The notes under the pieces: generated by a model | What the model saw: the letters and a program-made list of their open reading frames with translations, nothing else | Databases searched by the model: none | Told to the model about the DNA's origin: nothing | Assembly: GCA_964613865.1 (NCBI GenBank) | Contig: CAZTJM010000002.1 | Span: forward strand, 4,132 to 68,131 | Direction: 5' to 3' | DNA: 64,000 nucleotides | Origin: an uncultured Limnohabitans sp. | Lineage (GTDB): Bacteria; Bacteroidota; Bacteroidia; Cytophagales; Cyclobacteriaceae | Made by a program: the position numbers and the translations under genes | Part shown: in pieces, positions 1-64,000 of the stretch | How the letters are laid out: every line of letters begins with the position of its first letter | Numbering within the stretch: position 1 is the stretch's first letter

Positions 1-1766
1 ATATGGCTTTTGAAGGGTGGAAAATCGTACAGCTTCCTCGTTGACAGCACTTTTCTTTCCTTGGGGTCAAAAATAAAAAGGGTGCCGTCTCCCATCCCCC
101 AAATATTGCCGTCTGGACCTTTGATAAAGCCCGTCAAAGCAGAAGCTCCCTCGACCGGAACGGCTTCGAACAGGGTTTCCCCTGAAGAAGGATCCCATCC
201 AAACAATTTGGCTTCTTTGGTTTCGGGGGCTTTGCCCAGCCCTCCAGAAATGGTCGTCCCACCTAGGACATAGTCGCCGACAAATGCCAAAGCTGCGATG
301 GACTGCTTTTCAATCGGACTATCGAAAAATTTCAGCTCTTCCCTAGCCAAGTCGTAGGTCGCCATGGCCCCGCCCAACTTGCCGTATTCGGGGATCATCC
401 CAAAGACCACCAATTGACGCTCGGGAATGCTCACCTGCGCGAAGGAACGGCTTTGTCCCTCGAGTTGCCCGAGAAATTTGGGATTTCCCTCCTTAGGCTT
501 CCATTCGCCTTTGGTATCAAAGACATAAAACTTGCCTTTGGGGTAAACGCCAAAAAATAGCTGATCCCCCTGCACCGTCATTGCCTCCGTCTGGTCTAGA
601 CCTGGCAAAAACGTATGGCTTCCAGTCCTTGGATCAAAAGTAGCATTACCGCCAGCGAGGTATCCCCCCGACCAGATCTTCCCATCCGAAGCGGTGAGCA
701 AAGAGTGAATCGGAATGGGCTGGGGCGGAATCTGCAGCTTGGTTTTGTCCAGGGAATCGTCAGAGGGATCATAGGAATAAAGATTTGCCCCTGAGGTCAA
801 AAACATAATATTCCCACTATCTGCAATTTGAAACGCATTAGCCGTACCAACACTTTCACCCAAGACAGTTGCCGAGGATTCGCTCATAGAAGGATCAAAG
901 CGCCGTAACTCCGACTTCGCAGTATAGTAAACAGCATCTCCCGAAGCCGATCCAGCTATTGCCCTCATGTCCATTCCTTCGATTTCCTGCTCAAAAGTCC
1001 GAGTCTTGAGATTGTAAACCAAAGTGATGCTTCCGTTGGTAATCAGGGCAAAAAGCCGATCATTGCCGTCTTTTCCAGGCACAATTTCCAAACCATAGAC
1101 AAACTCATAGCTCCTAAATTTCTCCGGAAGCAATTCCTTTTTCTCCCCGGTCTTTGGATTGATTTCTATCAAGTGCGCCTGTGACCCCACTCCCGCATAG
1201 AGCATCCCTGTTTTGGGATAAAAAGCCAGGCTTCGCACGTAGTTTTCCTTTTCTACCAAAGCTCCCTTGCCCACATCAGAAAACCCATCTTCCGGATGAT
1301 ACCTGAAGACGCGGCAACCGGGGTATGTAGCTCCAAAAACCTCCCCATCCTCGCCGGGGGTTAGGCTCCAAAGGTAAGTTTCACCTTCCAAGGCTACGCC
1401 CAGATCTTTGACCTCCTGAGTCCCAGGCATATGGGCAAAAAGACTTCCGTTAGCACCGGGTGCATAGAGCGTTCCGTCCGAGGACTGCGCCAAGTCCCAA
1501 GCTCCATCTGCCTTTGGAAGAGGCTGATCCAACACCAGTTTCTTGGTTTTGACATCATAGCCCAAGAGATGGGCAGGCTCTCCCCTGACTACGGTATACA
1601 CCAGATCATTGCCGTTTTTGTCCTTGGCAAAGACCGATCCCTGAATCATAGAAGCGAAAAGCTGCGGACCGTGATTGGTAAAGCGGGTGGTATCAACCTG
1701 TCCTAAACTCAAAAATGAGACACCTACTAATAAAATATTGACTATAAATAGTTTAACAATCTTCAT
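1..1766 (-). CDS. Secreted multi-bladed beta-propeller protein, C-terminus truncated by the window edge
   Basis: Absent from the ORF track. Hand translation from ATG at 1766 gives MKIVKLFIVNILLVGVSFLSLGQVDTTRF (signal peptide) followed by propeller-like blades (AWDLAQSSDGTLY, LWSLTPGEDGEVFGATYP, VRSLAFYPKTGMLYAG, IHSLLTASDGKIWSGGY). The frame stays open to position 1 and starts 4 nt after the stop of the upstream gene. Confidence 0.85.
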   Translation of the reverse strand, partial: MKIVKLFIVNILLVGVSFLSLGQVDTTRFTNHGPQLFASMIQGSVFAKDKNGNDLVYTVVRGEPAHLLGYDVKTKKLVLDQPLPKADGAWDLAQSSDGTLYAPGANGSLFAHMPGTQEVKDLGVALEGETYLWSLTPGEDGEVFGATYPGCRVFRYHPEDGFSDVGKGALVEKENYVRSLAFYPKTGMLYAGVGSQAHLIEINPKTGEKKELLPEKFRSYEFVYGLEIVPGKDGNDRLFALITNGSITLVYNLKTRTFEQEIEGMDMRAIAGSASGDAVYYTAKSELRRFDPSMSESSATVLGESVGTANAFQIADSGNIMFLTSGANLYSYDPSDDSLDKTKLQIPPQPIPIHSLLTASDGKIWSGGYLAGGNATFDPRTGSHTFLPGLDQTEAMTVQGDQLFFGVYPKGKFYVFDTKGEWKPKEGNPKFLGQLEGQSRSFAQVSIPERQLVVFGMIPEYGKLGGAMATYDLAREELKFFDSPIEKQSIAALAFVGDYVLGGTTISGGLGKAPETKEAKLFGWDPSSGETLFEAVPVEGASALTGFIKGPDGNIWGMGDGTLFIFDPKERKVLSTRKLYDFPPFKSH

Positions 1767-1770
1767 TATT

Positions 1771-2835
1771 CTATACTTTATTCTGTTTTAAAAATTCACC
1801 GACGAAGGCGTCGTCGTTGAGATGGGGATAGGCTGAGTGTACTCGACTGATTTCCCCAGCTTGTCCCGAAGAAAGAACTTCATCTGGATTTAGACACCAG
1901 ATTCCATCCAGCAGTCCCTGTCTGCTGAGCATTTCATGCATACCCGGAATACATCCATGAAAGTGATGCGCGGGATCAAACATGGCTGCGTTCACATCCG
2001 TCACCTCGATCCCCTTGCTGAGGAGTCTGGCCCAATCTGCACCCGAACCGCTTTTTTTGCAGGCTTTGACCTCGGCCAAAAGCTCGACGGCTTTTTGGGT
2101 GTACACCGCCCAGTGGCCGAGTAGCCCGCCTACAAACTCTTTTTCCACCACCTTTCCCTCCACCTCAAACCTATAGGTAGTCAAGAGGTCAGCGACGATA
2201 TTGTCATCATTGCCAGTGTACATGGCAATGGAGTCCCTACGACTGCTTTCGGCCACGGCCCGCATCACATCGAGGGTCTGATAGCGATTGAAAGAGGCAC
2301 ATTTGATCGCCTCCAAGTTGTCTATCTCGGCAAACTCCCTCCAGAATTCGTAGGAAAAAATCCGGCCTCCCACGGAGGGCTGTAGGTAAAAGCCAAAAAC
2401 CGGAATGATCGCCGCAACCTCCCTTACCCGGTCAAGAATCGCCTCCTCTGCCCAGCCCTGCAATCCTCCCATGCTCAGCAAACCCATATCGTAGCCGTAG
2501 CCCAAGGCTAGATTTGCCTCTTTTTTCGCTTGGTCAGTTGGGCCGCAGATGCCTGCAACCTTCAGGAAGGGACGATCCAGTCTGGCCGACTCCACCTCTT
2601 CTGCTGCCCACTTCAATACCGTCTCAAATAAGTCTACTCCTGGATCACGGATCTCAAATTGCGTAGAGTGAACGCCTACCGCAATTCCCCCAGCTCCGCT
2701 GGCCATATAGTAGCGGCTGAGTTGTCTTTGACGCAGTTCATCTATCTTACGCTCCGCTGTCAGGGCCAAAGGATGGGCCGGAATCACCGTACCGGCATGC
2801 AGATGCCGTCTCAAGTCTTCGCTTAATCTTTTCAT
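1771..2835 (-). CDS. Dihydrodipicolinate synthase / N-acetylneuraminate lyase superfamily aldolase or dehydratase
   Basis: TIM-barrel motifs VIPAHP, GIAVGVHSTQ, FGFYLQ (Tyr), AIKCAS (Schiff-base Lys) and YTGNDD. Overlaps the upstream gene by 1 nt. Confidence 0.85.
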   Translation of the reverse strand: MKRLSEDLRRHLHAGTVIPAHPLALTAERKIDELRQRQLSRYYMASGAGGIAVGVHSTQFEIRDPGVDLFETVLKWAAEEVESARLDRPFLKVAGICGPTDQAKKEANLALGYGYDMGLLSMGGLQGWAEEAILDRVREVAAIIPVFGFYLQPSVGGRIFSYEFWREFAEIDNLEAIKCASFNRYQTLDVMRAVAESSRRDSIAMYTGNDDNIVADLLTTYRFEVEGKVVEKEFVGGLLGHWAVYTQKAVELLAEVKACKKSGSGADWARLLSKGIEVTDVNAAMFDPAHHFHGCIPGMHEMLSRQGLLDGIWCLNPDEVLSSGQAGEISRVHSAYPHLNDDAFVGEFLKQNKV

Positions 2836-3851
2836 TAGAACTTTCCTCCCCTCTCTTGAAAATGTGTGGCTTTTCCAAATTCCTCACCGCCATGTTTCAG
2901 CCAAGTCGCCGTGATATCTATGATCTCTCGGACGGTGACCTTGGGGTAGCCAAAAATGCGATGGCATTCGGAAGCATTGTTGAGCAAGGCTGTGCCTGTA
3001 GGTTCGCTGACAAACTTGGGCTCGATTCCGAAAATCCTTCCAAACTGCTGGGCAATCCATCTCACAGAAAGAATTTCCGGACCGGTCACGTTTAGGATCT
3101 TCGCAGGCGACTCGCAGTGCAGCAAAGATCGGATGGCAATTTCATTGGCGTCGCCTTGCCAAATCACGTTGACATTTTCTGTCCGCAGATCAATTTCCTT
3201 TCCGGCCAAAACAGACTTGGCAATCTCCATCATCACCCCGTAGCGAAAATCCACTGCATAGTTCAGTCGGTAGATCAGTGTGGGGGTTTGGTTCTTTTTG
3301 GAGAAATATTCGAAAATCCGCTCCCGTCCCAGGCAAGATTGGGCGTATTCGCCCAAAGGCTCCGGGGCGGTCTCTTCCGAAGGTCCCCCAGAGGTGACCG
3401 GTACAAAAGGCAGCACATTGCCTGATGAAAAGGCCACGATATTGGAGTCCCGGTATTTCTCCGCCACTCGACCCGGCAGATAGGCATTCATCGCCCAAGT
3501 GAAGGACTCATTGCCTGTAGTTCCAAACTTGTTGCCTGCGAGGTAAATGACATTTTCCGCTTTCGGCAAGGCCTGCAACTCGGAGTCGTTGAGCAAGTCA
3601 CAGGAGATGGTCTGGATTCCGCTCGCCTCCTGCTCAGCCTTTGCTTTCCCATCGGAAAATCTGGAAACACCGATGATGTTCTTTTTCACTCCGGCAGCCT
3701 TTGCAGCAGCAACGGCAAGCCTTCCCATACTAGGGCCCATTTTGCCCCCGATACCCAAAAGCAGAATATCTCCCTCGATTTTCGCCATGTCTGCTACCAA
3801 GTCTAAAGAAGGTATCGACAATTCTTTCTCTAACTGAATTAAATCTTTCAT
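2835..3851 (-). CDS. NAD-dependent epimerase/dehydratase (extended SDR)
   Basis: Rossmann motif LLLGIGGKMG, FSSGNV, and YAQSCLGRE (YxxxC in place of the usual YxxxK). Confidence 0.85.
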   Translation of the reverse strand: MKDLIQLEKELSIPSLDLVADMAKIEGDILLLGIGGKMGPSMGRLAVAAAKAAGVKKNIIGVSRFSDGKAKAEQEASGIQTISCDLLNDSELQALPKAENVIYLAGNKFGTTGNESFTWAMNAYLPGRVAEKYRDSNIVAFSSGNVLPFVPVTSGGPSEETAPEPLGEYAQSCLGRERIFEYFSKKNQTPTLIYRLNYAVDFRYGVMMEIAKSVLAGKEIDLRTENVNVIWQGDANEIAIRSLLHCESPAKILNVTGPEILSVRWIAQQFGRIFGIEPKFVSEPTGTALLNNASECHRIFGYPKVTVREIIDITATWLKHGGEEFGKATHFQERGGKF

Positions 3852-3916
3852 TGGTTTTCAATCACAATTGAACATCTGTTTTCTATTAAATGCTGACTTG
3901 AGTCAGATCACTATAT

Positions 3917-5122
3917 CTATTTGATAAATAACTCATTAAAATTCCATACGGCCAGACCCGTTAACAGCAGCAAGCCAACAGCTCCCGCGACTTTCACCAA
4001 TTTGGAGTTGACCCGCTGCCCCATGATTTGGCTGTCGTTCGCGATGGCGTACATGGCGATACCGATAAACGGAACCAGAAAAACCGTTACACTTTGAGCG
4101 AAGATGATCAGCTCCAGAGGGAGCTTTCCAAAGATCAAAGAGATGCTCATCCCGCAGCCCATGACCAAGGCAATCAGGCTGCGCACGGCTTTTGAACTTA
4201 GTCTACTACCAAAACCCAATGCATCGCCCAAAAGGCTTCCGCCAACGGTGGCATTGCCGACCAAGGATGAAAAGGAAGCACCAAATAGCCCGGCCAAAAA
4301 CAAGTGGGCTGCATAGGAACCAAATAGCGGTTCCAAGGCCTTGGACATCTCCGAGGCGCTATTGACTTTGATGCCTTGGGGATTGAGAACAGCTGCGGCG
4401 CAGATGATAACAACCATGCTCATCAGGCCCAAGATTAAGATTCCGGTAGCGCTCCGGTTTTTGGACTGGCCTTCCGTTCCGGGTTTTCGGCTTTCCTGCA
4501 CGAGGTAAGCCTGATAGAATGCCCCAACAATGGAAAAGCAGGAAGCCACAAAAGCGATCAGAAGCCCAGGAGAACCAACAGGGATGGTCGGTACAAAACC
4601 GCCCACGATTCCGTCAATCGATGGCTTGCTGAGAAACAGGGTGGTCAAAAAGGAAAACAGCATCAGTGCGACTAAAGCGATCATGAGCTTTTCCAAAGTC
4701 TTGTAAAAACTCCTGAAAAACAGCAAACTGATTCCCAGGAGGTTGAATACCAAGACCCAAATCCAAGTCGGTGTGCCTGTGGCCTCAGCCACGGCTATAC
4801 CCACTCCGATGGAGTTTCCTGCCTGAAAGGAAGTCGCCACCAGAAAAACGCCAAATCCAACCAGTACTCCGACTGCCTGCCCCCATTTCTTCCTGATTTG
4901 AGTCAAAAGGCTTTCCGGACTACTTAAGCCTATTCTAGCCCCCATGTCGGTAAAAACCAGCATGAAGAAAATCGCCACCACGACGACCCAGAGGGTATCG
5001 TAACCATATTCCGTGCCCAGTCGGGAGGTGATGGTCATCTTGCTCGGCCCAAAAACCAAGGCAGCAGTGATGATCCCTGGCCCCAAGCCTTTCAAGAGTT
5101 TGAATAATTTGCTTTCTGACAT
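3917..5122 (-). CDS. Nramp/YcsG-like secondary transporter
   Basis: About 11 hydrophobic segments, N-terminal LGPGIITAALVFGPSKM and GxxYGY motifs. The canonical Nramp DPGN metal motif is absent. Confidence 0.8.
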   Translation of the reverse strand: MSESKLFKLLKGLGPGIITAALVFGPSKMTITSRLGTEYGYDTLWVVVVAIFFMLVFTDMGARIGLSSPESLLTQIRKKWGQAVGVLVGFGVFLVATSFQAGNSIGVGIAVAEATGTPTWIWVLVFNLLGISLLFFRSFYKTLEKLMIALVALMLFSFLTTLFLSKPSIDGIVGGFVPTIPVGSPGLLIAFVASCFSIVGAFYQAYLVQESRKPGTEGQSKNRSATGILILGLMSMVVIICAAAVLNPQGIKVNSASEMSKALEPLFGSYAAHLFLAGLFGASFSSLVGNATVGGSLLGDALGFGSRLSSKAVRSLIALVMGCGMSISLIFGKLPLELIIFAQSVTVFLVPFIGIAMYAIANDSQIMGQRVNSKLVKVAGAVGLLLLTGLAVWNFNELFIK

Positions 5123-5124
5123 AG

Positions 5125-6591
5125 CTATCTGTTTTCTTCTACTTCACCCGAGCTCACCGCAGGCGCCTGATTTCCCCAGCTCTCGCGGATATAGCTAAGG
5201 ATTTGACTTGACTCTAGGTTGGACAGGAATGCGAAGGCCGGCATTTGGCCTTTGCCACGAACCACGATTTTCACCAATGCATCGATTTCTCCATTTACCA
5301 CTTGGCTTCCTGCAAGGGCTGGAAAGGTTCCGGCTACACCTTTCCCGTCTTCTTTGTGACAGGATGCGCAGTAATTGATGTACAATTGCTTTCCATCTAA
5401 GGAGGCTGTTTTGGAAGGAATTGACGGGTTTAGTGAACTGGAATTCAATTCATTTGTAACACTTATCTTAAGTATTTTATCATCTCCAACTAGCGGAAAT
5501 CCAGGCTGGGGATTCCAGTCTCTATTACTCGTAGAAATGTAAATTTCTCCCTCCAAGCCCACACATACATCACGCAGCCTCCCGTAGTGATTTTCAAAAA
5601 GCACCTCCTCCTTGTCAATGGATAGCCCATTGGCGGCTAGGTGTAGAATCCTCAAGCTTTTTCCTTTCAGTGTAGTCAGAAGAAGGGAATTGCCCCAATC
5701 AGAGATTTCATCTTTCCCATAAAAAGCCATCCCCGCGGGAGCTATTACAGGCGTCCATGAACGTATGGGCTCGATTGTCCGATTGGATTCTGCAAATGAA
5801 ATTTCCTCTGACAGATTGTGCTTTCCTTCGATTGCTGGCCAACCATGGTTAGCACCTGCTCGGATCAAATTCACCTCATCCTCTATCGCATCTCCATGCT
5901 CAGAAGTGTAGAGCAATCCAAGATCTGAAAAAGCCAATCCTTGCATGTTGCGAAATCCCAACGCCCATACATAGCTGCTTGAATCGGGGTTGTCGGCAGG
6001 GATGCTCCCATCCGCCCCCATGCGCAAAATCTTCCCGTTGAGTTTCTTCGGGTCTTGGGCATAGGCAAAATCATGGGTATCGCCCGTCGCCCAATACAGC
6101 ATACCATCCGGCCCAAATGCAAGCCTGGAACCATTGTGTGAGGTACCCCCTTCGATCTCGAGCAAAAGCTGACCATTGGTCAAGCCCTCCTTTTTCAACT
6201 CATATCTGAGAAGCTTGCTCGTGATGACTGAGTCCCGCTTGGCGGTATAATTCAGATATACGAAGGGATTATTCTCAAAATCCGGATGCAGTGCCATCCC
6301 CAGCAGTCCTGATGTTCGCTGTTGCCAGACGTCCGGTATGACAAGCATGGTCATCTTTTCAGCGGTTTGAAGGTTGATCCTGGACACTTTTCCCTCCTGC
6401 TCCGCGACCCAAAGAAAGCCCTGCGAATCCACCTCCAAATCCCAAGGCACGATGAGGGAATCAGCCAGAACTTCCACCTTTAGCCCCATCTCTGTCAACC
6501 TTACTGTATCAAGCAACTGAAGATCTGGTCTTTTCTCTTGGCATGAGACCATCCAAATAATGAGGTAAAACAGAAGGGCCAGTCTACTCAT
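5125..6591 (-). CDS. Lipoprotein PQQ-dependent aldose/glucose-sorbosone dehydrogenase (GSDH family) fused to a C-terminal cytochrome c
   Basis: Lipobox WMVSC. GSDH motifs HNGSRLAFGPDG, GFRNMQG, SEHG..DEVN, GANHGWP and GRLRDV. Heme motif YCASCH with distal MPAF. Confidence 0.88.
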   Translation of the reverse strand: MSRLALLFYLIIWMVSCQEKRPDLQLLDTVRLTEMGLKVEVLADSLIVPWDLEVDSQGFLWVAEQEGKVSRINLQTAEKMTMLVIPDVWQQRTSGLLGMALHPDFENNPFVYLNYTAKRDSVITSKLLRYELKKEGLTNGQLLLEIEGGTSHNGSRLAFGPDGMLYWATGDTHDFAYAQDPKKLNGKILRMGADGSIPADNPDSSSYVWALGFRNMQGLAFSDLGLLYTSEHGDAIEDEVNLIRAGANHGWPAIEGKHNLSEEISFAESNRTIEPIRSWTPVIAPAGMAFYGKDEISDWGNSLLLTTLKGKSLRILHLAANGLSIDKEEVLFENHYGRLRDVCVGLEGEIYISTSNRDWNPQPGFPLVGDDKILKISVTNELNSSSLNPSIPSKTASLDGKQLYINYCASCHKEDGKGVAGTFPALAGSQVVNGEIDALVKIVVRGKGQMPAFAFLSNLESSQILSYIRESWGNQAPAVSSGEVEENR

Positions 6592-8059
6592 TTCCGTCCC
6601 CCTTTGTTCTTTTCACTCGAGTGGGCTTTGCAAAGTCCGATTTCATTTCGGTCGGCAATAGGTAAACATTTCCCTTTCGATCCGAGAAATAAAGCTTGGA
6701 AAAGGATTTTTGCCGCCCATGGCCATCAGCCCAAAAGGAGAAAAACTCTCGCTGGACATTGACCGGCCTACGGGCATAGGAGTGGTTAAACTCGCTATTG
6801 GTAGTCATCGCTTTGCTTTTCCAAGACTTGCCCTGGTCTTGGCTGGTCCAGAGTACCATTTCTCCCCCGGTGTTATAGGCCTGCGGTCCAGTAGCCGTCG
6901 GTCCGACGATTCTCCAGACACCGGCCTCATCGATGTAGAGCGAGCCCATGTCGTAGTTGTTGTCCGATTCGGTGACCGGAAGTATTTCCCAGTCCGAACC
7001 CGTAAACCTCGCAGTGTGCCAAGTTCGAGGGCCATTTGCCGGCCCGGCCTCGTATCCCTTGCTGGTAACAAAGAGTATCACGGGGCGTCCATCCTCATCA
7101 AAGGCCAGATCGTTGATATATACCAGCAAACCCAAAGAAGCATAGTCCTTGACCAAAGCGGGGTTTTGAACATCGGTCAGGGGGATTTGGAGTTCCTGTC
7201 CTTGGACGTTATGCCAAGTTTTCCCGAAATCTCGAGTTTCAATGTAATATAGGTTTGTTCTGAAATTCAGGCCATTACCACCTTCTTTGATCGGGTGAAA
7301 ATTAAAAGAGGTGCCCAGCGCATTCCCTGACTGACCGCTGGTCTGATAGTGCCCTTCCTCTATTGCTGCCAAATCTTTCCATTCGGAATAAGAAACTCCG
7401 TCACCACTGCTCATATACCCGATCGTTCGTCGGGGCTTGGAGGGCTGGCCAGGAATTACCTTTTGGTCATAGTGTGTAAACAGGTTGATAAAGCCGTTTC
7501 CCGGCTGATACCATGATTGCAGGTAGGAAAAATTGTCCATGACCACACTTTTGCCATCTACGATCTTGGTGACATGGACCTGCTCAAATTCGGTGATGTC
7601 ATAGGGTCTTTTGCTTTTGTGTACAAAGGATGGCCCTTCCGTTCCGTGGGCTGTGGAAAATATCCAGAGGTAACCATCTGAGTCGATATTCATGACGGGA
7701 TTGTCATGGGCATCATCGGTTTCCTTGTCCAAAACAATAGTGGGCTTGGGTACTTTTCCTGTTTTGTGGTCAAAATAAGAGATCATGTGCCAAAGCGTTT
7801 CCCCAGCAGGATCCGCGCCCCCATAGCAAAAAAACGTCTTGTCTACCTCTGGTGAATAGATGGAAAATGGATAATGGTTGGCAGGATAGGTCGCCAGTCC
7901 CCCGCTGTATTTGTAAACGTACTCGTCGCTCGAAGGCTGGTTGCTGTACCAGATCCCCCGATATCCGGTATCTTTTTCATTGATGATCTTTGGCTGCTGT
8001 GCAAAAAGGCAAAGCGGTAGCATATACCCCAAAAGCAGGGTAAAAAGAAAGTTTTTCAT
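6584..8059 (-). CDS. Secreted BNR_4-type beta-propeller protein (possible polysaccharide lyase-like enzyme)
   Basis: Signal peptide MKNFLFTLLLGYMLPLCLFA (ATG at 8059), Asp-box-like SGDGVSYS, TRDFGKTW and SQDQGKSW, and DAHDNP and YDMGSL motifs. Confidence 0.75.
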   Translation of the reverse strand: MKNFLFTLLLGYMLPLCLFAQQPKIINEKDTGYRGIWYSNQPSSDEYVYKYSGGLATYPANHYPFSIYSPEVDKTFFCYGGADPAGETLWHMISYFDHKTGKVPKPTIVLDKETDDAHDNPVMNIDSDGYLWIFSTAHGTEGPSFVHKSKRPYDITEFEQVHVTKIVDGKSVVMDNFSYLQSWYQPGNGFINLFTHYDQKVIPGQPSKPRRTIGYMSSGDGVSYSEWKDLAAIEEGHYQTSGQSGNALGTSFNFHPIKEGGNGLNFRTNLYYIETRDFGKTWHNVQGQELQIPLTDVQNPALVKDYASLGLLVYINDLAFDEDGRPVILFVTSKGYEAGPANGPRTWHTARFTGSDWEILPVTESDNNYDMGSLYIDEAGVWRIVGPTATGPQAYNTGGEMVLWTSQDQGKSWKSKAMTTNSEFNHSYARRPVNVQREFFSFWADGHGRQKSFSKLYFSDRKGNVYLLPTEMKSDFAKPTRVKRTKGDGNE

Positions 8060-8090
8060 TGACAAATCGGATGTTTTCTTAATCTAGGAA

Positions 8091-8157
8091 GAAGGGGCCA
8101 AAAGCTAAAACACGGCCTGTTCCAAAAACAGACAGGCCGCTTAGCTTTTAGCCCTTC
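8091..8157. other. Long intercistronic stem-loop between susD and the BNR_4 gene
   Basis: GAAGGGGCCAAAAGCTAA..CGGCCTGT pairs with ACAGGCCG.TTAGCTTTTAGCCCTTC. Confidence 0.7.
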
Positions 8158-8166
8158 AAAACCTAT

Positions 8167-9630
8167 TTAATAGCCTGGATTTTGGGAAATCATGGCAGGA
8201 TTGATGTCCACTTGGCTTTGGGGAATCGCCAAGAGGAGATGATGAGGCTGGATTCCTTTGTCAGCCAAAACCTCCAAAGCACGATCGGTACGCACGAGAT
8301 CAAACCAACGATGTCCTTCAAACGCGAGCTCAACCCTTCTTTCCTGCTCCACTGTCAGTCGAAACTCAGACTGAGTCGCGATTTGTAGGGTTGGATCTTC
8401 ATTGGAGAAAGATTTTGCCGGCAAACCAGCTCTAGTTCGGATCTGATTCAAATAGTCAAATGCTGGCCCGTCAGCCTCAAAACCCAATTCATTCAAAGCC
8501 TCCGCATACATCAACAGAACATCGGCATATCGCAGGACAATCCAGTTGTTGTCGCTGTCCAAGTTGGCGGCCGGAGTACCGGAGTACTTCACTACATAAT
8601 TGTGCTCGGTCGTTTTGCCACTAAGCACGTAGCTTGTCTTCATCGAGGATGCTTTTCTCAGGTCTCCTTCTTCGTAGGCCAGATTCATCTCGGCAGTCGG
8701 GATATTCTGTCCCAAAGGATTGCCAACGGCAACCACAGCGGTGCCTGATCCTATTGGAGCAAACTGATTGGTAAAGGGGCTGCCTTCTCCACTTGAGCCG
8801 CTTTTGAACTGCACTTCAAAGATGGATTCGGCATTGTTTTCTGCTGTCACCCCAAAGATGTTTGCATATGTGGGCATCAGCGTGTATTTGGTTTGCGCGG
8901 CTTCATCGATTACCTGCTTCAGTTTCTGTGCAGCCAAAGTCCACTCTTTGCGGGTCAAATAGACCTTGCCCAAAAGCGACATCGCGGCACCTTTGGTCGC
9001 TCGACCAGCCTCCGCAGACGGGTAAGTGTAGGGAAGTGAAGCCTCGGCATCCACCAAGTCGGCAATGATCTGTTGGTAAACGTCCTCTGTTCCAGTCCGG
9101 CCATACTCATACCCTTCCTGTGGATTGTTGATCACCTTAGTCACCAAGGGCACATCTCCATAGATCCGCACCAGATTGAAATACATCAGCGCTCTCAGAA
9201 ATTTCGCTTCACCGACATAGCGGGCCTTCAGCGTCGCATCCATCGCCACGCCTTCGATCTTTTCTATGACAATATTGGCAGCTTGGATACCCTGATAATG
9301 CCCCGTCCAAGTCGTGTTGCTGATGGAGGTCACCGGCGTGTTGGTAAAGTTGTCGATCGCCTGCAGGTCAGCGCCTGCATTGGGATTGGTGATCTCCGTG
9401 TTGTCGGAGCGCAGATCCCCCATCACATGAATGGAGGAATAATACTGTCCACTGTATTGTAGAGAACCGTACACAGCGGTAAGGGCGTTGCCCATGTCTT
9501 CCGCGGTTTTGTAAAAGTTATTGCTGTTTTGCTGGGAAATCGGAGCCAAATCCAGAAAATCGCTATTGCAAGATCCGGCGGTCAGCATGACAAATGCTCC
9601 TGCGGCAATCCATATTTTCGTGTTTTTCAT
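8167..9630 (-). CDS. susD: RagB/SusD family nutrient-uptake lipoprotein
   Basis: Lipobox TAGSC; GEAKFLRALMYFNLVRIYGDVP, LRYADVLLMYAEA and ERRVELAFEGHRWFDLVR motifs. Confidence 0.95.
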   Translation of the reverse strand: MKNTKIWIAAGAFVMLTAGSCNSDFLDLAPISQQNSNNFYKTAEDMGNALTAVYGSLQYSGQYYSSIHVMGDLRSDNTEITNPNAGADLQAIDNFTNTPVTSISNTTWTGHYQGIQAANIVIEKIEGVAMDATLKARYVGEAKFLRALMYFNLVRIYGDVPLVTKVINNPQEGYEYGRTGTEDVYQQIIADLVDAEASLPYTYPSAEAGRATKGAAMSLLGKVYLTRKEWTLAAQKLKQVIDEAAQTKYTLMPTYANIFGVTAENNAESIFEVQFKSGSSGEGSPFTNQFAPIGSGTAVVAVGNPLGQNIPTAEMNLAYEEGDLRKASSMKTSYVLSGKTTEHNYVVKYSGTPAANLDSDNNWIVLRYADVLLMYAEALNELGFEADGPAFDYLNQIRTRAGLPAKSFSNEDPTLQIATQSEFRLTVEQERRVELAFEGHRWFDLVRTDRALEVLADKGIQPHHLLLAIPQSQVDINPAMISQNPGY

Positions 9631-9733
9631 GTGTTTAGATTTTATTTTTTAAAGGCCACATGGAATCTCGCATGTCGAAAATCAACTCTCTTGGTGAAGT
9701 TTTCTTCATGCTCGATTTCATAACTAGTTCAGA

Positions 9734-12700
9734 TTAGAAGCCAACATTTAAACCAAACATAAACGTACGCGCGAGCGGATAGCCGCCGGCATCAACACCG
9801 GGCACCAGCGGGCTGCCACCCTGGGCGCTCACCTCAGGATTGTAGCCTTCGTAGTCGGTAAAGGTGTAGGCATTTTGAACGGTGAAGCTGAGCCTTGCAC
9901 TGGACAGCTTGGCTTTTTCCAAAAGGGAAGTCGGCAGATTGTAGCCCAGGGTAATATTCCTGATTCTCAGGAAAGATCCATCCTCGACAAATAGGGAGGT
10001 GATATTGTTGACGACGTTGCTTCCGGCATAGCCGTTGAAGTTGCGGTCGATCATCGGCGAAACACCGTCACCCCGATCCGTCTCGGACATCCAGCCATTG
10101 GAGGCGCTGGAGAGCACATTGTACGATCCGGCGTAGTTGCCATAGTAGCGTCTAGCCGCATTCAGGACTTCAAATCCCTGAACGCCCTGAAGCGTAAAGG
10201 CAAAATCAATGTTTTTGTAAGTGAAAGTATTGGTCATGCCCCACGTGAAATCAGGAAATGGACTGCCCAGAATGGTCCTGTCGTCTGCATTGATCACACC
10301 ATCTCCATTGACATCCTCGAATCTCAGCTGTCCGGGTTTGGACTGCACTGTGCCGTTGCCGTTCAGGATAACGGGGCTGCTGTCAATCTCCTCCTGATTT
10401 TGATAGATCCCGATCACATTGTATCCATAGAAGCTGCCTGGAGCCGATCCGATCTCCGTGATATGGGTAGGCGCACTGGCAGAGGTCGCCTGTCTGGAGA
10501 TGATCGGTGACCCGTCGGGACCCAAGGCTACTACCTCGATGTTGTTGGTTGAGAAATTCAAGTCCGTGGTCCATTTCAGCTTGCCAACCGTGTTTCGGCT
10601 GGTCAAGGTAAATTCGAAGCCCTTGTTTTGAATCTCGCCTATATTTTGCAAGGCAGTAGAATATCCCGTCAAAGTCGGAACAGGTACGTTGAGCAGGAGG
10701 TCGGAAGTCCGTTTATTGTAATAGTCAGCTGAAGCGTAGATCCTGTTTTGCAGCAAGCCTATCTCTATTCCCAAGTCCGTTTGGCTGTTTTTCTCCCAGC
10801 CCAACTTGCTGTTTGGAATATTGGACAGACGGATGCCGTTGCTGACAGTGCCGCCATTGAGTCCCAAAGGATAGTTTTCAATGCTCGTCAGTCCTATTGA
10901 ACCGTAATTGGTGATAAAGTTGTTGCCCGTCAAGCCATAGCTGGCGCGCAGTCTCAACTCCGACAGCCAGGACACGTCGCCCATGAATTCCTCCTCAGAA
11001 ATCCTCCAGCCCAAAGAAATCGAAGGGAATGATCCCCATCGGTTATCCTCTCCAAATCTGGAAGAGCCGTCCCGACGGAAAGTTGCCGTGAGGAGGTATC
11101 TGTCATCGTAATTGTAGTTGACCCGAGCGAGGTAGGAAATCAAGGACCATTCCTCTTTGGTAGATGTCGCGCTAGAGATCAAGCCCGCAGCATTGATGGT
11201 CTTGATGTTGTCATTGGCAAAGTTGGTACCGGTCATTCGATTGATATCGAGCGATTCTTGCTGTACTGTATATCCCAGTACTGCGTCAAAGTTGTGTTTG
11301 CCTATACTCTTGTTGTAGCTGAGCGTAAACTCGGAAAGCCAGTTTCTGATCTGTGAAGTGCCATTGGTGCCAACGGCAGGCTTGGTTGGATTGACGCTAT
11401 TGGGGTTGATGATGGAGGAGCTGAAGATGTCCTCGCGGAAATTACGGATATCCGCACCCCCTAGGGCCTTAAACTTCAGGTTGTCCACCAATAAAAACTC
11501 TGCGAAGGACGTACCCAGAAGTCTGAGGTTTTGCTGCTGGTGAAAGTACTCCTTAGCGATTTTTACCGGGTTGTCCACTTCTGATGTTCCGATGCCTTGA
11601 CCGGTGATCTTGGTATAATTCCCGAATTCATCATATGGGGTAAGGTGCGGTCCTGCGGTAATAGCAGATTGGATAATCCCTCCTCCCTGCCAGTTACCTT
11701 CCGCAAGGGATTGGTTGGAGAAAGTATAGGAAGGCGTAATGTTGGCTCCTACTTTCACCCGCTTATTCATTTGAGACTCCACATTCACCCGGAACGAATA
11801 TCGCTTCAAGTCTGAATTGATGATCACGCCATCCTGGCTGAGATAACCGCCTGAGACAAAGTACTTGGTCTTATCATTTCCTCCGGAAAAATTCAGCTGG
11901 TAATTGCTCATGGCTGCGGTTCGGAAGATTTCATCTTGCCAATTGGTTCCCTCACCCAACGATTCTGGATCGCTAAAGACCTCCGGCAGGAGATACATCA
12001 CATTGTTCAGTCGAACCGAATTGGGATCCGAGGCCGATCTGCCCGGTCCAGAGTTTACCCAAGCATTGTTGCGGGATTCGTTGATGTAGTAAGCAAAGTC
12101 GGTCGCATTGAGTACATCCAAGGTCTTCTCGACTTGCTGCACTCCGGTACTGATACTGAAGTCTATTTTTGACATACCGGACTTACCGGATTTGGTCGTG
12201 ATCAGGATCACGCCGTTCGAGCCCCTCGAGCCATAGATTGCCGTGGCAGAGGCGTCCTTCAGCACTTGGATATTGTCGATGTCATTGGGGTTGATCGTGT
12301 TGAGCGGATTGTTCCGCTGGTCAAAGTCGTTGGTCACTGGAAATCCGTCAACCACATACAGAGGTTCATTGCCAGCACTCAGCGAGCCAGCACCTCGGAT
12401 CCTGACCGATGCTCCCCCACCTGGTGCCCCCGTAGCTTGGGTCACTACCACGCCTGCCAGTCGACCCGCAATCGCTTGGTCAATACTCGCAACAGGCTGA
12501 TCTTTGAGCTCTTCGCTGCTAATAGCGCTCACTGCACCTGTGATGTCTTTTTTCTGCAAAGTGCCGTAGCCGACGACCACAAACTCTTCCAAGTTGTTTT
12601 CCTCGGTCTTCATGACGACTTCCAAAAGCGTAGCCGAACCCACGATGATTCTCTGGCGCTGCATGCCGATGAAGGAAAAAATCAAAGCCTCGCCCTCGGA

Positions 12701-13219
12701 AGCCTCGATGGCAAAATTCCCATCAATGTCCGTCACCGTCCCGTTTGTGGTACCCTCCACCAAGACTGTAACTCCGGGAAGTGGCGCCCCTAATTCATCC
12801 TTGACAGTTCCCGATATCTTTGCCTGCCGAGACTCCGCCTCCACGAGGGATTCTCCAGCCTTGTGTGCGATCACGCTGATGGTATTGTTGACCTGCTTAA
12901 ACCTGAGATTGGTCTGCGTAGCGATCTGATAGAGATGCTGTTCCACCGTCCCAGCCGTCTTGGCAAAGCTCAATCCCGACTGTCCGCCGATGACGGCATC
13001 TGTGTAGAAAAAACTAAAATCGGTCTTGCTTTCAATCTCTCGAAAGAGCTCCTTCAGTGAATAACTTTTCCTATCCAGTTTGAGGTGTACCTCGTCTATG
13101 CTTTTCACCTGGGCCGAGGTCGTGCTGGCCATCAGGGGACTCAATGTGAGACAAAGGATTGCCACTCCTCTGACCAGTAACTTAATAGACATGACTATTA
13201 GTGGTATCGTTTTTTTCAT
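9734..13219 (-). CDS. susC: SusC/RagA TonB-dependent transporter with an N-terminal STN signalling domain
   Basis: STN-like segment (SLKELFREIESKTDFSFFY), CarboxypepD-like domain, VVVGYGT, plug IRIRGAGS / LKDASATAIYGSRGSNGV, and C-terminal GLNVGF. Confidence 0.96.
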   Translation of the reverse strand: MKKTIPLIVMSIKLLVRGVAILCLTLSPLMASTTSAQVKSIDEVHLKLDRKSYSLKELFREIESKTDFSFFYTDAVIGGQSGLSFAKTAGTVEQHLYQIATQTNLRFKQVNNTISVIAHKAGESLVEAESRQAKISGTVKDELGAPLPGVTVLVEGTTNGTVTDIDGNFAIEASEGEALIFSFIGMQRQRIIVGSATLLEVVMKTEENNLEEFVVVGYGTLQKKDITGAVSAISSEELKDQPVASIDQAIAGRLAGVVVTQATGAPGGGASVRIRGAGSLSAGNEPLYVVDGFPVTNDFDQRNNPLNTINPNDIDNIQVLKDASATAIYGSRGSNGVILITTKSGKSGMSKIDFSISTGVQQVEKTLDVLNATDFAYYINESRNNAWVNSGPGRSASDPNSVRLNNVMYLLPEVFSDPESLGEGTNWQDEIFRTAAMSNYQLNFSGGNDKTKYFVSGGYLSQDGVIINSDLKRYSFRVNVESQMNKRVKVGANITPSYTFSNQSLAEGNWQGGGIIQSAITAGPHLTPYDEFGNYTKITGQGIGTSEVDNPVKIAKEYFHQQQNLRLLGTSFAEFLLVDNLKFKALGGADIRNFREDIFSSSIINPNSVNPTKPAVGTNGTSQIRNWLSEFTLSYNKSIGKHNFDAVLGYTVQQESLDINRMTGTNFANDNIKTINAAGLISSATSTKEEWSLISYLARVNYNYDDRYLLTATFRRDGSSRFGEDNRWGSFPSISLGWRISEEEFMGDVSWLSELRLRASYGLTGNNFITNYGSIGLTSIENYPLGLNGGTVSNGIRLSNIPNSKLGWEKNSQTDLGIEIGLLQNRIYASADYYNKRTSDLLLNVPVPTLTGYSTALQNIGEIQNKGFEFTLTSRNTVGKLKWTTDLNFSTNNIEVVALGPDGSPIISRQATSASAPTHITEIGSAPGSFYGYNVIGIYQNQEEIDSSPVILNGNGTVQSKPGQLRFEDVNGDGVINADDRTILGSPFPDFTWGMTNTFTYKNIDFAFTLQGVQGFEVLNAARRYYGNYAGSYNVLSSASNGWMSETDRGDGVSPMIDRNFNGYAGSNVVNNITSLFVEDGSFLRIRNITLGYNLPTSLLEKAKLSSARLSFTVQNAYTFTDYEGYNPEVSAQGGSPLVPGVDAGGYPLARTFMFGLNVGF

Positions 13220-13306
13220 ATTTTAGGGTTGTAAGTTGAAACATAGAAATACCCTCGGATGACAGACCGCTAAGCTTTAGTCCTTGGGTGCCGTGTTTTG
13301 GTTTTC

Positions 13307-13343
13307 ACAGGAGCGTATTCGCAGTACGTTCCTGTACTTTTTT
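13307..13343 (+). terminator. Hairpin plus T-run oriented antisense to the fecR-susC transcript
   Basis: ACAGGAGCGTA-TTCGCAG-TACGTTCCTGT followed by ACTTTTTT on the plus strand. Confidence 0.65.
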
Positions 13344-13370
13344 ATGTCCTTTGGATCTCACATAGGCAGC

Positions 13371-14390
13371 TTAGTTGAATGTGATTATTACTTCTTTTTC
13401 TTTCAGTTCGTATTCGAAATCCATCGAGGCGCCCAGGACATGCAGCACGTTTCGCAGACTCTCATTGCTGTCAAATGTCCCTGTAGCCTTGATCGCGCCG
13501 GGATCTCCCCTGACTTGTATTTTTACCCCGTACCAGCGTTCCAGCATAGGAATCATCCGGTCAAAGGGCGTCTCGGCAAACCTTAAGACCCCTTCCGTCC
13601 AACTCACTTTGTCAAACACCTCCACGGTATACTTGCTCAGCTGGGATTGTTGCGCTGATAGCAGGGACTCTTCGCCGGGATTGAGTTCTATGGAATTTTT
13701 TGCGTCCTTTTGTGCGAGCCTAACTTTCCCTGTCACCAAAGTGACGGCGACCTTTTCCTCTTCCTGGAAAGTCGAAATATTGAAAGACGTGCCCAAAGCG
13801 GTGGTCAAGACTCCTTTGGCCTCCACAGTAAACGGATGGGCTTCATCCCTCGCAACCTTAAAAAAGCCTTCTCCCTCGAGTTGGATCTGTCGATTCCCGA
13901 GGAAGTCTTCGGGGTAGGTGATTTTGCTTTCCGAATTGAGAAAAACAGTGGATCCATCCGGGAGGTTGATTCTTGTTTTTTGTCCCGCTGGATTTTCGCG
14001 GACGATCATCTTGGGAGCAGCCTGCGAAAGCTTCGCTGGCGATTCCACCTGTCTGCCGATCTCAAAATAGAATAGAGCCGAGATTCCCAAAAGTACCAAC
14101 ACCACGGCCGCCTTGAGCCAGGATGGAATAAGCCTCCTGACCGGCTTCGAATCCACCGCGAGATAAGGCTTGGGATGGCTGTCCTTGGCTTGCTTGATCT
14201 TATTCCAAAGTGGCTTAGGATCCCAACCTTCAGCCTGATGGCTTCGGATCTTTTCAGACCAAGCCTGTAGAATTTCCGCGGACAAAAATTCTTCCGCCTC
14301 CGAGGAGTCTAGCCAATCGAGGAGTTCCTGAGCCTGTTCGCGGCTCAGTTTTCCAGCAAAAAAATCATCTATACGTTTCTTGTGATCCAT
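13371..14390 (-). CDS. fecR: FecR family anti-sigma factor
   Basis: N-terminal W-rich helical domain, single TM segment, LPDGSTVFLNSES, LEGEGFFKV, TALGTSFN, and C-terminal LERWYGV domain. Confidence 0.95.
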   Translation of the reverse strand: MDHKKRIDDFFAGKLSREQAQELLDWLDSSEAEEFLSAEILQAWSEKIRSHQAEGWDPKPLWNKIKQAKDSHPKPYLAVDSKPVRRLIPSWLKAAVVLVLLGISALFYFEIGRQVESPAKLSQAAPKMIVRENPAGQKTRINLPDGSTVFLNSESKITYPEDFLGNRQIQLEGEGFFKVARDEAHPFTVEAKGVLTTALGTSFNISTFQEEEKVAVTLVTGKVRLAQKDAKNSIELNPGEESLLSAQQSQLSKYTVEVFDKVSWTEGVLRFAETPFDRMIPMLERWYGVKIQVRGDPGAIKATGTFDSNESLRNVLHVLGASMDFEYELKEKEVIITFN

Positions 14391-14497
14391 TTGGAGCTAT
14401 TTACTAGTACATATAGCCCCAAGTCGGAAAAAATACTCACGAGCTTTTGAAAATAATTTGCACTTTTTTCAAAAACACGATAGAACCTACTGGAGAT

Positions 14498-15118
14498 TCA
14501 GTCCAATACCTGCATCAATACGGAATTGAGCGTGATCACGAAAACACCCGCCGAGATGATTTTCAGCTTGACGAGCTTTTCCCTCACGGCTTTGGTCGAG
14601 CGGAAAATTTGGTTTTCGACGGTTCTTCTAGAAATATTCAACCGCTCAGCGATCTCTTCTACTGACAGGTTTTCAAAATGCCGAAGAACGAAAATCTGTT
14701 TTTGTGCTGCCGGTAGCTGTTCGATGATCTCCTTCGAAATGTTGTGAAACTCCGAAAAGATAAATTCCTCCTCGGGACTGTTATTCCTTTCGGCCTCATA
14801 GAGGGGAATCTTGTAGTTCTGAAAAGCAAAAAACCGGGCTTCCTTTTTAGCTTTTTTAATGACTAAAGACCTGACGATCGAGATCATGTAGGCGTTGATG
14901 GAAAGCTGTGGATCTAGTTTGTGTCTTTTCTTCCAGATCTTAAGAAAAACCTCCTGAACGATACCCTCCGCATCTTCGTGCCCGAGGTTCATTCTCCTAG
15001 ACACGTGGTAAATCTTCTCGGAAAATAGCATGTAGAGCTTCTCAAAAGCCTTTTCATCGCCTTTGGACAGCTCCATGACCAATTGTTGATGCGGATGTGT
15101 ACCGAATTCGGCTGCCAT
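14498..15118 (-). CDS. ECF sigma-70 factor (Bacteroidota FecI-type)
   Basis: Region 2 AEGIVQEVFLKIW and region 4 LPAAQKQIFVLRHFENLSVEEIAERLNISRRTVENQI; adjacent to fecR. Confidence 0.93.
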   Translation of the reverse strand: MAAEFGTHPHQQLVMELSKGDEKAFEKLYMLFSEKIYHVSRRMNLGHEDAEGIVQEVFLKIWKKRHKLDPQLSINAYMISIVRSLVIKKAKKEARFFAFQNYKIPLYEAERNNSPEEEFIFSEFHNISKEIIEQLPAAQKQIFVLRHFENLSVEEIAERLNISRRTVENQIFRSTKAVREKLVKLKIISAGVFVITLNSVLMQVLD

Positions 15119-15364
15119 AATTTTTCAGAACCTACTCCAAAGCAAACAATTAAAGTTGATTCTGCAACATCTGAATCTCCGGCAAAATTTAAAAACAAAC
15201 GGCCGAGGCAAGCTGCTGCTTCCTTTCATGGGCATTGGACAAGATTGGAGAATTGCATCCAACTGGGCTAACGACTCGGCCAAACCGAAAATTTCACACC
15301 CCTGAATATCAATGCTTTTAAGAATTTTATTCGTAAATTATTCGAAGACAAAACCCAAAAAACC

Positions 15365-15808
15365 ATGAATAGCCTCACTAAAATCGAACATTGGGCCGAC
15401 ACCCACCATCCACAATGGATAGACTTTGTCCGGATCATTCTTGGACTGTTTATTCTTTACAAGGGAATACTATTTATTTCTGATACGAATGCACTTCTCT
15501 CGATTATGAAGTCGGCGGACTTACAATTTGTGAACCTCGGGCTTGCGCACTACGTGGCTTTCGCGCACTTAGTCGGGGGACTGCTGATTGCACTAGGCTT
15601 GGTCACTCGATTCGCTATCCTTTTCCAGCTTCCCATATTGCTAGTGGCAGTTTTCCTGGTAAACTCCCAGCAGGGTTTCCTTATCGTTTCCAACAATTTG
15701 GAATTCCCTATTTCTGTGATAGTGCTTATCCTGCTTATTGTTTTTTTGATTTACGGATCTGGAAAATTCTCGATTGACAACTGGATGAAGAAACACCCAA
15801 CTTGGTGA
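15365..15808 (+). CDS. DoxX family membrane protein
   Basis: RIILGLFILYKG, AHLVGGLLIALGLVTR and GSGKFSID motifs; about 4 TM segments. Confidence 0.88.
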   Translation: MNSLTKIEHWADTHHPQWIDFVRIILGLFILYKGILFISDTNALLSIMKSADLQFVNLGLAHYVAFAHLVGGLLIALGLVTRFAILFQLPILLVAVFLVNSQQGFLIVSNNLEFPISVIVLILLIVFLIYGSGKFSIDNWMKKHPTW

Positions 15809-15857
15809 TAAGAACATCGCGTCGAACCTAGCAAAGAATATCATTGATTCAACAAAG

Positions 15858-15896
15858 AAAGACCTGCTGAGCCATATCTTGGTGTCGCAGGTCTTT
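15858..15896 (+). terminator. Stem-loop downstream of the DoxX gene
   Basis: AAAGACCTGC...GCAGGTCTTT inverted repeat. Confidence 0.55.
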
Positions 15897-16311
15897 CGCA
15901 TTTTCATACCTGGAACTTACTTAATCATTCTTCTTCTAATCCTTGTTGTACCATAAAACTCAACAATCCACTAATTAATGAGGCAATAGCAAACCTAAAT
16001 CACCTAAGTAATTTATCAACCAAAAAACTTATTAAAAAAAGCTTACATACAAAAATAAGACACATTACATATTTATAGTTAAAGACAAAGTACCAAGTCA
16101 AAACTCCATAAAACAAGCTAATACCACTCAGAATAAGCAAATACAATAACTTAACAATCAATCACTTGGATAAACAATATAATTTCAATAAATTCAGCAA
16201 TTAATCCAACAAGATCTTGTATAGATCTTCATCAGAGTATTTTTTGACACTCTGCTCACAGCAAATCGAACTGCTAAACTTTTAATTTTTCACTTTTAAC
16301 CATTTGTTATC

Positions 16312-19300
16312 ATGGCAACAAAAAACAAATCCCAAAATCAACCAGATCTTCATGAATTGGTAGTCATATTTAAAGATGACGCTCAAATCGAAACCAGTAA
16401 AAACACATTTAGAACGGCAAAAAGTACCGCCATTGGCACGCTGAACACCTCGATAAAAAGGCTAAAAAGCAAGGTTCAGCCGATCTTCAATCCCAAGATT
16501 GCGCTGAATGATATGCCGACGGAATTCAAGTCTTTTGCCCGATCGACACGCCTGAATCCCGCTTCTTTTTTCACTGTGCAGAGCGAATCCAACCTTGAAG
16601 GCTTGCTGGATGAATTCCTGAAAGATCCTTTGGTCGAGGGAGCCTATATCAAACCTCCGGCAGAAGATCCAAACAGCGCTTGGAAAAGTCCGGATTTCAC
16701 TGGAAATCAAGGCTATCTCGATGCCGCTCCCGGTGGTGTCGATGCAAAATTTTCATGGAAACTGGTCGGAGGTCGAGGCAATGGAATCGGTGTTGTCGAT
16801 GTCGAGCAAGGCTTTAACCTGACCCATGAGGACCTTCGAGCCAAGATCTCCAGTATCTTGGGAGGAAACAATGTGACTTCCTCCCGCAACCATGGAACGG
16901 CCGTCTTGGGTGTCATCGCAGGCGCTGAAAGTTCCATCGGGGTGACTGGAATAAGCTCCGATGTCCAACTCCGGGCCATTTCACACAACGGGCAAGGAAC
17001 CGCCCAAGCAATCATCAACGCAGCAAATGCCAGTAAAGCTGGAGATATCATATTGCTGGAAGTGCATCGAGCCGGGCCTGCGTTCAATTTTCAGGGACGG
17101 GATGATCAGCGCGGCTACATCGCCATCGAGTGGTGGCCAGACGATTTTGCAGCGGTTACTTACGCGACAGCCAAGGGAATCATTGTAGTGGAAGCGGCAG
17201 GCAACGGAATGGAAAATTTTGATCTGGAGATCTATAACAAAAGGCCTTCGGGCTGGCCAAATAGCTGGAAAAACCCTTTCAATCCTTCAAATCCCCAGTC
17301 CGGAGCTATCATAGTCGGGGCAGGCGCCTCCCCTTCCTCCTCCATGGACCGAAGCATTTTGAGCTTCTCCAATTGGGGAAAACGCGTGGATGTCCAAGGC
17401 TGGGGACACAATGTAGCCACGACAGGCTATGGCAATATGCAGGGAGACAAATTTGTGTGCCTTAATCCAGCGAATAACTGGACCGTAGAAGCTGGCTATC
17501 CGAAATCTCCAATAGGTGCTGGTCCAGGCTTTCTAAGCGCGATGGGCAATGGAATCAGCGCTTCCTTTTGGTGTGACCACAACCAAAAGGTCTATTTCTT
17601 TAAAAAAGACGAGTACTATCGCGTAGACCCAAACAATGGATGGACGGTCGAGCCCGATTATCCAAAGCCCATTGCTGGCAACTGGCCAGGCATGCCGGCC
17701 GACTTTGCTAACGGGATAGACGCGGCTTTATGGAGCGACACCAACAAAAGAATTTACTTTTTCAAAGGAAACCAATATGTCAAGATAAATCCGTCGGTAA
17801 GCTGGAATGTGGAAGCTGGATATCCAAAGCCAATTTCTGGGAACTGGCCGGGATTCCCCGCCTCTTTTGCCAGCGGCGTCGATGCGGCTATCTACAGCTA
17901 CGTCAACAACAAAATCTACTTTTTCAAAGGAAACAAATATCTGAGAATCAACCCCTCCGTGTCATGGAATATGGAGGCTGGCTATCCAAAGACGATTAGC
18001 TCCAGTTGGCGCAACATGCCGTCAGAATTTAACAGAGGAGTCGATTCGGCACTTTGGGACAAAACGACAGACAAAGTATTCTTCCTTAAAACAGAAGATC
18101 TCTGGTACACGTCCTCTTTCAGCGGTACCTCGAGTGCATCCCCTGTCGTCACGGGATCCGTGGCCTGTATACAGGGCAGACTAAAAGCCCGCGGAAAATC
18201 GCTTTTGACCTCGGATGGGATGAGAAACCTCCTTCGAAACACCGGATCCCCCCAGCAGCGACTCAGCGGTAGCAATGAATCCAACGCCGACTCCAACTGG
18301 AGGGGCATTAATGCCTCCTTTGGCAGCGGCTTCGATGCATCCCTTTGGAACGGAAAGTCAAACAACATCTATTTCTTTAAAGGAAACCAATACGCGAAAG
18401 TTGATCCAGCCAATAACTGGAACATAGAACCCGGCTATCCCAAGCCGATCGAAGATAACTGGCCCGGCATGCCATCCAGCTTCCTTTCGGGGATCAACGC
18501 AGCGCTTTGGAGTGAGACAAACAAAAAAGTATACATGTTCAAGGGCAATGAGTTTATCCGCATAGACCCTTTCAATGGCTGGAATGTCGAACCCGGATAT
18601 CCAAAACCAATCGCTGGAAGTTGGCCGGGTTTTCCTGCTTCTTTCACGTCCGGGGTGAACGCCGCTCTTTACAGCAAAACCAACGGCAAAATCTATTTCT
18701 TCAAAGGAAGTGAATACATTCGAATCAACCCATCAGTGAGCTGGAATGTCGAGGCGGGTTATCCTAAGCCGATCGCTGGAAACTGGCCAGGAATGCCTGC
18801 AGATTTTGCTTCAGGCCTGGATGCGGCTACTTGGAGTGGAACCAACAACAAGATCTACTTTTTCAAAGGTGAGAAGTATGTGCGGATTTCCCCCCAAACG
18901 AGCTGGGACGTAGAGTCCGGGTATCCTCAGATCATTGCCAGACAGCGGATCGGCAATCGGCCAAATTTGAAACAAGTATTCCAAAACCTAAACCTGGATT
19001 CCAATTGGCCGGGTTTCCCCCAAAGTTTCGGTCAAGATCTCGACGCATCTCTTTGGAGCGACCCAAACAAAAAAGTTTATTTCTTCAAGGGAAGCCAATA
19101 CATCAAAGTCGATCCTTTCAACGATTGGGAAATGGAATCCGGATATCCAAAATCCATCTCTTCAGGCTGGCCAGGATTCCCCAGCACCTTTGCATCTGGG
19201 GTTGATGCTGCCATTTGGACCAAAACCAACGATAGGATCTACTTCTTCAAGGGTAGCCAGTACATTAAGGTTAATCCGGCAAGCGGCTGGGCAGTGGAAC

Positions 19301-19653
19301 CGGGGTATCCGAAACAAATAGCAGGAAATTGGCCTGGACTCCCTGCTTCATTCTCTTCAGGAATCGAAGCCGCGCTATGGTCTGGCACAAACAATAAGAT
19401 CTATTTCTTCAAAGGCAACCAATATGTGAGAATAGACCCGCTGAATGGCTGGAACATGGATAGTGGATACCCCAAAAACATTAATTCAGCGTGGAAGGGA
19501 ATGCCATCTACGTTCAACAGCGGCATCAACGCTGCCCTGTGGAACGGTAAATCCTCCAACATCTATTTCTTCAAAGGCTCACAGTACTTGAAGATCTTAC
19601 CAAATAACAATTGGACTATGGAAAAGGGATATCCTAGAGAAATCAGATCCTGA
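16312..19653 (+). CDS. S8 (subtilisin-like) serine peptidase with an N-terminal prodomain and 12 hemopexin-like repeats in three 4-blade blocks
   Basis: Catalytic motifs GVVDVEQG (Asp ~163), NHGTAVLG (His ~194), AAGNG (Asn ~298) and FSGTSSASP (Ser ~607). Twelve copies of NWPG(F/M)P..G(I/V)DAA.W...IYFFKG..Y..I.P...W.VE.GYPK.I. No signal peptide. Confidence 0.92.
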   Translation: MATKNKSQNQPDLHELVVIFKDDAQIETSKNTFRTAKSTAIGTLNTSIKRLKSKVQPIFNPKIALNDMPTEFKSFARSTRLNPASFFTVQSESNLEGLLDEFLKDPLVEGAYIKPPAEDPNSAWKSPDFTGNQGYLDAAPGGVDAKFSWKLVGGRGNGIGVVDVEQGFNLTHEDLRAKISSILGGNNVTSSRNHGTAVLGVIAGAESSIGVTGISSDVQLRAISHNGQGTAQAIINAANASKAGDIILLEVHRAGPAFNFQGRDDQRGYIAIEWWPDDFAAVTYATAKGIIVVEAAGNGMENFDLEIYNKRPSGWPNSWKNPFNPSNPQSGAIIVGAGASPSSSMDRSILSFSNWGKRVDVQGWGHNVATTGYGNMQGDKFVCLNPANNWTVEAGYPKSPIGAGPGFLSAMGNGISASFWCDHNQKVYFFKKDEYYRVDPNNGWTVEPDYPKPIAGNWPGMPADFANGIDAALWSDTNKRIYFFKGNQYVKINPSVSWNVEAGYPKPISGNWPGFPASFASGVDAAIYSYVNNKIYFFKGNKYLRINPSVSWNMEAGYPKTISSSWRNMPSEFNRGVDSALWDKTTDKVFFLKTEDLWYTSSFSGTSSASPVVTGSVACIQGRLKARGKSLLTSDGMRNLLRNTGSPQQRLSGSNESNADSNWRGINASFGSGFDASLWNGKSNNIYFFKGNQYAKVDPANNWNIEPGYPKPIEDNWPGMPSSFLSGINAALWSETNKKVYMFKGNEFIRIDPFNGWNVEPGYPKPIAGSWPGFPASFTSGVNAALYSKTNGKIYFFKGSEYIRINPSVSWNVEAGYPKPIAGNWPGMPADFASGLDAATWSGTNNKIYFFKGEKYVRISPQTSWDVESGYPQIIARQRIGNRPNLKQVFQNLNLDSNWPGFPQSFGQDLDASLWSDPNKKVYFFKGSQYIKVDPFNDWEMESGYPKSISSGWPGFPSTFASGVDAAIWTKTNDRIYFFKGSQYIKVNPASGWAVEPGYPKQIAGNWPGLPASFSSGIEAALWSGTNNKIYFFKGNQYVRIDPLNGWNMDSGYPKNINSAWKGMPSTFNSGINAALWNGKSSNIYFFKGSQYLKILPNNNWTMEKGYPREIRS

Positions 19654-19729
19654 ATCGAATCTGGCGAATGGATAGGCTTGAGCTGAAAACACCGTTTAAG
19701 CCTATCCTCGTTTGATTGCTATTATCACT

Positions 19730-20140
19730 ATGTATCATAAAATTCTTGCGCTTAGCATTGTCATCGCAGGTCTTATCTGCGGTGCTATCGCATTAATTTA
19801 TTCCCAAAATACCAAAACGATGAGTGCAGAAGCTATTCAACAAAACAGACATGAAATCATAGTTGTGCTCAAGCCAAGCAGTGGAGTGAGCGTAAAGATG
19901 GGAAGCTTCAGCTCGAGAGAAAGTAATCGAGTGGATAACATCAATCGCTTGTTGAAAGAATATGGCGGTGAGGTTCGCAGAATAGAAATCCCAGTCCCAA
20001 AAGAGTCCGCTCCTACATCCGAATATTATCAAATTTTCTATTCTGCAGACCCTAAAACTTTACTCGAAGCGCTAAAAGCAGAGGACTGGGTTGAGAGTGC
20101 CTATCTCAAGCCGAAATCTGAAGATCCGGATGGTTTTTAG
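19730..20140 (+). CDS. Small exported or membrane-anchored protein homologous to the prodomain of the adjacent S8 protease
   Basis: Hydrophobic N-terminus (ILALSIVIAGLICGAIALIY). HEIIVVLK aligns with HELVVIFK and WVESAYLKPKSEDP with LVEGAYIKPPAEDP. ATG at 19730 preferred to the track start at 19712. Confidence 0.8.
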   Translation: MYHKILALSIVIAGLICGAIALIYSQNTKTMSAEAIQQNRHEIIVVLKPSSGVSVKMGSFSSRESNRVDNINRLLKEYGGEVRRIEIPVPKESAPTSEYYQIFYSADPKTLLEALKAEDWVESAYLKPKSEDPDGF

Positions 20141-20233
20141 TCGTCTACTATTTCTATTTCGTAGTTTTAAATTGGTCATTTAAAATAGTACAAACCTATT
20201 TCTTGTCTCGGCGTGTCGCGGAGGTGAATTTCA

Positions 20234-21592
20234 ATGATAATCGAAAGTGCCACTTCGTACTTTTTCACCCATCTCGGGATTTTGATTTCTGGTGAGAAAC
20301 CCGGAAAGGTGATTGGCATGCCCACTTCCGAGGTATACGCTGATTCGCAGTTGATCCAGCAGCTACTCGGAGTTTCAAAACACCATTTGGACAACGGAAT
20401 TCAGGCCCAAATTTATGCAGGCCCGGAAGATACGCTTGTGGTATTTTATCCCCATGTCGACGAAAAACTCGCGGCCAGTCTTTCGCAAAACCTAAAAGTT
20501 AACTCCTCAATATGGAATGATTTGACTGGAATCAACATCCATCCGAAAAAGGCATTGCTCGCTTTTGATTCGTGTGAAAAAAACCCTGTATTAAAAGCCT
20601 CGAATATTGAACTAAGTAAAGGAAGTCTCCTCGAGGCATGCATTGAAAAATCAGCCGAGAGCCAGCAATCACTAATTGGATTCATTTTTTCCTCAGGATT
20701 CCATCAGTCACTACAAAACAAAATCCCTCTTCCCGCAGGATTGGGTCTTTTGGCAGCCCAGACGGACTTTTTGATGAACAAAAATTCGGCAATGCAATTT
20801 TTAAACGCAGCAGGATTAAACACGGCAAAAACTTACATTTTCAACAGGTCCAACTTTTCATTATCCCAACTCAAAGGTCTTGAAACGCAGGAATACGTGT
20901 TCAAACCCGCCGGCGGAGCAGCTGGACTGGGATTATTTCCAAAAGGAAATACGGGAGCTAACACTGCACTTTTAAAGAAACATTTGGGTGATTTAGAACA
21001 GCAAGGCACCCTACCCGCCCACTTTCAGATCCAAGAATTTATCCCAGGGCCAGTATGGGGTGTCACGGGACTTTTTTTGCCTGGCAAAAAATGGAAAATT
21101 CTACAAGTACATAGCCAATGTATAGACGAACAGGGAAGGTTTACCGGAGGCAGATGGAGTCTTTCATTTCAAAACGAAAAACTGGCATTTGCAGAATCCC
21201 TGTTTTCGAAACTGTCAGAACACGAGCCTTTTGCATATACCGGCTTGATTGAATTTGATCTCGTTGGCGAGACGATCATCGAGGTAAATCCCAGAATCAC
21301 CGCCTCTTCTCCTATTGTTCATCTTCTTTCACTTGAAAACAGGATCAAAGCTCGTCTGGGAACCGATTTTCGGATAAACCAGCTAGATATCAACACCAAA
21401 GTCCAATTTCCTAGGCTGTCCGACAAACTTAGATCTGTCGCGCGACTCGTCAAAAAAACAAAAAGCGAAACTGGGATGCTTACCCTACCTCAAGGGATCA
21501 ATCCCATGGGAGCTTCCAGAGTACTTTTTGTCAACGATCAAGAAGATTCCCGCTACCAAAGGCAGTTTCTTAAGGAACTCGAACAGATCTAA
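20234..21592 (+). CDS. ATP-grasp fold ligase of unknown substrate
   Basis: VFKPAGGAAGLG, FQIQEFIPG, IEFDLV and IIEVNPRITAS motifs. Confidence 0.8.
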   Translation: MIIESATSYFFTHLGILISGEKPGKVIGMPTSEVYADSQLIQQLLGVSKHHLDNGIQAQIYAGPEDTLVVFYPHVDEKLAASLSQNLKVNSSIWNDLTGINIHPKKALLAFDSCEKNPVLKASNIELSKGSLLEACIEKSAESQQSLIGFIFSSGFHQSLQNKIPLPAGLGLLAAQTDFLMNKNSAMQFLNAAGLNTAKTYIFNRSNFSLSQLKGLETQEYVFKPAGGAAGLGLFPKGNTGANTALLKKHLGDLEQQGTLPAHFQIQEFIPGPVWGVTGLFLPGKKWKILQVHSQCIDEQGRFTGGRWSLSFQNEKLAFAESLFSKLSEHEPFAYTGLIEFDLVGETIIEVNPRITASSPIVHLLSLENRIKARLGTDFRINQLDINTKVQFPRLSDKLRSVARLVKKTKSETGMLTLPQGINPMGASRVLFVNDQEDSRYQRQFLKELEQI

Positions 21593-21605
21593 GCCCATAC
21601 CTATC

Positions 21606-21637
21606 AAAAAAAGAGGATCGAAACCAATCCTCCTTTT
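21606..21637. terminator. Probable bidirectional terminator between convergent genes
   Basis: AAAAAAAGAGGAT-CGAAACCA-ATCCTCCTTTT. Confidence 0.6.
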
Positions 21638-21683
21638 CAACATCTAAAACTTAACTTTAACCTAACTAGTCTTGTGAGCCTGA

Positions 21684-23336
21684 TTATTTCAATTTCCCCT
21701 CCGTATCGGTATAGTTACCGATAATCTGGGCTCCGCTATTGATCGTCACATCGCCATAGATGGTGATCGTATTTCCCTCTCCGACAAACTCGAGTGTGGC
21801 GCCGCTATTCAGCCTCAAGTCACCGTAGATCACGGTGCTGCCAGAGAGCTTTAGATAAGATTTGCTGTTGACGTTGATGGCGGTGTTCTTTTTATACTGG
21901 CCAAAAGCAAAGCTTCCGACTACCTGCATGACACCGTTGCTGTTGACATTTAGACTGCTCTCCACTGCCAAAGATCCACAGTAGAGCAGTTCTCCACCTA
22001 CATTGACATTTTTAAGGGAAGCCGCTCCTGCAAAAGCCATTCGCTCGTTTGAGTTGACATTCAGGTTACTGTTCCCGCTATATGCAGGAAGATCCTTACA
22101 AAGTTGCTCAGCGATATCTTCCATGGGAACGTTTATCTTAAGGACCTGTAACCCTCCGGCTCCAGTGGCGACAAAAACGAAGTTCTCTTCATTTCTGACG
22201 AAGTTGGACGAACCATCAAGATCTAGGATCCCCAAACTCTTAATATCGGAGGTGTTTTCGACGTTGGAGACAGAGATTCCCGCAGCTCCATTGGCCATGA
22301 ACAGCAGGGAATTGTCGACAGAAACCGCATTGGTGACAACGTCACCCGGATCGGTATCATCTGGGTTGATAGGAATAGGAAGCTTGCTGACCAATTGCCC
22401 ACTGCCCAGGCTGTAGATACCGGCGCCATTAGCGCCCTCAGACACATAGAGATTGTTGTCCGCTATAGCAATCGTCCTCTTCGCCTCCGGTGTGGCATCG
22501 TCTAAGTTTATTTTCAACAGTTCGGCCAAATTCGAAGGATTATAAACAATCGCTCCTTCGGTTCCACTGAGCACAGCCAGTTTATCACTACCGTAGGCAA
22601 CACTCCTCAAATCTTCTACCTCAACCTCTTGGCTTACATTTCCGGCAATATCCACTACTCCCAATATGCCCGGATTTCCAGTAGTTACCGCTGTAGAGCT
22701 ACTAAGCCCCGTTACATCGTTTGCAACGAAACCCGGAAGTGAAACAAATGAAAAATCAGAGGTAAACTTTCCGTTAGAAACAGAGACCCTGGCGAGGTTC
22801 GCCGGGGAACTTACGCCAAAGTCCCCATCCACGTCAACTGCCATTGCCAACTGTAGGGTACCATTCGAATATTGCAAGGAACTTACTTCCGCGTCCGTAA
22901 AAAGGGCCTGAGAAACAATTTTTGGTTTGTACGCATCGGAAATATCGAATATCTCCACGGCGCCCAAATACGTTTCCCCTTCCAAATTGTATCCAACGTA
23001 AGCATAGTTCCCATCAATGTCCACATGAGTCGCCCTTAGTTTTACCCCTTGATATTCAGGAGCTTCTACCTGTGAAATCAATACAATAGGCAGCTCTGAC
23101 GAACTTTCCAAAATCCTCCCCGCTGCTGCCTCCGGATCGATCAGCGTCACGACTCCACTACCATCAAGTTTGATACGCTCACTTAGCGTTTCACTGTCGG
23201 TCCGTATCAAAATTGACTGGGGATCTGAGCCCGAGTCTTCGCAGGAAATCAGCAGTAAAGCAGAAAGTGCCAAGCCGAGGCCAATACATTTTATCGCATT
23301 TTCTTTCGAATAGCCATTCTTGAAGTTCAAATACAT
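21684..23336 (-). CDS. Lipoprotein with an LVIVD-like beta-propeller and a C-terminal beta-helix-like domain
   Basis: Lipobox LLISC; blades such as HVDIDGNYAYVGY, AVEIFDIS and NFVFVATGAGGLQVL; C-terminal N/V/G-rich repeats (LNVNSN, LRLNSG, VTINSG). Confidence 0.7.
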   Translation of the reverse strand: MYLNFKNGYSKENAIKCIGLGLALSALLLISCEDSGSDPQSILIRTDSETLSERIKLDGSGVVTLIDPEAAAGRILESSSELPIVLISQVEAPEYQGVKLRATHVDIDGNYAYVGYNLEGETYLGAVEIFDISDAYKPKIVSQALFTDAEVSSLQYSNGTLQLAMAVDVDGDFGVSSPANLARVSVSNGKFTSDFSFVSLPGFVANDVTGLSSSTAVTTGNPGILGVVDIAGNVSQEVEVEDLRSVAYGSDKLAVLSGTEGAIVYNPSNLAELLKINLDDATPEAKRTIAIADNNLYVSEGANGAGIYSLGSGQLVSKLPIPINPDDTDPGDVVTNAVSVDNSLLFMANGAAGISVSNVENTSDIKSLGILDLDGSSNFVRNEENFVFVATGAGGLQVLKINVPMEDIAEQLCKDLPAYSGNSNLNVNSNERMAFAGAASLKNVNVGGELLYCGSLAVESSLNVNSNGVMQVVGSFAFGQYKKNTAINVNSKSYLKLSGSTVIYGDLRLNSGATLEFVGEGNTITIYGDVTINSGAQIIGNYTDTEGKLK

Positions 23337-23800
23337 ATAATAGAATTTTATTTCTTAATATCTATTTTTACAGAATATAATTCCATAAAATTAGCTAATG
23401 CATTCTATTTTCAAAATAAATAGACGATTCGCCTTTATCTAATTGATGATAGTCCCTCATTTTCAAGGGCTTTATTCTTAAATCATTGAGTGAAAAAAAT
23501 ACTTAACCTGCCACATCGGGCACAAAGGTTTGAATCAGCAATACAAAGCGCTTTCAAGTTTTAGGAGGGCACCAAAAAACCAACGAGCTATGTCCAGAAC
23601 CTGCAAAGGAAAAGTTTTTCGAACAGTGGTTTTACTATTCTATAGCGCACAGAACGCATCCAAACTAGATGACAAGCATTTTTCTTTAGGGGCAAAAACT
23701 CTTCGCATTTTCCAAAGACATTTTAAAAAGTGGCCGAATTGGGATTCAATTAATAAAAAAAAGTACTGACCTAAATCAGTACCAATCGAAACTTGAGATC

Positions 23801-23830
23801 AAAAAAACTCGGGAAGGATCCCGAGGTTTT
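23801..23830 (-). terminator. Intrinsic terminator of the wza-wzc transcript
   Basis: Plus strand AAAAAAACTCGGGA-AGGA-TCCCGAG, which gives hairpin plus U-run on the minus strand, 3 nt past the wzc stop. Confidence 0.75.
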
Positions 23831-23832
23831 CA

Positions 23833-26280
23833 TTAATTATGACGCCTTAGGGCTCTTTTCCACCAGGGAAGAACTACTTCTTCATGGTATCCATATGAGT
23901 TATTCCCATAACCGTAACCGTATCCGTAACCATAGCCATAGCCATAGCCCTTGTCAATATGAAGGTCATTGAACACTCCGTAAATTTTGGATACGCCACC
24001 TTTTTCAACAAGGTTATTTAGGATTTGGCTATTCCCCTTCATGGAATATCCCTGACGGAACACATAGAAATTCACGTCTGCAAATCCAAATAGCTCCTTT
24101 GTCTCGGACACCAACCCTACAGGAGGGCAGTCAAAAACAACCACATCATACTCTTCCTTTAATCCATTAACGATCATCCTAAATTTATCCTGCAATAGCA
24201 ATTCAGCGGGGTTTGGTGGAACCGGGCCAGAGAGGATCACGTCCAGATTTTCATAGCCTGATGGTTTGACCACGTCCTTCCAGGAAACATTGCTGCTCAG
24301 ACATGTACTCATGCCTTTGTCGTTGACCATGTTAAAATCATCTGCAATTCTTGGTTTCCTCAGATCAAGACCCACCAAAATGGTTTTCTTTCCCATCAAA
24401 GCAAATACAGAAGCCATATTCATCGAAACAAAAGTTTTTCCTTCTCCCGAAATACTTGAGGTAAAGAGTAGGGAGAGATTCTTTTTTTGAGGGCTCAAAT
24501 ATGTTAGATCAGCACGAAGAGAGCGAAAGGATTCCGTTACTGAAGATCTTGGACTATTAAATACCGGGAGAGAATCTTCTGATGTACTTCTTCCAATCAT
24601 CCCTATCAAGGGAACTTTGATCTGCTTTTCCAACTCTTTTGGATCTTCAATCTTAGTGTTTAAAAAGTCCTTTACAGTGATGAAGCCAATCGGCAACATC
24701 ATACCGAGAATAAGGCCAATCAACAAATTGAGCGAACGCTTAGGGGCTACAGGTAACTGTCCTGACTTGGCATAATCCAAAACACTGTTTTTTGGCATAT
24801 TGGCGGCCTTGGTGATCTCCGCCTCTGCCTTTTTCTGGAGTAGATAGACGTAGATATTCTCGTTGATGGAAAACTGGCGCTGAATCGAGAGGAGGTTTCT
24901 CTCCGTCTGAGGCAGTGAGTTCACGTCCCGCTCTATCATGCTGATGCGATTGTTCAAATCAGCTAGCACATCCTGGGTATTCTGCGCGGCAAGATTGACG
25001 TTTTCCTCCAACGCTCTTTTCGCATTCTGTACTCGGCTGGCGTTCTCTCGCACGACGGGGGTTTGGTCAGTGAAATTTGCCTTCAATCGAGATTGCTCCG
25101 CTTGCAATTCGCTGAGGGACTGCACTAAAGAGTTCAAAAGTGGATCCGTGATCCCAATCACCGAAGGTGCTACCAAATCCGCCTCCTGATTGTTCGCCAA
25201 ATAGGTCTGAAGAGTCTTGTAATATTTCAGGGTAACCTCTGTCTGCGCTTTCTCCTTCTCCAATTCCTGAAGTCGCTCAAATATGACGGCGCCCTCTTCG
25301 GAAAGATTAAATACTCTATTCTCCGTCCTATATTGCTGCAGCCTATTTTCGGAATATCTCAGCGAGTCAGTAATTCCACTAAGTTGTTGATCTATAAACA
25401 GGACTGTGTTCTCGGACGCTCTGTTCTTTTCGTCAAGCTCGCGCTGAAGGTACATATCCATCAGCTTGTTTACATAATCCTGGCCAAGTCGGCGTACAGG
25501 AGTCTCCAAACTTAGCGTAAGAATGGAAGCTTGCTTATTGATGGGAGTTACGGCCAGCTCCTCGCGGAATTTTAGTGCCAAGGATGGAGTATCGGAGACT
25601 TTAAACAGAATCTCGTCTCCAGGTAAGGCATTGATCAAGTCAATCTTAAACGAATAATTCTCACCGGAAACCACCTCTCCAAAAGAATAGACTTCCTGAA
25701 GTTCGAGTTTCCCTTCAAAGCTAGATTTGAAAAATTTATCAGAGGGGGAAAAGACGGCAAACCCCTCATCGATTACTGTCAAACTAAATGACCTATCATC
25801 AATAACCTCGATCTTAAACATCCCCCCTACCAGCTGTGGCTGAGTCCAATCCACGGTCACCAGGACCGGAACGCGACCATACAGCTGGGTGCTGGTGAAT
25901 AAATCTTCCTGAAAATATTGAACATTGAGGCCGAGTGCATTAATAGTCTGCTCAGCCAAAGAATATGACTTTAGAATCCCGATTTCATTTTCAATGTTGT
26001 TTTTGCCCTGTAACATGCCCAATCCGCTGGATTCAAAGAGGTCCGTGCCCAAACTTGGTTTATCGTCGGCGACTAGGATACTTGACTCGACTTTGTAGAC
26101 CGGCGTGGTATAACGATTAAAAAGGAAAGCCGCAATAACGCCTACCGCCATGAAAATCAGGATTATTGGCCAATATTGAAGATAATTGAAGATGATCACC
26201 TTCAAATCAATCTCGTCCTCCTGGTTGACCATGAAAGGGGATTGGGCACTGGAATTTACTTGGGGAGAATTGGGATACAT
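23833..26280 (-). CDS. wzc: Polysaccharide co-polymerase / BY tyrosine autokinase (Wzc/GumC)
   Basis: Two TM segments around a coiled-coil periplasmic domain; Walker A TSSISGEGKT, A' LDLRKP, B VVFDCPP; C-terminal Tyr cluster GYGYGYGYGYGYG. Confidence 0.95.
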   Translation of the reverse strand: MYPNSPQVNSSAQSPFMVNQEDEIDLKVIIFNYLQYWPIILIFMAVGVIAAFLFNRYTTPVYKVESSILVADDKPSLGTDLFESSGLGMLQGKNNIENEIGILKSYSLAEQTINALGLNVQYFQEDLFTSTQLYGRVPVLVTVDWTQPQLVGGMFKIEVIDDRSFSLTVIDEGFAVFSPSDKFFKSSFEGKLELQEVYSFGEVVSGENYSFKIDLINALPGDEILFKVSDTPSLALKFREELAVTPINKQASILTLSLETPVRRLGQDYVNKLMDMYLQRELDEKNRASENTVLFIDQQLSGITDSLRYSENRLQQYRTENRVFNLSEEGAVIFERLQELEKEKAQTEVTLKYYKTLQTYLANNQEADLVAPSVIGITDPLLNSLVQSLSELQAEQSRLKANFTDQTPVVRENASRVQNAKRALEENVNLAAQNTQDVLADLNNRISMIERDVNSLPQTERNLLSIQRQFSINENIYVYLLQKKAEAEITKAANMPKNSVLDYAKSGQLPVAPKRSLNLLIGLILGMMLPIGFITVKDFLNTKIEDPKELEKQIKVPLIGMIGRSTSEDSLPVFNSPRSSVTESFRSLRADLTYLSPQKKNLSLLFTSSISGEGKTFVSMNMASVFALMGKKTILVGLDLRKPRIADDFNMVNDKGMSTCLSSNVSWKDVVKPSGYENLDVILSGPVPPNPAELLLQDKFRMIVNGLKEEYDVVVFDCPPVGLVSETKELFGFADVNFYVFRQGYSMKGNSQILNNLVEKGGVSKIYGVFNDLHIDKGYGYGYGYGYGYGYGNNSYGYHEEVVLPWWKRALRRHN

Positions 26281-26282
26281 CT

Positions 26283-27095
26283 TTATTGAGTAGCAACATT
26301 AATAATCAGGACCGCCGCAGTGATGGCAGAAATCAAAAGAGTCAATGATTGGGCTGCATTTTCGCCAGCTCCTACTTCACGAACCTTCATCGGCTCAGCA
26401 TAGATCTGATCATTGGGCTGAATGAAGTAAAAGGGGGACCCAACCAAATGTCTGTCGATTAGGTTAAGCCTATGGAGTTTAGTCCCTTCAGGATACTGTC
26501 TGATCAAAAGTATCTCATTTCTTTTGGCGATGGTGGTCAAATCTCCAGCGTTTGCTATGGCTTCAAAAATCGTCATCCTATCCTGCAAGACCACAAATTT
26601 TCCAGGCCTCCTAAATTCTCCCAAAGCTGAGTACCTGATACCGCCCAGTTTCACTTTCACATACAGTTCCGAGGTAACATAGGCCCTCAATTGCTCTTCT
26701 ATCTGCAATCTGGCTTCCTCCAGCGTCTTGTTTTGCACGTTTACTTCTCCGATAATTGGAAGCCTGACATTTCCATTTCTGTCTACGGTATATCCGGTCA
26801 TATAATAGACATCCCCTCCATTTTGACCCGCTACTTGCATCTGTTGATTGTTAGCCATTACTGGCCTACTGTTAAATCCAGTTTGTATCAGCTCTTCGAT
26901 TGTTTGAACGTTGACATCGATGATGTCATTATACTGCAATTTGTATTCTGGAATTTCGTAGGAAATCAACTCCCCTTCCGGGATCGGTTCATTGTCCTCG
27001 AGATTTTGTAGGTAGATAATCTTTTCATTTGAAACACAGGCCATAGCTGCCCAAAAAACGAGTCCAAAAAGGGATACTCTGAAGAGTTTTCTCAT
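26283..27095 (-). CDS. wza: Polysaccharide export outer-membrane lipoprotein (Wza/OPX)
   Basis: Lipobox AAMAC; YKLQYNDII, TVDRNGNVRLPIIG, SLBB domain TIFEAIANAGDL, and C-terminal helix. Confidence 0.92.
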   Translation of the reverse strand: MRKLFRVSLFGLVFWAAMACVSNEKIIYLQNLEDNEPIPEGELISYEIPEYKLQYNDIIDVNVQTIEELIQTGFNSRPVMANNQQMQVAGQNGGDVYYMTGYTVDRNGNVRLPIIGEVNVQNKTLEEARLQIEEQLRAYVTSELYVKVKLGGIRYSALGEFRRPGKFVVLQDRMTIFEAIANAGDLTTIAKRNEILLIRQYPEGTKLHRLNLIDRHLVGSPFYFIQPNDQIYAEPMKVREVGAGENAAQSLTLLISAITAAVLIINVATQ

Positions 27096-27130
27096 AAACT
27101 TAAATTAATTCACATTTCGCCAACGCGTCG

Positions 27131-27138
27131 CAAACTTA
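27131..27138 (-). promoter_or_regulatory. Bacteroidota housekeeping-sigma -7 element upstream of wza
   Basis: Minus strand TAAGTTTG matches TAnnTTTG about 36 nt before the start; the -33 TTTG is not clearly placed. Confidence 0.45.
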
Positions 27139-27234
27139 GAAATTTTCCTTCAAAATTTTGATTTTTTGTAATTTGAGACACACTTGTCTGCATATTCTTC
27201 AATTTCGCGCACTTGAGTCTCGCTGGCACAAAAA

Positions 27235-27603
27235 TTAAAAGTCTTTTTCTCTGACGATCAAAAACCAGTCCCCTTCCAGCTCCAAGTATCCAAAATCGTA
27301 GCAATAACGATAGCAACTTCCTTTCTTGTTCTGATAGGTATGTGTAAAATATCGGAAATTAAATCCAGCTCTGGTCAATTTATCTCTGTTGGTTTTTACA
27401 AGTTCGCCATGTTCCCTGACTAGCGTTTCTAGAATATTTCGGTTCTTTCTCAAGGAATAGTTAATGTTTCTGACCAGGTTTACCGTTTCGGCGTTTTGCT
27501 TGTTGTTATAGGTATTTCTGCAGCTATCATCACAGAACTTCTTGTCCAAGCGTCCCTGTATCGCTTTGCCACAATTGAGGCAAATTCTTTTTTCCTGATC
27601 CAT
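27235..27603 (-). CDS. Conserved hypothetical protein with an N-terminal zinc ribbon (DUF2116-like)
   Basis: CLNCG...KKFCDDSCR followed by RNIN..LRKNR.IL and GFNFRYFT. Confidence 0.8.
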   Translation of the reverse strand: MDQEKRICLNCGKAIQGRLDKKFCDDSCRNTYNNKQNAETVNLVRNINYSLRKNRNILETLVREHGELVKTNRDKLTRAGFNFRYFTHTYQNKKGSCYRYCYDFGYLELEGDWFLIVREKDF

Positions 27604-28029
27604 GGCAGAAGGCTTAAATCAATTTACACAATTAGTTCAAAGATATGGACTGGCTTGTCAATAGAAAATTCCGCAGTCTGATTTTTCAAATTCCGCCGAA
27701 AAAATGCTGATGGATTGTCAAACTCCAAAAGTCTGCGCGATGTTACTACATGGAGTAAAAAACGGCAGTACGCCTGTAAATCTATCTTTCCAGCATTAAA
27801 GCATTTGGCTTGGACACGGCATTTGGAGCAAAAAAATCATCTCCAGGTTTATTTTTTTGAAAATTAATATCAATCAAATTTTGCGAAGCACGCGCATATT
27901 AAATAAGATATTGATAAATTAGGTTGTCTATTACCCTCAAACTGAAGAGCTTGACCAAACAAAATTTCGAGCTGCTGGTTAGGTTCTTTACTCGTTTGCA
28001 AATCATCGGTCAACCTAAATATTACTGCT

Positions 28030-28614
28030 ATGAAAGTTTCCTCAGTCTCGCTGATTTTACTGGCGGTGCTTACTGCTTCTTGTTTCTCCTCAAAGGACTA
28101 CGTTACAGACTACGATTATAATTACACGGGCTCTTTTAAGAAATACAAGACCTTCGCTTTCGTGGAAGCCACCAGCCAGGATTCCTCAACTTTGGTCAGC
28201 GTACTCAATGCTACTATTGGAGCCAGGCTTGGTTCCCAAGGCTTTAGAGAGCAAGTCTCCAAACCAGACATGCTGGTCAGCTACAAGATCTTTTCTGACT
28301 CCATCAGGTACAGGGGCTATGTGCAACCAGAGTTTGACTATTGGCTAAACCGTACCGGACAGACTTACCGTAATGACGAAGGTGAAATAGAGCGGGAGCA
28401 GGAGAAAGACGAAACCTATAACCAAGTAAGATATTCTCAAAACAACGGCATGTTGGTCATCTATGTGATCGACTCCAAGAAAGGAAACACCATCTGGCAG
28501 GGATACACCGCCGCAAACTTTGACCTCCAGTCCCCTAACTTCCACTCTGACATCACGCGGGCGGCCTACCGGGTGATGAACGAATTCAAAATCGTCAATA
28601 GGCTCATGGAATAG
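28030..28614 (+). CDS. DUF4136 family lipoprotein
   Basis: Lipobox LTASC; DYD....FKKYKTFAF, and GMLVIYVIDSKKGNTIWQG. Confidence 0.8.
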   Translation: MKVSSVSLILLAVLTASCFSSKDYVTDYDYNYTGSFKKYKTFAFVEATSQDSSTLVSVLNATIGARLGSQGFREQVSKPDMLVSYKIFSDSIRYRGYVQPEFDYWLNRTGQTYRNDEGEIEREQEKDETYNQVRYSQNNGMLVIYVIDSKKGNTIWQGYTAANFDLQSPNFHSDITRAAYRVMNEFKIVNRLME

Positions 28615-28661
28615 CCAATTCAAATCCTCAATTCGGGGAGTTTTTCTACATTTTTCCTTGC

Positions 28662-28693
28662 AATGTCCCGGTTTTTTCGGGGCATTTTTTTTT
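28662..28693 (+). terminator. Intrinsic terminator
   Basis: AATGTCCCG-GTTTTTT-CGGGGCAT followed by a T-run. Confidence 0.7.
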
Positions 28694-28838
28694 GTCCAAT
28701 CGCGCTGCGTGGGATTCAAAACATGAATAATTGCCCACGGAAGCCACTTTTCGAGACATTCTGTTTTTCCTTCCTCGACCAAGTTGGCGCTTCTGGCGGT
28801 CATTTTGGATAAGATCAGGAAATCAAGAAAACAAAACC

Positions 28839-29681
28839 ATGAAAAACTCACTTATTGTCGCAGGTGTCCTAGGACTTTCCCTTACTGTTTCCTGTGTGTC
28901 GAAAAAGAAGTACACTGAACTTGAAAGCAACCTTTTTAAAACCCAATCAGAACTCGCTACCACCAACCAAGAAAAGGCTGAGCTCGAGGAGAAAATGACT
29001 GCTATCGAAGCTCGTGTGGCTGAATACAACGCGCGGATCAACTCGTTAAGAGACATGAATGATCAGCTGAACGAGACCAACAGCGAAATGCTGAGCATCG
29101 AAGGCGCTGCAGTGATGTCCAAAAACTCCAAGGCCAAGATGAGAGAGACTCTCGCCAACGTAGATCCCGCAAAGCTGGCAACTGCACAGACATTGGAGGA
29201 CTCCGTAAATCTTGCTGTAGAATACAACCTGAAGAAAAACATCACCGAGCAGACCGAGAGCGAAGACGACGTGACGATCGACATCGACAAAACCGTCGTG
29301 ATGATTTCCGTGTCCGACAAACTGCTGTTTAATACCGGTAGCTACCGAATCAATTCCAAGGCAGATCCCCTACTTGAAAAACTAGCAGAGGTGATCAATT
29401 CAGAACCAAGTCTGCAGGTGATGATCGAAGGACATACTGATCCGCGAACAATTTCCAACGGAGTATTGGAGGACAATTGGGATCTGTCTGTAAAGAGAGC
29501 CACATCCATCGTGAGAAAGCTGCAACTGCAATACCAAGTCGCTCCTGAAAAAATGATTGCTGCAGGAAGAGCTTCTTACATGCCACTCGTGGAAAATGAT
29601 TCAAAAGAAAATATGGCTCTAAACCGCCGAACCCGCATTGTATTGATACCTGATTTGGACATGTTCTTTGCGATGCTATAA
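28839..29681 (+). CDS. OmpA/MotB-like peptidoglycan-binding lipoprotein
   Basis: Likely start MKNSLIV at 28839, lipobox TVSC, coiled coil, then EGHTD, NWDLSVKRA and NRRTRIV. Confidence 0.9.
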   Translation: MKNSLIVAGVLGLSLTVSCVSKKKYTELESNLFKTQSELATTNQEKAELEEKMTAIEARVAEYNARINSLRDMNDQLNETNSEMLSIEGAAVMSKNSKAKMRETLANVDPAKLATAQTLEDSVNLAVEYNLKKNITEQTESEDDVTIDIDKTVVMISVSDKLLFNTGSYRINSKADPLLEKLAEVINSEPSLQVMIEGHTDPRTISNGVLEDNWDLSVKRATSIVRKLQLQYQVAPEKMIAAGRASYMPLVENDSKENMALNRRTRIVLIPDLDMFFAML

Positions 29682-29740
29682 AGAAACCAACTACCACTAT
29701 CAACGAATAAAAAGAGGCTTTCTCAAAAATCTCAGAAAGT

Positions 29741-29778
29741 AAAAGGCTGGCCGATTGATCGGCTAGCCTTTCTTTTTT
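29741..29778 (+). terminator. Intrinsic terminator after the OmpA/MotB gene
   Basis: AAAAGGCTGGCCGAT-TG-ATCGGCTAGCCTTT followed by CTTTTTT. Confidence 0.75.
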
Positions 29779-29820
29779 AACTCAAAATTGAAATTTTGAG
29801 GTGTACGAAAACACCTCGTA

Positions 29821-30200
29821 AAAGACCGCTATATCTGCTCGGTGGGACAACCGGTGGAACGGAGCGGGCAAAGCATTCGAAAAACTTCGACTGGCTTCGT
29901 CCAGCACTACCGTGCAAATAAGTGCGTCGGCTGTCCGCTTGCCACAGCCTGTCAGCCCGGAATAGGAAACAAAGTCCTCAAGGTCAACATCCGGTTGGAT
30001 GAACTGAAAGCAAAGGCCATGGAGAGGCCGACCACTGAGCTGTGAATCCGAAAAAGGAAACAGTCGGCAACGGACGTGAACCGGTCTTCGGATACCTCAA
30101 GCACAACAAGGAAAGAGGCCGATTCATGCTACGCGGCAAGAATAAAGTCGAAATCGAAACAGGTCTGCTGGCCTTCGCCCACAACCTGGCCAATATGTAG
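29821..30200 (+). pseudogene. 3' fragment of an IS1182-family transposase (stop codon plus frameshift)
   Basis: KDRYICSVGQP..KTSTGF..YRANKCVGCPL..C, then TGA at 30043. A 1-nt deletion separates DV from EPVFGYLKHNK..RFMLRGKNKVEIETGLLAFAHNL*. Confidence 0.85.
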
Positions 30201-30398
30201 GCCGGGTAAAACCGGTCTTGGATCGCTTTTTAACCCACTAAAAAACAAAAACATATCCCTCACTCGAGCGATAAAAAATCATCAAATATCCGATGGGAAG
30301 AACGGGAGTCAAAAAACAGAGGCCGAAAATCAAAAATCGGCCTCTATTACGTAAAATCGACTGTCTTTAACTTTGGGTACTAATTATGAGGCAGCCCC
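29821..30398 (+). mobile_element. IS1182-like remnant including the putative right end
   Basis: Transposase fragment, a GAGGCCGA/TCGGCCTC hairpin, and terminal TTATGAGGCAGCCCC (30384-30398), which resembles IS1182-type ends. No left end was found. Confidence 0.65.
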
Positions 30399-30430
30399 TT
30401 TTCCTGTGACAGCTGTAAATCATCAGCTCT

Positions 30431-31780
30431 TTAATCTTCGATTTCCAAAGTTCCCAAGGCAAACTTCATCAGAACTTCCTGGAAATAAAGCGTGTATACA
30501 GCTTGAGCCTGATCAGCCTGAGCTCGTACCAAGGTCTGGTTGGCAGTAGACATATCCACAAAGCTGGAGAGGCCCAACCTGAATCTCTCGCTGACAGCCT
30601 TGGCGGCCTCTTCTGCTGCCAAGACCTGGACTTGCGAATTTTCCTCCTTCCGTAGCGCTGCTAGGTAATTCTGGTAGGAAAGCTTCACCTCTTGGTAAAC
30701 CTTCCGCTCTGTAGCTTCTTTTTGCAGCAACTGATTTTCGTATGCGGCCCTGCTTCTGGTCACATCCAATCGAGTCTGAAAATTGGTGAAGATGGGAATC
30801 GCCAAGCCTATACCGAGCGTATTTTGAGGGTAAATTTTCAAAAACTGCTCCCTCAAAGTCCGCTCATCCAAAGAAGTGAAGAAGGTATTGTAATTGTAAA
30901 ACGCGTTCAGTCTGGGAAAGTACATTGCCTTGACGGCCTGCATGTCCTTCTTATATGAAGTAGCAAGAAGGCTTTGTTGACCCAGATCCTCACGACTGGA
31001 TTTTGCCATTTCATATAGCTCTGCCACATTCATTCCTGCAAAGGAACTGCTTTCGCGAATAGGCTCCACAGGTTCAATTTTGGGCACGACTCCGGGTGCC
31101 AACTGTAGATATTCCGTAAGTAGCCATAGATCATTTTCCAGCTGGACTCCTGCATCAACTTTGACCGATTCAAGCCTTGCTACCTCAGATTGCTGATTGT
31201 AAAGATCGGACACTGTCCGTAGGCCCGCGTCCACAAAACCCTCAATCTGCAGCAACTGCTGTTTTTGGTTTTCAAGGTTTTCCGACGCAATCCGGTAAAG
31301 TTCCTGATCCAACAATACCTGCAGATATCGTCTTGAGACGTCGAATATGACTTGTTGCTTGGCGCGATTCAGCCCTTTCTCCCCAGCTTCCAGTGCCAGT
31401 TTGGCGGATTGGGTATCGAGTATCCTCCTGCCCGAATTAAAAAGGGGCATGTTGACATTTAAGTTTCCGCTGACGATCTCGTTGGTTACGTTCGTTACAA
31501 CGATTTCACCTTCGATCTGCTGGAACTGTTGGCCGGACTGTCTGCTAAAGTTGGAGCTGATACCCACGTTGGGAAGATGGGAAAGGAGCGCCACCTGCCG
31601 TTCTTTCTGAAGAATGGCCAAATTGTTTTCTTGGATTCGGTATTCCAAGTTTTTGGTCAGTGCAAGATCCACCGCCATTTGAAAATCCATCGGGATGGTA
31701 TCCTGTGCGTGCAAAGTGCCCGCAAGCAAGAATCCGCCCAACATTCCAACCAGTTTTCTATTAAGAGGCAATCGCTTCAT
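30431..31780 (-). CDS. TolC family outer-membrane efflux protein
   Basis: Signal peptide, two OEP halves (MPLFNSG, IPIFTNF) and coiled helices. Confidence 0.9.
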   Translation of the reverse strand: MKRLPLNRKLVGMLGGFLLAGTLHAQDTIPMDFQMAVDLALTKNLEYRIQENNLAILQKERQVALLSHLPNVGISSNFSRQSGQQFQQIEGEIVVTNVTNEIVSGNLNVNMPLFNSGRRILDTQSAKLALEAGEKGLNRAKQQVIFDVSRRYLQVLLDQELYRIASENLENQKQQLLQIEGFVDAGLRTVSDLYNQQSEVARLESVKVDAGVQLENDLWLLTEYLQLAPGVVPKIEPVEPIRESSSFAGMNVAELYEMAKSSREDLGQQSLLATSYKKDMQAVKAMYFPRLNAFYNYNTFFTSLDERTLREQFLKIYPQNTLGIGLAIPIFTNFQTRLDVTRSRAAYENQLLQKEATERKVYQEVKLSYQNYLAALRKEENSQVQVLAAEEAAKAVSERFRLGLSSFVDMSTANQTLVRAQADQAQAVYTLYFQEVLMKFALGTLEIED

Positions 31781-32441
31781 CTGTTTCTATTCTTCCGTCT
31801 ACTAAATTGATCAATCGGGTGCCGTAGTCGGCATTTTCCCGAGCATGGGTGGCTTGGATGATGGTCGTTCCCTCCGCATGCAGTTCCCTGAATATTTCCA
31901 TGATTTCCTTGGCCTGTGCCGAATGGAGGTTTCCAGTGGGCTCATCGGCGAGCAACACCCTAGGCTTGCCGGCAATCGCCCTGGCAATTCCCACAAGCTG
32001 CTGCTGACCGCCTGACAATTGGGCAGGAAAGAGGTCCTTTTTCGCCACCATGTTAAATCTATCCAACAAGTCTGCAATGATACTCTTGCGTTCTCCCGAG
32101 GACACATTTCTGTAAAGCAGTGGTGTCTCGATGTTTTCATAGACCGTGAGTTCATCGATCAGGTGATATGCTTGGAAGATGTAGCCAAACTCGCTCTTGT
32201 GAAGGTTTGAACGCTCCTTGTCCCTCATGTGCCGGATATTTCTTTCTCCGAAAAAGTAATCCCCATCATAGTCCTCGTCGAGTAGCCCGAGGATGTTGAG
32301 CAAGGTGGATTTACCGGCGCCAGAAGGCCCCATCAGGGTGATAAATTCCCCCTCGTTGATGGTGAGGTTGATTCCCTTGAGAATGAAAACACGCTGAAAA
32401 CGCGATTCGATGTACTTATCAATTTCTTTAAGTTGGATCAT
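31761..32441 (-). CDS. ABC transporter ATP-binding protein (MacB/LolD-like)
   Basis: GPSGAGKST, LSGGQQQ and LLADEPTGNL motifs, ATH switch. Confidence 0.95.
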   Translation of the reverse strand: MIQLKEIDKYIESRFQRVFILKGINLTINEGEFITLMGPSGAGKSTLLNILGLLDEDYDGDYFFGERNIRHMRDKERSNLHKSEFGYIFQAYHLIDELTVYENIETPLLYRNVSSGERKSIIADLLDRFNMVAKKDLFPAQLSGGQQQLVGIARAIAGKPRVLLADEPTGNLHSAQAKEIMEIFRELHAEGTTIIQATHARENADYGTRLINLVDGRIETDEAIAS

Positions 32442-32459
32442 TTTATATAAATCAGATAA

Positions 32460-34859
32460 TTAATCACTCTTTAATGTTTTGGACGGATTGACCCGGTAGA
32501 CTTTCCAACTTCGATAGCCTATGGTAATCAGTGCTAGAAGCAAAACCACCAGGATAGAGCTTACGAAAGGCCCTATGCCGATCTGGGCTTTATTTGCAAA
32601 ACCCTCCAACCAAGTCCCTGAAAACCAAATCCCAAACGCTATCGCCAAGATCGCCGACAGCGCCAATAACTTTAAAAAATCGGAAGAAAGCACACCCAAG
32701 ACATCCCCCTGCGTAGCGCCTAGCACCTTTCGGATACTGATTTCACGAGTTCTCCTCAAGGCAACATAAGACACCAAGCCAAACAATCCCATGCAGGCGA
32801 TGAAAATCGCTATCCCGGAAAACAAGCCGAATATAGCCCCAACCCGCTCTTCAGAACGATAGAGCTGGGCGTATTCCTGGTCTATAAACCGGTAGTTGAA
32901 CGGTCTGTCCGGAACCAAAGCCTTCCATGTATCCTCAAGGGTGGCGAGATGAGCCGCTGGATTTCCAGCCGGGATTTTCACCAAGAGTACATTTGCTTGG
33001 CCGGGATCGATGAATATTCCCAAGGGTTCTACTTTGTGATGCAGGGAATTGAAGTAAAAATCGTTAACAACGCCTTTGACATAGGCCATAGATCCCCCAT
33101 AGTTGAGTTTTCTGCCGATGGCCTCTTCCGGCGTCCAGCCCAGTTGGCTAAGCGCAGACTCGTTTAGAATCAACGGAAACTCGAGCGCAGAGTCGTAGGC
33201 AACACCTCTTGAAAGGTCGGTCTCCGTGAAGTTTTCCCCTGCCAAGACCGTCAACCCAATCGTATTCACTATATCTTTGTCTACGGAGTACCCGGTAATC
33301 ATAAACTCCCTTTGGTTGTCTCCGCCGGGAAAGATGGTATAGCCTGCCTTGATGTGGATAGGCATGTCCGCGGCCAGGGCGATGGATTCTGCTGAACCGG
33401 ATCGAAGCATCTCCTGCTTTACCGACTCTATCGAATTGCGCATATTGTAATGGTACGGCAGAGCCAGCACCTGCTCTCGCTGGTAGCCTAGGTTGACTTC
33501 CTGCATGTAGTCGAGTTGGGACTTGACTATAAAGGTCGAGATCAATAATCCCATGGAGACGAAAAACTGGAAGACCACCAGGGACTTTCTCACCCAGGCA
33601 CCTCCGCCGATCTTGATTTGGTTTCCCAAAGCTTTGATAGGCTGAAGTCCGGAAAGGATCACCGAAGGATACATTCCAGCGAGAAGCCCTACGGCAGCGA
33701 CCAGGAAGGCCATTAGCAGGATTCCCTTCGCCGAAAAAAGTAGGCTTAAATCCAATGGCACCCCTCCCAATCTCACAAATTGAGGCGCAATCAGGTAAAT
33801 AATCAGCAGACTCAATACCGCTGCGCCAAAGGTCAAAATCATCGACTCGGAAACAAACTGGCCAAACAGCTGCAATCTGTCTGCGCCCATTACCTTTCGA
33901 AGTCCCACCTCCCGATTTCGCTCCGTCGCCTCAGCCGTGGCAAGATTTACATAATTGATGATCCCGATTGCGATCAACAAAATCGCCACCACGCCAAAGA
34001 TGTAGAGGTATTTCACGTCCGTCCCTGGCTTGATCGAACTAAGCGTCTGATCGCCCAAGTGGATATTGGTCACTGGCTGGGTAAAAAAGGCCGTTTGGAA
34101 ACCATACTCCTTTTGCTCCTCTCCCAAGTATTTCTCCACCAACTGGGGCAATTTCGCTTCAAATGCCGCTCGATCCGCATCCTCCCGGAGCTTGACGTAG
34201 CTGTAGTAGTTGCTTGGGGACCATTCGGGGTTCTTACCATGCCTATGGGTCTTGAACGAAGCCAAAAAGTCAAAGTCCAAATGACTGTTGCTGGGGAAAT
34301 TTTCCATGACCCCAGTAACCTGGTATTCCTTGCTGTCAATCTTGAGTGTTTTTCCTTCAGCATTCTGGGCTGACCCAAAATAACGTTTGGCAGTCTCCTC
34401 GGTCAGTACCACCTGATTGGGTTCATCCAAGAGGCTACCCTTTTGGCCAGCAAGGATCTCAAAATCAAAGACCTTGTAAAAGTTCTCATCCACAAAGGCG
34501 AATCGGGATTCCTCTTGATTCCCTTCGCCAGCATCGACCAAGACCGACGAAAAAATACTCAAGTCAAAAACCAGGGTACCTGTCTCAACTTCTGGGTACT
34601 CCTCGATCAAGGTCGGCACCAAAAGGGACGGTGTGGTGCTGACCAACTGCCGTTCACCACCCGACACGAACTCTTGGTTGAACTTATAAATACGATCCGA
34701 CCCGGTATACATCCTGTCATAGCTCCACTCATGGTAGATGTAAAGAGAGATCACAAAAAAACTGACTAGCGCAATAGTCAGCCCCAGCAGGTTAATCCCA
34801 GTGTAGAGCTTGCGCTTCTTCAGGTTTCTAAATGAGACTTTCAGGTAATTTTTCCACAT
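32460..34859 (-). CDS. MacB/FtsX-like ABC permease, paralogue 1
   Basis: MWKNYLKVSFRNL start at 34859, duplicated MacB_PCD + FtsX halves, INYVNLATA and REISIRKVLGA. Confidence 0.93.
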   Translation of the reverse strand: MWKNYLKVSFRNLKKRKLYTGINLLGLTIALVSFFVISLYIYHEWSYDRMYTGSDRIYKFNQEFVSGGERQLVSTTPSLLVPTLIEEYPEVETGTLVFDLSIFSSVLVDAGEGNQEESRFAFVDENFYKVFDFEILAGQKGSLLDEPNQVVLTEETAKRYFGSAQNAEGKTLKIDSKEYQVTGVMENFPSNSHLDFDFLASFKTHRHGKNPEWSPSNYYSYVKLREDADRAAFEAKLPQLVEKYLGEEQKEYGFQTAFFTQPVTNIHLGDQTLSSIKPGTDVKYLYIFGVVAILLIAIGIINYVNLATAEATERNREVGLRKVMGADRLQLFGQFVSESMILTFGAAVLSLLIIYLIAPQFVRLGGVPLDLSLLFSAKGILLMAFLVAAVGLLAGMYPSVILSGLQPIKALGNQIKIGGGAWVRKSLVVFQFFVSMGLLISTFIVKSQLDYMQEVNLGYQREQVLALPYHYNMRNSIESVKQEMLRSGSAESIALAADMPIHIKAGYTIFPGGDNQREFMITGYSVDKDIVNTIGLTVLAGENFTETDLSRGVAYDSALEFPLILNESALSQLGWTPEEAIGRKLNYGGSMAYVKGVVNDFYFNSLHHKVEPLGIFIDPGQANVLLVKIPAGNPAAHLATLEDTWKALVPDRPFNYRFIDQEYAQLYRSEERVGAIFGLFSGIAIFIACMGLFGLVSYVALRRTREISIRKVLGATQGDVLGVLSSDFLKLLALSAILAIAFGIWFSGTWLEGFANKAQIGIGPFVSSILVVLLLALITIGYRSWKVYRVNPSKTLKSD

Positions 34860-34955
34860 GGCGACAAAAGTTGCGAGGTCGTAAAATTGAAAAGTGGTAA
34901 GGCTTCCTACCAACTTTAGGCATACTTCCTCCTCGGCTCCCTACTTCCTACTATT

Positions 34956-35047
34956 ATGCCACAAAAAAAGCCCCTGAATTGACTCCAGAGGCATTTTTTT
35001 GAATTTATCCGCGTAGTTTTCTCGAACATTTTTGTTCGCCAGCGGAC
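34956..35047 (-). promoter_or_regulatory. Conserved upstream module, copy A: TGGCAT box plus CGAACA-N4-TGTTCG palindrome
   Basis: ATGCCA at 34956-34961, CGAACATTTTTGTTCG at 35023-35038, then ccagCGGAC. Confidence 0.6.
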
Positions 35048-35112
35048 GAATCTTTTGAATTCTAAACCGATAAAATGTGGAAACTGAAAACTCAGCCTCC
35101 CAGATTTGGGCT

Positions 35113-36462
35113 TTAGAATTTTCTATACTTTCCTTTTAGGTATTGGTTAGCTTCTTTCTCCTCAAACTTGGCTTTCTTGCTATCCCAGTGCAAAGTCTGA
35201 TTTGGGAATCGACCGGCGATCACCCCTAGCAAAATGGTCTCAGTCAGTCTTGCTGCATAGGAGAATGGTGCAGTACATTCACCTTGGCCAAGGCATGCAT
35301 CGACAAACTGGTGGTAATGTTTCTTGCTCTCGGCATCATAGTCCTTCACTGGCTTGCCTAGGTTGAACTTCTCGATATCCATTTCCTGATATTTTCCATC
35401 GACGATCAATCGTGGAAGTTGCTGGAAGTGCGGAAGCAGAAGTCTTCCTTTTTCTCCCATAAACATCGCTCCCTGATCCGGCAACTCTTCGCCATTTGGC
35501 AACTTCAGATCCTCATGATCGGCAGGCGCTCCAGGACCGTCATACCATACCCACTTCAAAGTCTCGGCAGTATAGGGAGTCGAAGGAAACTCATAGGTGA
35601 CGACATTGTGCTCCGGAAAGCCAAAACCAGTCGGTTGGCGGGTTTCATTGACGATAGTTCTGGGGACATCAAGTTGAAGGGCATTGTATGGCGTATCAAA
35701 GATATGCACACCCATGTCTCCTAAGGTGCCGCAGCCGAAGTCCATCACTTTTCTCCAGTTGCCCGGGTGGTACTCGCCCTCTTTAAAGGGGCGCTCTGGC
35801 GCCGTACCCAGCCACAGATTCCAGTCCAAATTGGCAGGAACCGGATCGCTTCCAGTTGGCGCAGGCTTGTCAGTTCCCCAGTTTTTTGGGGACCAAGCGC
35901 GCACCGTATGTACTTTGCCGATGATTCCATCCTGGATCAAAAGCGTCGCGAGCTTGTAGTCGTAGAAAGAGTGAACTTGGATACCCATTTGGGTGACTAG
36001 GCCTTTTTTCTCCGCTACTTCTTTCATCTCTCTCGCTTCAGACACATGGTGGGTAAGTGGCTTTTGGCAATACACCGGCTTGTCCATTTTCATTGCCATG
36101 AGAGAGGCTGGAGCATGGGTATGGTCTGGAGTCGACACGACTACCGCATCGATACCCTCTTCCATCTCCTTTAGCATTTCACGGTAGTCCGCATAGGTTT
36201 TTGCGTTGGGAAAAAGTGCTTTGGCCTTTTCGAGCATTTTGGAGTCTACATCGCAAAGAGCCACCACATCGACCGCATTGTGCGACGCGATCGCATCCAA
36301 GTCAGCCATGCCCATAGCCCCAAGACCGATGTGCGCGGTTCTCAATCTGCCATTTGCCTGGGCTTTAGCCAGAAGCGTGGGAGCCAAAGAAAGGCCTAAA
36401 ACTCCCAAGCCCGTCTTCTTGAGGAAATCTCTACGATCGATAAATTGGATCTTATTGTTCAT
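35113..36462 (-). CDS. Tat-exported Gfo/Idh/MocA oxidoreductase
   Basis: RRDFLK twin-arginine motif; IGLGAMG, VSTPDHTH, YCQKPL, QMGIQ and DMGVH motifs. Confidence 0.92.
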   Translation of the reverse strand: MNNKIQFIDRRDFLKKTGLGVLGLSLAPTLLAKAQANGRLRTAHIGLGAMGMADLDAIASHNAVDVVALCDVDSKMLEKAKALFPNAKTYADYREMLKEMEEGIDAVVVSTPDHTHAPASLMAMKMDKPVYCQKPLTHHVSEAREMKEVAEKKGLVTQMGIQVHSFYDYKLATLLIQDGIIGKVHTVRAWSPKNWGTDKPAPTGSDPVPANLDWNLWLGTAPERPFKEGEYHPGNWRKVMDFGCGTLGDMGVHIFDTPYNALQLDVPRTIVNETRQPTGFGFPEHNVVTYEFPSTPYTAETLKWVWYDGPGAPADHEDLKLPNGEELPDQGAMFMGEKGRLLLPHFQQLPRLIVDGKYQEMDIEKFNLGKPVKDYDAESKKHYHQFVDACLGQGECTAPFSYAARLTETILLGVIAGRFPNQTLHWDSKKAKFEEKEANQYLKGKYRKF

Positions 36463-36589
36463 ATCAATGAGTTATTAATTGGTGCTAACTAATTATGGGT
36501 TATTGATTATTGAGTCATTGAAGATTAAGTAGCACTCAGGTTTACACTCTGGTATCTCAATACCAGCAGCTAGCTACTCGATTCTTGAT

Positions 36590-37243
36590 TTACAGTTCCT
36601 TGATTCTGATATTTCTAAAGCGGACCACGTCGCCATGTCCCAGAAACCCGATGTGCCCGCTGCTCCGCTGCAAACCCGGATGTTCCTTGCCATCCAGCGT
36701 CCCATCTTTGCTTGCCTCCAAGTAGTCTCCTTCCAAGATGGTTTCCCCGTTGAGAATTACCTTGATCTTGGGGTGCTGTACGATTACTTCCTCTACATTC
36801 CATTCGCCAACGGGCTTGAGATATCCACGCTTTGCGGGGATCACGCCGTATACCGATCCGTGAAATTGATACTCATGAAGGTCCTTATACTTGTCGGCAG
36901 TATTGTCCAAAATCTGGATTTCCTTGCCTACATAGGCTGCGTCTCCGGAAAGCGGTGCGTGGATGCCGAGGCCGTTGTTTGCACCGGGAGTCAGTTGAAA
37001 CTCAAATCTCAAGACGAAATCTCCGTATTCCTTTTCTGTCAATAGATTACCTCCTCCCGATCCCTTTGGATCAATGACGATCATGCCGTCTTTGGCTTGG
37101 TAAGCGTTTTTGTTGCCTACCCAGCCATCGAGGCTTTTGCCGTCAAACAAGGAAACAAAACCTGCTTCGCTATCCTGCCCAAAGCAAGGCGAAAGGGCGA
37201 GAAACGTGTAAAACGTTGCGACTAAAAAGAGAGATTTCAACAT
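36590..37243 (-). CDS. DUF1080 (3-keto-disaccharide hydrolase-like) secreted protein
   Basis: SLFDGKSLDGW, LTEKEYGDFVLRFEF, NNGL, EIQILD, GEWN, and GHIGFLGHG.VRFRNIRIKEL. Confidence 0.9.
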   Translation of the reverse strand: MLKSLFLVATFYTFLALSPCFGQDSEAGFVSLFDGKSLDGWVGNKNAYQAKDGMIVIDPKGSGGGNLLTEKEYGDFVLRFEFQLTPGANNGLGIHAPLSGDAAYVGKEIQILDNTADKYKDLHEYQFHGSVYGVIPAKRGYLKPVGEWNVEEVIVQHPKIKVILNGETILEGDYLEASKDGTLDGKEHPGLQRSSGHIGFLGHGDVVRFRNIRIKEL

Positions 37244-37582
37244 AGCGTCTGGAGAATAAAAAAGGGCAATCCCTGTATTCAGCCGACAAATTAACCTTTC
37301 GCAGCAAATTTCCTTAAGAATACTTCGTAAAAAATTTTATTTACCTTCCAGATCGTTAACTCATTTTTTTAGAAAACTCTGATTCCGCGGTGTCAAAGAG
37401 AATGGTAGCGCACCGACCTCCCAACCTCTGTCTGCTTTTAAGGAGGAAATATTGAAAACGTTGTTCTTTGCGTCCTGTGAGTTGGAATGGACTCGGAAAC
37501 TTAGACTTTCATCCCCCACCGGACGCAAGCGATCGGATCCGCATCGTCCTGCGGGAACTGCCTGTCCCACTTCATAAATCCT

Positions 37583-39991
37583 CTATTCGTCCTTCAGCAC
37601 CTTTGCAGGGTTAGTTTGGGCAGCGACGTAGGAATGCAATCCCACGATGAGCAGACAGATAGCCAGCACTCCGACGCCGGAAATCCCAAAGAGGGAATAA
37701 GGCATCGAGATTTTATAGGTGAATCCGTCCAGCCAATCACTCAGAAAATAGTAGGCTGGATAAACGGCAAGCGCAAAAGAAACCAGCACAAGCAGCACGT
37801 ATTCTTTGGAAATAAGACCGAGAATCTGAACAATCGATGCACCGAGCACCTTACGGATACTGATTTCCTTGGTCCTCTGGGCAATGGTATAGGAGGAAAG
37901 ACCGAACAGCCCCATCGCAGAAATCAAAATGGCCAAGATGCAAGCACCTCCAAGCACATTGCGGATTCGCATATCCTCTTGATAAAACCGTTCTATCTGG
38001 GAATCCAAAAATTTAAATTCTGCTGTTTCGTAGGGATAAATTTCTTTGTAAATCGCCTCAAGCTCTTGCTTCGCCAATGCAAGATTTTGGCCTTTTTCCA
38101 ACTTTACTGTAACCGATTGGAAAAATTGGGGATTGACCGTGAGAATCAGCGGGCGAATCTCCTCTCGGAGCGTTCGGGAGTGAAAATTTGCCACCACTCC
38201 AACAATCTTCTTTTCGCTACCATTAAACCGGATGCTGAGCCCAACCGCTTCCTCCGCTGTACCAATACCCGCTTCCTTGAGGAAATTTTCATTGACCAGA
38301 ATTTCGTCTTCTCTATTGCTGCCTTGACTTCCCGCCAAGATGGGCACTCCGTTTACTTTTGCAAATGCCGAATCCACGTTCATCACTTGGATATATAGCT
38401 GCTTCTCTGTGGTATCCACGGGAACATGAGCGTCAGAGGTCCACAGACTGGTGGAAGACACAAGGTTGCCGCTGAGGCTTGCCCCCATGACCATGCTTTT
38501 TTGGTTGAGTCTGTCTTGCAGCTGCACCATCTTGTCTGGAGGAGAAAGAAACGGCAAAGAGGCGTACATGACCTCCTCTTTTTCGAAGCCCAAAGGCTGG
38601 CTAGACACATACCGCAGTTGTTGGTTGAGGACCAAAACTAGGATAATGAAGGCAATCGAGGCGGAAAACTGCAACACAGTCAGGTTTTTTCTCAAGAAGA
38701 CCCCAATTGAAAACCTCCTATAGCCCGAGGATTCCCCCTTGAGCGCCCGCTGCGGCTGGTAGCCAGACAAAACCAATGAGGGATAGATGCCGGAAACCAG
38801 CGTAATCATCAAGGGAAAGGCAAAACAGAAAGCGAGGTTGATCCCGCTGAGCTGGTCGATTCTAAAATCTGCCGGAAGATAATCCGAAAACAAAGCCCTC
38901 AGTGCTTCGACCAAACCAACTGCGAAAGCCATAGCCAAGAGCACAATCAGATAGGTCTCGGTCAGGAATTGAAGAATCAGTTGAGCCCGTCTCCCGCCTA
39001 AGGTCTTGCGTATCCCTACCTCCTTGGATCTCCCAATGGCTTGGGCTGTTTCGAGATTGATGAAGTTCAAGGCCGCTAGGAAAAGAATAATCAAGCCAAT
39101 GTAGATCAGGCCTTGGAGGAAGACCTTGGACACCGCGGTATCCGAATAGTTTTGGCTAAAATGCATTTCGCTCAGGGGCTCCACAAAAAAAGTAGTCTTC
39201 CCTTCATCGTCCTTTTTGTAATTCTTGTCCACAATCGACTTGAGCGACTCATCCAACTGGGCTTTTTCTACACCAAGTCCAGCTTTGACAAACAGCTGGG
39301 AACTGGAGTTGACGTTATCCCAACTATGCAGGCCGTACCACTCCTCCACCTCGCTATGCTTGATGGTTTGGTAGGAGATAAAATCAGTGAAGATAAAATC
39401 CGATTTTTCCCCGAAATCCTCCACTACACCCGTCACCTGGGCGATAATCGTATCCGAATCGACCCAGAGGAGCTCCTTCCCCAGTGCGGCCCCAGCATCG
39501 ACACCTGGAAAATAGCGGTTCAGGCTGGCTACCGAAATGACCGCTGTGTTGGGTGCATCAAGCGCCGTCTCTGGATTCCCAGCCAGCCAGGTCCTTGGAA
39601 AAATCTTGAAAAATCCGGGATCGGCAAAAGTGACGGTATTCACCCTTCCATAGACCTTGTTTTCGGCTGGGTTTGCCACCAGTGTCCGGCTTAGAGTATA
39701 AAGTCTCCCTTTGCCTTCCACAGCGGTGATCTCATCTTGGATCACCTCGCCAAGGGGTCCCGGAGTTCCGGAGTTGGGAAAACTGCCGTCTCCCCATTCA
39801 GTCAATGTATTTACCCTGAAGATCCGATCTCCATCAGGATGGAAGCGGTCAAAGCTGTAGGAATAAAAGACCAGATTGAAGATCAAAAAGCAGATCGAAA
39901 TCCCCAGCGAAAGTCCCAACACATGGATAAAAGTTCTGAGTTTGTTGCGGCCAAGATTTCGCCAGGCGATTTTAAAGTAGTTTTTCAGCAT
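37583..39991 (-). CDS. MacB/FtsX-like ABC permease, paralogue 2
   Basis: MLKNYFKIAWRNL at 39991; NFINLETA..KEVGIRK and RTKEISIRKVLGA. Confidence 0.93.
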   Translation of the reverse strand: MLKNYFKIAWRNLGRNKLRTFIHVLGLSLGISICFLIFNLVFYSYSFDRFHPDGDRIFRVNTLTEWGDGSFPNSGTPGPLGEVIQDEITAVEGKGRLYTLSRTLVANPAENKVYGRVNTVTFADPGFFKIFPRTWLAGNPETALDAPNTAVISVASLNRYFPGVDAGAALGKELLWVDSDTIIAQVTGVVEDFGEKSDFIFTDFISYQTIKHSEVEEWYGLHSWDNVNSSSQLFVKAGLGVEKAQLDESLKSIVDKNYKKDDEGKTTFFVEPLSEMHFSQNYSDTAVSKVFLQGLIYIGLIILFLAALNFINLETAQAIGRSKEVGIRKTLGGRRAQLILQFLTETYLIVLLAMAFAVGLVEALRALFSDYLPADFRIDQLSGINLAFCFAFPLMITLVSGIYPSLVLSGYQPQRALKGESSGYRRFSIGVFLRKNLTVLQFSASIAFIILVLVLNQQLRYVSSQPLGFEKEEVMYASLPFLSPPDKMVQLQDRLNQKSMVMGASLSGNLVSSTSLWTSDAHVPVDTTEKQLYIQVMNVDSAFAKVNGVPILAGSQGSNREDEILVNENFLKEAGIGTAEEAVGLSIRFNGSEKKIVGVVANFHSRTLREEIRPLILTVNPQFFQSVTVKLEKGQNLALAKQELEAIYKEIYPYETAEFKFLDSQIERFYQEDMRIRNVLGGACILAILISAMGLFGLSSYTIAQRTKEISIRKVLGASIVQILGLISKEYVLLVLVSFALAVYPAYYFLSDWLDGFTYKISMPYSLFGISGVGVLAICLLIVGLHSYVAAQTNPAKVLKDE

Positions 39992-40030
39992 AGAATTGAA
40001 AAATTTCAAAATTGTAAGATTGGAAAATTG

Positions 40031-40165
40031 GAGATGGAAGATCCGGAGGTCGGAAGTTCTAACCCGTCTTCCGCATCTACCATCTCGTATTTTCTCATGT
40101 CTATTGTCTTGTATCTAACTTCTTGACTTTTGATACTAGCACCTTGATATTAGCCTCTTGCTACT
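40031..40165. repeat. Degenerate heptamer tandem repeats between two permease genes
   Basis: 7-nt period from 40093: TCTCATG TCTATTG TCTTGTA TCTAACT TCTTGAC TTTTGAT ACTAGCA CCTTGAT ATTAGCC TCTTGCT ACT. It is preceded by purine-rich GGAGATG GAAGATC CGGAGGT CGGAAG. Confidence 0.65.
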
Positions 40166-42610
40166 TCACTCGTCCTTGAGCGTTTTGACAGGGTTCATCT
40201 GCGTAGCGCGATAGGATTGGGCTGAGATCACCGCAATGGTAAACGCAACTCCTCCTGTCGCCAAGATCAGGAAATTGACCCACGATGGCCATTCTTTTAC
40301 CGCAAACTGCTCCAGCCAACCTTGCATAAAGTACAAACTCAATGGCAAAGCGACAACCACTCCGATCAGCGTGATGACCAAAAACTCTTTGTTGAACATC
40401 CAAGAGATGCTCCAGCTGGAGGCTCCCAATACTTTTCTGATCCCGATCTCCTTGGTTCTCCCGGCTATACTCAAGGCCGCCATGGCAAACAAGCCCATCG
40501 CCGCAATCAGTATGGCTATGCAAGCAGCCAAGAAAACCATCTTGCCCAAACGCTCGTCGGCTACATATTGCTTTTGGACAGTTTCATCCAGGAAATTGTA
40601 GCTAAATGCTTCCATAGGAAAAACCCGCTCCCATTCGCTTTCCAACAAAGCCCTGAAAGCCTCAAAGTCGGTTCCTGCGCCTTTAACCATCACTTTTGGA
40701 TTGGTAGCAGAGTGGATCATCAGCATATTGATTCCACTGAAGATGACATCCGGGCTTTTGGCCAGAATGACCGGCTCGATCTCTCTATAGAGCGAATTAT
40801 GGTTAAAATCCTTCAGCACACCCACGATTTCATGGCTTTGGATTTTGTTGCTGGGCAGCATTTCTCCCAAGGGATCATCCCAGCCCATTGCCTTGGCGAA
40901 GGTCTCATTGATCAGTACCGCATTGCTGTCAGCCCCTACTTGCGGGTTCAGATCACGGCCTTGGGCAAGTTCCAACCCAAGAGTCTTCACATATTCCCCA
41001 CCGATAAAATTCAAACGAAAATCAAACTGTTTTTCATCCGGCGTCGGGAACCCACCGTCCCAAAATGAGTCATCTCCGTAAGTGGCAATAGTGATGCCGG
41101 CAGACAGAATTTCCGACCTGCCCATCAGTGCCTGTCGGTAAATCTCCGCCTGAGCAAAACTAGCGCTGATTGTCTTCCTGAAATTGGTGCCCGGGACATC
41201 CGGCACATCAACCAACACAATCATCTCCTGATCAAAGCCCAGATCATAATTGCGGATCGCATTCATCTGATGAACCATGATCAAGGTAGAGGCGATCAGC
41301 ATGAACGAAATGAAAAATTGAAAGACTACCAGTCCTTTGCGAAGTCCCTGCTTTCCAAATCGGATCGAAAGGTTGCCTTTCAGGACTTTTATTGGTCTCA
41401 GACTGGACATGAAAAATGCCGGATAAGCCCCTGCCATCGCGGTGATCGCCACAACCAATCCAAATAAAATCAGGATTTGCAAGGGTCCGTACACCAAGTC
41501 CAGCTTTTTGTCAAACAACTCGTTGAAAGTGGGAAGCAGCACTTCAGACAAGATCATTCCCAACACCAGCGCAGCAATGGTGATCAGAAATGCCTCGGTC
41601 AAAAACTGGAATACCAGCTGACCAAATTCCGCTCCCATGGTTTTGCGGACACCCACTTCCTTAGCCCGGGTGGTGGATCTCCCGATTGCCATCGTGGTGA
41701 AGTTGATACAGGCGATCAGCAAAATCAAAAAAGCAATCCCAGCCAATATCCAAAGCAAGGTTGGGCGGGTTGACTCGGCCATGCCGGAGTCGGGATTGTC
41801 TGTAAGATGTATCTCAGAGATGGGCTGGAGTGTGAACGAATACTCACCTTCTTTATAATCCTCGCCCAGCACTTTCTTCATCATGGCCTCCACCCCAGCT
41901 TCTATCGTTGCTTTGGATTGAGCATCATTGAGCTTAATGTAGGTATCTCCGTAGACATTAAACCATGACTCCTGATTTCTCTTCGCCACGCTGAAATCCA
42001 GGTTTGCATCGTTCACCAGCATCTCAAATTTAATACTGGAATTTGCAGGCAGGTCCTCCAGAAGTCCAGTGACCTGGTATTCCTCATAATTATCTCCCAT
42101 CTGTATCCGGATGGACTTTCCCATGGGATTTTCATCTCCAAAATACTTTTTGGCGGTCTCCTCTGTGATCACCGCGCCAAACTTGTCTTTCAAGGCTTGA
42201 TCCTTTTTCCCCTCAAGAAGCTTGAAGCTGAAAATCTCAAGAAAATCCGGACTCACTGTCAAGAACTGCTGCGTTTGCGTAGTCGACTCATCCAGGTAAG
42301 CCTGTGCTGAGCTGCCGATCAACCGGGTCGTATGGGTCACCTGCGGAAACTCCGCTGCAAAGGTAGGGGCTGTGATAATCGGAGTGGAGAAACTCGAAAT
42401 CATGCCTTCTTCCCCCTTTTCATGACGCTCTACCCTAAAAATCCGATCGCTGTTCTCATGAAAATTATCAAAGCTGATCTCAAACTGGACAAAAAAGAAA
42501 ATCAGGATGCTGACTCCCAATCCAAGTGACAGGCCTACCAAGTTGATCCCCGTATGAAGCTTGTGCTTCAGGAGGTTTCTAAAGGCTATTTTTAGATAGT
42601 TTTTTATCAT
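40166..42610 (-). CDS. MacB/FtsX-like ABC permease, paralogue 3
   Basis: MIKNYLKIAFRNL; INFTTMA..RAKEVGVRK and RTKEIGIRKVLGA. Confidence 0.93.
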   Translation of the reverse strand: MIKNYLKIAFRNLLKHKLHTGINLVGLSLGLGVSILIFFFVQFEISFDNFHENSDRIFRVERHEKGEEGMISSFSTPIITAPTFAAEFPQVTHTTRLIGSSAQAYLDESTTQTQQFLTVSPDFLEIFSFKLLEGKKDQALKDKFGAVITEETAKKYFGDENPMGKSIRIQMGDNYEEYQVTGLLEDLPANSSIKFEMLVNDANLDFSVAKRNQESWFNVYGDTYIKLNDAQSKATIEAGVEAMMKKVLGEDYKEGEYSFTLQPISEIHLTDNPDSGMAESTRPTLLWILAGIAFLILLIACINFTTMAIGRSTTRAKEVGVRKTMGAEFGQLVFQFLTEAFLITIAALVLGMILSEVLLPTFNELFDKKLDLVYGPLQILILFGLVVAITAMAGAYPAFFMSSLRPIKVLKGNLSIRFGKQGLRKGLVVFQFFISFMLIASTLIMVHQMNAIRNYDLGFDQEMIVLVDVPDVPGTNFRKTISASFAQAEIYRQALMGRSEILSAGITIATYGDDSFWDGGFPTPDEKQFDFRLNFIGGEYVKTLGLELAQGRDLNPQVGADSNAVLINETFAKAMGWDDPLGEMLPSNKIQSHEIVGVLKDFNHNSLYREIEPVILAKSPDVIFSGINMLMIHSATNPKVMVKGAGTDFEAFRALLESEWERVFPMEAFSYNFLDETVQKQYVADERLGKMVFLAACIAILIAAMGLFAMAALSIAGRTKEIGIRKVLGASSWSISWMFNKEFLVITLIGVVVALPLSLYFMQGWLEQFAVKEWPSWVNFLILATGGVAFTIAVISAQSYRATQMNPVKTLKDE

Positions 42611-42764
42611 ACGCTAGCTTTTTTACAAGTCGAGTAAAATCCCTCGGTGGAAACAAAGCCTCATTCCAATCCGAGGGCTAAGTTGGTTTGATTGCATTCA
42701 AATAAAGGGCTGGCAAAAACACGGTTGCTCGGGGCTTTTAGCCAAGTCTTGTTTTTCCAGATTC

Positions 42765-42854
42765 ATGCCATGAAAAATGGCCATTCCAGCAGAAATTGAG
42801 GCTTGATTCCAAAACTGGCTCGTATTTGCGAACAATATTGTTCGGCTACGCACA
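42765..42854 (-). promoter_or_regulatory. Conserved upstream module, copy B
   Basis: ATGCCA at 42765-42770, CGAACAATATTGTTCG at 42829-42844, then gctaCGCACA. Confidence 0.6.
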
Positions 42855-43003
42855 ATCTCACTTGATCGATAGCGGATAAATGATTTCGCCAAGTGGGAAA
42901 AAATAGCTGAATTTTCCCTAGGCAGCTTTACAGCATCGGCTGGGATCACCATTCCTTTTCAGTTGAAAACGGCTATATTGAAGCATAACCCAATTTGACC
43001 GCC

Positions 43004-44161
43004 ATGCTGACTTTTATCTCTTTTCCTTTCTTTTTTATGTGGGCTTTTGCCGCAAACCCATCATTTGAAGCTCAAGAAATCGACGCAGACATCTCCATCG
43101 GCTATGGGCTCGCCATAGGCGACGTGGACGGAGACGGAAAGGACGACATCCTGCTGGCGGACAAGAAACAAATCGTCTGGTATCGAAACGGCGATTGGAA
43201 AAAACATCTTATTGTCGAAAACCTCACTGAGTCAGACAATGTATGCATTGCCGCGAGTGATCTCGATGGGGACGGCAAAGTCGAGATCGCCGTCGGCGCC
43301 CAATGGAACCCTGGAGAGACTTCTGACACCACCAAGTCCGGTGCTGTTTTCTACCTCCTTCACCCCGACGACCATAATCCAAAATGGGAGGCTAAACCGC
43401 TACACCACGAACCAACGACACACCGCATGCGATGGGTAAAAACCGGAGGCAAATCTTACCTCGTTGTCGTCCCTCTCCACGGTAGAGGTAATTCCAACGG
43501 TGAAGGAGCTGGCGTGAAAGTCATCGCCTACGAGTACCCCAAAAATCCAGCAGCCGACTGGACCTACACCGTCATCGACGAATCCATGCACTTAACCCAC
43601 AATCTGGACATAGTCAGGGATGGCATGGGTGAATCCATCCTACTAGGGGGAAAAGAAGGAGTGAGGAAAATAGAAAACGTTGGCGGAACTTGGCAGCAGG
43701 AGCAAGTCTATTTGCCAGAAAACATGGGAGTCGGCGAGCTACGCCTTGGCAAAAGCAGCGGAGGAATGCATTTTTTGACAACCATCGAACCCATGCATGG
43801 TACTACACTGGCAGTTTATGAATCTTTGGATCAAAAACTCCAATCCCGCGGCCCGAAGCGGATTATCCTTCACTCCCAACTCAAGGATGGGCATTCCCTT
43901 GCGGCAGCAGATTTCCTCGGGCTTGGGTTTGATCAGATTGCCGTCGGTTGGAGACTGCCTAATGAGTCCGGAGAGTTGGGAGTGAAACTTTTTGTGCCAA
44001 AGGATGGCTCATTTTCGGAGTTTGAGGAGTTTTGGATAGACAAAGGCGGCATGGCCTGCGAAGATCTCCAGGCCGCTGACCTCAATGGAGACGGCAAGCC
44101 AGAGCTCATTGCCTCCGGCCGAGCAACCAAAAACATCAAGGTGTACTGGAACAAAAACTAA
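43004..44161 (+). CDS. Secreted FG-GAP/VCBS beta-propeller protein
   Basis: Signal peptide; repeats DVDGDGKDDI, DLDGDGKVEI and DLNGDGKPEL; His motifs THRMRW, HLTHN, EPMHG and DGHS. Confidence 0.8.
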   Translation: MLTFISFPFFFMWAFAANPSFEAQEIDADISIGYGLAIGDVDGDGKDDILLADKKQIVWYRNGDWKKHLIVENLTESDNVCIAASDLDGDGKVEIAVGAQWNPGETSDTTKSGAVFYLLHPDDHNPKWEAKPLHHEPTTHRMRWVKTGGKSYLVVVPLHGRGNSNGEGAGVKVIAYEYPKNPAADWTYTVIDESMHLTHNLDIVRDGMGESILLGGKEGVRKIENVGGTWQQEQVYLPENMGVGELRLGKSSGGMHFLTTIEPMHGTTLAVYESLDQKLQSRGPKRIILHSQLKDGHSLAAADFLGLGFDQIAVGWRLPNESGELGVKLFVPKDGSFSEFEEFWIDKGGMACEDLQAADLNGDGKPELIASGRATKNIKVYWNKN

Positions 44162-44533
44162 TCGAAACACCCGATTGATTTATTTCGGACGAAAAGTGTA
44201 CGCTCCCGAACGCCTGCCGTCTTGGCTTGAAATCGCTCCGATAATTTTCTGGGAATTTTCAAGATTAAACTTTCTTAACAAGCCAAACTTGGCGCAACCC
44301 AGGATTGCGGCAAATTCTTCGAAAAGTGTCCGCTTTCAGAGCAATCGGACAGCACAATGACCGAGTATTATACAGGTTTGGTTAAAATCGGATAAATTTT
44401 TCAGAATGAAATTCCGCATACTTTTCAAAAAGTTAAAAAATATCACGTAACCCGAAATTTATTCCCTTCCTCATTTTTCGATTGGTACGGGCTTCGCAAA
44501 GAGACAAGCATAACTCTAAACCAACAAACGATT

Positions 44534-45121
44534 ATGAAATCCCTATTCACGGTAGCACTAGCAAGCGCATTGTCTTTTGGCGCATTCTCAACTCAAGCAA
44601 GCGACGACTTAAAAGAACTTTCCGCTGTCAACACCAGCTACAAAAAAGTAAACGTCATGCTGAAAGAGGGCGTTGGCGCAGCAAAAATCTCCGTACTCAC
44701 TCCCGAAGGCAAGCTGCTCAGCAGCCGAAAGGTCAATGTGCAGGACGAAAATCTGGTCGTTCCTTACAATCTGACTAATCTGCCGGCCGGTGAATATCAG
44801 GTAAGGATCGTCACCAATGAAGAGGAGATTCGCTACACCGTAGAGACTATGGATCAACCAATTCCGGCTTCAGAATTGCCGCTGATGGCATACGGGAAAA
44901 GTCTGGATGACAACACAGTAAGACTGGCGGTGGTCGGCCTATTGGAGCCAGGTGTCCAGGTAGAAATCTTCGCTTCTGAGACAGGAAAATTGATCCACGA
45001 AGAACAGATCGACCAGCCAGAAGGATTTACCAAAAACTTTTCCTTCGCTGGAGTTCAGTCAGACGAAGTTTACATGAAAGTGACAGATGTCAAAGGAAGA
45101 ACAAAGACGCTGTTTTTCTAA
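44534..45121 (+). CDS. Secreted hypothetical protein with two short beta-sandwich-like repeats
   Basis: Signal peptide MKSLFTVALASALSFGAFSTQA; two similar units (KISVLTPEGKLLSS..PYNLTNLPAGEY and VEIFASETGKLIHEE..KNFSF). Confidence 0.75.
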   Translation: MKSLFTVALASALSFGAFSTQASDDLKELSAVNTSYKKVNVMLKEGVGAAKISVLTPEGKLLSSRKVNVQDENLVVPYNLTNLPAGEYQVRIVTNEEEIRYTVETMDQPIPASELPLMAYGKSLDDNTVRLAVVGLLEPGVQVEIFASETGKLIHEEQIDQPEGFTKNFSFAGVQSDEVYMKVTDVKGRTKTLFF

Positions 45122-45147
45122 TCCCCATAACTAAACCAACACTCATC

Positions 45148-45177
45148 AAGCCCTGCTCCTCGGATCAGGGCTTTTTT
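45148..45177 (+). terminator. Intrinsic terminator
   Basis: AAGCCCTG-CTCCTCGGAT-CAGGGCTT-TTTT. Confidence 0.75.
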
Positions 45178-45181
45178 GTTG

Positions 45182-45826
45182 CTAGACGGTCTTGATTCGT
45201 GCTGGATCCAATTTCCTCCTCCTACTCACCAGCCAAAAAGCCACCAGAATATTCGGAACCCAGCACAGCCAAGCGACAATCCGGTAGGCAGGCAGAAATT
45301 CTCCCCCATGCAATGCAATCAGAATCGGGAGCCAGATTCTCAGCGTCACCGCTGCAAAAGCAGCTGAGTAGCTGAAAATCATACAGTCTTCGTGCGCTCC
45401 GTAATCGTGCCTTTTGGCAGTAAGCCAGCCCATCATCGTCGTGCAAAACCAAATGACCCCCAAGCTCACAAAACCCAAAAGTGTTACCATTCCTCCGGTC
45501 GCAAACAGCCCAAGATAGATACCCGCCAGGCTGCTGAAGAAGACGGCAGTTACATACGCCATCCCAATTCGTTTGTGAAGCTTTCGTCTCCTGTCCCGAA
45601 GACCTTTGTCAAATTGAACCCAGCCAATCAGCAAGGCAATGCCTCCACACAGAATGTGCATATAGAAGGCGATGTTCCATATCGGATCAAGCAGCAGCTC
45701 TTCCGGTTTGGATTGGAGCAGCCCAATCACACGATCTGCCCTGAAGTAAATGGCAGGATAAATCCCTATAAAAATGGCAGATATGGCAAAAATCCACCAT
45801 GCAATTTTTTTAGTGGCTGCGCTCAC
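45182..45826 (-). CDS. DUF2306-type membrane protein
   Basis: FYMHILCGGIAL, HKRIG..Y, H..CMIFSYS..FAAVTLR and WLCWVPN motifs; about 6 TM segments. Confidence 0.8.
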   Translation of the reverse strand: MSAATKKIAWWIFAISAIFIGIYPAIYFRADRVIGLLQSKPEELLLDPIWNIAFYMHILCGGIALLIGWVQFDKGLRDRRRKLHKRIGMAYVTAVFFSSLAGIYLGLFATGGMVTLLGFVSLGVIWFCTTMMGWLTAKRHDYGAHEDCMIFSYSAAFAAVTLRIWLPILIALHGGEFLPAYRIVAWLCWVPNILVAFWLVSRRRKLDPARIKTV

Positions 45827-46047
45827 AGAAAATCGGTTTTGTGATAAAAGGAACGAGAGTGAAATTTAAGCTTTTCCCACGATCTAATCCTCCAGCTAGC
45901 CTGGATTGAATCAGTATGACAAGTGGAAAAAATCAATCTACGCCGAAAAAAGCTCATTTCACCGGGCGATGTTCTCTCCACTGCAAAATGGAAATGCCCC
46001 GACCAGAAGCTGCCCGGGCATTGAAAATTCGTTTTGAATCAAACTAC

Positions 46048-48468
46048 CTACTCGTCCTTCAAACTGTCTACCGGATTGGCCAGCGCTGCTCGGATAGCCT
46101 TGGACCCGACGGTTAGCAAGGTCAGTAGCAAGGAAGCCAGCATCACCAGCACGAAGAGTCCGATAGAAATCTGCGTCTGGTAGGCAAAAGTCGCCAACCA
46201 CTCCTTCATCATGTAATAGGCCAGAGGAATGGCAAAGCCAAGGGCCAGCAGCACCATGATCAAAAACTCGCGGGAAAGCATAAACGTGATCTGGGAAACA
46301 GAGGCCCCCAAGACCTTCCTGATGCCAATTTCCTTTATCTTCTGGCCTATCATGAAAGAGACCAGCCCGTAGAGACCGATACAGGAAATCAGGATAGCCA
46401 AGCCTGCAAAGATTTTATAAACCAAGGCCAGCTTCTGCTCAGACTCGTAAAATTCCGCGATGGATTCGTCAAGAAACTGGGCCGTAAAGATCTGTTCTGG
46501 ATAATGCGTCTCGAAGGTTTCCTGGATAGCATCGAGAGTAGATTTGTTGGCTGAGCGATCCAGCTTCACAGCTACCTGTCGGTAAATGGGCTTGGCGCTG
46601 AAGATCAGCAACTGTTTCATCTCCTCACGCAGGGAATTCACCGCAAAATCCTTGACCACGCCACTGATCGGCACCCAATTGCCTCTCCCTCCTACTCGGA
46701 TTAGTTTGCCCACAGCTTCTTCGGGACTGGAAATCAGCAGCTTTTTTGCCATCGTCTCATTGATCACCATAGACCTTAGCGTATCGCTGGCCGGATAGCC
46801 AGTACCCGCGACAAATTCCATCTCATAGAGATCAAAATAGTCCTCGTCGGCGATCTTCAGAAAAGCCGGAAACGGGATGTCTTCGGTGTTTTGGTCAAAG
46901 TAAAAATTTGTCGCTGAGTTGTTGTCCGAGGAGGGGGTATCGGACGCCTTAGACGCAGCAATCACTCCAGGAATGCGCAGCAGTTCCTGCTTGAAGGTTT
47001 CCATGCGGTTGGTCTCCCTGGTATCAGACGGCACATCCATGTAGTAGATCGCTTCTTTGTTAAATCCCAAGTCAGTCTCCTGTACCAAATTCATTTGTCG
47101 AACAGCGATCAGCGTGCCGATCATCAGGATCTGCGCTATCGCACATTGCAAAACCACTAGCCCTCTGCGGATTGGAACTCCCCCGAGTTCAGCGCCGTGA
47201 AACTTGTTTTTCAACGCGGGGATAGGACGAAATCTGGAGACCACCAGAGCTGGATAAAAACCGGAAAGCAGGGTAAGTCCGATCACCAAGGCCAACACGA
47301 AGCCGATGATCGACGGTTGAAAAAAGCTCACTGCTGCAGGTACGTTTGCAATCTTGTCGAGATAAGGCAAAAGCAGGTTGGCCAGCAGCAAAGCGAGTGC
47401 GGAGGAAATGATCACCGACAGGAAGGTCTCCCCAAGGGATTGGAATACGATCTGCCACTTGGAGCTACCCATGACCTTCCGAACCCCTATTTCCTTGCTT
47501 TTGCCGATTGCCTGGGACGTGGTGAGGTTCACAAAATTGATCGAGGCCATCACCAGGATGAAAATCCCAACTAGAATCAGCGTCTGGATAGTCGACTTAC
47601 GAACCAGTCTTCCACTCAGCGGCTCGAGATCCGAACCAAAGTGGATGTCGGCCAATGGCTGCATCAGATGCGATTTGACGCTGTTGCTTCTTCCCTCGAA
47701 GTGCTTTTTCGAAAAGGCATTCAGCTGCTCCTGGGCCGAAACCATATCCGTATTGGGATTGGTCAGCACATATACCTGAAAATTGCTGCTGGTGCTTCCC
47801 CACTCGCTGAGATCAAAATCAAACTCCTCTTGATGGGAACGAACCGTCTCATAGGCAATCATCATGTCAAAGTCAAAGTTGCTGTTGTCCGGAGTATTTT
47901 CCACCACTGCACCCACTTCCAGCTTGACGCCATTTGTTAATTCCATGCTTTTTCCCAAAGCATTTTCCCAGCTGCCAAAAAACCTGTCCCCCTCAGCCCT
48001 TGACAGCACCACTTTGCCTGGCTCGTCCAAAACTGCAGCGCTACCGCTAAGAAACTCTAAATCGAAGAGATCCGGGTATTCCGAGTTGGAGTAGTAGAGG
48101 TGTTCTGTTTTGTACTTCTCCAGGCTTTCGCTTTCCCCGTTCTGGTGCACATTGATTTGCACTTCTGAGTTGACGATCACCGGCACCACCTTGTCAAAAG
48201 CCAACTTTTCGCTCATCAATGCGTCGGGAAAAGGATTGGCGACCCCCGGTGTGTATTCAAGTCCATCTTCGATCTTGTCCTGGGTATAGATTCGGTAGAC
48301 GAGGTTATAGTTGGATTGAAACTTGTCGTAGCTCAGCTCATAGGCTACTATGACAAAAAGCAAATGCGCCGCTGTGATTCCGACAGTAAGTCCAAAAATA
48401 TTGATGATGCCAACCGATTTGCGTCGGACTAGGCCTCTCCAGGCAATTTTAAAGTAGTTTTTCAACAT
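46048..48468 (-). CDS. MacB/FtsX-like ABC permease, paralogue 4
   Basis: MLKNYFKIAWRGL at 48468; INFVNLTT..KEIGVRK and KEIGIRKVLGA. Confidence 0.93.
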   Translation of the reverse strand: MLKNYFKIAWRGLVRRKSVGIINIFGLTVGITAAHLLFVIVAYELSYDKFQSNYNLVYRIYTQDKIEDGLEYTPGVANPFPDALMSEKLAFDKVVPVIVNSEVQINVHQNGESESLEKYKTEHLYYSNSEYPDLFDLEFLSGSAAVLDEPGKVVLSRAEGDRFFGSWENALGKSMELTNGVKLEVGAVVENTPDNSNFDFDMMIAYETVRSHQEEFDFDLSEWGSTSSNFQVYVLTNPNTDMVSAQEQLNAFSKKHFEGRSNSVKSHLMQPLADIHFGSDLEPLSGRLVRKSTIQTLILVGIFILVMASINFVNLTTSQAIGKSKEIGVRKVMGSSKWQIVFQSLGETFLSVIISSALALLLANLLLPYLDKIANVPAAVSFFQPSIIGFVLALVIGLTLLSGFYPALVVSRFRPIPALKNKFHGAELGGVPIRRGLVVLQCAIAQILMIGTLIAVRQMNLVQETDLGFNKEAIYYMDVPSDTRETNRMETFKQELLRIPGVIAASKASDTPSSDNNSATNFYFDQNTEDIPFPAFLKIADEDYFDLYEMEFVAGTGYPASDTLRSMVINETMAKKLLISSPEEAVGKLIRVGGRGNWVPISGVVKDFAVNSLREEMKQLLIFSAKPIYRQVAVKLDRSANKSTLDAIQETFETHYPEQIFTAQFLDESIAEFYESEQKLALVYKIFAGLAILISCIGLYGLVSFMIGQKIKEIGIRKVLGASVSQITFMLSREFLIMVLLALGFAIPLAYYMMKEWLATFAYQTQISIGLFVLVMLASLLLTLLTVGSKAIRAALANPVDSLKDE

Positions 48469-48511
48469 GGCGATGGATCTGGGATTTAGGGAGACTTGAA
48501 TCTTAAAAAAT

Positions 48512-48603
48512 ATGCCAATGAAATAGCCGTAGAACACGCGCCAAAAGGCCCTTATCTCCCATTACCCAAAAAACAAACGGACACTTTCGTCCGCCAGTGG
48601 GCA
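48512..48603 (-). promoter_or_regulatory. Conserved upstream module, copy C
   Basis: ATGCCA at 48512-48517, CGGACACTTTCGTCCG at 48578-48593, then ccagTGGGCA. Confidence 0.55.
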
Positions 48604-48731
48604 AAATCAGGGTAGCTGGCGTCAATGGTGCTCCAAATATTTAAACTCCACTTGGAATCGTTGGCAGTGTCAATTACTTAAGGACGCTTTTTGTAACTTA
48701 GTGGCAACTGAACCAACAAACCCAAATAACG

Positions 48732-50612
48732 ATGAGCTGGAAATATTTGGCCCTTGTCCTGTTTTTTGTTTTCTCCGCATCGACGCTCTCGCCGGCCCAG
48801 CGGATTTCCGGTTCTTCTACTTTTCGGATCGAGGATGATCTGGAAGAAAGAATTTTCGCCATCGACCAACTGGAATTTTTCGAAGACACTAGTAATCTTT
48901 TGGATTTTCAGGACATTGCCCACCAACGCTTTCAGGACAACTTTAGGATACGGCCCGACTTTGACAAAAGCAACTTTGACATCAACCACACCTATTGGGT
49001 AAAGCTTTCCATAGAAAACAACCCCAACAGCTCCAAAAAATGGCTGATCGAATTCTATGACCAAAGCATAGACCTGCTCACCGCCTTTGTGCCAGAGCGC
49101 ACGGGAGGCTACCGCACCATCCCGCTCGGGGACGCTCTTCCCTTCGACAATAGATCGTTCAAACACAAAAACTTTGAGCTGGTCATCGCCAACGAAACGG
49201 ATGGGATTTCCAACTACTATTTCAAAATCCAGTCTTCCCAAAAAGCAGACATCCGCATCGCCGTCCGCTCTGTCAACCGCTTCGTGTACTATGCGCTAAA
49301 CGAGTATTTTGCCTATGGTATCTTCTATGGCATGATCCTGATCATCGGGCTGTACAACCTGCTGATCTACTCCGCTATCCGTGAGGTCAAATACCTCTTT
49401 TATACCTTCTACCTCGCCAGCGTCGGCATATACGCCATGTGCGTGGACGGAATCGCCTTTCAGTACCTTTGGCCTGGGAATCCGGAGCTAAACCAGTTTG
49501 CCAACGGGATTTTCAGCTACTCCATCGTCCTCTGGGCCATACTCTTTTCCATCAAGTTTCTAAATACCAAAAACCGATCCTACACCATCCATGTGATCCT
49601 GCAGGTAATTTTGGTCTTGAAAACGGCCCTTTTCCTAGGTGGATTCCTGGTGGACCAAAAGCTCTTCGAAATCAGGTTTTACGATGTGATCCCCTTCTTT
49701 TTCATCTTTGCCGCCAGCATCCATATCTGGACCAAAGGCTATAAAGTCGCGCGTTTTTTTGTGGTCGCCTACGGGGTTCTGTTTATTGGGGTGACCATCA
49801 AGACCTTGGTCAACGCAGCAATCATTCCGCATCAGACCCTGCTCTACTACAGCCTACACATCGCTTTCCTTTTGGAGATGCTCTTGTTGACATTCGCCTT
49901 GGCAGATCGCGTGAGAATACTCAAAGACAACCGTGACCGGGCGATGAAGCGTACGATTCGACAGATCGAAACCAATGCAGAACTCAAAGAGAAAGTCAAT
50001 CGCGAGCTCGAGCAAAAGGTCAAAGAACGGACCAGCGAACTGGAACAGAAAAACCGTCTTCTCGAAGAGTTTGCCCGACAGGTAAGCGAAAAAGACGAGG
50101 AGATCAAGCGGATCAACTCACTCCTCGATCGCGACAACTACAAACTAAAAAGCAGCATACGGGAATCTTTCCAAGCCAGGCTGAGCAACAAGCTTCTGAC
50201 TTTCGAAGAGTTTAGAAAAATCTTCCCAGACCAGTCAGCCTGCCTCCGCTATCTAGAGGAAGTGAAGTGGGGTCGAGGCTTTGAATGTCGCCAATGCGGC
50301 AACGCCAAATGCTCCAAGGGCCCCAAACTCTTCACCAGACGTTGCAGCCGCTGCGGCCACATCGACTCGGTCACGGCTGGCACCATTTTCCACGGGGTCA
50401 GGTTCCCCTTGGAAAAAGCATTCTACATCGCCTACAATTCGATCACGAAGCACGAAAAACAGACCCTGGACCAGATGGCAACGCTGCTTGACCTCAGAAA
50501 AAATACCATTTGGGCATTCCGTAAGAAAGTCTTGGCCAGCTTGAAAGAGGAAGAAATCTCGCATCCAAACTGGAACGATCTCCTTGCGCTCCACGAAATC
50601 TCCAGCAATTAA
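48732..50612 (+). CDS. 7TM-DISM membrane sensor (7TMR-DISMED2 + 7TM) with a coiled coil and a C-terminal IS1595-type zinc ribbon/HTH
   Basis: Signal peptide; extracellular YWVKLSIEN..TPLGDALPFDNRSF domain; 7 TM segments (YGIFYGMILIIGLYNL ... EMLLLTFALADR); coiled coil; FPDQSACLRYL..KW..GFECRQCG..RRCSRCGH.DSVTAGTIFH. Confidence 0.85.
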   Translation: MSWKYLALVLFFVFSASTLSPAQRISGSSTFRIEDDLEERIFAIDQLEFFEDTSNLLDFQDIAHQRFQDNFRIRPDFDKSNFDINHTYWVKLSIENNPNSSKKWLIEFYDQSIDLLTAFVPERTGGYRTIPLGDALPFDNRSFKHKNFELVIANETDGISNYYFKIQSSQKADIRIAVRSVNRFVYYALNEYFAYGIFYGMILIIGLYNLLIYSAIREVKYLFYTFYLASVGIYAMCVDGIAFQYLWPGNPELNQFANGIFSYSIVLWAILFSIKFLNTKNRSYTIHVILQVILVLKTALFLGGFLVDQKLFEIRFYDVIPFFFIFAASIHIWTKGYKVARFFVVAYGVLFIGVTIKTLVNAAIIPHQTLLYYSLHIAFLLEMLLLTFALADRVRILKDNRDRAMKRTIRQIETNAELKEKVNRELEQKVKERTSELEQKNRLLEEFARQVSEKDEEIKRINSLLDRDNYKLKSSIRESFQARLSNKLLTFEEFRKIFPDQSACLRYLEEVKWGRGFECRQCGNAKCSKGPKLFTRRCSRCGHIDSVTAGTIFHGVRFPLEKAFYIAYNSITKHEKQTLDQMATLLDLRKNTIWAFRKKVLASLKEEEISHPNWNDLLALHEISSN

Positions 50613-50912
50613 ACGCTCAGGCCTGCAAATCGAAACGTCCAAATCAGCTGACCTTGGAGTCTTTTTTTTCACTTAGTATCCACGCGGGACAAAAGCTCTC
50701 CGAATCCCTTTCTATTGCAATCCAGTGAGATTTTGGCTGCAACTGAATCGGGAAATTTTCGGTCAAAAGCGGCTGCAAAACCAAGATTTTTGTTGCAGAA
50801 AGCACATCAATTCATACCGGACTCTCCGCTCTTTTCTAGCTTTCGACAATAGTTTTCGGAAACGCCGACGACTACCACAACTCTTTTAGTCATAACCCAA
50901 AATCCCTTTCGT

Positions 50913-53900
50913 ATGAAGATGCCTTTACCCTTGAGTAAGGAGGCATGGACGGCGGAGATTAGTTCTCTGGCCAGACTATCCATGATGACGGCCCTGTTGT
51001 TTTTGGCCGTTTCACTTACGGCATTTGCCCAATCCGTGCAAGTCAGCGGAAAAATCCTGGATTCGACCGGTTTCGGTCTGCCAGGAGTCACAGTCCTTGA
51101 AAAAGGAACAAACACCGGCACCGTCAGCGATGTGGACGGTAACTACACGATCAACGTCAGCTCGACACAGGCCACATTGGTCTATTCATTTGTCGGCTAC
51201 GAGACTCAGGAAATACTCGTCGGAAATCAAACTACCATTGACTTAACCCTACAGGAGGCCATAGGCGCACTGGATGAGGTATTGGTCATCGGTTACGGTA
51301 CGCAAAAGGAAAAAGACCTGACGTCCGCAATCGTAACGGTCAAACCGGAAGACATCACCAAAACCCCAGCAACAAACGCCATGCAGTCCCTGCAAGGTAG
51401 AGTGGCCGGTGTCCAGATCGTCAGCAATGGAGCTCCCGGCGCTTCTCCTACAGTCCGCGTTCGCGGTGTCGGATCTTTTGAGGGCAACGCAGCTCCACTC
51501 TATGTTGTGGATGGGATGTTTTTTGACAACATCGACTTCCTCAACCCCAACGACATCGAAAACATCTCCGTGCTGAAAGATGCATCCGCATCAGCGATCT
51601 ATGGAGTTCGTGCTTCCAACGGGGTAATCTTGGTCACGACCAAATCCGGCTCCTATGAGCAGGCTCCGGAGATTGTGTACGATGGCTATTTTGGCGTGCA
51701 AGTGCCCCAAAACGTGCTGAAGATGGCAAACACGCAGCAGTTTGCCCAGTATATCAGAGAGACTGGATCAGCTCCTGACATTGCCTTTTTGGAAAATGCC
51801 ATTCAACGCTACGGCCGAAGCCGTGTCGACCCCAGCCTTCCAGACGTGAATACGGACTGGTACTCGGAGATCATGAGTCCAGCATCCATTCAAAACCACA
51901 GCCTCACATTCAATGGGGGGTCAGCCAAGACGCGATATTCCATCGGCGGAAGCTACTTTTCCCAAGACGGCTTGCAGAATGAAATCCGTAACGAATACAA
52001 GCGGATCAACCTCCGTGCGAAAGTGGACACGGACGTCAAGGATTGGCTAACCGTGGGAGGAAACTTCAACTTTGCCGTCGCAAGACAATATGTTGGAGAA
52101 GATGCAGCCTGGTTTAGAGCCTATTTTGCAGTGCCTACCATTCCTGTTTATGACCCCCTTAATACCGCCGCCACACCGGAGATGCTCTCCAACGCCCAGC
52201 AAGTCGGCTATAGAGGAAGCCAAAACCCTTTTTATCCCCTACTCTACACCGACAACCGAAATAACGTCGCCAAGGTGACAGGAAATCTCTATGCGGATCT
52301 GAACATCATTCCCGACCGCCTGGACTTCAGGACTTCCTACAACTACAGCCTTGCCTTGGTTAATGCGAGAAACGTAAACTTCGCTTACAACGACGGAGTC
52401 ACCGAATCCCAGTCTGCCCTTAGAAGGCAAAACGAAACGGGATTCAACCAGATCATCGATAACTACTTCACCTACAACAACATTTGGGGAGACCACATGC
52501 TGACCGTGACGGCAGGGCAGTCTTTCCGAAGCGAATACGCTGAGGTGCTGTTTGCCCGTGGCACGGGACTCAGCCCCAGCCCTACCTGGGAAAACGAGGA
52601 GTTCTGGTACCTTTCCAATGCGCAAAACCTTGACTTGGACGGAATAGGTGATGCCAATGGCAACACCATCAATTCCCAGCTCAACTACCTCTCCTTCTTC
52701 GGGCGCGTCGCTTACAACTATGACGAGCGATACCTTCTTTACGGGACTTACCGAAGAGATGGAAACAACAAATTCCAGCAGAAATGGGGTGATTTCTTCA
52801 CCATCGGTGCTGGTTGGGTGATCACTGAAGAGGAGTTTTTTGGCATGGAATCCATCAACTTCCTGAAGCTGAGAGCTTCTTGGGGCCAGCTAGGAAATGA
52901 TGGTATCCGTCCTTCAATCGGCGCACCGACGCTCCAGGAGACAAACACCGCTCTTGGAGATGTACGCTACAACGGAAGAAGGCTCAATCCGACCTTTGAC
53001 TTGATCGATCGCTGGGAAACAACCGTGGAGAAAAACTTTGGCCTAAACGCCAAGCTCTTGGAAAACAGGCTTTCGATTGACGCAGACTACTTCATCCGCG
53101 ACACCAAAAACCTGGCTGTGAGCATCATCCCGCCGGTATTCCGCTCTACCGAAAGAAGAAGCGTGGGCGAAATCAGAAACCAAGGCTTTGAGCTAAACCT
53201 ATCCTGGGCTGATGACATCAACGACGACTTCTCTTATTTCATCGGGGCAAACTTCGCCACCCTGAAAAACACCGTGCAAAGCCTCGGCGGTCCTACGAGT
53301 CTGGATGCAGGTTCGGCAGAATTTAGACAGCGCTCCATCATAGGTGAACCATACCAGGCCTTCTTTGGGTATGAGACGCTCGGCGTTTTCCAAAACGAAG
53401 CCATGATCGAAAACAGCGGCTACACCCAGGAATTTATCGAAACAAACAATCTGGTACCGGGCGACCTGATCTTCAAGGATCAAAACGGTGACGGTTTGGT
53501 CAACGACCAGGACAGAGTGGTGTTGGGATCTTTCTTGCCTAAACTGACCTACGGTGCCAACCTGGGATTCTCTTGGAAAGACCTAGAATTTTCAACCCTC
53601 ATTCAGGGACAAAACGGCCACAAGATTCTCAACAGAAAGCGTGGAGAAATCATCTTCACCAACGATACCAACATCGATGCAGACCTGGCCACCAATCTCT
53701 GGAGAGGAGAAGGCACATCTGACAAGTATCCTTCGGCAGCTGGGCTCAGAAAGGGCTGGAACCAAAACTTCAGCGACTACTTCGTGGAAGACGGTTCCTA
53801 TTTCCGAATCCAAAACGTACAGCTGGCCTATACCATCCGGGATATCTTCGGAGGCAAAGTACCGGCTACCCGCCTGACTTTCACCGCTGAACGACCGTTG

Positions 53901-54008
53901 ACCGTCTTCAACTACAACGGCTTCAATCCTGAAGTGGCGAATGGCATCGACCGTCAGACCTATCCTATCCCGGCTGTCTACACCTTCGGCCTGAACGTCA
54001 AGTTTTAA
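50913..54008 (+). CDS. susC: SusC/RagA TonB-dependent transporter without an STN domain
   Basis: VLVIGYGT, VRVRGVGS, LKDASASAIYGVRASNGV and C-terminal GLNVKF. Confidence 0.96.
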   Translation: MKMPLPLSKEAWTAEISSLARLSMMTALLFLAVSLTAFAQSVQVSGKILDSTGFGLPGVTVLEKGTNTGTVSDVDGNYTINVSSTQATLVYSFVGYETQEILVGNQTTIDLTLQEAIGALDEVLVIGYGTQKEKDLTSAIVTVKPEDITKTPATNAMQSLQGRVAGVQIVSNGAPGASPTVRVRGVGSFEGNAAPLYVVDGMFFDNIDFLNPNDIENISVLKDASASAIYGVRASNGVILVTTKSGSYEQAPEIVYDGYFGVQVPQNVLKMANTQQFAQYIRETGSAPDIAFLENAIQRYGRSRVDPSLPDVNTDWYSEIMSPASIQNHSLTFNGGSAKTRYSIGGSYFSQDGLQNEIRNEYKRINLRAKVDTDVKDWLTVGGNFNFAVARQYVGEDAAWFRAYFAVPTIPVYDPLNTAATPEMLSNAQQVGYRGSQNPFYPLLYTDNRNNVAKVTGNLYADLNIIPDRLDFRTSYNYSLALVNARNVNFAYNDGVTESQSALRRQNETGFNQIIDNYFTYNNIWGDHMLTVTAGQSFRSEYAEVLFARGTGLSPSPTWENEEFWYLSNAQNLDLDGIGDANGNTINSQLNYLSFFGRVAYNYDERYLLYGTYRRDGNNKFQQKWGDFFTIGAGWVITEEEFFGMESINFLKLRASWGQLGNDGIRPSIGAPTLQETNTALGDVRYNGRRLNPTFDLIDRWETTVEKNFGLNAKLLENRLSIDADYFIRDTKNLAVSIIPPVFRSTERRSVGEIRNQGFELNLSWADDINDDFSYFIGANFATLKNTVQSLGGPTSLDAGSAEFRQRSIIGEPYQAFFGYETLGVFQNEAMIENSGYTQEFIETNNLVPGDLIFKDQNGDGLVNDQDRVVLGSFLPKLTYGANLGFSWKDLEFSTLIQGQNGHKILNRKRGEIIFTNDTNIDADLATNLWRGEGTSDKYPSAAGLRKGWNQNFSDYFVEDGSYFRIQNVQLAYTIRDIFGGKVPATRLTFTAERPLTVFNYNGFNPEVANGIDRQTYPIPAVYTFGLNVKF

Positions 54009-54029
54009 TCCCAAAACAACCGAGAACTC

Positions 54030-55562
54030 ATGAGATTATTCAATAAACTATCGATACTGGCACTGTCTTCGGCGTTTTTCCTGCCGATGGCCTGCACCGG
54101 ACTCCTGGACGATCCATTGGAAAACGTCCAGAAAGTAGAAGAGACCGACTATACCCAGACCGAAAACATGATGCTGCTGGTCTATGGGGCCTATGCACAG
54201 CTTAATGACCTGCAGTGGGAAAGCTTTCCTACCATCGCACTGAGGGGAGACGATGTCAATCCCGCGGGAGATCAGCAGCCCCTTATCCAAACCGACCTTT
54301 TCGTCTACGATCGCAATTTCTGGCTTTACAACTCTACTTGGCTCAATCTCTACTCCGACATCATCTACTGGCATGGAGCCATGGAGGAGCTGATGAAGTA
54401 TCAGGAAGCAGGCGCCAGCGCTGCGCTGACTAATCAGTACATCGCCGAGATGAAAGTGATGAGAGCTTTTGAGCTGCTTCAGCTCGCAAGACTGTGGAGT
54501 GACATTCTGATCCCCACCAACTCACAGCCCAGAGATCTGTACAACGTCGAGCTTTCCACCTTTAATGAAGTGATGGAACACATCTCGGCCCAGATGGACG
54601 AGGCCATTCCAAACCTGGCAGCGGTACGTCCCAATCAACGAACCGACGTGCCTGGAGGTATCACCCGATTTACCGCATTGGCTGTGAAAGCCATGGCAAA
54701 TCTTGAAATCGGAAACTACCAAGCTGCGGCCGATGCGACCGGAGAGATTATCGCGGAAGGAAACTTTACCCTGCAAGACGACTACTATCAGCTGTTCAAA
54801 ATTCCGGGCAAGCTCAGCAGCGAAAGTCTGATGGAGCTGCAGTACTCCGACTATGGCACTGCAACCGGCACGGTGAACAGATACCTTTGGGACTTCTTTG
54901 GCCCGGCTAGCTGGACACCTAGCGTAGCAGGTGCAGGAGGAGGATGGGGATTCTGGGAGCCATCTGCAACCTACGTCAAATTCATGTTGGACCGCGGAGA
55001 GCGTGAAAGATTGGAAGCTACAGTCCTCTTTACCCCAGACGGCATTGCTCAGATCAAATCCGATCCAGCTTATGCAAACCTACCTTCATGGATCAACAAC
55101 GTGTCTAAAGACGGGGATGTGTTTAACAACCACCCGAGGTACAAATTCCTCAGCGGGAAATTCTATCTCCCCTCCTCCCAGCTGACTCCGGGAAGATTTA
55201 GCTACGGGGAAAACAAAAACTTCTCCGTCATCCGATACTCGGAGGTGCTCCTGATGCACGCTGAAGCGCTGACCAGTGGAGCCAACAGCTCCGTGATGAG
55301 TGCAGATGAGGCGGTGAATGCGGTGAGGAGTCGAGTGGGTATGGCCGCGCTATCGGGCGTGACTTTGGATGATGTGTTGGATGAAAAATTTGCCGAGTTC
55401 GCCACTGAGTGGGGCATCCGATTCTTCGACTTAGTCCGTCATGGAAAAACCGCCCCTCTAAGCTATGAAGGAAGAACCTACACAGAGGCGGACCGCTTCC
55501 TGCCGTATCCGCTGGAGCAAGTGGACATCCTGCCACAGTTGAAGGAAGTTTCGAAACCATGA
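54030..55562 (+). CDS. susD: RagB/SusD lipoprotein
   Basis: Lipobox LPMAC; AEMKVMRAF, IRYSEVLLMHAEA and EFATEWGIRFFDLVR motifs. Confidence 0.93.
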   Translation: MRLFNKLSILALSSAFFLPMACTGLLDDPLENVQKVEETDYTQTENMMLLVYGAYAQLNDLQWESFPTIALRGDDVNPAGDQQPLIQTDLFVYDRNFWLYNSTWLNLYSDIIYWHGAMEELMKYQEAGASAALTNQYIAEMKVMRAFELLQLARLWSDILIPTNSQPRDLYNVELSTFNEVMEHISAQMDEAIPNLAAVRPNQRTDVPGGITRFTALAVKAMANLEIGNYQAAADATGEIIAEGNFTLQDDYYQLFKIPGKLSSESLMELQYSDYGTATGTVNRYLWDFFGPASWTPSVAGAGGGWGFWEPSATYVKFMLDRGERERLEATVLFTPDGIAQIKSDPAYANLPSWINNVSKDGDVFNNHPRYKFLSGKFYLPSSQLTPGRFSYGENKNFSVIRYSEVLLMHAEALTSGANSSVMSADEAVNAVRSRVGMAALSGVTLDDVLDEKFAEFATEWGIRFFDLVRHGKTAPLSYEGRTYTEADRFLPYPLEQVDILPQLKEVSKP

Positions 55563-55680
55563 TTTTCTCTAACAGTCAAACCCAAAAGCAATGAAATCGC
55601 ACATGATGAAGAATTTCACACTTGGTGACAGCAATCAGCCCTGCGCGATTCGAATTGCCCTTAAAAAAAATTACAAACAG

Positions 55681-56775
55681 ATGAAACGCAACTCACATTT
55701 TCTACTTGCAGCCCTGGTGCTTCTGAGTTTCGCCTGCAAGGATAACTATATTGACGAAATCACCCCCGTCGCGCCTGGCGCAGACGAGGCCTCTCCTGAG
55801 GTGACGGTGACCTTTCCCTCCGAGGGAACCATGATCCGGGTGACGGAGGATGTCACCTCGATCGACATCAAATTCGAAGTAAGGGACGACATCGAGATCG
55901 GCTCGATCAAAGTTCAGATGGACGGTACGGAGATAGGATCTTATGACGAGTTTAAAGATTACCGCCGAGCGGTGGTCTCCCTGCCCTACGACCAGCTGGA
56001 CAACGGAGCGCATATCCTCACGGTCAGTGCTACGGATCTGTCGGGAAAAACCTCGGAGGAAACGGTCAACTTCGAAAAAGCCGAACCTTACCAGCCTAAA
56101 TACGACGGAGAGATTTTCTACGCACCTTTTGATGGAGAAAATCTGGAACTCGTCACCCTGACCGAGGCTGAAGTCGTCGGTTCGCCTGGATTTACCCAAG
56201 ACCGAGTGGGCGGAACCAACGCCTACTCCGGCGCAACGGGGGCTTATCTAACTTTCCCGACGGCAGGACTACTCAACGAGGAATTCAGTGCCGTGTTTTG
56301 GTACAAAATCAATGTAAGCGCCACTCGTGCCGGCATCCTCGTAATCGGCCCACCGGATACCGCAGCCCCATCCGCACCAAACAACCGCACCTCTGGTTTT
56401 AGGCTATTCCGTGAAGGGTCTGCCACCAATCAGACATTCAAGCTGAATGTCGGCAACGGCACAGCGGATTCCTGGTTTGATGGCGGAGCGGCCGCCTCAA
56501 TCAATCCTAGTGTTGACGGAGACTGGATCCATATCGCGTTCACGATCTCCGGTACCGAGGCAGTCGTGTACATCAATGGTGAGGTGGTCAAAGAAGGATC
56601 CTTCTCCGGTGTGGATTGGGAAGGCTGCGACATTCTCTCGGTAATGTCCGGCGCACCTCGTTTCACAGGTTGGGACCACGTCTCAGACCCGGGCTTCATG
56701 GATGAGCTGAGGATATTCAACAAAGCCTTAACTGAGCAAGAAATTCAAGCTATCATCTTTGCAGAAAATCCTTAA
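55681..56775 (+). CDS. Surface glycan-binding lipoprotein (Ig-like domain + LamG/laminin-G3)
   Basis: Start MKRNSHF at 55681; lipobox SFAC; Ig domain (PEVTVTFP..DDIEIGSI..GAHILTVSATDLSG); LamG W.HIAFT..VYING..MDELRIFNKALT. Confidence 0.85.
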   Translation: MKRNSHFLLAALVLLSFACKDNYIDEITPVAPGADEASPEVTVTFPSEGTMIRVTEDVTSIDIKFEVRDDIEIGSIKVQMDGTEIGSYDEFKDYRRAVVSLPYDQLDNGAHILTVSATDLSGKTSEETVNFEKAEPYQPKYDGEIFYAPFDGENLELVTLTEAEVVGSPGFTQDRVGGTNAYSGATGAYLTFPTAGLLNEEFSAVFWYKINVSATRAGILVIGPPDTAAPSAPNNRTSGFRLFREGSATNQTFKLNVGNGTADSWFDGGAAASINPSVDGDWIHIAFTISGTEAVVYINGEVVKEGSFSGVDWEGCDILSVMSGAPRFTGWDHVSDPGFMDELRIFNKALTEQEIQAIIFAENP

Positions 56776-56785
56776 TCACCTCATC

Positions 56786-56842
56786 AGCCGGAGTTGTCGG
56801 TTTTGGCTTTCCTACTGAAAACCATTGCCGACAGCTTCGGCT
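56786..56842. other. Intercistronic stem-loop between the LamG gene and the first GH144 gene
   Basis: AGCCGGAGTTGTCGG pairs with CCGACAGCTTCGGCT, with an inner GGTTTT/AAAACC stem. Confidence 0.7.
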
Positions 56843-56858
56843 CCATGACTCTCCCATA

Positions 56859-58814
56859 ATGAAACTATTACTTTTTTGTTTGGGACTTTTGTTCCTCTTT
56901 ACCGCTTGTAAGGAGGACGAAAACCCAGAACTATTGCTTCTGGAAGCCTCCGCAGGCAATCTGGAAATCCCTTTAGACAGGACTGTGCTCGAACAAGTCC
57001 CTCTAGACCGGACCATCAGTCTTCGTTTTTCTGAAAATCTCGACCCTGCCAGCGTGGCGGGCTCCATTAGACTGACGGCTGCGGGACAAGCGCTTCAAAT
57101 CAACACCAACTTGGCCTCCAGTCAGACGATCGCAGTGCAGGCACTAGGCGGCCTGCAAAGCGGCCAAGTGCATCAACTGGAAATCCTCAGTTCACTCAAA
57201 TCCACCAATGGAACCGGATATGTCGGCAAGACACTTTCCTTCTCCACCCAAAGTGGCGCACTGACAGTCGAATCCGTGACTTTTTCAGGAGGCGAAACCC
57301 TTCCCAACGGAAGAATTCAAAACGTCAACTTGACCTTTGAGGCCCAACTTAATTTCAATTTCCCACTTGATCCGAACAACCTGCAAAATGCCGTCAAACT
57401 AACCGGACCAGATAGCCCCGTACTCACCTTTGAGTTATTAGAAAATCAAAAAATTCTGCACATCCGGTCATCGACTCCGCTTATGGACCTTTCCAAGTTT
57501 CGTCTGCAGCTAACTGAGGCACTTTCCGGAGCAAATGGAGAAACGTTTTCAGGTTGGGAGCAGGAGTTCTACACGGCTGTGGATCCAGATCCGAAATTCC
57601 CGGTTCTTTCCGACGAAGCCCTTTTGACCAAGGTACAGGAACACACCTTCCGGTATTTCTGGGATTTTGCCCACCCGGCAAGTGGCATGGCTCGGGAGCG
57701 AAACACCTCGGGAAATACAGTCACGGCAGGCGGCAGTGGCTTCGGTCTGATGGCCTTGATTGTCGGGGTCGAGCGGGGATTCATCACCCGAGCGCAGGCC
57801 ATAGCCCGATGGACTCAGATCATCGGATTTTTGGAAACGGCTGATCGCTTCCACGGAGCCTGGCCCCATTGGATGAATGGAGAAACCGGCAGAACCATTC
57901 CTTTCAGCGCCAAGGACAACGGAGGCGACCTCGTGGAAACGGCACTTTTGGTGCAGGGACTTCTTACCGTTCAAGCATATTTGGACCCATCAGTCGGAGC
58001 GGAAAAATCCCTGATCGACAAAATCACTACTTTATGGCAAGAAGTGGAGTGGGATTGGTATACGAAAAACGACAGCGGAGTACTCTATTGGCACTGGTCC
58101 CCTGACTTTGGCTGGGAAATGAATTTGCCCATCAGCGGCTACAACGAGTCGCTGATCGTGTACGTCCTTGCCGCGAGTTCACCCACCCATCCTATCGCCA
58201 AGTCTACCTATGATCAAGGCTGGGCGAAAAACGGAGGAATCAAAAACGGGAAAAGCTTTTATGGGGAGACGCTACCCCTAGGAGTGGACTATGGAGGTCC
58301 TTTGTTTTTTTCCCACTATTCTTTTCTCGGCCTTGATCCTCGAAAGCTTCGAGATCAATATGCCGATTATTGGGAGCAAAATGTCCAGCACTCCCTGATC
58401 AATCAAGCCCATGCTGTCGCCAATCCAAAAAGCTTTGTGGGATATTCAGAAGTCAACTGGGGCTTTACCGCCAGTGATAATCAGCAGGGCTACAGCGCCC
58501 ACTCGCCCAGCAACGACCAAGGAGTCATCACCCCAACGGCAGCCTTATCTTCCTTCCCCTATACGCCGGAAGAATCTCTGTCAGCCCTTCGCTTCTTCTA
58601 CTATTCCCTGGGTGATCGGATTTGGGGTGAGTATGGCTTTCATGACGCCTACAACCTAACCGATAGCTGGTATGCGGACTCTTACTTGGCCATAGACCAA
58701 GGTCCGATTGTCCTGATGATAGAAAATCACCGAAGCGCTTTGCTTTGGGAGCTCTTTATGAAAAATACGGAGGTAAAGGCCGGCTTGGATAGGCTAGGCT
58801 TTTCCTATCAATAG
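56859..58814 (+). CDS. GH144 (glucoamylase-like, endo-beta-1,2-glucanase family) lipoprotein with two N-terminal Big_5-like domains
   Basis: Lipobox FTAC; Ig repeats (VPLDRTISLRFSENLDPASV); TFRYFWDFAHP.SGMARER, GGDLVETA, YNE, GGPLFFSHYS and YLAIDQGP motifs. Confidence 0.88.
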   Translation: MKLLLFCLGLLFLFTACKEDENPELLLLEASAGNLEIPLDRTVLEQVPLDRTISLRFSENLDPASVAGSIRLTAAGQALQINTNLASSQTIAVQALGGLQSGQVHQLEILSSLKSTNGTGYVGKTLSFSTQSGALTVESVTFSGGETLPNGRIQNVNLTFEAQLNFNFPLDPNNLQNAVKLTGPDSPVLTFELLENQKILHIRSSTPLMDLSKFRLQLTEALSGANGETFSGWEQEFYTAVDPDPKFPVLSDEALLTKVQEHTFRYFWDFAHPASGMARERNTSGNTVTAGGSGFGLMALIVGVERGFITRAQAIARWTQIIGFLETADRFHGAWPHWMNGETGRTIPFSAKDNGGDLVETALLVQGLLTVQAYLDPSVGAEKSLIDKITTLWQEVEWDWYTKNDSGVLYWHWSPDFGWEMNLPISGYNESLIVYVLAASSPTHPIAKSTYDQGWAKNGGIKNGKSFYGETLPLGVDYGGPLFFSHYSFLGLDPRKLRDQYADYWEQNVQHSLINQAHAVANPKSFVGYSEVNWGFTASDNQQGYSAHSPSNDQGVITPTAALSSFPYTPEESLSALRFFYYSLGDRIWGEYGFHDAYNLTDSWYADSYLAIDQGPIVLMIENHRSALLWELFMKNTEVKAGLDRLGFSYQ

Positions 58815-58850
58815 CCCCAAATCCCTTGTTACCCACGCTAAACCCACCAA

Positions 58851-60440
58851 ATGATGAACACAAACCTGAAAAAGCCGATACTCCCGATAGTGATATTTAT
58901 GCTCTGCCTAATCTGGGCTTGCAGCGCTCCCAAAAAGCAGGAAGCCAGTCCCGTCGTGGCCAAAGGCTATGACCGGCATGTGGAACTCCAATGGCCCAAG
59001 CAGGAAGGGATCAGCTCCTACGAAATCTGGGTCAGCACAGAAAACAATAAATTTGCCAAAAGGGGCACTGTGGCAGACACGATTTACATGGATTTTGTGA
59101 ACGACTTGGGCAAGAATCTGAATCTCCAATACAAAGTCGTCGGAATAGATCCCACCGGAGGTTCTTCCGACTTGGGTGTCGTGCAGGCCACTACCCGTGA
59201 TTTTAGTGACGAGGAACTCATCAACATGGTGGAATTCTATACTTTCCGCTATTTCTACCAAGGCGCTGAGCCCAATTCCGGAATGGCTCCGGAACGCATC
59301 CACATCGATGGAGACTATCCGCAAAATGATCAGCGCGTAGTCACTACAGGAGGTACGGGATTTGGAATCTTTGGCCTATTGGCGGGAATAGAGCGAGGCT
59401 GGATCACACGGGAGGAAGGGGCCGACCACTTCCAAAAGATGGTCAACTTTTTGGAAAAGGCAGACCGATTTCACGGGGTTTGGCCACATTGGCTCCATGG
59501 AGACAGCGGTAAGGTGAAGGCCTTTAGCCCAAATGACAATGGAGGTGACCTGGTGGAGTCGGCCTTTTTGATGCAGGGACTGCTGGCCGTGCGGGAATAT
59601 TACAAAAACGGCAGTGAACAGGAAAAAGCGATCGCTGAGAAGATCGATCAGCTTTGGAAAGAAATGGAGTGGGATTGGTATACCCAGGGAAAAAACGTCC
59701 TCTACTGGCATTGGTCTCCGGACAAGGAGTGGGTCATGAACTTTGCCCTCGAGGGATACAACGAGTGCCTGATCACCTACATCCTTGCGGCTGCATCGCC
59801 CACCCATACGATTTCACCGGAAGTGTATCACCAAGGCTGGGCAAGAAGCGGCGGCATCAATACCGACGTGGAAGCTTTTGGCTACAAATTGAGACTTAAG
59901 CACAATGGATCTGAAGCGATGGGAGGCCCGCTTTTTTGGGCGCATTATTCCTATTTGGGGCTGAATCCCAAAGGCCTGAAAGACCGCTATGCGGACTACT
60001 GGGAAGAAAACCGAAACCATACCCTCATCAATCGGGCCTGGTGTGTGGAAAACAAAGAAGGCCATAAGGGATACGGAGAAGACCTTTGGGGTCTGACCGC
60101 CAGCTACTCTGTCAAGGGTTATGCAGCCCACCGACCAGGCGAAGACTTGGGCGTCATCTCTCCCACCGCAGCCCTGTCCTCCATGCCCTACACTCCCGAA
60201 GAAAGCCTGAAAGTGCTCAAAAATCTCTATTACAACTATGGGGAAAAAGTCTTCGGACGCTATGGATTTTACGATGCGATGAGCCCTGAAGAAAACTATT
60301 ATCCCCAAAGATACTTGGCAATCGACCAGGGCCCCATCGTGGCAATGATCGAAAATCATCGAACTGAAATGGGCTGGAAGCTCTTCATGGGCGCTCCGGA
60401 AATCCAAGCCGGGCTGGAAAAACTGGGATTCGAAAAGTGA
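58851..60440 (+). CDS. Second GH144 family lipoprotein, with an N-terminal FN3-like module
   Basis: Lipobox IWAC; TFRYFY.GAEP.SGMAPER, GGDLVESA, GYNE, GGPLFWAHYS and YLAIDQGP motifs. Confidence 0.9.
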   Translation: MMNTNLKKPILPIVIFMLCLIWACSAPKKQEASPVVAKGYDRHVELQWPKQEGISSYEIWVSTENNKFAKRGTVADTIYMDFVNDLGKNLNLQYKVVGIDPTGGSSDLGVVQATTRDFSDEELINMVEFYTFRYFYQGAEPNSGMAPERIHIDGDYPQNDQRVVTTGGTGFGIFGLLAGIERGWITREEGADHFQKMVNFLEKADRFHGVWPHWLHGDSGKVKAFSPNDNGGDLVESAFLMQGLLAVREYYKNGSEQEKAIAEKIDQLWKEMEWDWYTQGKNVLYWHWSPDKEWVMNFALEGYNECLITYILAAASPTHTISPEVYHQGWARSGGINTDVEAFGYKLRLKHNGSEAMGGPLFWAHYSYLGLNPKGLKDRYADYWEENRNHTLINRAWCVENKEGHKGYGEDLWGLTASYSVKGYAAHRPGEDLGVISPTAALSSMPYTPEESLKVLKNLYYNYGEKVFGRYGFYDAMSPEENYYPQRYLAIDQGPIVAMIENHRTEMGWKLFMGAPEIQAGLEKLGFEK

Positions 60441-60509
60441 GAAGGCTTAAATGCTGAAAATCTAGTCTTCCCACCCTTTTATGTCTTGAGGATTTCTATT
60501 TTAGCCTCC

Positions 60510-61001
60510 ATGGCCAAACGAACCCAAGCGAAACTCCTGAAAAAACTCCAGCAACGCTTTGGAAAGCTGTATGCGAGTATGGAACCCTATTACCATCACT
60601 TGGATTTTAGGCTTTTCGACGATTTCGACGATGATGCTTTTGCCTATCTGATGGAAAAAGTGAAAGGGGTGAACATGCTCGACCTAAATGAAACGGACAT
60701 CAGCAACGAGAGCATAGCCTTACTTCCCAGATTGGAATATGTGAAGGAAATCCGGGCCAAAAGCTGCCGAAATCTGGACGACGGCTGTGTCCCTTTTCTC
60801 AACCAAATCAAAGGCTTGCAGTTTCTCCATCTGCGATTCAGCGGGGTGACGATAGATGGATTGCTTCAGCTCACTGACCAAGCTCAACTCAAGACGCTGA
60901 TGTTTTCTGAGGATGATACCGAAAATATCGTCGAAAAGCTGACACAATTGAGAAAACTTTTACCAGCATGCGAGTTGGTAATCAACGGCCAAGCCCTCTG
61001 A
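60510..61001 (+). CDS. Small leucine-rich-repeat-like protein
   Basis: Repeats VNMLDLNETDISNESI, LQFLHLRFSGVTIDGL and LKTLMFS; ATG at 60510. Confidence 0.65.
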   Translation: MAKRTQAKLLKKLQQRFGKLYASMEPYYHHLDFRLFDDFDDDAFAYLMEKVKGVNMLDLNETDISNESIALLPRLEYVKEIRAKSCRNLDDGCVPFLNQIKGLQFLHLRFSGVTIDGLLQLTDQAQLKTLMFSEDDTENIVEKLTQLRKLLPACELVINGQAL

Positions 61002-61070
61002 CCCAACTCGCATTGGTTCAAGTAGCGTCTCATAGGTCATCTACCACCGACTTCCCTTCCACCGGTCAAC

Positions 61071-61131
61071 TAGCTGCCGAAGTGTCGCTCACTGAGCAAG
61101 TCGAAGTGTCGGTCATTGCGCTTGTTGAAGT
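61071..61131. repeat. Degenerate tandem REP-like units between convergent genes
   Basis: TAGCTGCCGAAGTGTC / ACTGAGCAAGTCGAAGTGTC / ATTGCGCTTGTTGAAGT. Confidence 0.4.
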
Positions 61132-61132
61132 A

Positions 61133-63604
61133 CTATTCGCTCTTGATCGACTCCACAGGATTGGCCTGGGCAGATCTCAAAGATTGTAGTGACACGGTCG
61201 CATAGGCCACTACCACAGAGACCAATATTGTCACCAGGAAAAATCCAGCCGAAATCGGTACTCTGTTTGCAAATTGCTCCAGCCATTGATCCATTAGCCA
61301 ATATCCCAGTGGAAGTGCCAACAGCAGAGAGAGGAAAACCATTACAATAAACTCCGCGGTTATTTTATGGACAATTCCCATCGCAGACGCTCCGAGCACC
61401 CTTCGGATTCCGATCTCTTTCCTTTTGGACTCGGCCGTGAAAATCGATAGGCTCAACAGTCCCAAACAGGAAATCAAGAGCGCCAAAAACGCGAATAAGC
61501 CCAGCAGATAGCCTGTTTTGGCTTGCTGTTCGTATTGCATGGCAATCGCTTCGTCCAAGAATCGATAGTCAAAAGGCAATCCCTGATTTACTGACTTCCA
61601 GGTTTCTTTTAGCTGGGTCAAGAGCTCAGGACTGATGCCTTGATTTACCTTAATCAGCGTGTAGCTAGTCCCGTCGAAAGCCGCATTCTTGGCAGGCAAA
61701 TACACCGTTGGCGCAAGACTATAGCGCAGGTCACGGGTGTGGTAATCCTTCACCACCCCGACAATGTTCCCTTTATAATTGGAAAAAAGCTCGCCATTTT
61801 CTTCGGTAAACACCCTTAGATCTGAGCCAATTGCTTCCTGGGCTTCTTTTCCCAGCCAATCCAATGCGGATTCATTGACAATCATTGCAACATTTTCCAA
61901 ATCAGGAAAGCGTCCTCTCATTAGCTTCGAAACTCCTCTGTCTGCACTTTCCTCCCTAAATTCTCGACCTGCCACCATAGACACGCCCAGACTTTCGAAG
62001 TAGCCCGCATCCACGTATTGGACATTGAGATTTTTCGTTTCTCCCTCCTTGATGCCTGGGTAGTCCACCGTTGGATTCCATCCGGTATCCATGCCTGGTC
62101 TGTCACTGGTGAATTTCACCGAGACGACTCCGGGGACTTTAGCCAGTTCCTGCTTGAGGATGTCGCCTTTTTCTTTGGCGACATTCCCCATTTTCACCGA
62201 AACTAGACCTTCAGAATCAAAGCCCATGGAAGTGTTTCTCAGATAATCGTGCTGGTAATACACTACTGAGGCGCAGAACACCAACAATGCGGACAGGACA
62301 AATTGAAAAACGACTAGACTTTTGCGAAGCATGGATTTGCCTCCGGTCAAAGAAGCATTTTTCAGAATAAGCTCCGGACGTAAGCCGGATAGATAGAAAG
62401 CCGGGAAAATCCCAGCCAACAAAGACGAGCCCACCCAAACCACGAGTAGCAATGTCTGCAAAGATCTATCCCCTATCAGATCCAGCGGGACGACAAATCC
62501 CAAGCGGGACGAAATCACCGGAGTCACGAGATAGACGATAAGTAAGCCCAAGGCGAGCGACACCGCGTTGATCAGAAAAGACTCGGACAAAAACTGCCCC
62601 AGCAATTGGCCGCGCTGGGCTCCGTTGACTTTTCTTATCCCGATTTCCTTCGTCCTTTTGATCGCCCTCGCGGTAGCTAGATTGATGAAATTGATGCAGG
62701 CAAGGACGAGTACAAAGATCCCGATAGACAGAAAAACAAAAAGCGTTTGTCTGGACATCGGGGGAGTCCATTCTCCCTGAAAATCAGCATCTGTGTGAAT
62801 ATCCCTAATGGGCTGAAAGAAATGCACATAGGACTTTGCCTCTTCTTCGTTTCGGTACTTGGGATTGACCTCGGGAATGCGGCGTGCGATGTTATCCGCA
62901 TCCGCTTGTGTACTAAGCTTTGCGTAAGTGTAGGTCTGTGGCCACCAGAAACTTCCAAAATCCGCCGTCAGGGGAAAGTCATTGAAAGACTTGAAGGTGC
63001 TCATGGAGGCTATAAAATCGAAGGCCATGTGGGTGTTTTTGGGGAGTGGTTTGAGCACCCCTCTTACTTCAAAAGCAAAGTCACCGGTGGAAATCAAGGT
63101 TTTCCCGACAGGATCCTGATTGCCGAAATACTTTTGGGCCATCTCCTCCGTGATGATCACTTGGTAGGTGTTTTCCAGCACGCCTGCCCAACTGCCCTTA
63201 CTAAGTTCAAATCCGAAAATTTTGTCGAAGCCCGCGTCTGAAAAAATAAACCTGTCTTCCCGGTAGCTTTCCTCTGGCGCAGCTCCCTCAGGCGCACGGA
63301 GGTACGTGCTGATCTGCGTGACGCTCACGACTTCCGAAAGCTCCTCCGTGAACTCCTTTCGCAGCATAGGTGCTACCGCCCCACCTGCCCAAGCCCAGTT
63401 TTGGTCGGAATTAACTCGCTGAACCACGCGATAGAGAGTTTCTGGTTCTGGATGAAACTTGTCGAAGGACTGTTCAAACTTCACAAAAGCCAAAAGAATC
63501 AAGCAGCACGCTAAGCCCAGCGAGAGTCCGAGGACATTGATCAGGGAAAAGGTCTTCTGACGAATCAGGTTTCTCCAGGCAATTTTTAGGTAGTTTTTCA
63601 GCAT
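61133..63604 (-). CDS. MacB/FtsX-like ABC permease, paralogue 5
   Basis: MLKNYLKIAWRNL; CINFINLATA..KEIGIRK and RKEIGIRRVLGA. Confidence 0.93.
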   Translation of the reverse strand: MLKNYLKIAWRNLIRQKTFSLINVLGLSLGLACCLILLAFVKFEQSFDKFHPEPETLYRVVQRVNSDQNWAWAGGAVAPMLRKEFTEELSEVVSVTQISTYLRAPEGAAPEESYREDRFIFSDAGFDKIFGFELSKGSWAGVLENTYQVIITEEMAQKYFGNQDPVGKTLISTGDFAFEVRGVLKPLPKNTHMAFDFIASMSTFKSFNDFPLTADFGSFWWPQTYTYAKLSTQADADNIARRIPEVNPKYRNEEEAKSYVHFFQPIRDIHTDADFQGEWTPPMSRQTLFVFLSIGIFVLVLACINFINLATARAIKRTKEIGIRKVNGAQRGQLLGQFLSESFLINAVSLALGLLIVYLVTPVISSRLGFVVPLDLIGDRSLQTLLLVVWVGSSLLAGIFPAFYLSGLRPELILKNASLTGGKSMLRKSLVVFQFVLSALLVFCASVVYYQHDYLRNTSMGFDSEGLVSVKMGNVAKEKGDILKQELAKVPGVVSVKFTSDRPGMDTGWNPTVDYPGIKEGETKNLNVQYVDAGYFESLGVSMVAGREFREESADRGVSKLMRGRFPDLENVAMIVNESALDWLGKEAQEAIGSDLRVFTEENGELFSNYKGNIVGVVKDYHTRDLRYSLAPTVYLPAKNAAFDGTSYTLIKVNQGISPELLTQLKETWKSVNQGLPFDYRFLDEAIAMQYEQQAKTGYLLGLFAFLALLISCLGLLSLSIFTAESKRKEIGIRRVLGASAMGIVHKITAEFIVMVFLSLLLALPLGYWLMDQWLEQFANRVPISAGFFLVTILVSVVVAYATVSLQSLRSAQANPVESIKSE

Positions 63605-63706
63605 AGTCTCAGAAATGAAAACGATAGGGTTCCTAAGTTGGTGAAGTTTCCAAAATCAAAAGCCGAAACATCTCAGCACTCTCTTGTCTCGGGTTTCGCG
63701 GTTTGG

Positions 63707-64000
63707 CTATTCGCTTTTCAGACTTTTCACCGGATTCATGAGTGCTGCTTTCACTGCCTGCGAACTGACGGTCGCCAAGGCGATCAGTTCCGCGAGGAAG
63801 CCGGACACGACAAAAACCCACCAGTCAATGTCGATTCTATAGGCGAAATCCTCGATCCAACTATCCACCACGTACCAAGATACCGGGACAGCGATCACGA
63901 TTGCCACCAAAACCAGTTTGATGAAATCCCTCGAAAGAATGGCGACTACGCCGCCTACCGAAGCGCCAAGCACTTTGCGGATTCCTATTTCTTTGACCCG
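63707..64000 (-). CDS. C-terminal end of MacB/FtsX-like ABC permease, paralogue 6 (truncated by the window edge)
   Basis: RVKEIGIRKVLGAS...W.EDFAYRIDI...ALMNPVKSLKSE*. Confidence 0.9.
   Translation of the reverse strand, partial: RVKEIGIRKVLGASVGGVVAILSRDFIKLVLVAIVIAVPVSWYVVDSWIEDFAYRIDIDWWVFVVSGFLAELIALATVSSQAVKAALMNPVKSLKSE

Follow-up and report, generated by a model that had tools for sequence, protein, structure and literature searches.

A stand-alone paralogue of a subtilase prodomain, encoded beside its protease: a candidate prodomain-mimic regulator

In Streptococcus pyogenes, the small gene neighbouring that of the papain-like cysteine protease SpeB (family C10) reportedly encodes a homologue of the protease prosegment, Spi, which inhibits the enzyme; Spi is said to be cytoplasmic and to guard against prematurely active secreted enzyme. 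To our knowledge, stand-alone prodomain mimics that inhibit subtilases are limited to a handful of cases, all of them from eukaryotes. These mimics, PBI2 from yeast, POIA1 from Pleurotus, SPI-1, TgMIC5 and SUB1-ProM from Plasmodium, are potent and selective subtilase inhibitors (PMC6993865). A further module of potential relevance is 'branch 8' of the graspetide-type ligases, whose operons pair a full ATP-grasp with a truncated paralogue and also encode a peptidase, but no precursor peptide that can be recognised (Makarova et al. 2022, PMC8939145). In the text and accessible supplements of that study, the words subtilisin and subtilase do not occur and no S8 protease or prodomain-like small protein is mentioned; literature searches likewise returned no paper on a bacterial S8 protease with a stand-alone prodomain or with an ATP-grasp.

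The small ORF and the N-terminal domain of the adjacent protease

The window analysed here (the whole 64,000-nucleotide stretch of DNA) encodes an S8 (subtilisin-family) protease of 1113 aa (16312-19653, + strand; Pfam Peptidase_S8, 1.3e-13; Hemopexin, 1e-136, 11 repeats), laid out as an N-terminal prodomain, an S8 catalytic domain broken up by hemopexin propellers and an extra C-terminal propeller. Its catalytic residues D163, H194, N298 and S607 were invariant in a 73-sequence alignment (A3). The protease carries no signal peptide, nor is there room for one, as the stop-to-stop frame opens just four codons before the ATG. The in-cis prodomain (aa 10-121; 16339-16674, + strand), recognised by BLASTP and hhalign, ends in the motif VEGAYIKPPAEDP.

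The stand-alone ORF (19730-20140, + strand) runs from an ATG at 19730 to a TAG stop codon at 20138-20140 and encodes 136 aa; an alternative TTG start at 19712 is less likely, since the ATG is the start kept in relatives. Residues 37-134 of the small protein aligned with residues 10-121 of the protease over about 100 residues (22% identity, E = 6e-9 in BLASTP). A reading of this DNA from the letters alone (hereafter, the sequence-only reading) had described the ORF as a stand-alone copy of the protease's own prodomain and had named profile-profile alignment as a check. The latter, performed with a profile of 61 stand-alone proteins (A1) and a separate profile of 76 protease N-domains (A2), gave an hhalign probability of 99.4% (E = 5.2e-21, 99 columns), and together with BLASTP it bears that description out, the match being far beyond chance. 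The end-to-end alignment described in the same reading was recovered with all of its blocks (HEIIVVLK/HELVVIFK, EYYQI/SFFTV and LLEALKAEDWVESAYLKPKSEDP), as was the end of the small protein three residues past EDP (...EDPDGF, then stop). Judged by this homology, the small ORF is best described as a paralogue, encoded separately, of the prodomain with which the neighbouring S8 protease begins.

Of the two partners, the copy is by far the faster-evolving. In comparison with A. aestuariicola, dN/dS reached 0.49 in the small copy (85% identity), against 0.08 in the N-domain of the protease and 0.013 in its S8 core (99% identity). With regard to a single-duplication origin of the stand-alone copies, cross-clade HMM scores were ambiguous: tested on foreign copies and on foreign N-domains, Bacteroidota copies scored 29 and 34, and non-Bacteroidota copies 17 and 12, respectively.

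In its AF2 model (mean pLDDT 87.8, >90 across the domain), the small protein consists of a helix at 2-37 and a folded domain (19841-20110, + strand), the part with a profile match to protease N-domains, composed of a strand at 41-47, a hairpin at 53-62, a helix at 66-77, strands at 81-85 and 98-104, a helix at 108-116 and a strand at 121-127. The protease N-domain was modelled with a strand at 15-20, a hairpin at 26-35, a helix at 42-50, a strand at 54-57, an extra helix at 70-78, a strand at 86-90, a helix at 95-104 and a strand at 108-114, followed by a linker with pLDDT below 50 (118-121). Both models show the order of fold elements expected of I9. The best Foldseek matches for the isolated small-protein model were ribosomal protein S6 (E 9e-4, TM about 0.5, rmsd 5-6 A) and there was no I9 structure among the top 50, so that the fold by itself is generic. 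S6 has a ferredoxin-like fold, and the ATP-grasp ligase RimK adds residues to its flexible C-terminal tail. On the protease side, unprocessed pro-subtilisin E (3whi) and pro-Tk-subtilisin (2z2z, 2e1p) outranked most mature subtilisins in Foldseek, with alignments of 388-413 columns for the pro-forms versus about 247 for the mature enzymes, which is consistent with an alignment of the protease N-domain with the I9 prodomains of these enzymes. Searching PDB sequences with the N-domain profile gave nothing meaningful. The N-domain precedes the S8 core in all 81 of the 81 proteases collected, and both by homology and by placement it corresponds to the N-terminal pro-region of an S8 catalytic domain.

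Membership of I9 at the sequence level was rejected by three approaches. Pfam gave no match at E <= 0.1 for either the small protein or the protease N-domain; an HMM search with PF05922 over the whole genome yielded 0 matches, with matches in six relatives and two control genomes; and hhalign of A1 and A2 against eight canonical I9 domains from relatives returned non-significant probabilities of 1.4% and 0.1%. Since there is no Pfam I9 match, the prodomain copy represents a new sequence family. The small protein had no family in Pfam, NCBIfam or PADLOC, and ten typical family members produced at most sub-threshold Pfam matches to ACT_4 and FtsX_ECD. What stands of the I9 assignment made in the sequence-only reading is the fold topology and the position within the protein, but not the sequence relationship.

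The chain ends in a free C-terminal tail, KPKSEDPDGF, followed by the stop codon (20111-20140, + strand). This tail, in which the conserved motif KPxxExP is followed by three residues ending in Phe, is flexible in the AF2 model (pLDDT 69) and is a candidate for the part that binds the active-site cleft. Residues A124, Y125, K127, P128 and P133 were at least 90% conserved among the 61 stand-alone proteins, and the most-conserved block common to copies and protease N-domains is the last strand plus tail, AAY[VI]KPxxExP. At this point the protease runs on as EDPNSAW...SPDF. In Bacteroidota, the final residue of the copies is hydrophobic (Phe, Leu, Met or Ile) and lies 2-3 residues past EDP/EEP; the linker of the protease has a hydrophobic residue at about the same place. 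Outside Bacteroidota, the copies terminate at E-x-P(P), before any residue that could plausibly serve as P1, and their tails may therefore not reach the catalytic Ser.

When AY-V-E-E-D of subtilisin BPN' is set against AY-[VI]-K-P-x, in what we take to be the correct register, the acidic cap positions are occupied by Lys-Pro here. In that register, Lys114 (invariant) and Pro115 (nearly invariant) of the proteases and Lys127/Pro128 of the copies stand at the BPN' acidic positions, and the acidic helix-capping residues of classical I9 thus appear to be replaced by an invariant Lys-Pro. In BPN' these acidic residues, Glu69 and Asp71, lie past the last strand and cap two helices of the catalytic domain (PMC6993865). 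Given this replacement, the docking mode may differ from that of classical prodomains.

Distribution, signals and intergenic hairpin

Co-occurrence across genomes, on which the sequence-only reading had made its proposal depend, was strong: a stand-alone copy adjoins the protease in 64/81 loci, and in 13/81 loci with enough flank to judge it went undetected. Paired loci span Bacteroidota, Burkholderiales, Actinomycetota, Acidobacteriota, Chloroflexota, Nitrospirota and others; in Bacteroidota the copy lies downstream of the protease, in the remaining phyla directly upstream of it. A profile search matched 1,629 clusters (50% identity) at E <= 0.001; among the 150 of these that were listed, all members were small (84-208 aa, mostly about 90 aa), and in most the domain reached the last residue, ending exactly at AAY[VI]KPxxExP. 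The two genes, for a pro-subtilase and a free prodomain-like protein, make up the core of a module that is old and widely distributed.

The small protein begins with a hydrophobic segment (aa 1-27; 19730-19810, + strand), reading MYHK, ILALSIVIAGLI, C17 and GAIALIY. In agreement with the sequence-only reading, this segment is absent from the protease, which begins MATKNKSQNQ. It is probably a lipoprotein-type signal peptide with Cys17 as the lipobox cysteine, or alternatively a signal anchor. In A. terrigena and A. oliviformis, too, the hydrophobic stretch is followed by a Cys (ILSC and VLLC, respectively), and lipoboxes are clear in the orthologues from Flavobacteriia (LSC, VSC, INC and TQC). 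Outside Bacteroidota, both partners are devoid of signal peptides in the loci examined and look cytoplasmic, with a few signal-bearing copies among family members (P0005, P0008). The suggestion of a pair acting across compartments consequently fits Bacteroidota, where the copy has a lipoprotein-like signal, but not the signal-less partners elsewhere.

Between the protease stop codon and the small-ORF start lies a strong RNA hairpin followed by a U-rich stretch (19658-19717, + strand; dG -29 kcal/mol, z = -5.0, with 0/200 shuffles folding as well). Three other Algoriphagus loci have hairpin-like inverted repeats of differing sequence at the same place, each followed by a T-run (as read from the alignment). 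A scan for sigma-70 promoters and terminators was uninformative for this Bacteroidota genome. The hairpin probably acts as a terminator or attenuator, uncoupling the small ORF from the protease in expression; such a terminator-like element between the genes is not the tight coupling expected of a protective antidote.

Candidate function of the copy and alternative readings

Homology, fold topology, synteny, the C-terminal ending, fast copy evolution and the signal-less protease were all obtained directly, and the conserved pairing most likely provides the protease with a dedicated inhibitor or regulator. On balance, we favour the view that the copy would regulate or inhibit its cognate protease by prodomain mimicry, with its free C-terminal end (...EDPDGF) imitating a processed prodomain. 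In the mechanism that we infer, the free copy would bind and inhibit the enzyme, docking on the catalytic domain at the seat of the enzyme's own prodomain and inserting its unblocked tail, AYLKPKSEDPDGF-COOH, product-like into the substrate cleft along the non-prime side. As the chain ends at the tail, the copy would offer no scissile bond and so could stay bound as a dedicated, selective inhibitor or regulator, remaining on the enzyme once the in-cis prodomain had been removed by cleavage and broken down. With its lipoprotein-type signal, the copy of Algoriphagus and most other Bacteroidota would have its site of action outside the cytoplasm; in most other phyla, the copy (about 90 aa) would be cytoplasmic, and its gene directly precedes that of the protease.

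Prodomain mimicry is favoured by the homology, the Foldseek ranking of pro-forms, the 64/81 synteny, the family size, the conserved tail block, the hydrophobic C-termini, the fast evolution of the copy and the precedent of the eukaryotic mimics. In addition, the last strand and tail are the part that reaches the cleft in known prodomain complexes (PMC6993865). Counting against it are the lack of I9 membership, Lys-Pro at the acidic positions, the generic fold, the short non-Bacteroidota tails, the hairpin between the genes and, in this locus, an apparently exported copy next to a protease without an export signal.

An unlikely alternative, which would be compatible with inhibition, is suggested by the gene that follows. 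An orphan ATP-grasp ligase of 452 aa (20234-21592, + strand; Pfam ATP-grasp_3, 6e-7) lies 93 bp downstream of the small ORF, and the copy could be its substrate or scaffold, with the tail Y-x-K-P-x-x-E-x-P-COOH being modified and the prodomain-like body serving as the recognition ('leader') element. Modification could be a Lys-Glu/Asp side-chain lactam as in graspetides, or a C-terminal ligation as performed by RimK on S6, and the product would in turn either undergo processing by the protease or inhibit it. The sequence-only reading had drawn no connection between the pair and this ligase. The sole NCBIfam match of note for the ligase in the window was MfnD (2e-4); a single-sequence search found no relative in the PDB and a profile search found 3df7 alone (0.003). 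It has orthologues in 12 related loci and is a conserved operon partner in Algoriphagus, Lacihabitans, Mariniphaga, Cecembia and Rhodohalobacter. Assignment of this enzyme to the graspetide-type ligases was rejected, with a non-significant hhalign link to that family and no maturase relative in the PDB.

Several observations speak for modification of the copy. An ATP-grasp is in the operon in 34/61 non-redundant pair loci, and none was seen without the small ORF in loci where this could be judged. The ligases outside Bacteroidota are closest to graspetide maturases (TIGR04187, 1e-35 to 1e-44; PDB 7drm, 6e-31), have weaker matches to the microviridin/chryseoviridin ligases AMdnB (7m4s), 5ig9/5ig8 and CdnC (7mgv), and are accompanied by a paralogue that is shorter in several loci. 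Such a graspetide-type maturase lies beside the copy in 24 non-Bacteroidota relatives; the ligase in the window itself is of another kind. The tail Lys, which is replaced by Thr in some Actinomycetota copies, is almost invariant and accompanied by Asp/Glu, and S6, the substrate of RimK, was the best Foldseek match. The arrangement also fits the peptidase-linked 'branch 8' ATP-grasps with no detectable precursor, and all characterised graspetides are stated to be protease inhibitors (PMC8939145). The four genes are packed, with no space for another precursor.

On the other hand, no ATP-grasp lies within 7 kb in about 44% of pair loci, and loci with and without one showed no clear difference in the tail motif. 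The ligase in the window does not belong to the graspetide type, and hhalign finds it unrelated to the other family. Conservation of the tail motif may be purely structural, because the protease's own prodomain carries the same motif; Arg replaces Lys in one copy (L036), and no typical graspetide leader or core motif was identified in the copies. A bolder extension, which we rate as improbable, is that stand-alone prodomain proteins are the missing substrates of peptidase-linked ATP-grasps, and that a Lys-Glu/Asp cross-link or a C-terminal build would turn them into a 'protein-sized graspetide', a covalently constrained, uncleavable inhibitor or switch of the cognate intracellular subtilase; an unrelated ATP-grasp would have assumed this role in Algoriphagus.

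Quite improbable, too, is a homotypic adaptor or anchor, where the copy would pair with the protease N-domain, and not with the catalytic domain, by sheet-to-sheet dimerisation in the manner of ACT-like ferredoxin folds, thereby tethering or localising the enzyme (e.g. to the membrane in Bacteroidota) or recruiting it to the ligase. Ferredoxin-like domains often dimerise, both partners carry the same domain, the sub-threshold Pfam matches were to ACT_4 and FtsX_ECD, and Bacteroidota copies are predicted to be lipid- or membrane-anchored. However, the top conserved shared element is the C-terminal strand and tail rather than a dimer edge, the strict end of the chain right after the tail motif is left unexplained, and the family consists mostly of soluble proteins of ~90 aa with nothing to anchor to.

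Homology to the prodomain would equally be expected of a trans-acting folding chaperone or activator, which would aid folding of the catalytic domain or displace the in-cis prodomain to trigger activation. We consider this very unlikely: the proteases of all 81 loci keep a full N-domain of their own, making a trans-chaperone look redundant, the copy is seemingly exported here while the protease folds in the cytoplasm, and fast evolution is atypical for a folding template. Least probable of all is the effector-immunity likeness drawn in the sequence-only reading, with a signal-less protease delivered into rival cells and an exported lipoprotein copy guarding the producer's periplasm, for although the small partner evolves fast and the Bacteroidota branch alone shows the arrangement of periplasm-acting pairs, in which an effector lacking a Sec signal directly precedes an immunity gene that encodes a lipoprotein signal, both partners are signal-less in the loci examined outside Bacteroidota (the few signal-bearing copies elsewhere being unplaced), the protease is extremely conserved and not polymorphic (99% core identity between species, 42-48% across phyla), and there were no PAAR, VgrG, RHS or LXG trafficking domains by Pfam, no T6SS sheath gene (TssC) in the 95%-complete genome and no PADLOC defence-system matches.

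Significance and comparison with known systems

The copies constitute a large bacterial family (about 1,600 clusters at 50% identity) without a Pfam or NCBIfam match, truly paralogous to the prodomain of the target, mostly found beside that target and having a strikingly fixed C-terminal motif. If they do inhibit, they would represent a widespread way to keep an intracellular or unconventionally exported subtilase latent, as well as a source of selective inhibitors, already made, for an S8 clade that is unstudied. Through its recurrent link to ATP-grasps, the family also supplies a concrete substrate candidate for those peptidase-associated, 'precursor-less' ligases of graspetide type that PMC8939145 leaves open.

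Like MEROPS I9 and its mimics (PBI2, POIA1, Arabidopsis SPI-1, Toxoplasma MIC5 and SUB1-ProM), the copy is a stand-alone propeptide-like protein; the gene of Plasmodium SUB1-ProM adjoins that of its target subtilase and encodes a signal sequence, as in the window, and the C-terminal tail of I9-type mimics is expected in the non-prime subsites, as proposed for the copy (PMC6993865). Unlike these mimics, several of which have no sequence similarity to any prodomain, the copy family is bacterial, spread over many phyla and a demonstrable paralogue of the target's prodomain. It also differs from them in having no I9 profile match or acidic caps (by register alignment), in being usually signal-less and often accompanied by ATP-grasp ligases, and in that inhibition is here a candidate function. 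The layout of branch 8 is matched by the non-Bacteroidota relatives of the module (PMC8939145), and from architecture, not from common accessions, we infer that the pair loci correspond to it; the ATP-grasp in the window, in contrast, comes from another, orphan family. With ribosomal S6 and RimK, the link is that S6 was the best Foldseek match of the small-protein model, a weak match of a generic fold without an S6 sequence signature, and the copy tail is Pro-rich rather than poly-acidic. Finally, the locus resembles SpeB-Spi in placing a bacterial protease beside a small homologue of its own prosegment, with an S8 in place of a C10 enzyme, the signal logic reversed in Bacteroidota and both partners apparently cytoplasmic elsewhere.

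The stand-alone copy and its occurrence beside the protease

The ORF at 19730–20140 (plus strand, ATG start, TAG stop, 136 aa) begins 76 bp after the end of a gene for a 1113-aa protease (16312–19653; Peptidase_S8 with eleven hemopexin repeats by Pfam) and is followed, after 93 bp, by a gene for a 452-aa ATP-grasp protein (20234–21592). Residues 37–134 of its product aligned to residues 10–121 of the protease, i.e. the N-domain (22% identity, E 6e-9 in BLASTP), and separately built alignments of 61 stand-alone proteins and 76 protease N-domains matched with an hhalign probability of 99.4% (E 5.2e-21), which confirms that the small protein is a copy of the protease's own N-terminal domain, as the sequence-only reading had proposed. 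The three sequence blocks quoted there as common to both proteins were all present, the small protein stops three residues past EDP (...KPKSEDPDGF), and its hydrophobic N-terminal stretch (MYHK-ILALSIVIAGLIC-GAIALIY) has no counterpart on the protease, which starts MATKNKSQNQ with an in-frame stop only four codons before; the observation was thus correct in every detail.

In a word-based protein search the small protein had just four close relatives, each at the same locus in an Algoriphagus-like genome; the protease itself had a 98% match in Algoriphagus aestuariicola. The pairing was surveyed in 80 fetched loci, each encoding a relative of the first 375 residues of the protease, from Bacteroidota, Burkholderiales and other Proteobacteria, Actinomycetota, Acidobacteriota, Chloroflexota, Nitrospirota, Planctomycetota, Verrucomicrobiota and one Methanosarcina metagenome-assembled genome (MAG). 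At convergence, an iterated HMM seeded with the small protein's domain had collected 82 protease N-termini and 64 small ORFs, and the suggested genomic co-occurrence with this S8 clade was borne out by an adjacent stand-alone copy in 64 of the 81 loci having an N-domain protease. Thirteen loci with enough flank, seven of them from Streptomyces and one from Nocardia, yielded no copy even at E < 5; the other loci without a detected copy, apart from L043, were cut by contig ends. At L043 (Pseudonocardiaceae MAG, 6860–7020), the end of a copy (...GVRAAYVKPGG) was in frame with the protease ORF and the upstream part out of frame, pointing either to a remnant left by fusion or frameshift or to an error of assembly; in its relative L047 the copy is intact.

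At E ≤ 0.001, a profile search of 1.84 billion cluster representatives yielded 1,629 proteins, of which 937 also passed E ≤ 1e-10. All 150 matches listed were small (84–208 aa, most about 90 aa), and in most of them the domain reached the very last residue. Compared with A. aestuariicola, the copy was 85% identical with a dN/dS of 0.49, against 0.08 for the protease N-domain and 0.013 for the S8 core (99% identity); the small gene is under purifying selection yet quickly evolving.

Fold, conserved tail and relation to I9

An AlphaFold2 model of the small protein, based on the alignment of stand-alone proteins (mean pLDDT 87.8, above 90 through the domain), consisted of an N-terminal helix (2–37), strand, hairpin, helix, strand, strand, helix, strand and flexible tail. 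A model of protease residues 1–680 (pLDDT 85) had the same order of elements at 15–114, plus one extra helix, and a low-confidence linker at 118–121. The fold is a very common one: the best Foldseek match of the isolated small-protein model in the PDB was ribosomal protein S6 (E 9e-4, TM about 0.5), with no I9 entries among the first 50. With the protease model as query, unprocessed single-chain forms of pro-subtilisin E (3whi) and pro-Tk-subtilisin (2z2z, 2e1p, mutants) ranked above most mature subtilisins, and alignments spanned 388–413 columns for pro-subtilisins versus about 247 for mature ones, as expected if the pro-subtilisin prodomain aligns with the protease N-domain.

The copy had also been likened to the subtilisin propeptides of the I9 family (PF05922), to which it does not belong by sequence: Pfam gave no hit for the domain, PF05922 found nothing in this genome and did find matches in relatives and controls, and profile comparison with eight canonical I9 domains was not significant. 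In what we take to be the equivalent register, AY-V-E-E-D of BPN' corresponds to AY-[VI]-K-P-x, with the two helix-capping acidic residues replaced by an invariant Lys and a Pro. The description that fits the domain best is that of a new prodomain family whose topology resembles I9.

The best-conserved element common to copies and N-domains was the last strand and tail, V-[ED]-[AG]-A-Y-[VI]-K-P-x-x-E-x-P. Most non-Bacteroidota copies end at this motif (...KPPDELP, ...KPEGEPPG or ...KPPDGPP before the stop), and Bacteroidota copies run 2–6 residues beyond it, often with a hydrophobic last residue (EDPDGF, EEPDL, EDPGM, EEADF). In proteases the motif is followed by two hydrophobic residues, a variable low-complexity linker of 10–35 residues and a conserved PDF-x-x-R-Q-G-Y-L-D-A-A-P, where the catalytic domain starts; the corresponding stretch of the Algoriphagus protease is EDPNSAWKSPDF. 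The Streptomyces proteases (L069, L074–L076, L081, L085, L088), with neither stand-alone copy nor ATP-grasps, have a prodomain tail without the Glu (KPGAVPA), and most of them have a conserved 500–960-aa protein of unknown family directly after the protease instead.

In the protease at 16312–19653, the hemopexin propeller located between Asn298 and Ser607 is an insertion in the S8 catalytic domain, and it is present in nearly all 1100-aa proteases sampled. The catalytic domain is uninterrupted in the 900-aa Tenacibaculum/Lutibacter forms and the 600-aa forms of other phyla, and several non-Bacteroidota proteases have C-terminal modules of other kinds, such as the FG-GAP repeats of L058.

Gene order, export signals and ATP-grasp neighbours

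The copy sits directly downstream of the protease on the same strand in Bacteroidota, as it does in one gammaproteobacterial MAG whose protease is of Bacteroidota type. Other phyla have it directly upstream on the same strand, where it ends shortly ahead of the protease frame or overlaps its start, and in Burkholderiales it is upstream and divergent. No protease of the set had room for, or a sign of, a signal peptide, their N-termini being short and either basic or hydrophilic, and the non-Bacteroidota copies examined in the survey also lacked one; a few signal-bearing or membrane-anchored members outside Bacteroidota did occur in the larger family from the profile search. Most Bacteroidota copies start with a lipoprotein-type signal (...LGLSC, ...LVVSC, ...FMINC, ...FTQC) and may be lipidated; the hydrophobic stretch is followed by a Cys in three species of Algoriphagus (GLIC, ILSC, VLLC), and the copies of Cecembia and two MAGs are without signal.

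All-against-all clustering of neighbouring ORFs revealed one recurrent theme, ATP-grasp ligases. In 24 of 61 non-redundant pair loci, all non-Bacteroidota, two genes directly follow the protease. One encodes a ligase of about 320 aa with best matches to ATP-grasp ribosomal peptide maturases, namely MvdC/MvdD and TIGR04187 (1e-35 to 1e-44, short of the family cut-off), and, in the PDB, to 7drm (6e-31), AMdnB (7m4s), 5ig9/5ig8 and CdnC (7mgv). The second is its paralogue (hhalign 96%), shorter in several loci and without Pfam or NCBIfam match. Among L034–L091 (e.g. L083:10044–11734, L050:8733–10657), the order is protease, ATP-grasp-like paralogue, graspetide-maturase-like ATP-grasp. This layout matches that of the branch 8 graspetide-type ATP-grasps, which Makarova et al. 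2022 reported to be associated with peptidases from various families and with an inactive, truncated ATP-grasp, and for which they could predict no precursor (PMC8939145). Subtilases are not mentioned in the paper or in the supplements examined, so the loci are equated with branch 8 tentatively, by their architecture.

A different ATP-grasp, an orphan of 450 aa (20234–21592 in the window), is found in Algoriphagus, Lacihabitans, Mariniphaga, Cecembia and Rhodohalobacter. Several Cytophagia and Balneolia-type genomes conserve it as part of the operon; it has no PDB relative beyond 3df7 (E 0.003) and is unrelated by hhalign to the graspetide-type ligases that take this operon position in other phyla. 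At loci of Flavobacteriia, and at many of Acidobacteriota, Chloroflexota and Nitrospirota, the pair occurs without ATP-grasp within 7 kb. The pair, kept with or without the ligase, is therefore the core of the module, and the ligase a frequent accessory recruited from two unrelated families.

On the minus strand lie a 550-aa protein with a lipoprotein signal (21684–23336; ...LLLISC; no Pfam/NCBIfam match), which adjoins the module also in A. terrigena and A. aestuariicola-like genomes, and an 815-aa polysaccharide co-polymerase that is Wzz/tyrosine-kinase-like and has GYGYGYGYGYGY as its C-terminal tail (23833–26280), whose gene is adjoined by a Poly_export gene in relatives.

Candidate roles and known systems

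Of the roles considered for the small protein, that of a cognate prodomain mimic inhibiting or gating the protease is the best supported. The protein would bind the catalytic domain where the in-cis prodomain would sit, with its free C-terminal tail placed as a cleaved product would be, and such tail-in-cleft binding would inhibit or gate the enzyme. We infer this from the proven homology, with fold and position within the protein; the near-obligate synteny across phyla; conservation focused on the strand and tail, which in known complexes touch the cleft; the copy ending precisely at the tail; and a fast-evolving partner beside an extremely conserved enzyme. Moreover, all stand-alone prodomain mimics that have been characterised inhibit potently and, in most cases, selectively (PMC6993865).

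Several points weaken the mimic reading. Judging from the sequences, the I9 capping residues appear to be absent; tails are short in most non-Bacteroidota copies; and the isolated domain, as modelled, would resemble known structures only generically. A strong hairpin at 19658–19717, between the protease stop and the small-ORF start, is followed by a U-rich stretch (dG -29 kcal/mol, z -5) and is probably a terminator or attenuator, so expression of the two genes is probably not strictly coupled; by eye, A. terrigena, A. oliviformis and an Algoriphagus MAG have inverted repeats of differing sequence, followed by T-runs, at this position. The compartments, finally, do not fit readily in this genome: the copy is apparently an exported lipoprotein and the protease has no export signal; Pfam found no T9SS C-terminal domain on the protease, and a TssC search no T6SS in the genome.

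The ATP-grasp link suggests a role, additional or alternative to inhibition, in which the conserved Lys/Glu-containing tail or the C-terminal carboxylate could be a ligase substrate; we consider this unlikely as the primary role. A sharper version, in which putative modification would yield a cross-linked 'protein-sized graspetide' inhibiting the protease, seems very unlikely. The effector-immunity pair acting across compartments that had been envisaged fits the Bacteroidota signals, but neither the rest of the family nor the conservation of the protease. Since every protease retains its own prodomain, a role as trans-chaperone has less appeal.

As a prodomain mimic, the small protein would work like the eukaryotic stand-alone inhibitors PBI2, POIA1, SPI-1, TgMIC5 and SUB1-ProM, and the pair like the bacterial SpeB-Spi pair. 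It differs from I9 propeptides in sequence, and what is new is a bacterial sequence family that is very widespread and linked to ATP-grasp ligases.
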